DNA of 21,063 nt, taken from Fidelibacterota bacterium (GTDB lineage Bacteria > Fidelibacterota > Marinisomatia > Marinisomatales > S15-B10). The DNA is taken from contig JBHIAI010000019.1 in the NCBI GenBank assembly GCA_046861655.1, positions 1-21,063 on the forward strand. Direction: 5' to 3'. The position numbers and the translations under genes were made by a program. The notes beneath the pieces were generated by a model that made no database searches, was not told the origin of the DNA, and saw only the letters and a list, made by a program, of their open reading frames with translations. Below, one piece after another: positions 1 through 21,063 of the stretch (positions are counted from its first letter, which is position 1; the number at the start of each line of letters is the position of its first letter).

Positions 1-1
1 G

Positions 2-109
2 GCCATCACGGAAGGGAAACTCCATTTCGGGCCGTGGGAACAGATCTTCTACGGGGAGTTTGACGGTCACCGGAGGAAGCGGGTTCTGATCAAGATCATC
101 GGACAGTAA
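2..109 (+). CDS. yjbQ: 3' end of YjbQ/UPF0047 family protein (secondary thiamine-phosphate synthase-like), truncated by window start
   Basis: Frame 2 translated by hand: [35 protein letters not shown]. This matches the GxWxxIFxxEFDG C-terminal signature of the family. Confidence 0.85.
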
Positions 110-118
110 GGGTGAAGT

Positions 119-889
119 ATGATTGAGGTGGAGCATCTGAGGAAGGAGTTCAAGCTCACCCGGAGGGTCCGCCGGGAAATGGGGGAAGACTTCCGGAGTG
201 CCACCACGATTTCCGCGGTGGATGATGTGAGCTTTCAGTGTGCACCGGGGAGAGTCTTTGGACTCATCGGACCCAACGGGGCGGGAAACACGACCGTGCT
301 GCGCTTGATCGCCACCATGCTCAGACCCACCTCAGGAAGGATTACGGTGGCAGGATTTGATACCCAGACCCATCCGGAGAAAGTGAGAGGGCAGATCGGG
401 TTCATGACCGGTCAGACCGCCCTGTATGACCGTCTGACACCAGAGGAGATGATCCGGTATATGGCGGATCTGCATGACATGAGTAGACCGGATTTTGTAA
501 AGAGTAAAGAGAAACTTTTCTCGGTGCTTGGAATGCACGAATTCGCCCGGCGGAGGATCGCCCGCCTGAGTTCCGGGATGAAGCAGAAAGTCTCTATCGC
601 CCGGACCATCATTCACGACCCGGACGTGGTGGTGTTCGATGAACCTACCTCAGGGCTTGATGTCATGACCTCCCGGGCAATCATGGATCTGATCCGGTCG
701 TGCCGGGAGGGTGGAAAAACAGTGATCTTTTCCACTCACCGGATGGGAGAGGTGAACCTGATCTGCGACGATGTGGCCATCATCCATCAGGGAAGGCTGT
801 ACTTTAAGGGGACACTGAAAGGATTTGAATCGAGTATGACCCACGAGACATTCGAGGATGAGTTTGTTCATCTGGTTGGAGAAGCATAA
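119..889 (+). CDS. natA: ABC transporter ATP-binding protein, NatA-like (Na+ efflux type)
   Basis: Walker A-like GPNGAGNTT (K->N), signature LSSGMKQK, Walker B VVVFDEP, H-loop STH. Lies upstream of a NatB-like permease. Confidence 0.85.
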   Translation: MIEVEHLRKEFKLTRRVRREMGEDFRSATTISAVDDVSFQCAPGRVFGLIGPNGAGNTTVLRLIATMLRPTSGRITVAGFDTQTHPEKVRGQIGFMTGQTALYDRLTPEEMIRYMADLHDMSRPDFVKSKEKLFSVLGMHEFARRRIARLSSGMKQKVSIARTIIHDPDVVVFDEPTSGLDVMTSRAIMDLIRSCREGGKTVIFSTHRMGEVNLICDDVAIIHQGRLYFKGTLKGFESSMTHETFEDEFVHLVGEA

Positions 890-914
890 CCACGGATTAC
901 AAGGATTACACGAA
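888..914. repeat. Short degenerate 9-mer tandem repeat (cacggatta caaggatta cacgaa) between natA and natB
   Basis: Read directly: aaccacggattacaaggattacacgaa. Confidence 0.55.
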
Positions 915-932
915 GCTGGCTAAGGTGCTAGG

Positions 933-2126
933 ATGAAGAAGACGGCCGTCATTTTCAGGAAGGAATTGAAGGACACCCTGAGGGACCGGCGTACTCTCAT
1001 GATGATGGTGGTTATGCCCCTGGTGGTGGTGCCGCTGCTGATCACTGTGGTGGTGAAAATCCAGCAGGGCCAGATGGAAAAAGCGGAGGCGAAACGCCTG
1101 ACAGTTGCCTTTATCGGAAGAGAACACGTTCCAGAGCTGTACAAGCGGTTCGAAAGCGACAGGCGATTCACGGTGATGGAAGAGTGGATTGAGGATACCC
1201 TTGTGGCCAGGACCCTATCCGGGGAGCTGGATGGCGGGGTGATCGTGACGGAGGAATTTCCCCAACGGATCGCCCGTGACAGACAGGGGACCATCAAGAT
1301 CATCTACAAAACGTCCGATGCTTTCGGAACCACAGAGAGGAAACTGTCAGAAGTCATTGAAGCCTATGACAGCAGTCTTGTTGCCCTGAGAATCGAACGA
1401 CTTAATCTCGACAGGGACCTGTTTGACGCCATCTCCATCCAGAAAATGGATGTGGCCTCCGCGAAGGAGAAGATAGGAAAACTGGCGGGGGGATACCTTC
1501 CCTATCTGTTCATCATCTTCGGTTTCATGGGAGCCATGTATCCCGGGATCGACCTGGGAGCGGGGGAGAAGGAACGGGGGACCCTGGAAACGCTTCTATC
1601 TTCACCGGCCAGCCGGCTGCAAATCGTGATGGGGAAATTTCTGGTGATCATGCTGGCGGGGGTGGCTACCGCCCTGATCGCCATGGTAGGTCTGTATGCT
1701 GCGGTGCGAAGGTTCCCTGAAATCCCGCCGGAGATATTCGATGTCATCATGGATATGCTGGGACTCAGGATGGTATTCATGGTGCTGACCCTGTTGATTC
1801 CCATCGCCGCCTTTTTTGCCGCTGTTATTCTAAGTCTCTCCGTTTTTGCCCGGTCTTTCAAGGAAGCCCAGAGCATTATCGCCCCCCTCAATATCGCCAT
1901 CATTTTTCCGGCCCTTATCGGTACCCTGCCGGGGATTGAGCTTGACGCAGGGACGGCACTGGTCCCCATCCTGAACGTTTCCCTGGCGACCAAGGATATG
2001 CTGGCGGGAACCATCAACCCGGTGTACCTGGTGGAAGTGTACCTGTCGCTGTTTGTGATCGCGGCGTTGAGTATCTGGGGGTGTGTGAAGTGGTTCAACC
2101 GGGAGGAGACGCTGTTTCGAAGCTGA
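933..2126 (+). CDS. natB: ABC-2 type permease, NatB-like
   Basis: N-terminal FRKELKDTLRDRRTL, one TM helix, an extracytoplasmic loop, the AGEKERGTLETLLSSP motif, ARSFKEAQ and several C-terminal TM helices. Confidence 0.88.
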   Translation: MKKTAVIFRKELKDTLRDRRTLMMMVVMPLVVVPLLITVVVKIQQGQMEKAEAKRLTVAFIGREHVPELYKRFESDRRFTVMEEWIEDTLVARTLSGELDGGVIVTEEFPQRIARDRQGTIKIIYKTSDAFGTTERKLSEVIEAYDSSLVALRIERLNLDRDLFDAISIQKMDVASAKEKIGKLAGGYLPYLFIIFGFMGAMYPGIDLGAGEKERGTLETLLSSPASRLQIVMGKFLVIMLAGVATALIAMVGLYAAVRRFPEIPPEIFDVIMDMLGLRMVFMVLTLLIPIAAFFAAVILSLSVFARSFKEAQSIIAPLNIAIIFPALIGTLPGIELDAGTALVPILNVSLATKDMLAGTINPVYLVEVYLSLFVIAALSIWGCVKWFNREETLFRS

Positions 2127-2184
2127 GTCCTTCCAGGGTCTTCCTTTCTTCATAAACCAAAACCGAAGTTTTCCGCTGGCCCCA

Positions 2185-2223
2185 GGGGTGTCGATTTCCC
2201 TCAGGGAAAAGATGTTTTTGTAC
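2185..2223 (-). repeat. Fragment of the structured intergenic repeat family (see 10821-11228)
   Basis: 2205-2223 ggaaaagatgtttttgtac matches the reverse complement of 10821-10839 at 18/19. 2192-2200 cgatttccc is the reverse complement of 11213-11221. Contains the inverted repeat tttccct-c-agggaaa (2195-2209). Confidence 0.6.
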
Positions 2224-2260
2224 CGTTTTCGTCCTAGTTAGGGATATTCAGTCTTTCCTA

Positions 2261-2289
2261 TTGACGTTATACGTTATAGGCTGTATTTT
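2261..2289 (+). promoter_or_regulatory. sigma70-type higBA promoter with overlapping palindromic operator; probably leaderless
   Basis: TTGACG (2261-2266), 17-nt spacer, TATTTT (2284-2289). Imperfect palindrome tgacgt-tat-acgtta (2262-2276). The GTG start is 5 nt after the -10 box and has no SD. Confidence 0.6.
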
Positions 2290-2294
2290 TCCTC

Positions 2295-2576
2295 GTGATA
2301 AGATCGTTTAAGTCCAAGGAAACGGAAAAAATATTCGAACGGATTTTCTCCCGAAAGTATCCCCAGAACATTCAAAAGGTGGCGTTTCGAAAACTGCGAA
2401 TGCTCAACCGTGCTGAGTCTCTCCGGGACTTGCGTGTCCCCCCCTCGAATAGACTGGAAGCCCTATCAGGAGACAGAAAAGGACAACACAGCATACGTAT
2501 CAATGATCAATGGAGAATTTGTTTTGAGTGGAATATAGGGGAAGTCATCAATGTCGAAATCACGGACTACCACTAG
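2295..2576 (+). CDS. higB: Type II TA toxin, RelE/ParE superfamily HigB (plasmid maintenance killer type)
   Basis: MIRSFK..ETEKIF, DLRVPPSNRLEALSGDRKGQHSIRINDQWRICFEW, C-terminal EITDYH. Confidence 0.95.
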   Translation: MIRSFKSKETEKIFERIFSRKYPQNIQKVAFRKLRMLNRAESLRDLRVPPSNRLEALSGDRKGQHSIRINDQWRICFEWNIGEVINVEITDYH

Positions 2577-2586
2577 GAGGTCACAA

Positions 2587-2883
2587 ATGATGCCTAAGAG
2601 AATCCCGCCCGTTCACCCCGGTGAGATACTCCTTGAGGAGTTTATGAAGCCCATGGGATTGAGCCAGAACAGGCTGGCGAACGACCTGGGTGTTCCGCCC
2701 CGCAGAATCAATGAAATTGTGCTGGGAAAACGGAGAATCACAGCGGACACCGCCCTTCGCCTGGCTCACTATTTTGCCATGTCCCCACAGTTTTGGCTTG
2801 GTTTACAAATGGACTACGACCTGGATGTTGAAGAGGACAGGCTCTCCGAGAGATTAGAAAAAGAAGTGAAAGTTCATGCGTGA
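2587..2883 (+). CDS. higA: HigA antitoxin (HTH-XRE/VapI family)
   Basis: PPVHPGEILLEEF, RINEIVLGKRRITADTALRLA, FWLGLQMDYDL. Start moved to ATG 2587 (or 2590), downstream of GGAGGT at 2576-2581. Confidence 0.95.
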   Translation: MMPKRIPPVHPGEILLEEFMKPMGLSQNRLANDLGVPPRRINEIVLGKRRITADTALRLAHYFAMSPQFWLGLQMDYDLDVEEDRLSERLEKEVKVHA

Positions 2884-2925
2884 TAATCGGACAGTCACGC
2901 GTCCTAATCTGCGGCTCAGCCAACA

Positions 2926-3095
2926 CCTCTTCCGCCAACTCATTTAAGGCCGCGTTCTTATTCTCCTGATGTTTTGTCGCCTTCGGGGAGTCAGAAGAAC
3001 ACGGCTGAAGTGAGCGGAGGGGGAGAGGATCTTCTGTTTGGTCCCGCCGGGGCGGGACGGAAAAAATGGCTTCTTAGTAGAGACGAACTGGGTGC
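2926..3095 (-). repeat. Degenerate, internally deleted copy of the structured repeat at 10858-11126, in inverted orientation
   Basis: Collinear reverse-complement matches: 2945-2956 to 11094-11105 (12/12), 2974-2983 to 11061-11070 (10/10), 3027-3034 to 10930-10937, and palindrome gtcccgcc-gg-ggcgggac (3041-3058) to 10892-10909. Confidence 0.8.
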
Positions 3096-3243
3096 CGGTT
3101 CCCCTGGCGGATAATATTTTCCCAAAAGCCCAACATCCACAGGAATCGAACCACCCATCAGGATTAACAACTGGATTTTCCTCGGTGCAGTCGTAAATTT
3201 TTCGCGCGTTTTCGAGGAGCTCCTCAGAAGCGAAACTAAGATC

Positions 3244-5526
3244 ATGGCCGACCGACCCCTCATAGTCGTAGAATCTCCGTCGAAGGCCCGGACCATCACC
3301 CGGTACCTCAAAAAGCAGTATCAGGTCATGGCCTGCAACGGTCACATCAAGGATCTTCCAGAAAAACACCTGGGGATAGACATCCCCAACAACTTCAAAC
3401 CCACCTACGTAGTCCTCCCGAAAAAGTCCCGCATCATTAAGCAGATCAAGGAAAAAGCCCGGACCGCCCCCATGGTGCTCATCGCCACCGACCCCGACAG
3501 GGAAGGAGAAGCCATCGCCTGGCACCTGGCCTCAGAGCTCAACGGAGATTCGAAAAAAATCAAACGGGCCCTTTTCCGGGAAATCACACCTACGGGGATT
3601 GAGGAAGGGATGGAAAACCTCAGGGGTGTGGACATGAATCTTGTGGATGCCCAGCAGGCCCGTCGCATCATCGACAGGCTGGTGGGATTTAAGGTGTCCG
3701 AGTTTCTGTGGGCTGTACTGTTCAACGGCTTGAGCGCCGGCCGGGTTCAGTCCGTTGCTCTCCGGCTGGTCTGCGAACGACACCGGGAAATTGTCGCCTT
3801 CAAACCCAGGGAATACTGGTCGATCGATGTGGATTTTCAGACCCGGTCCAATGAGATTTTCACCGCACAACTCTATCGCGTGAATGGGAAAAAACCCGAC
3901 CTTCCCGACGAGAAGACTGTCAGAGAAATCACCGCCGGTCTGGAGGGACTCTCCTACCGCGTCGATTCCATCGAACGGAAAAAGGTCAAGAAAAGACCCT
4001 ATCCTCCCTTCATTACCAGCACTCTCCAACAGGAAGCGGCCACCCGCTTGAGACTCTCTCCTGCCAGGACCATGCGTATGGCCCAGAAACTCTACGAGGG
4101 GATAGACATTGGGGAAGGGGAACCTACTGGGCTCATTACGTACATGAGAACTGACTCCACCCGCGTTTCCAGCGCAGCCGTAAAGAACGCCCGGGAGGTA
4201 GTCACCCGTGAATTCGGCTCTGAATATCTCCCATCCAAACCTCCGGCGTATCCGCCGGCACCACTCCGCGGGACCAAGAAAAGCGGGGCCGGCGGAAAGA
4301 CGAAACCGGTCCAGGGAGCTCACGAGGCCATCCGGCCCACCGATCCTTCCCTCAAGCCCCAGGATTTGAAAGACAAACTGGAAAAAAGCGAGTTCAATCT
4401 CTACCGCCTGATCTGGCAGCGCTTCATAGCCAGCCAGATGACTCCCATGGTCCTGGACCAGACTACCATTCAGGTGCTCGCTTCGGGAGGAGCTCCTGGT
4501 GGAGAAGGGGGAGTCCCGACGGGAGAAGGCGGTCCAGACCAGCGTGCCCCGGAGGGGCCTGCAGAGTATCTGTTCCGGTCAACGGGTTCCGTGGTGGCGT
4601 TTGAAGGATTCCGAAAGGTTTATCCGTCAAAGGAAAAGACTGGGGAGTCCAGTATCCCGTCCAAGATTTCTGAAGGGGAACAGGTGGATAGACTGGACGT
4701 GAAACCTGAACAGCATTTTACCAAACCGCCCCCTTACTTTTCAGACAGTTCCTTGATTAAGGAACTGGATAAGGAAGGAATCGGAAGACCCAGTACTTTT
4801 GCCGAGATCGTTTCCCGTCTGCACAAGCGGGAATATGTGAAAAAGGAAAAAGGCAAACTCATTCCCACTGAAACCGGGTTGATCGTCAACGATATTCTCA
4901 CCCAAAACCTGCCGGACATTTTTGACGTGGGCTTCACGGCGAGAATGGAACAAGAACTGGATGAAATTGAGAACGGCCAGCAGGATTATCTGCAGGTTCT
5001 TAATGACTTCTACCGGCCCTTTCACACATCCATGGAGGATGTCTACGGTCGCAAACGTGAAATCAAATCCAGTCTCGCCGAGTCTGCCGGCGAAGTGTGC
5101 GAAAAATGCGGCAGTCCCATGGTGATCAAATGGAACCGACGGGGCCAGAAATTCATAGCCTGTTCCGCTTTCCCCGAATGCAGGAATACGAAATCCCTTT
5201 CAGGGGATCCCGCCGGGTCCGGGCAACCCGTGGACCGGACATGCCCCGAATGCGGAAGCCAACTTCGGCTGAGAACCGGACGGTACGGACGGTACCTGGG
5301 CTGTTCCAACTACCCCGAATGCCGGCACACCGAACCCGTTTCAACGGGCATTATGTGCCCGAAGCCCGGCTGTGAGGGCGAGATTGTGGAGCGAACCAGC
5401 AAGAAGAGAAAAACTTTCTACGGCTGCAGCCGGTATCCCGACTGCGACTATGCCTCCTGGTACAAGCCTATTCTTCACACCTGTGAACAATGCGGACATC
5501 ACTTCGTGGAGGAAAGAACCACTTGA
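3244..5526 (+). CDS. topA: DNA topoisomerase I (type IA) with C-terminal C4 zinc ribbons; reading frame continues past the TGA to 5619
   Basis: TOPRIM IVESPSKA and ATDPDREGEAI, SAGRVQS, active-site LITYMRTDS, AHEAIRPT, GIGRPST, and repeated CxxC..C..YPxC zinc ribbons. Confidence 0.97.
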   Translation: MADRPLIVVESPSKARTITRYLKKQYQVMACNGHIKDLPEKHLGIDIPNNFKPTYVVLPKKSRIIKQIKEKARTAPMVLIATDPDREGEAIAWHLASELNGDSKKIKRALFREITPTGIEEGMENLRGVDMNLVDAQQARRIIDRLVGFKVSEFLWAVLFNGLSAGRVQSVALRLVCERHREIVAFKPREYWSIDVDFQTRSNEIFTAQLYRVNGKKPDLPDEKTVREITAGLEGLSYRVDSIERKKVKKRPYPPFITSTLQQEAATRLRLSPARTMRMAQKLYEGIDIGEGEPTGLITYMRTDSTRVSSAAVKNAREVVTREFGSEYLPSKPPAYPPAPLRGTKKSGAGGKTKPVQGAHEAIRPTDPSLKPQDLKDKLEKSEFNLYRLIWQRFIASQMTPMVLDQTTIQVLASGGAPGGEGGVPTGEGGPDQRAPEGPAEYLFRSTGSVVAFEGFRKVYPSKEKTGESSIPSKISEGEQVDRLDVKPEQHFTKPPPYFSDSSLIKELDKEGIGRPSTFAEIVSRLHKREYVKKEKGKLIPTETGLIVNDILTQNLPDIFDVGFTARMEQELDEIENGQQDYLQVLNDFYRPFHTSMEDVYGRKREIKSSLAESAGEVCEKCGSPMVIKWNRRGQKFIACSAFPECRNTKSLSGDPAGSGQPVDRTCPECGSQLRLRTGRYGRYLGCSNYPECRHTEPVSTGIMCPKPGCEGEIVERTSKKRKTFYGCSRYPDCDYASWYKPILHTCEQCGHHFVEERTT
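4251..4296. repeat. Palindromic element inserted in frame in topA
   Basis: 9-bp perfect inverted repeat tccgccggc (4251-4259) / gccggcgga (4288-4296). It encloses gcgggaccaagaaaa (4268-4282), identical to 10903-10917. Confidence 0.7.
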
Positions 5527-5664
5527 GACGGGAAAACGTATTACCTGTGTCCCGAATGCAAGCACCGGAATGAAAGATTGGCCGAGAAGGTTCAGGAAGA
5601 GGATGCCCGTGAACCTTGAGGTCGAAGATCCCGGTGGATTGTACCGGGAGAGGAGAACATTGCC

Positions 5665-6099
5665 ATGACGCTACGGCTTGCTTTGGTGACCGTACTTCTG
5701 CCACTGGCCGTCCTGGCCTCGGAAAAGGAGGAAGCCATGATCAGGAATCTCGAGAGAACCCTGATGGCATCCTGCTTTCATGGCACCGTGGCTGAACACG
5801 GAAATGCACAGATGGAAAAAGAGATTCGTGATTTTGTCTACCAGGGAAAGACAAAACAGGATATCATAGATTATTATGTGGGCATCTACGGGGAACGTAT
5901 CCTGGCTGCCCCCAGAGCCCGGGGATTCAACCTGGCGGCCTGGTTGGCGCCGGCCCTTGTGTTCCTTGCGGGCGTGGCCATTCTGCTGGTTTATATAAGA
6001 CATCGCTCCGGGGAGCCGGAACCTCCCCCCCCGCCGGATGAAACCACAAAAACACCCTTTGACGATATCGTCGAACGGGAGCTCGAAGAGCTTGAATGA
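5665..6099 (+). CDS. ccmH: CcmH/NrfF-like cytochrome c maturation protein with only one Cys
   Basis: Signal peptide, LMASCFHG at the usual LRCxxC position, IIDYYVGIYGERILAAP..GFNLAAWLAP then a TM helix. SD GAGGAG upstream. Confidence 0.75.
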   Translation: MTLRLALVTVLLPLAVLASEKEEAMIRNLERTLMASCFHGTVAEHGNAQMEKEIRDFVYQGKTKQDIIDYYVGIYGERILAAPRARGFNLAAWLAPALVFLAGVAILLVYIRHRSGEPEPPPPPDETTKTPFDDIVERELEELE

Positions 6100-6182
6100 T
6101 GGAGAGCTGGGAACGTAGGGAGGACGTGATTTGACGGCTCCTACCGATTCTCCGCCGTCAGAATAGCCGACGAAGGTTTGTG

Positions 6183-7481
6183 ATGAACAGAACGATGGAT
6201 AAACTGATATCACTCTGCAAACGGCGGGGATTCATTTTTCAGAGTTCGGAGATTTACGGGGGCCTGGAAGCAACTTATGACTACGGACCCCTGGGTGTGG
6301 AACTGAAGAACAACATCAAACAAATCTGGTGGCGGGACATGGTGACCTCCCGGCCGGACGTGGTGGGAATGGACTCGGCCATCCTTATGCACCCCAGGGT
6401 TTGGGAAGCCAGCGGGCACATAGAGGAATTCCACGATCCCATGGTGGACTGCAAACAGTGCCAATCCCGCTACAGGGCCGATTCCGTCGACCTGGACAAA
6501 CCCTGTCCGAAATGCGGCAGCAAAGACTGGACCCAGCCCCGTCAGTTCAACCTGATGCTGAAAACCCATTACGGTCCTTCGGAAGATTCCTCTTCCCTTA
6601 TCTACTTTCGGCCCGAGACAGCCCAGGGAATTTTTGTCAACTTCGTCAATGCCCAGTCCACAGCCAGAATGAAGATCCCCTTCGGTATCGCCCAGATCGG
6701 CAAGGCCTTCCGAAATGAGATTACTACCGGAAACTTTCTGTTTCGCACCCGGGAATTCGAGCAGATGGAACTGGAGTACTTCGTCCAGCCTGAGGAATCG
6801 GGAAAGTGGTTGGACTACTGGGTACAGGCCCGGTTCGACTGGTACAGGAGTCTGGGTATCACCGAAAGCAGACTTCGACTCCGCCAGCACGAAAAGGACG
6901 AACTGGCTCACTACGCTAAGAGCTGCTACGACGTGGAATACGAATTCCCCTTCGGCTGGGCCGAACTGGAGGGTATTGCCGACCGGGGAACGTACGATCT
7001 CGACAGACACATGGAGTTCAGCGGAAAGAAACTGACCTGGTTCAACCCGGACTCCGAAGCCCACATCACCCCGGCTGTGGTGGAATCGTCCGCCGGTGTA
7101 GACCGGCCCGTTTTGATGGTCCTGACGGACGCCTATCACGAGGAGGAAGTAAGGGGAGAAAAGCGTTTGGTCCTGAAACTCAGTCCCGGACTGGCCCCTA
7201 CCAAAGTGGCTGTTTTCCCCCTGGTGAACCGGGACGGCATGCCCGACATCGCCCGGCGCATCTTCGACCATCTCCGGGGAAACTACTCCGCATTCTACGA
7301 CGATGGAGGATCCATCGGCCGTCGCTACCGTAGACAGGACGAAGCCGGAACGCCCTTCGCCATCACCGTGGACTCCCAGACCCTGGAAGATCAAACCGTC
7401 ACCGTCCGGAACAGGGACAGCATGGACCAGGAAAGGGTGGATTCGGACCGCCTAGGTCAGTACCTTCAGGAGAAGCTATGA
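6183..7481 (+). CDS. glyQS: Glycine--tRNA ligase, alpha2 (dimeric) type
   Basis: LCKRRGFIFQSSEIYGG, YDYGPLG, RPETAQGIF, FRNEIT..FLFRTREFEQME, anticodon domain GSIGRRYRRQDEAGTPF. Start is one of 6180/6183/6195. Confidence 0.97.
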   Translation: MNRTMDKLISLCKRRGFIFQSSEIYGGLEATYDYGPLGVELKNNIKQIWWRDMVTSRPDVVGMDSAILMHPRVWEASGHIEEFHDPMVDCKQCQSRYRADSVDLDKPCPKCGSKDWTQPRQFNLMLKTHYGPSEDSSSLIYFRPETAQGIFVNFVNAQSTARMKIPFGIAQIGKAFRNEITTGNFLFRTREFEQMELEYFVQPEESGKWLDYWVQARFDWYRSLGITESRLRLRQHEKDELAHYAKSCYDVEYEFPFGWAELEGIADRGTYDLDRHMEFSGKKLTWFNPDSEAHITPAVVESSAGVDRPVLMVLTDAYHEEEVRGEKRLVLKLSPGLAPTKVAVFPLVNRDGMPDIARRIFDHLRGNYSAFYDDGGSIGRRYRRQDEAGTPFAITVDSQTLEDQTVTVRNRDSMDQERVDSDRLGQYLQEKL

Positions 7482-8014
7482 GCGACTTTACCGATCGAAT
7501 CATCCGTTCCGCCAGACTCGATATCAGTCTCTACGAAGAAGTGGAATCCGACCCGGAAGCCATGCGACAGGCCATGACCGTGGTGGTCCTCTCCGGTGTG
7601 GCCGCGGGGCTCGGAAGCTTCGAAAATGCCGGTCTGGGCGGAATCCTGGCAGGATCGTTCGTTGCCCTGGTGGGATGGTTCATTTGGGCCTACCTCACCT
7701 ATTTCATCGGAACGAGATTCCTCCCTGAGCCCCAGACCCGGGCAGACTATGGCCAGCTCCTTAGAACCATCGGCTTCGCCAGCTCCCCCGGCCTGATTCG
7801 GGTCCTTGGCATCCTCCCCTTCTTGAGACCCGTAGTCTATCCCGTGGCAGCCATCTGGATGCTCGTCGCCATGATCATCGCCGTCAGGCAGGCCCTGGAC
7901 TACACCAGTACCTGGAGGGCCGTGGGAGTGTGCGTCATCGGCTGGTTTATCCAGTTGTTGATTCTAGCCCTTTTTATGTCTGTTATCGGTCCCCCGGCTC
8001 AACCCGCGCCGTGA
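7478..8014 (+). CDS. Yip1 family membrane protein
   Basis: [35 protein letters not shown], about 5 TM helices. ATGA overlap with the glyQS stop. Confidence 0.8.
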
Positions 8015-8853
8015 CCATCTCCAAGGCCCGGGAGGTCAGGATCTCCGTTGCCCTGACCACCTTCAACCGGGCCCACCTCCTGAAACGGGCCCTCGATTCC
8101 ATCATGGCCCAGACCTTAGACCCCCACGAAATCATCGTTGTCGATGATGGATCCACCGATGAAACACCGGCGATGATCACGGAATCGTACCCCCATGTTT
8201 CCTACCTCGTCCAGCCCAACACCGGGGTCAGTGCGGCCCGGAACCGCGGGATCCAGGCGGCCTCTGGCGAATGGATCGCCTTTCTAGACTCGGATGATGC
8301 CTGGCTTCCGGAGAAACTCTCCCGTCAGGCAAGAGCCATTCTCGAGAACCCATCCATGAAAATCTTCCATACGAACGAGATCTGGATCCGAAACGGCTGC
8401 CGTGTGAACCCCGCCAAACGGCACGCCAAGAGCGGAGGCTGGATCTTCTCCCGGTGCCTTCCCCTCTGCTGCATCTCGCCGTCCAGCGTGATCATTCACC
8501 GGGCTGTCTTCCAGTCGGTGGGTCTGTTTGATGAGAGTCTTCCCGTCTGCGAGGATTATGACATGTGGCTGCGCATCACCGCAAGGTTTCCCGTTTACTA
8601 CGTGGATAAGCCCCTGGTAGTGAAATACGGCGGTCACCCCGATCAGCTCTCCCACCGCTACTGGGGAATGGACAGGTTCCGGATACGGGCCCTTGAGAAG
8701 ATACTCGCTTCGGTCGATCTATCCGAAACCGACCGGAAGTCTGCCAGGCTACAACTGGAGAAAAAACTCTCCGTCTACATCCAGGGAGCCCTCAAACGTG
8801 GGAAAGTCCAGGAGGCCCACGCTTACCGGAAACGGTACGAAAATGCGCCGTAG
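8011..8853 (+). CDS. Glycosyltransferase family 2 (GT-A fold)
   Basis: [33 protein letters not shown] (DxD), EDYDMWLR. Start reassigned to GTG 8011, which forms a GTGA overlap with the Yip1 stop. Confidence 0.92.
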
Positions 8854-10783
8854 CCTCAACATCGTGGCGGCCCTCCTGCCGGAAGCGGAGCCCCTGATCC
8901 GCCGGTTCAATCTGACCAAGAGCGATGACCGGTCTCCTTTGCCAATCTACACCAACCCTTCTGAAACCGTCAGGTTGGTGGTGTCCGGCGTGGGCGCGGA
9001 ATCGGCCGGGGAGGCTGTATCTATTCTTGCCAGCCGTACCGGTTCCCCTGACAGGACAGTATGGCTGAACGTCGGTATCGCAGGGCACAGAGATTTCCCT
9101 GTGGGTACCCCCGTACTGGCCCGGCGCATCACAGATTCCATCACCGGCCGGTCCTGGGACCTGCCCGGCTCTGTCGTCCTCCCGTGCCGGAGTACTTCCG
9201 TTACCACCGTGAACGAACCGTTGGAAACATTTCCCAACGGTGACGTCTTCGAGATGGAGGCCAGCGGTTTCTACGCCGCCGCCTGCCAGGTAGCGACGCC
9301 GGACCGGATTCAGGTGCTGAAGATCATTTCCGACAATCACCGGTCCTCCTTCCGGAAGATTTCGGCGGCAAGAGTGAAAGACCTCATGGAAAGGAACCTC
9401 CATGTCATCACAAGGACCGCCCACCAGATGGCACGGGGTCGAACCCAGGAACGTCTCCGATCCCTTTCCAAGCAGACCTTTTACAAGAGTCTCAACAAAG
9501 ATTCTCGGGATTTTATCCAGGAGATTGAACTGGCTTACGCACTGACATTCCAGGAGCTAAGACAGGTTATGGAAATCGGAATCGATTTTCAGATGTGGGG
9601 GGAGCCTACGGTGCGGCAGCAGTGGCGGGAACTCGAACAGGGAAACGGCGGTCCTGAAACGGCTCGAAAGGAACTTCTCCTGAAGGCTCTCCGGGAACGC
9701 TGGCAGACCTTCCGTGACCAGGAAACCGTCTATGAACGCACCAAACCAGCCCCTGTCATATCAAATCTGGCAAAGAAAAAGCTTATCCTGCGCCAGGAAT
9801 CCAACGGTGTTTACGGTATGTGTCCGGTGGCATCGGAGAAAACCGTCTGCTGTAATCTAAGAACGCTGGATGCCGCTCAGGGATGCGGCTTCGTGTGCAC
9901 CTACTGCAGCATTCAGACTTTTTACGATCCAGCAAAGATCGCAGTGGACTCAAACCTGGCACAAAAGCTTGAAAACATTCACCTGGACCCCGGCAGGAGG
10001 TACCATATCGGTTCGGGTCAATCTTCCGATTCACTCCTCCTGGGTAACAGAGGGGGTATCCTGGAGGCCCAGTTTGAATTCGCCCGGGAAAACCCGAATG
10101 TGGTGCTTGAATTCAAGACCAAGTCAAAGAACACGGCTTATCTTCTCGAGGCGGACGTCCCCCCGAACGTCTTTGTCAGCTGGTCCTTGAATCCCCAGGT
10201 GATTATCGACCATGAAGAACTCCGCACCGCCTCGCTGGAACAGAGATTGACCTGTGCCCGCAGGGTGGCAGACCGGGGAATCCGTGTGGGCTTTCACTTT
10301 CATCCCATCATTCTTCACCGGGGATGGAAAGATAATTACACAGAGCTCGTCCACAGGGTCATCAACAGTTTTTCTCCAGAGGAAGTCGCCTTCGTATCCT
10401 TGGGAACCCTTACTTTCATCAAGCCAGCCATAAAGAGTCTACGTCAGCTGGGGATCCCCAGTAAGGTGCTACAGATCCCCATGGAGGACGCCGCCGGCAA
10501 GATGTCATATCCCATGGCCGTGAAGGAGGAGATGTTTGGGTTAGTTTGGCGGGTTTTCCGGCCCTGGCACGGGAAGGTGTTTTTCTACCTCTGCATGGAG
10601 GTCAGGGAGTTATGGGAAAAGGTTTTCGGGTATTGTTACCGGAACAATGAAGACTTCGAAAACGCCATGCTGGATGCGTTGTTTAGTAAACTTAATCTTG
10701 TATCCCATCCCTCCTCTGTCGGTTTCCAAGCAACTTCTACGGTGGCAGCGACTTCCCCGGAGTCCCTCCCACTTCCCTCCTGA
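8843..10783 (+). CDS. Fusion: N-terminal MTA/SAH nucleosidase/purine phosphorylase-like domain + C-terminal spore photoproduct lyase-like radical SAM domain
   Basis: N-domain: [36 protein letters not shown]-domain: GCGFVCTYC (CxxxCxxC, 9884-9907), [30 protein letters not shown]. Start reassigned to ATG 8843, overlapping the GT2 stop. Confidence 0.85.
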
Positions 10784-10820
10784 GAAACACTCTTGTTCCG
10801 TCCTTTTTTGCGCTAAGAAA

Positions 10821-11228
10821 GTACGAAAACATCTTTTCCATGAACGGGACCCGAGACCCCCACTCGTGTGTCCCAAAGAACCTTTCTTTTTGTCCCGCCC
10901 GGGCGGGACCAAGAAAACCGTCGCTGTAGGAAGATCCAGCACCGCTGACCTCGTCGCCTCAGCCATCCGTTAAACTTGCCCCCGAAAAGCCCGGGGGCTC
11001 AGACAGTAACGGATGGTTCTTCCTCGGCTCGGGTCAACTAACCCCGTGCTGCATTTTCCTAAGGCGACAAGAACGAAAAGACATAAAAGAAAAAACGCGG
11101 CCTTAGAATAGTTTCGGAAGAAGAGGATGACTCTGGACGGGGAGAAGAATGAATTCCTGTCTGACGATGCCGCCGCAGGCGGCAGAGGAGTTTAATTCAT
11201 TCCCCCGGACAGGGGAAATCGCACCCAC
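10821..11228. repeat. Large multi-hairpin intergenic element (MITE/REP-like or structured RNA) between convergent genes
   Basis: Perfect 18-bp palindrome at 10892-10909. Nested stems: 10920-24/11064-68, 10927-35/11053-61, 10937-42/11046-51, 10946-50/11032-36, 10962-72/11007-17, 10978-84/10992-98. Second hairpin: 11147-55/11194-202 with 11168-74/11178-84. Confidence 0.8.
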
Positions 11229-11295
11229 ATTTGAGTATCTGGGAAGACCTTTTTCCCCGACAGTTTGTTACGGTAAGAAAAGCACGAGGCAAACT

Positions 11296-12582
11296 TTAGT
11301 CTGAAGAAGAGGGTGGCCCTGCACTATTTGCGAGGTAGCTGACCAAACTGTTCATTTTCACCTTTAGCTGTTGACCGGTGGTCAGGTTCTTGACCTGAAC
11401 CTGTTCTGATCCCAGTTCTTCTTCCCCGATGATGACGGCGTGGGCGCAGTTTAGCCGGTTGGCCTCCCGCATCTGGGCCTTGAGGCTTCGGCGGAGGGTA
11501 TCGAATTGGGCAGTGAAACCAGCATCCCTCAACTGGGCAGCCAGCTTCGAAACCGCCTGGATGACGGTCCCGGTGGCGGCCACCACATAGATGTCACGGG
11601 GAGATTCGGCCGGGGAGGGCGTTGTTTTTTCCAACGCAAGAAGGACCCGCTCAATGCCGGTGGCAAAGCCCACGGCCGGGGTGGGCTCCCCCCCGAGATC
11701 CTGAATGAGACCATCGTATCTCCCGCCACCGCAGAGGGCGTTTTGGGCCCCCAGTTCGGGATGGGAGATCTCGAAGGTGGTTCTTGAGTAGTAATCCAGT
11801 CCCCGGACCAGAATGGGGGCTTCCTCGAAGGGAATGTCCAGACCGGTAAGATTTTCCTTCACAGTTCTGTAGTGGGCCAGGTCTTCATGGTCAAGATAAT
11901 CGAGAAGACTGGGAGCCTCCCTGAGAATTCTTCGTTCCTCGGGATCCTTGGTATCGAGAATCCTCAGGGGATTGGTTTTCAGCCGTTCCTGGCTGGTGCG
12001 GGAGAGTTTGTCCCGCTGATCCGACAGGAACCGCAGGAGGACGTCCCTGTACCGGGCCCGGGTTTTCGGTGAACCGATACTGCTGATCTGGAGGGTAAGG
12101 CTTTCCAGACCCAGTTCCTTCAGGATCCGGAAGGCCAGAGCGATGATCTCGGCGTCCTGTTCAGGATGCGGCGAGCCGATGGCTTCCGCGCCGAACTGGC
12201 GAAACTGCCTCAATCTGCCCGCCTGGGGCCGTTCCCTGCGGAACAGGGAATCGATGTAGTAAAGCTTGGTGAGGACCCCCATGCGGTCGAGACGGTGCTG
12301 AATGTAGGCCCGCATGACGGGGGCGGTCAATTCGGGCTTCAGCGTGAGGCTGGTCTTACTCCTGTCCTGAAAGGTGTACATCTGCTTGGACACGATGTCG
12401 CTGTCTTCACCCACGCTTCTGGTGAACAGCTCGGTTTGTTCGAACACGGGTGTCCGGATTTCACCGTAGCCCCACCGGGCCATGATGCCGTGGACCGAAT
12501 TCTCCAGTTCCCTCCACCGGCGGGTTTCTTCCGGCAGAAGATCTCTCATGCCTCGAACGGAGCGGTATTCCGCTGTCATCAC
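11296..12582 (-). CDS. hisS: Histidine--tRNA ligase
   Basis: RGMRDLLP, IRTPVFE, FRRERPQAGRLRQF, LVRGLDYY, GGGRYDGL, GFATGIER and a C-terminal anticodon domain. Start is GTG 12582 or ATG 12579. Confidence 0.97.
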   Translation of the reverse strand: MMTAEYRSVRGMRDLLPEETRRWRELENSVHGIMARWGYGEIRTPVFEQTELFTRSVGEDSDIVSKQMYTFQDRSKTSLTLKPELTAPVMRAYIQHRLDRMGVLTKLYYIDSLFRRERPQAGRLRQFRQFGAEAIGSPHPEQDAEIIALAFRILKELGLESLTLQISSIGSPKTRARYRDVLLRFLSDQRDKLSRTSQERLKTNPLRILDTKDPEERRILREAPSLLDYLDHEDLAHYRTVKENLTGLDIPFEEAPILVRGLDYYSRTTFEISHPELGAQNALCGGGRYDGLIQDLGGEPTPAVGFATGIERVLLALEKTTPSPAESPRDIYVVAATGTVIQAVSKLAAQLRDAGFTAQFDTLRRSLKAQMREANRLNCAHAVIIGEEELGSEQVQVKNLTTGQQLKVKMNSLVSYLANSAGPPSSSD

Positions 12583-12914
12583 GGTTTTCCCGTTATGTCC
12601 TCAACGATAGATCGGGCCTGTTCCACTCGATCTTCCGGCACATAGAGGGTTGCCCGGGAACCGGCCAGGGACAGACCCCTGATCCCGTAGGTGGTAGTGA
12701 GGAAATCAGCCTTGAGATAGCTGGGGATCCCTTCGTCGTCCAGGGATTCTTTGACCATCTCCGCCTCTATCTGGCTGGAGAGTTCCTTAAGAGGAACCCA
12801 CCGGATTTCCTTCGGGGTTTCTGAAGCCGGGAGTTCGGGAATAAGGGTTGTCCGGCAGTCGGGACAGACAGTAATGCCTTCCTTGTATTCAGATTCACAT
12901 TCAGGACAGAACAT
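12579..12914 (-). CDS. Small zinc-ribbon + DUF2007 (GlnB-like putative signal transducing) protein, 111 aa
   Basis: MFCPEC..EY..GITVCPDC followed by EAEMVKESLDDEGIPSY..LYVPE. GGAG lies upstream of ATG 12914; the longer ORF extension is translated repeat DNA. Confidence 0.8.
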   Translation of the reverse strand: MFCPECESEYKEGITVCPDCRTTLIPELPASETPKEIRWVPLKELSSQIEAEMVKESLDDEGIPSYLKADFLTTTYGIRGLSLAGSRATLYVPEDRVEQARSIVEDITGKP

Positions 12915-13043
12915 GCATTGGCTCCGTGTGGAAGATCTGAAGAAGTGATGGAATTTTGTTCGCGATGCCTGGAAATCCAAGCGTTCATTCCAGGGGGATG
13001 GACCACAGAGGACACAGAGACGGAGTATAGGAGAGATGGGAAC

Positions 13044-13120
13044 CGTAGTTCGTAAAGCGTGATTCGTAAAGCGTGAATCGTAAAGCGTGATTCGTAATGC
13101 GTGATTCGTAATGCGTAATA
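13044..13120. repeat. Heptamer tandem array (CGTnnnn x11, with 14-nt higher-order period cgtaaag-cgtgatt)
   Basis: Units read directly: cgtagtt cgtaaag cgtgatt cgtaaag cgtgaat cgtaaag cgtgatt cgtaatg cgtgatt cgtaatg cgtaata. Confidence 0.92.
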
Positions 13121-13152
13121 CGTTTCTGGTCCCTGGATACTGCCTCCTGCAC

Positions 13153-13198
13153 AGTGCCAAGTGCAGACTGCCAAGTGCTGCTGTCCCTGTCCCTGTGA
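13153..13198. repeat. Second heptamer tract (agtgcca agtgcag actgcca agtgctg) followed by hexamers (ctgtcc ctgtcc ctgtga)
   Basis: Read directly from the sequence. Confidence 0.65.
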
Positions 13199-13207
13199 CT
13201 GGGTTCT

Positions 13208-16200
13208 TTAGTATCCTGCGATGCCGTAGCGTCCGCCCCAGGATTCCAGTTTCAGATCCTTCAGTGAAGGTGCTTTCACGTTGACGCGCAGGTAATAGCC
13301 CCGTCCGAAGCCACCGGGGGTCCAGGTAAAGATGAGCTCCCAGCAGTGGAGATCCCTGTAGATCCTGAAGTCGTGACTCGTGATAGATCGTTCCAGGAGA
13401 TCGAACCGGGCAGAGTACTGGACGCGCCAGGATTTTGAGGCGTTCAGTTTCATGTTGAATCCCATCCAGAAATTGCTTATGGGATTTAGCGGGTTCTCCC
13501 GGCTGATTCTGTAGCTGAAACTGACCCCGGCCTTCCAGAGCTTTCCTGTGCCGAGAGCGGATTTCTTCACGGCTTCTCTTTCCTCCAGACCCATTTCAGT
13601 CAGATCTTCCGGACGGAGAGTGGTGTCCACGGCGGTGGTATCCAGGGGAGTTGATTCTTCCCCGGGACGCCGCCACGCGTACCCTGAAATCTGAAACCCT
13701 GTGGAGGCCCTCACCGTGGTGAGCCGGGGGGAAGGGATTCCCCACGACGTGGTGGCAATCCGGTTTACCCGGCTGGGCTTGTCTCCTGAAACATCCAGCT
13801 CATAGAAATCGTGAACCATGGAAATATCCAGCGTGAAAAGGCGCGGAATGTTGGCGCGGATCCTGGATGTGAGTTTGCTCCACTTGAACTTCTCTGCCAC
13901 AAAATTGTAGCCCGTATTCATATTCCAGGTGAGGAAGCTGCTGGTTTTCCTTTCCTTATCCCCCTCTCTTATCTTGGCCTGGAAGCTGTTCTTGATCTGG
14001 ATATTGAGGTTTCGTCTTTCTCCCAATGGGGTGGAACCGATCTGTGTCCCGGCAAACGGATCGAAGAGATGAGTCCGTCCCTGTTCATCCGTGAGTTTTC
14101 TGACATATCCGAAGTCGTATCCGAAAAAGGGTTTGGAATAGTCCGGAACATAGGAGAACGAAACGGAGGGGGTCAGCGTGTGGCGAACTGCCCGGAGGGA
14201 TTCTATTCGAAGGGGGAAAATTCCGTACAGTTTGGTGTTGGCACTCATGGAGAACGCGAATTCGTGCCGGGCCTTGAACCCCTGCAGTTCCCGCTTGTCC
14301 GGAAACCGCCCCAGGGTGTCCACGATGGAGGCGTCGAAATACCGGCTAATCCATTTTTCCTGAATGGACAAACCCTGGCTCACAGCGATATGCTCAAACA
14401 GGCGCTGGGATCCAGAGATGGACATACTGTGAATCCACTTGCTTCCCAACTCCTGTTGCCGGGGGCCCCAGGTGTAACCTCCCTGGGCGAAGCTGGAGTC
14501 TGATTCGTAGAAAGTGACCCCCCGGTTGGCGAGTGTACTGTTGTAGCTCCAGTACAGACTCGGCCCCCCCCTTTTTCCCGGGCCCCCGCCGAACAGTTGA
14601 ACTCGCTCCTTTCGAAAATTGGCTGTAGGAACGACAAACGTGTTTTCGGTTATCCGCTCACCTTTGCGGGTGGGGACGGCGTAGTAGATAGAGGTAGAAT
14701 CGATCTTTTCCCGGGCCATGAGATTGCGGTTTTCTGAAAGGCTTGCGGACATGTTGATGCCCGGACCTGGCCACCGTTTTGAATAGTACGCCCGGGAAGT
14801 AGTGGTCTGATTCAGACGGGTTTGCCTCTCGATACCCAGCCGCCGGTTGAAATCGTTGCTGCTGAAATACTGGCCACTGACTCGAAAGGACTGGTTGTAC
14901 CGGAGTTTGTGGTCGTGGTTCCATGAGAGGGACCAATCCACCCTGTTGGGGTTGCTGATGATGTCGGCGATGTCCCCTGTGGCGATTTTGCGGTTGTAGC
15001 GGAAATTCAGGCCGCCCCTGAAGGCGTACCTCTTCACGTAGTTGTTCCGGCTGGTGAAGACGATTCCCTGCTTATCGTAGAAATCGAGGGAGAACCTGCT
15101 GTTGAGAAAGTCATTGGCGGCCCAGAAATATCCCAGCCCTCTGAGGTACTGACCCTGCCTGGCGTTCTCCCCGTACGAGGGCATGATCCAACCGGAGTGC
15201 CGTTTCCCACTCTGATCGGGGAACACCCCGAAGGGAAGGCCGAAAACCGGGATGCCGGCGATATAGAGGACAATGGGCCGGGCGATGATCTTGTCTTTCA
15301 CGATCATTTTCAGCCGTCTGCTCTGGAAGTGGAAGTGGGGATCGGGATCGAGGTTGCAAGTGGTGTACCTGCTGTTCTCAACAAAGAAGATGTCTTCCGT
15401 TTGGTTTCGGATTTCCTTCCCCGTGTAGTAGCCGTCCTCCATTCGGGTTTTCCCCCGGGTCACTTTCCCCCTGCCTGTGGACAGGTCGTAGATGAGGGAC
15501 TGCCCCACCATGGGATTTCTCCCCTTTTCCAGGATGGTGGGGAAATCTTCGGGATCGACCGGCTCGGATGGGTCCGCGCTGGGGAAGGCCCTCAGAAGAT
15601 TATCTTCCCAGGTGACTGTCACCCATCCCGCCTCCAGGCGGGTGTTCTGATAATCGATGCGGGCTTTCCGGACCAGGGTGGTCTTCTCATTCGGAATGTC
15701 ATAATCGATCCTGTGGGCCCGGTAGAGCACGGGGGCCTTGATATCCTGGGTTCCTTCATGGGGATGATATTCTCCCCGGGATCCCCCAACCAGCCGAACC
15801 CGTCGCAGGTCGCCTCTGTGGGCGCTGTCGGGATCGAAACGGAGAGTAATGGTATCACCGGAAGCAAAATTCTTCCCCTGGTACACGGAATCCTCGCCCG
15901 TGGGTCCTTCCGAGAAGAGGTGGTAAAGGGTTGTGGCCATGCCTTCCAGTCTCACGGAATCCAGACTGCCGTCCACAAGATAGGCCTCCAACCTTTCACC
16001 GTTCATTTCGTCTGTGAAGTCCTTTAGTTCGTACGCCGTGGTATCGGGATGGGGATTCCCCGTTTCGACGGGAACCTTTCCCCGGGTCTCGTAGACGATG
16101 TGGGCTTCGCCGGGGATCACAACCCGGCGCAGCGCTTCCTCCTGGTAATAGAGCTGAATCTCATCTCCGGTGAGCGTCTGCCGGTCCTGGACGACTATAG

Positions 16201-16858
16201 GATTCCCCTTAAGAATGGAAAAATTCTCGGTGGCATTGTACAGACTCTTTTCGCAGGTGGCCCTCCGGTTGTCTTCCACGATAACCACGTTCCCTGATGC
16301 GGTGTAACTGGCAGCCGTGTCATTCTCTCGTTTCCGGTAGGTGAGGTACTGGCTGGTGATGACCTGATTCTTCTGGGTAAAGTGGACGTTTCCGGAGGCG
16401 ATGCCGCTATCCGCTTCCAGAAAGTAGATCAGACTATCAGAGGTAAGGCGATACTCGGGGTCATCGAATCGGACCCCTCCGTATCCTGTGATCCGGTCCA
16501 GCCTGGATTCAAACGTAAGAGAATCCACCGTAAGGGTCTGCTCTCCATGGTCCATACGGACGGAATCCACGAAGGAGGCAGTGGCGTCCCGCTGGCGATA
16601 GTACGCCCGGTCCGAGGTGAGAATCGCCTTTCCCTTTTGAAATTTGACGTTTCCCCGGAGGTATTGAACAGCTTTACCGTCGGCAGAGGTGATATTCTCC
16701 AACTCGTCGGCGTGAATGAGGTGCAGGCGGTCAGGCGGAAGTCCGGACAGTGCTGAGGAGAGAAGCAACAGAACGATGGAGAACTGGAGCATGGGAAAGC
16801 TGGAGTCAGGGAGAGACGGAGGGACAGAGAGTTGGAGAATCGGAGTTTTGCCAGGCAT
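13208..16858 (-). CDS. lptD: LPS assembly protein LptD with extended N-terminal OstA/LptA-like beta-jellyroll region
   Basis: Signal peptide, repeated GNV.F..G...L..D jellyroll strands, YTTCNL..PHFHF, RHSGWIMPSYG, GYFWA, C-terminal RDLHCWE..F.W.P.G..RGYYLRVNVKA..LKDLK. Start uncertain (16858/16861 or 16792). Confidence 0.85.
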   Translation of the reverse strand: MPGKTPILQLSVPPSLPDSSFPMLQFSIVLLLLSSALSGLPPDRLHLIHADELENITSADGKAVQYLRGNVKFQKGKAILTSDRAYYRQRDATASFVDSVRMDHGEQTLTVDSLTFESRLDRITGYGGVRFDDPEYRLTSDSLIYFLEADSGIASGNVHFTQKNQVITSQYLTYRKRENDTAASYTASGNVVIVEDNRRATCEKSLYNATENFSILKGNPIVVQDRQTLTGDEIQLYYQEEALRRVVIPGEAHIVYETRGKVPVETGNPHPDTTAYELKDFTDEMNGERLEAYLVDGSLDSVRLEGMATTLYHLFSEGPTGEDSVYQGKNFASGDTITLRFDPDSAHRGDLRRVRLVGGSRGEYHPHEGTQDIKAPVLYRAHRIDYDIPNEKTTLVRKARIDYQNTRLEAGWVTVTWEDNLLRAFPSADPSEPVDPEDFPTILEKGRNPMVGQSLIYDLSTGRGKVTRGKTRMEDGYYTGKEIRNQTEDIFFVENSRYTTCNLDPDPHFHFQSRRLKMIVKDKIIARPIVLYIAGIPVFGLPFGVFPDQSGKRHSGWIMPSYGENARQGQYLRGLGYFWAANDFLNSRFSLDFYDKQGIVFTSRNNYVKRYAFRGGLNFRYNRKIATGDIADIISNPNRVDWSLSWNHDHKLRYNQSFRVSGQYFSSNDFNRRLGIERQTRLNQTTTSRAYYSKRWPGPGINMSASLSENRNLMAREKIDSTSIYYAVPTRKGERITENTFVVPTANFRKERVQLFGGGPGKRGGPSLYWSYNSTLANRGVTFYESDSSFAQGGYTWGPRQQELGSKWIHSMSISGSQRLFEHIAVSQGLSIQEKWISRYFDASIVDTLGRFPDKRELQGFKARHEFAFSMSANTKLYGIFPLRIESLRAVRHTLTPSVSFSYVPDYSKPFFGYDFGYVRKLTDEQGRTHLFDPFAGTQIGSTPLGERRNLNIQIKNSFQAKIREGDKERKTSSFLTWNMNTGYNFVAEKFKWSKLTSRIRANIPRLFTLDISMVHDFYELDVSGDKPSRVNRIATTSWGIPSPRLTTVRASTGFQISGYAWRRPGEESTPLDTTAVDTTLRPEDLTEMGLEEREAVKKSALGTGKLWKAGVSFSYRISRENPLNPISNFWMGFNMKLNASKSWRVQYSARFDLLERSITSHDFRIYRDLHCWELIFTWTPGGFGRGYYLRVNVKAPSLKDLKLESWGGRYGIAGY
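16775..16846. repeat. Degenerate octamer tandem array (nnyGGAGn x9) overlapping the lptD 5' end
   Basis: gatggaga actggagc atgggaaa gctggagt cagggaga gacggagg gacagaga gttggaga atcggagt. Confidence 0.7.
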
Positions 16859-18162
16859 CACGCCTCTTCGTACCGTTCTCCCCAGAGGTGTTTCAGTCTC
16901 CTTCGAATGAAGTCTTCGTACCCTTCCCCGGTGGGGCGGTAGAAGACTGTCGGTTTCATCGTTTCGGGAAAGTACGAGGTCTTTGCGAAGTGCTGGGGGA
17001 AGTCATGGGGATACTCATAATCTTTCCCATGGCCGAGTGTTTCCATGAGTCTCGTGGGTGCGTTCCTTAAATGGAGGGGAACGGGGGAAGTTCCGTCCTG
17101 CCGGATCTTCCGCGAGGCCTGGCGAACGGCCAGGTAGCTGGCGTTGGACTTAGGGGCCGCGGCCAGATAGGTGGTTACCTGGGCCAGAATGAGGGAAGCT
17201 TCCGGCATTCCGATAACATGAACAGCGTTGAATCCGGCGGTAGCTAAGGGGAGGGCTTGAGGATCGGCGTTTCCAATATCCTCCGATGCCAGGATGATGA
17301 GGCGCCTGCCGATGAATTCGGGCTGTTCTCCCCCCTCCAGCATAACGGCCAGCCAGTATATGGCGGCATCGGGATCGCTTCCCCGGACGGACTTGATGAA
17401 GGCGGAAATGGTGTCGTAGTGATAGTCCCCGGCCTTGTCGTAGATAACGCTCTTGGCCTGGAGAGCTTCTTCGAGAATCTTCTGAGTAATGACGTGCGTA
17501 TGGTCCTTGGAAGCCGTCAGGAAAAGAGCCCCCTCCAGAGCGTTCAACATCTTCCGGGCGTCTCCCCCAGCGGATCGAATCAGGGCCTTCCGGGTTCCCT
17601 CCTTGAAGAGGATCTTCTTTTTCCGCAACAGGATGTCGGACTTCTGGGCCCGGGTCAGGATGGTGTCCAGGTCTTGTTCTCTGAGGCTTTCCAGCTTCAG
17701 AACCCGGCAGCGGGAAAGGAGGGGCGGGGTTACCTCGAAAGAGGGATTGTCCGTGGTGGCCCCCATGAAAACGAGGCTTCCCTGTTCCACGGCGTGGAGG
17801 AGGGAGTCCTGCTGGGATTTGTTGAACCGGTGGATTTCATCGATAAACAGGATCGTATTCCTGTGCATTCTGAAACCGGTCTTACCTTGTTCGATAATCT
17901 TTCGCACATCCCGGACACCGGCCGAGACGGCGGAGATTTCGTAAAAGTCGGCGTCCGTTTCCCGGGCGATGATCTTGGCCAGGGTGGTTTTTCCCGTTCC
18001 GGGGGGACCCCAGAAAATGAGGCTGAACGGTTCGTTGTATGCCGCGGCTTCTCTGAGAAGGCTTCCCTGCTTGACCAGATGCCGTTGACCGACAAAATCG
18101 TCAAACCCTCTGGGTCGAACCCTGTCGGCGAGGGGAGGCAACCTAGATCGTGGGTTGTCCAT
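16858..18162 (-). CDS. rarA: Replication-associated recombination protein A (MgsA AAA+ ATPase)
   Basis: PLADRVRP, WGPPGTGKTT, FIDEIHRFNKSQQD, HYDTISAFIKSVRGSDPDAA, ASEDIGNADP, PKSNASY, VPLHLRNAPT, YEYPHD. Confidence 0.96.
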   Translation of the reverse strand: MDNPRSRLPPLADRVRPRGFDDFVGQRHLVKQGSLLREAAAYNEPFSLIFWGPPGTGKTTLAKIIARETDADFYEISAVSAGVRDVRKIIEQGKTGFRMHRNTILFIDEIHRFNKSQQDSLLHAVEQGSLVFMGATTDNPSFEVTPPLLSRCRVLKLESLREQDLDTILTRAQKSDILLRKKKILFKEGTRKALIRSAGGDARKMLNALEGALFLTASKDHTHVITQKILEEALQAKSVIYDKAGDYHYDTISAFIKSVRGSDPDAAIYWLAVMLEGGEQPEFIGRRLIILASEDIGNADPQALPLATAGFNAVHVIGMPEASLILAQVTTYLAAAPKSNASYLAVRQASRKIRQDGTSPVPLHLRNAPTRLMETLGHGKDYEYPHDFPQHFAKTSYFPETMKPTVFYRPTGEGYEDFIRRRLKHLWGERYEEA

Positions 18163-18325
18163 GCCGAGTGAATTTAGACCAGGACCGAGGGAAAATCAAT
18201 CGGATGCATTGATTATGGCGATCTGAACCGATAAATTTCCTCTGAACAATCGGCTCTCGATCGTGGGTAAATTATGGAGCGTTCCAAGGAGATCGCCCTG
18301 GTGCCCCGGCACAGGTCGGGATCCC

Positions 18326-18353
18326 TTGCGATGACGAGGAAAGATAGTATGGT
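18326..18353 (+). promoter_or_regulatory. Possible sigma70 promoter for the FKBP-terB-pflX unit
   Basis: TTGCGA (18326-18331), 16-nt spacer, TATGGT (18348-18353), in the divergent intergenic region. Confidence 0.3.
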
Positions 18354-18381
18354 GGCAAGGGAACATGGAAAGGAGGAGAGG

Positions 18382-18795
18382 ATGATTACCCGGCTGACTG
18401 TGTTGATGGTCGGTTTGGCCATGGTGATGGGATGCGCCCGGGAAAAGCCAACCGGTGGGGTCACCACATCCACAGGATTGAAATACGTGGACATGGTGGC
18501 AGGCCAGGGAGATTCTCCCGAACCGGGCCAGAAGGTAACGGTTCACTACACCGGATGGCTGGAAGACGGAACCAAGTTTGACAGCTCCGTGGACAGGAAC
18601 GTTCCTTTTACGTTTGTCATTGGAACGGGACGTGTGATCAAAGGATGGGATGAGGGGGTGATGACCATGAAAGTAGGCGGTAAGCGGAGGTTGACCATTC
18701 CTCCCGGGCTGGCCTATGGCAAGAAGGGTGTGGGTCCCATTCCTCCTGATGCCACCCTGATTTTTGAAGTGGAACTGCTGGGCATTGAACCGTAG
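18382..18795 (+). CDS. FKBP-type peptidyl-prolyl isomerase, probable lipoprotein
   Basis: [51 protein letters not shown] before ATG 18382; hydrophobic signal ending VMG-C. Confidence 0.93.
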
Positions 18796-18886
18796 GGGAG
18801 GGTAGTCCGGTGTACGGAATAACCCTCGTGACGCATCCGTCCATGTTCAGGATTCATTGGGCGAGTTGTCGGGGCGTACTTCACGG

Positions 18887-19354
18887 ATGCTGAAGGCCAT
18901 TCAAAGATTCTTCAATGACCATATTGTGACGGAGGTGCCCGAGGATGACACCTCAGGGGGGCATGAATCTGTCCCCCTGGCGGTGTGCGCTCTTTTGCTG
19001 GAAATGGCTCATGTGGATGGTGAGTTCGGTGAGGAGGAAATGGCGGATATCATAAATCTGATGAAAGAAGAGTTTGAGGTGGATTCAGAACAGATCCACC
19101 AACTCATGGCCCTGGCCCAGCAGGAACGGGAGGAGAAGATAGATCTGTGGCAGTTTACCCGGCTGATTCACGACCGTTGTGACCGGGGGGAAAAGATAAG
19201 AATCCTGGAAACGTTGTGGTCTGTCGTGTATTCAGACGGTATTCTGGACGCCCACGAGGATTATCTCATGCATAAGCTGGCCAGTGTGCTGGATCTCAGA
19301 CACCAGGATCTGATCGACGCCAAACTTCGGATTCTGGAGGGCGGGAATGGCTGA
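18887..19354 (+). CDS. TerB family (tellurite resistance/DjlA N-terminal-like) protein
   Basis: LAVCALLLEMAHVDGEF..EE, DLWQFT, LWSVVYSDG.LDAHED..MHKLA..L. Confidence 0.85.
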   Translation: MLKAIQRFFNDHIVTEVPEDDTSGGHESVPLAVCALLLEMAHVDGEFGEEEMADIINLMKEEFEVDSEQIHQLMALAQQEREEKIDLWQFTRLIHDRCDRGEKIRILETLWSVVYSDGILDAHEDYLMHKLASVLDLRHQDLIDAKLRILEGGNG

Positions 19355-20315
19355 CGGACCGTCCCCCGGGACATGGCCCCGTTATCTCGAAGCTTATGAG
19401 TCGGGGGTTCTCCATGAAAAGGTAGGTCGGGCCCTTGAGATGCTGGAGTCATGCCGGGTGTGTCCCCGGGACTGCGGTGTGAACAGGTTAGAGAACCAGT
19501 GGGCGGTCTGCAAGAGTGGGCGGTATGCCACGGTGAGCAGCTTTTCCCCCCATTTTGGTGAGGAAGATTGTCTCCGGGGTTGGAAGGGTTCCGGTACCAT
19601 TTTCTTTTCACACTGCAATCTAAAGTGTGTTTTCTGTCAGAACGCCCATATCAGTCAGAAAGGGTCGGGGGCAGATGTTAGCCCGGATCAGTTGGCTAGC
19701 ATGATGGTGGCTCTTCAGAAGAGGGGATGTCATAACATCAACTTCGTCACTCCAGAACATGTGGTTCCACAGATTCTGGAGGCTCTTCCCCTGGCAATCG
19801 AAATGGGGCTTCATCTTCCTCTCGTCTACAACACCAGTGCTTTTGATTCTCTCGAAAGCCTCCAGCTCCTGGATGGGCTGGTGGATATCTACATGCCTGA
19901 CTTCAAGTTCTGGGACCCGGAGCTGGCCAGACGGTATGTGAAGGCGGTGAACTATCCGGAGACCGCCAGAGTGGCCATCAAAGAGATGGTCCGCCAGGTG
20001 GGTGATCTTCAGTTTGATGAAAACGGACTGGCCACCCGGGGGGTTCTGGTGCGGCATCTGGTCATGCCGGGATTGGAGGAGGATTCCCGCCAAATCTTTC
20101 AGTTTCTCGCCAGAAACATTTCGCCGGACACCTTCGTCAACGTTATGGGCCAGTACAGGCCGGCCCACAGGGTTGACAGTACATCCTACTCCGAAATCAA
20201 CCGTTCAGTAAGGACGGACGAACTGTTCCACGCCATTCAGCTGGCCCAACGCTCGGGCCTTCACCGGCTTGACGGTCCCCAGCGGCGGGTGGCGGTCAGG
20301 ATTTCAGGGTCTTAG
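19347..20315 (+). CDS. pflX: Radical SAM protein, PflX family
   Basis: CRVCPRDCGVNR, HFGEE.CL.G..GSGTIFFSHCNLKCVFCQN, HNINFVTPEH, DIYMPDFK, VRHLVMP, NVMGQYRP. Confidence 0.88.
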   Translation: MADGPSPGTWPRYLEAYESGVLHEKVGRALEMLESCRVCPRDCGVNRLENQWAVCKSGRYATVSSFSPHFGEEDCLRGWKGSGTIFFSHCNLKCVFCQNAHISQKGSGADVSPDQLASMMVALQKRGCHNINFVTPEHVVPQILEALPLAIEMGLHLPLVYNTSAFDSLESLQLLDGLVDIYMPDFKFWDPELARRYVKAVNYPETARVAIKEMVRQVGDLQFDENGLATRGVLVRHLVMPGLEEDSRQIFQFLARNISPDTFVNVMGQYRPAHRVDSTSYSEINRSVRTDELFHAIQLAQRSGLHRLDGPQRRVAVRISGS

Positions 20316-21063
20316 ACCAGCCGTAACTCACCAACCCAACACCTAGAGCAGAGAAGACGACGCCAGGGATGGCCGCCAGGTAGGGTTGAAGCAAGGCTTC
20401 CCGGATATCCCCCATGATCATCAGGGTTCCTACGGCAAGGGGAACCAGGAAGAGGGCGTAACGGAAGACCAGCCAGTAGGCCAGAAACAGAACGGCCCCG
20501 GTGATCAGGCTGGCCACGATCCACTGGGGAACGGTGGTGAGATCGAGGGATCCGCTGATGACGATTCCCATGAAAATCCAGAGGAGTCCCGTCACCGTTT
20601 TTCTCCGGGTCCAGTTCTGGGTGAACTGATGGGCAGCCAGAAAAATGAGCAAGAAGAGGGTGGTGTACACGAGGGTCTTTGTCAGCGATTCAAGGCCCAT
20701 CCCCAGAAGGGGGATATAGGCAGACGCCGGGGCGTAGGAAGGCCACCGGGGGGCCAGGGAAGGTGTCAAAGCGGAGACCGCAGCTGAGATTCCCGCCACC
20801 GCTGCACCCAGGGCGATTCCCCACAGGAAGGGAGGAATGTTCGTCCTGGGGCGCGGGGTAGATCCCTTCTCCTGGGAGTGTGTATAGGCGATGATGAGAC
20901 CCAGGGCCACGGATAAGAACAACGCTCCCACGACGGAAAAGGCCAGGGTGACGAGTATCTGGGTAGCGAAGGGCTGGGACGTCAGGAACCGGGATATGGC
21001 GTCAGGCCACGTATTGATGGTGTCCAATAACCTGACGCCGAGAATCAGGCCTGAGAACTTCAG
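20296..21063 (-). CDS. C-terminal part of a polytopic membrane protein (start beyond window end), function not assignable
   Basis: The frame is open from the window edge (LKFSGLILGVRLLDTINTWP...) to the stop at 20296 and has 7 or more hydrophobic helices. It overlaps the pflX 3' end convergently by 20 nt. Confidence 0.7.
   Translation of the reverse strand: MKFSGLILGVRLLDTINTWPDAISRFLTSQPFATQILVTLAFSVVGALFLSVALGLIIAYTHSQEKGSTPRPRTNIPPFLWGIALGAAVAGISAAVSALTPSLAPRWPSYAPASAYIPLLGMGLESLTKTLVYTTLFLLIFLAAHQFTQNWTRRKTVTGLLWIFMGIVISGSLDLTTVPQWIVASLITGAVLFLAYWLVFRYALFLVPLAVGTLMIMGDIREALLQPYLAAIPGVVFSALGVGLVSYGWSKTLKS

Follow-up and report, generated by a model that had tools for sequence, protein, structure and literature searches.

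A GT2-linked nucleosidase-radical SAM fusion from a widespread bacterial gene set with a small molecule as its probable substrate

The locus and its gene set

The window, that is, the whole stretch of 21,063 nucleotides analysed, carries on its forward strand a gene for a 280-aa GT2 glycosyltransferase, directly followed by one for a three-part fusion protein. The GT2 gene, in which the subfamily motif [21 protein letters not shown] is found, starts with a GTG that overlaps the stop codon of an upstream Yip1 gene, and the ATG of the fusion sits 11 nt inside its 3' end, in agreement with the original prediction that the GT2 stop overlaps the start of a single 646-aa reading frame. The features, with the evidence for each, are:

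8011..8853, + strand: GT2 glycosyltransferase, soluble, of a module-specific subfamily ([32 protein letters not shown]); PF00535, orthologue identity, hydropathy
8843..10783, + strand: fusion of nucleosidase, helical module and SPL-like radical SAM domain, 646 aa; single open frame, Pfam, homologues, contigs
8843..9436, + strand: MTAN-fold nucleosidase domain, aa 1-198; AlphaFold model, VIA, hhalign, 57 orthologues
9446..9718, + strand: helical module, aa ~202-292, with an LTFQELRQ motif; five helices in the model, profile comparison
9752..10690, + strand: SPL-fold radical SAM core, aa ~304-616; VIA, Foldseek
9821..9823, + strand: Cys327, a candidate donor of an H atom, at the position held by Ser76 in SPL and by Cys in clostridial SPL; alignment column
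9848..9853, + strand: Cys336-Cys337, invariant pair in a 7-residue insertion missing from SPL, possible metal or cluster ligands; alignment
9884..9907, + strand: CxxxCxxC [4Fe-4S]-SAM motif, Cys348/Cys352/Cys355; motif, alignment
10016..10030, + strand: GQSSD motif, with Gln393 at the Cys140 position and SAM-binding Ser142 and Asp143 kept; alignment
10592..10594, + strand: Cys584 in a YxCME motif, adjoining the SPL Tyr339 position; 139 of 139 long-type sequences

An assembly frameshift is ruled out as the source of the fusion. The domain junction (about 9436-9446) is bridged, with no indel there, by one contig in each of three out of four metagenome runs, all from one study that possibly includes the source sample, and full-length fused homologues exist at 69% (P0003) and 55% (P0004) identity, a further one (G001, 69%) being probably the same protein as P0003. 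Relatives have the nucleosidase-SPL fusion too, and so do two further SPL clades, which makes three separate clades in a quick SPL tree; the nucleosidase is fused to the GT2 once. A 625-aa open frame in G019 was called as two genes and left out of the fusion count, and long open frames in G318, G253 and G329 proved to be upstream extensions. The Yip1 gene was rejected as a member of the set, as glyS runs straight into the GT2 gene in 9 relatives, and a scan for promoters and terminators gave a result at chance level.

The GT2 protein matches PF00535 with an E-value of 3e-33 (115.5 bits against a cut-off of 23.3), and no named GT2 family reaches its cut-off in an NCBIfam search. Its DDGS and DxD-type (LDSDD) motifs are invariant in 12 of 12 sequences, it carries many invariant Lys/Arg residues, and it has no clear membrane helix (maximum 19-aa hydropathy 1.49). 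Identity to orthologues is 51-65% within the order and 53-63% in 80 loci of many phyla. The conserved linkage of the three domains, which had been proposed from this locus, is borne out by 250 sampled gammaproteobacterial genomes, of which 25 carry all three genes, 217 none, and 32 the SPL-like gene. The gene set, of which the locus is one copy, is widespread in bacteria and unstudied; a literature search by title and abstract start, mostly without subscription papers, returned no description of it. In many lineages a fourth gene, encoding a classical SDR, joins the set, with no orthologue found in the source genome or in the order's 41 genomes. The nucleosidase, the GT2 and the SDR are each missing in some lineages. 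The SDR, the mobility of the helical module described below, and the loss of GT2 or the loss or inactivation of the nucleosidase in individual lineages had not figured in the original prediction. Two 'phage' records were dismissed as a phage link, as they look by gene content like pieces of bacterial chromosomes.

The SPL-fold domain and its active site

The C-terminal domain has the fold of spore photoproduct lyase (SplB, EC 4.1.99.14; G. thermodenitrificans structures 4FHC-4FHG and 4RH0; TIGR04070). PF20903 matches aa 344-531 (E 8e-18, 64.8 bits against a cut-off of 27), Foldseek finds the SPL fold with an E-value of 5e-14, and the VIA comparison of the domain model with 4fhc gives a Z of 26.6 (rmsd 2.8, 273 aligned), followed by MqnE with a Z of 15.3. 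Besides the CxxxCxxC motif, the domain shares with SplB the SAM-binding residues Y96, S142, D143, K174 and S195 and the phosphate ligand K309 (Lys553 here). It differs in its GQSSD motif, which aligns with ACTSD of G. thermodenitrificans SPL and has Gln in place of Cys140; in the second phosphate ligand, R273, which is Thr524; in its hairpin, which is 6-7 residues shorter in the module (7 in the fusion) and lacks the tip residues R304/Y305; and in the addition of the CC insertion and a C-terminal extension. Tyr98, the residue after CxxxCxxC and a proposed relay in the regeneration of SAM by SPL, is replaced by Ser356 (Ser in 40 and Thr in 2 of 42 rows). The dihydrothymine-binding residues of SPL, R193, E268 and Y339 as reported in PMC3467042, are Ser446, Gly521 and Leu583, and all three are replaced in all four module subtypes.

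Judged by its sequence, the domain is not a spore photoproduct lyase, given the loss of the thymine-binding residues, of Tyr98 and of the hairpin tip; this upholds the original prediction, as do scores of 65.4 bits against the TIGR04070 cut-off of 400 and 39.5 bits against that of TIGR03886, 437.55. That the protein is nonetheless an ordinary lyase of the clostridial type, recycling SAM via Cys327 with an incidental N-terminal domain, would agree with the common fold, with the retained Y96, D143, K174 and S195 and with the Cys at the clostridial donor position, but we regard it as very improbable in view of the replaced residues (R273 among them) and the family score, the invariance of the nucleosidase acids, the co-inheritance with GT2 and SDR, the occurrence of the DNA in hydrothermal-vent metagenome runs (one study) and the presence of the module in non-sporulating phyla. 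In bacteria that do not sporulate, many genes bearing the annotation 'spore photoproduct lyase' are members of the module, so this annotation is probably wrong at scale.

The absence of a Cys from GQSSD had been taken to mean that the enzyme has no H-donor Cys and so consumes SAM stoichiometrically. This is correct for the motif itself but not for the active site, where Cys327 falls in the donor column: clostridial SPLs have their H-donor Cys at the Ser76 position instead of at Cys140 (as reported in PMC3467042), and in the multiple alignment Cys327 shares the column of Ser76 in 42 of 42 long-type and 4 of 4 ELTD-type rows. One pairwise hhalign set the long-type CP loop in another register; we prefer the Ser76 register because the multiple alignment, the ELTD and YDCD pairwise registers and the structural range, in which model residues 104-385 superpose on 4fhc 51-341 and cover the Cys327 segment, all agree. 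Stoichiometric SAM use can therefore not be argued from a missing Cys; it can be argued, more weakly, from the loss of Tyr98 and the fused nucleosidase. A candidate H donor occurs in every subtype, either Cys at position 76 (42/42, 4/4) or Tyr at position 140 (30/30, 12/12), and the arrangement CP-x7-CC-x10-CxxxCxxC is found in 139 of 139 long-type sequences.

Several of these traits bear on whether the substrate is a nucleic acid. In such a system, the SPL-fold enzyme would repair a non-UV lesion or install a DNA or RNA modification, with the helical module or a ParB-like protein for targeting, the GT2 glycosylating a base and the nucleosidase clearing 5'-deoxyadenosine, a combination that we consider conceivable but rather unlikely. 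That the nearest fold is that of a base-flipping DNA-repair enzyme, well ahead of other radical SAM proteins (Z 26.6 vs 15.3), agrees with it, and so do the retention of a phosphate-binding residue of SPL, one of the two in each subtype (K309 in the fusion, R273 in the short types), the invariant Lys/Arg residues and cross-phylum identity of the GT2, and two single loci in which an endonuclease III-like gene (L021) or Dam (L064) adjoins. The module's SPL domains are, however, near neutral, with median net charges of +3, -1, +0.5 and +1 compared with +11 for true SPL (n=3), the shortened hairpin lacks R304/Y305, the SDR is hard to place in such a system, and no GT2 relative was found in viral contigs.

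The nucleosidase domain and the helical module

The N-terminal domain is matched weakly by the Pfam family PNP_UDP_1 (E 0.01, aa 7-98). Its AlphaFold model, made separately from that of the SPL part, has a pLDDT of 95.7 and finds the MTAN 2h8g as its best VIA match (Z 22.9, rmsd 2.4, 195 aligned). The N-terminal Glu, EME and SD motifs singled out in the original prediction are kept as Glu14, D/E-M-E139 (EME at 9251-9259) and S163-D164 (in an ISD motif), and E14, E139, K160 and D164 are invariant in 57 of 57 orthologues. The domain thereby combines the NP-I fold with equivalents of Glu12, Met173-Glu174 and Ser196-Asp197, and resembles both MTA/SAH nucleosidase (Mtn/Pfs, TIGR01704) and Chlamydia CT263 (fold Z 19-23). 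It differs from both in having Lys (Lys160) at the Arg193 position in 57 of 57 orthologues, mostly Ile or Val (Ile79 here) at the MTAN Ser76 position and a middle segment about 35 residues shorter than in E. coli MTAN, and in its association with one radical SAM partner, not being a stand-alone enzyme. It falls below the MTA/SAH nucleosidase family cut-off (PRK05584, 18.9 bits against 169), and neither TIGR03468 (HpnG) nor TIGR03664 (MqnB) matches it at E 0.1; TIGR03664 weakly matches 10 of 16 orthologues (best E 6e-11). The module's nucleosidase family by itself comprises 2,206 clusters at E-values up to 1e-30.

These comparisons bring in adenosyl transfer followed by depurination, on the logic of the hopanoid side chain, where HpnH adds the radical, an exchangeable residue of its active site supplying the H, HpnG splits off adenine and HpnI attaches GlcNAc (as reported in PMC13459092). 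Here, the 5'-deoxyadenosyl radical would add to an unsaturated acceptor, Cys327 quench the adduct radical, the nucleosidase remove adenine, the SDR reduce the opened ribose and the GT2 glycosylate the product, a route that strikes us as unlikely. Beyond the precedent, it is favoured by the short middle segment and by an hhalign match of the nucleosidase profile to HpnG (E 4e-10) at least as good as that to E. coli Mtn (E 2e-8), a comparison weakened by profiles of unequal depth (5 sequences against one). The fusions to SPL in three clades and to GT2 once would suit channelling, and Fusobacterium vincentii keeps an intact fused nucleosidase beside a canonical MTAN. Yet no acceptor-making gene is linked, the SDR was not found in the order's 41 genomes, nor the GT2 in type IV, and the nucleosidase is absent from the matches in most ELTD-type genomes and dead in two others (G132, G184), which counts against it as a pathway step, since such a step should not be losable.

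In G132 and G184, 2 of 62 tail-bearing proteins, the nucleosidase is catalytically dead and its helical tail kept, next to intact GT2 and SPL genes and with another MTAN-like gene in each genome. The phylum of G339 has the SPL-like gene in 92 of 151 genomes and a nucleosidase match, even a weak one, in only 22; different MTAN-fold genes have been recruited next to module genes in G017, G421 and G178; in L064 the fusion partner of the nucleosidase is Dam, a methyltransferase that produces SAH; and a Pfam search of G000 found one purine nucleoside phosphorylase and a second NP-I protein, but no canonical MTAN. On this comparative evidence, the nucleosidase behaves like a replaceable helper. The F. 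vincentii case and the apparently intact catalytic sites of the remaining 60 of 62 proteins nevertheless indicate a retention tighter than simple housekeeping predicts. Modelled as a pair, the SPL part and the nucleosidase domain scored 0.00 in two runs, which carry no weight either way, as the controls were not folded.

The helical module takes the place of the N-terminal alpha/beta domain of SplB. It forms the N-terminus of the SPL protein in the clade of the fusion and the C-terminus of the nucleosidase in other clades; the two profiles match in hhalign (E 5e-5, probability 68%, 60 columns), and the placement is reciprocal between the partners in 62 of 63 cases. We propose that the radical enzyme cannot do without it as an accessory part, irrespective of the gene in which it is encoded. 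In the phylum of G339, a ParB-like protein (ParB_N E 6e-7, TIGR00180 E 8e-10) takes the middle slot in 21 of 30 short and 17 of 20 long loci, and one nucleosidase tail matches the C-terminal half of the ParB-like family (E 1e-4, probability 55%), both in favour of a nucleic-acid substrate. Against it, the main helical-module profiles match that family without significance (E 0.13 and 0.32), and the ParB look-alikes in the Atlas, at TM 0.54-0.57, stay below its bar. BLASTP of the L154 tail against one ParB-like protein gave no match. A broader form of the same idea, which we hold to be improbable, is that the SPL fold has a large non-spore branch, independent of light, whose radical enzyme has an H donor of its own, is loaded onto nucleic acid by a ParB-derived helical module and is coupled to a dedicated GT2, so that in many anaerobic and deep-sea bacteria it installs or reverses a base modification or lesion that is linked to a sugar and has yet to be described, with SplB as a specialised offshoot of this older system.

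Radical tailoring of a small molecule

Overall, the probable function of the gene set is the modification of a small molecule by radical chemistry, and not the repair of UV damage of the spore type. As its specific form, we tentatively favour an epimerase-like radical tailoring of a glycoside by a cytoplasmic module that is present here in its fused form. The formation of a 5'-deoxyadenosyl radical from SAM is established radical SAM chemistry, and the SPL-fold domain, with its [4Fe-4S]-SAM motif, would form it here. The radical would take an H from a soluble substrate distinct from spore photoproduct, which would probably be a glycoside, or a nucleotide or sugar derivative bearing a phosphate, that the GT2 makes or later decorates, and Cys327, placed by alignment, would give an H atom back to yield an epimerised or rearranged product. 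Because the Tyr98 relay is replaced by Ser, the thiyl radical would be re-reduced from outside, possibly via a site to which Cys336, Cys337 and Cys584 contribute, with one 5'-deoxyadenosine set free per turnover. This the nucleosidase, which has the fold and catalytic acids for it, is predicted to hydrolyse to adenine and 5-deoxyribose; clearance of 5'-deoxyadenosine, as originally proposed, remains the best single reading of its role. In many lineages the SDR would add a redox step.

Epimerase-like tailoring is supported by the replaced thymine-binding residues and the far less basic SPL domains, by the candidate H donor kept in every subtype, by the apparent replaceability of the nucleosidase, the recruitment of other MTAN-fold genes, the fusion to Dam and the lack of a canonical MTAN match in G000, and by partners, GT2 and SDR, that are both small-molecule enzymes. 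It is opposed by the tight retention of the nucleosidase, by the retained phosphate-binding residue and the ParB-like partner in one phylum, which fit nucleic acid, by the dependence of the Cys327 placement on alignment, and by the neighbourhoods, where 100 clustered loci and 20 more yielded neither a substrate gene nor any other constant neighbour. No GT2 orthologue was found in F. vincentii, G024, G029 and G038, so the substrate is not always a product of that GT2. A pterin glycoside was dropped as a candidate, since the PDB matches of the SDR are unspecific, sepiapterin reductase (132 bits) being one of several that score 128-134 bits.

With a small molecule as substrate, the module would represent a new radical tailoring pathway, and with a nucleic acid a new route of modification or repair. 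In the fusion, two of its enzymes share a polypeptide chain. Direct tests are offered by the predicted role of Cys327, by the exchange of Cys for Tyr as donor from clade to clade and by the nucleosidases that have been inactivated in nature.

MqnE and MqnB in futalosine chemistry pair a radical SAM enzyme with a dedicated MTAN-fold enzyme, as do HpnH and HpnG, together with a GT2, in hopanoid synthesis; unlike HpnH and MqnE, the radical enzyme here has the SPL fold. Membership in either pathway was rejected, true HpnG and MqnB being separate genes in module-bearing genomes, and both are kept as analogies. By a further analogy, the proposed quenching of a substrate radical by an enzyme Cys would resemble NeoN, YydG and PolH (Cys H donors as reported in PMC5682303), of which NeoN acts on a glycoside; the model of the radical enzyme shows no SPASM-type C-terminal domain, so any auxiliary site would be new.

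The fused gene and its origin

On the + strand of the window, topA, ccmH, glyS, Yip1, GT2 and a fused nucleosidase/SPL-like gene form a translationally coupled series. As in the original prediction, the end of GT2 overlaps a single open frame that joins both domains:

8011–8853, + strand: GT2, 280 aa (Pfam GT2, E-value 3e-33)
8843–10783, + strand: fusion, single open frame, 646 aa
10016–10030, + strand: GQSSD motif

The HMM and structure-prediction checks proposed with it bear out this architecture. The Pfam SPL family matches aa 344–531 (E-value 8e-18) and PNP_UDP_1 matches weakly (E-value 0.01); modelled alone, aa 1–200 adopt an MTAN fold (pLDDT 95.7; Z 22.9, rmsd 2.4 and 195 aligned residues against 2h8g), and aa 201–626 form five helices followed by the SPL fold (pLDDT 91.5; Z 26.6, rmsd 2.8 and 273 aligned residues against 4fhc, with the runner-up at Z 15.3). 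The gene occurs in a single copy in the window's genome, whose lineage is probably Marinisomatota, judging by named homologues and loci of matching gene order. The Yip1-domain membrane protein (7478–8014), coupled at both ends between glyS and GT2, is missing from that place in 9 relatives.

An assembly frameshift, which had been named as a possible origin of the fusion, is ruled out by junction-spanning contigs and fused homologues. The domain junction is bridged without an indel by one contig each in three of four runs (hydrothermal-vent metagenomes, all from one study, among which the source sample may be). Apart from the window protein itself, the 120 best homologues listed comprise two full-length ones (69% and 55% identical) and 117 that match in the SPL part only; a second genome of the same genus also carries the fusion, probably the same protein as the 69% homologue. 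Further nucleosidase-SPL fusions are found in Fusobacterium vincentii and in genome G149, and an Atlas cluster of 619-aa fusions has 207 members. In a quick tree, the window, G149 and F. vincentii fusions fall into three separate clades amid split relatives. Other joinings include a 493-aa nucleosidase-GT2 fusion (L152:4728–6209, genome G178) and, in Acidobacteriota, a module nucleosidase in frame with a Dam-family DNA adenine methyltransferase right after GT2 (L064:6834–8228; TIGR00571, 185 bits, above cut-off). Elsewhere, G178 encodes an ELTD-type SPL with a ParB-like gene nearby.

Linkage and architectures of the module

Within the window's order (41 genomes), the fusion was matched in 28 and GT2 in 23, every one inside those 28; 20 fetched stretches show GT2-nucleosidase-SPL in the same order (11), nucleosidase-SPL (6) or SPL alone (3). 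Across many phyla, 80 loci chosen by GT2 alone contain the nucleosidase in 49 cases, an SPL match in 27 (including one weak PA0069-type match) and both within 6 kb in 26. When the genomes behind 50 of the loci were searched in full (49 genomes; 48 of the 53 loci lacking an SPL match, plus two matching weakly), an SPL-like gene was recovered in 46 genomes, full length in 45. As a control, an even sample of 250 scored genomes was drawn from one class, with a Methylococcales genome as its centre and part of the count; one genome went unscored, and 10–12 candidates were scored per genome. SPL was present in 32, the nucleosidase in 30, GT2 in 29 and any of them in 33; all three co-occur in 25 and none in 217, so that the predicted linkage holds, although we give no p-value because kin are not independent. 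A classical SDR lies downstream as a fourth gene in many loci, and all 21 SDR-positive control genomes are SPL-positive. The window's genome yielded no SDR orthologue (best match 123 bits), and neither did a search of the order's 41 genomes, whose two matches at ∼144 bits compare with at least 260 for orthologues.

Four architectures of the module

Type I (phylum of genome G339): GT2, ParB-like, SPL with GE-x-x-DS motif
Type II (includes the window): GT2, short nucleosidase, long SPL (QSSD)
Type III: GT2, tailed nucleosidase, short SPL (YDCD), SDR
Type IV: tailed nucleosidase, short SPL (SYxTD), often SDR

In the type I phylum, 92 of 151 genomes carry the SPL gene and 22 have any nucleosidase match, most of them weak; the 20 long loci include GT2 in 17, a ParB-like gene in 17 and a nucleosidase orthologue in none. 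F. vincentii, G024, G029 and G038, all of type IV, yielded no GT2 orthologue. In G017 and G421, different MTAN-fold genes adjoin module genes. The N-terminal helices of long SPLs and the nucleosidase tail are homologous by profile comparison (E-value 5e-5, probability 68%), and this helical module sits on exactly one partner in 62 of 63 genome pairs assembled by hand, unlinked genes included. Two of 62 tail-bearing nucleosidases (L163:5963–6703 and L164:5396–6058) have lost all three catalytic motifs and kept the tail, flanked by intact GT2 and SPL genes; both genomes hold another MTAN-like gene. From this survey, the SPL-like gene is the constant part, joined in types II–IV by the helical module, whereas lineages exist that do without GT2, without nucleosidase activity or without SDR. 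One nucleosidase tail matches the C-terminal half of ParB-like proteins (E-value 1e-4), whereas family-level profiles do not (0.13 and 0.32); a Calditrichia nucleosidase (L154:4187–5251, G057), whose 160-aa tail resembles that half, may represent a transitional form linking architectures.

The module is thus real and widespread, and previously undescribed as far as we found in the literature, most subscription papers lying outside the search and several results being judged from listings. By membership tests its proteins fall outside SplB, Mtn, HpnG and MqnB.

Active sites and candidate chemistry

The nucleosidase, a family of 2,206 clusters at E-values up to 1e-30, keeps its catalytic motifs as predicted: E14, E139 and D164, equivalent to Glu12, Glu174 and Asp197 of E. 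coli Mtn, are present in 57/57 sequences. All 57 have Lys at the Arg193 position, most have Ile in place of Ser76, and the middle segment is ∼35 residues shorter than in E. coli Mtn. PDB titles point to catalytic roles for Glu12 and Asp197, and Arg193, Ser76 and Glu174 are taken to have such roles as well.

For SPL, one source describes Cys140 as the H donor in Bacillus-type enzymes, a Cys at the Ser76 position used instead in Clostridium, Tyr98 as a candidate relay, R193, E268 and Y339 as dihydrothymine ligands, R273 and K309 as lesion-phosphate ligands, and R304/Y305 as the hairpin tip (PMC3467042). In an alignment with three SplB-family proteins, SPL position 140 is Gln in the window protein, in agreement with the Cys-less GQSSD of the original prediction, but position 76, the Clostridium donor position, is occupied by Cys327. 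The H donor held to be missing is therefore probably present as Cys327: Cys occupies this position in 42/42 long and 4/4 ELTD rows, and CP-x7-CC recurs in 139/139 long sequences, although one pairwise profile alignment put the long-type loop in another register. In the short types, position 140 is Tyr (30/30 and 12/12 rows) and position 76 lacks a Cys. The window holds a rare fused form of the module, with a corrected active-site reading. Tyr98, R193, E268, Y339 and R273 are replaced by Ser, Ser, Gly, Leu and Thr, respectively, and true SP repair is highly improbable.

A nucleic-acid substrate, which the SPL fold, the retained phosphate ligand K309 and the ParB-like partner would suit, is rather unlikely given the median net charge (+3 for the window's type versus +11 for the three SplB-family rows), a hairpin 7 residues shorter than SPL's and the SDR partner. 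We tentatively favour a reading in which the SPL-fold enzyme tailors a soluble glycoside or nucleotide derivative by radical chemistry, because Tyr98 is gone and three further cysteines (336, 337 and 584) are invariant. The window enzyme would then resemble Cys-donor radical SAM enzymes, but built on the SPL fold and assisted by an MTAN-like partner. Cys-donor epimerases of the NeoN, YydG and PolH kind free one 5'-deoxyadenosine per turnover; stoichiometric SAM use, originally argued from a missing donor, loses that argument and may itself survive. Quenching of substrate radicals by enzyme cysteines is described for NeoN, YydG and PolH in PMC5682303.

In this tailoring scheme the nucleosidase may be a replaceable helper that clears the radical enzyme's by-product. 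Several findings fit such a role: genomes that have lost the nucleosidase carry another MTAN-like gene, different MTAN-fold genes have been recruited, one nucleosidase is fused to Dam, and no canonical MTAN was matched in the window's genome. Retention of the nucleosidase alongside a canonical MTAN in Fusobacterium and the intact appearance of most copies count against this role. Adenosyl addition followed by depurination, reduction and glycosylation, with a precedent in HpnH-HpnG-HpnI (PMC13459092), accounts poorly for the dispensability of the parts and seems rather unlikely.

Further features of the window and related loci

Short imperfect inverted repeats (3038–3086/10864–10912 and 2201–2223/10821–10843) flank the topA-to-fusion block; metagenome contigs end loosely at 10818–10886, and the flanking repeat is therefore read as a dispersed intergenic one. 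The ABC ATPase at 119–889 has the Walker A motif GPNGAGNTT, with Asn replacing the usual Lys kept by its L018 relatives; this reflects either faulty sequencing or a local change. The small pair at 2295–2883 is, judging by its translations, presumably a HigB/HigA-type toxin-antitoxin. A second radical SAM gene (19347–20315; PF04055, E-value 6e-12), which we take to be PflX-like, follows a TerB-domain gene and an FKBP-type isomerase and shows no link to the module in the window. Upstream of a DUF2007 gene, a tandem array (13027–13123) comprises ∼7 copies of a 14-nt unit, then a 7-nt subunit.

In G038, a distinct cluster (L035:3825–7954) consists of three adjoining SPL-like radical SAM genes, of which one carries a long insertion, beside restriction-type genes. 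As annotated from translations alone, it resembles a mobile or defence island. At L171:977–6711, a truncated nucleosidase-SPL-SDR set adjoins a helicase and a radical SAM pair, which we take to resemble the TIGR03916/TIGR03915 DNA-modification/repair pair.
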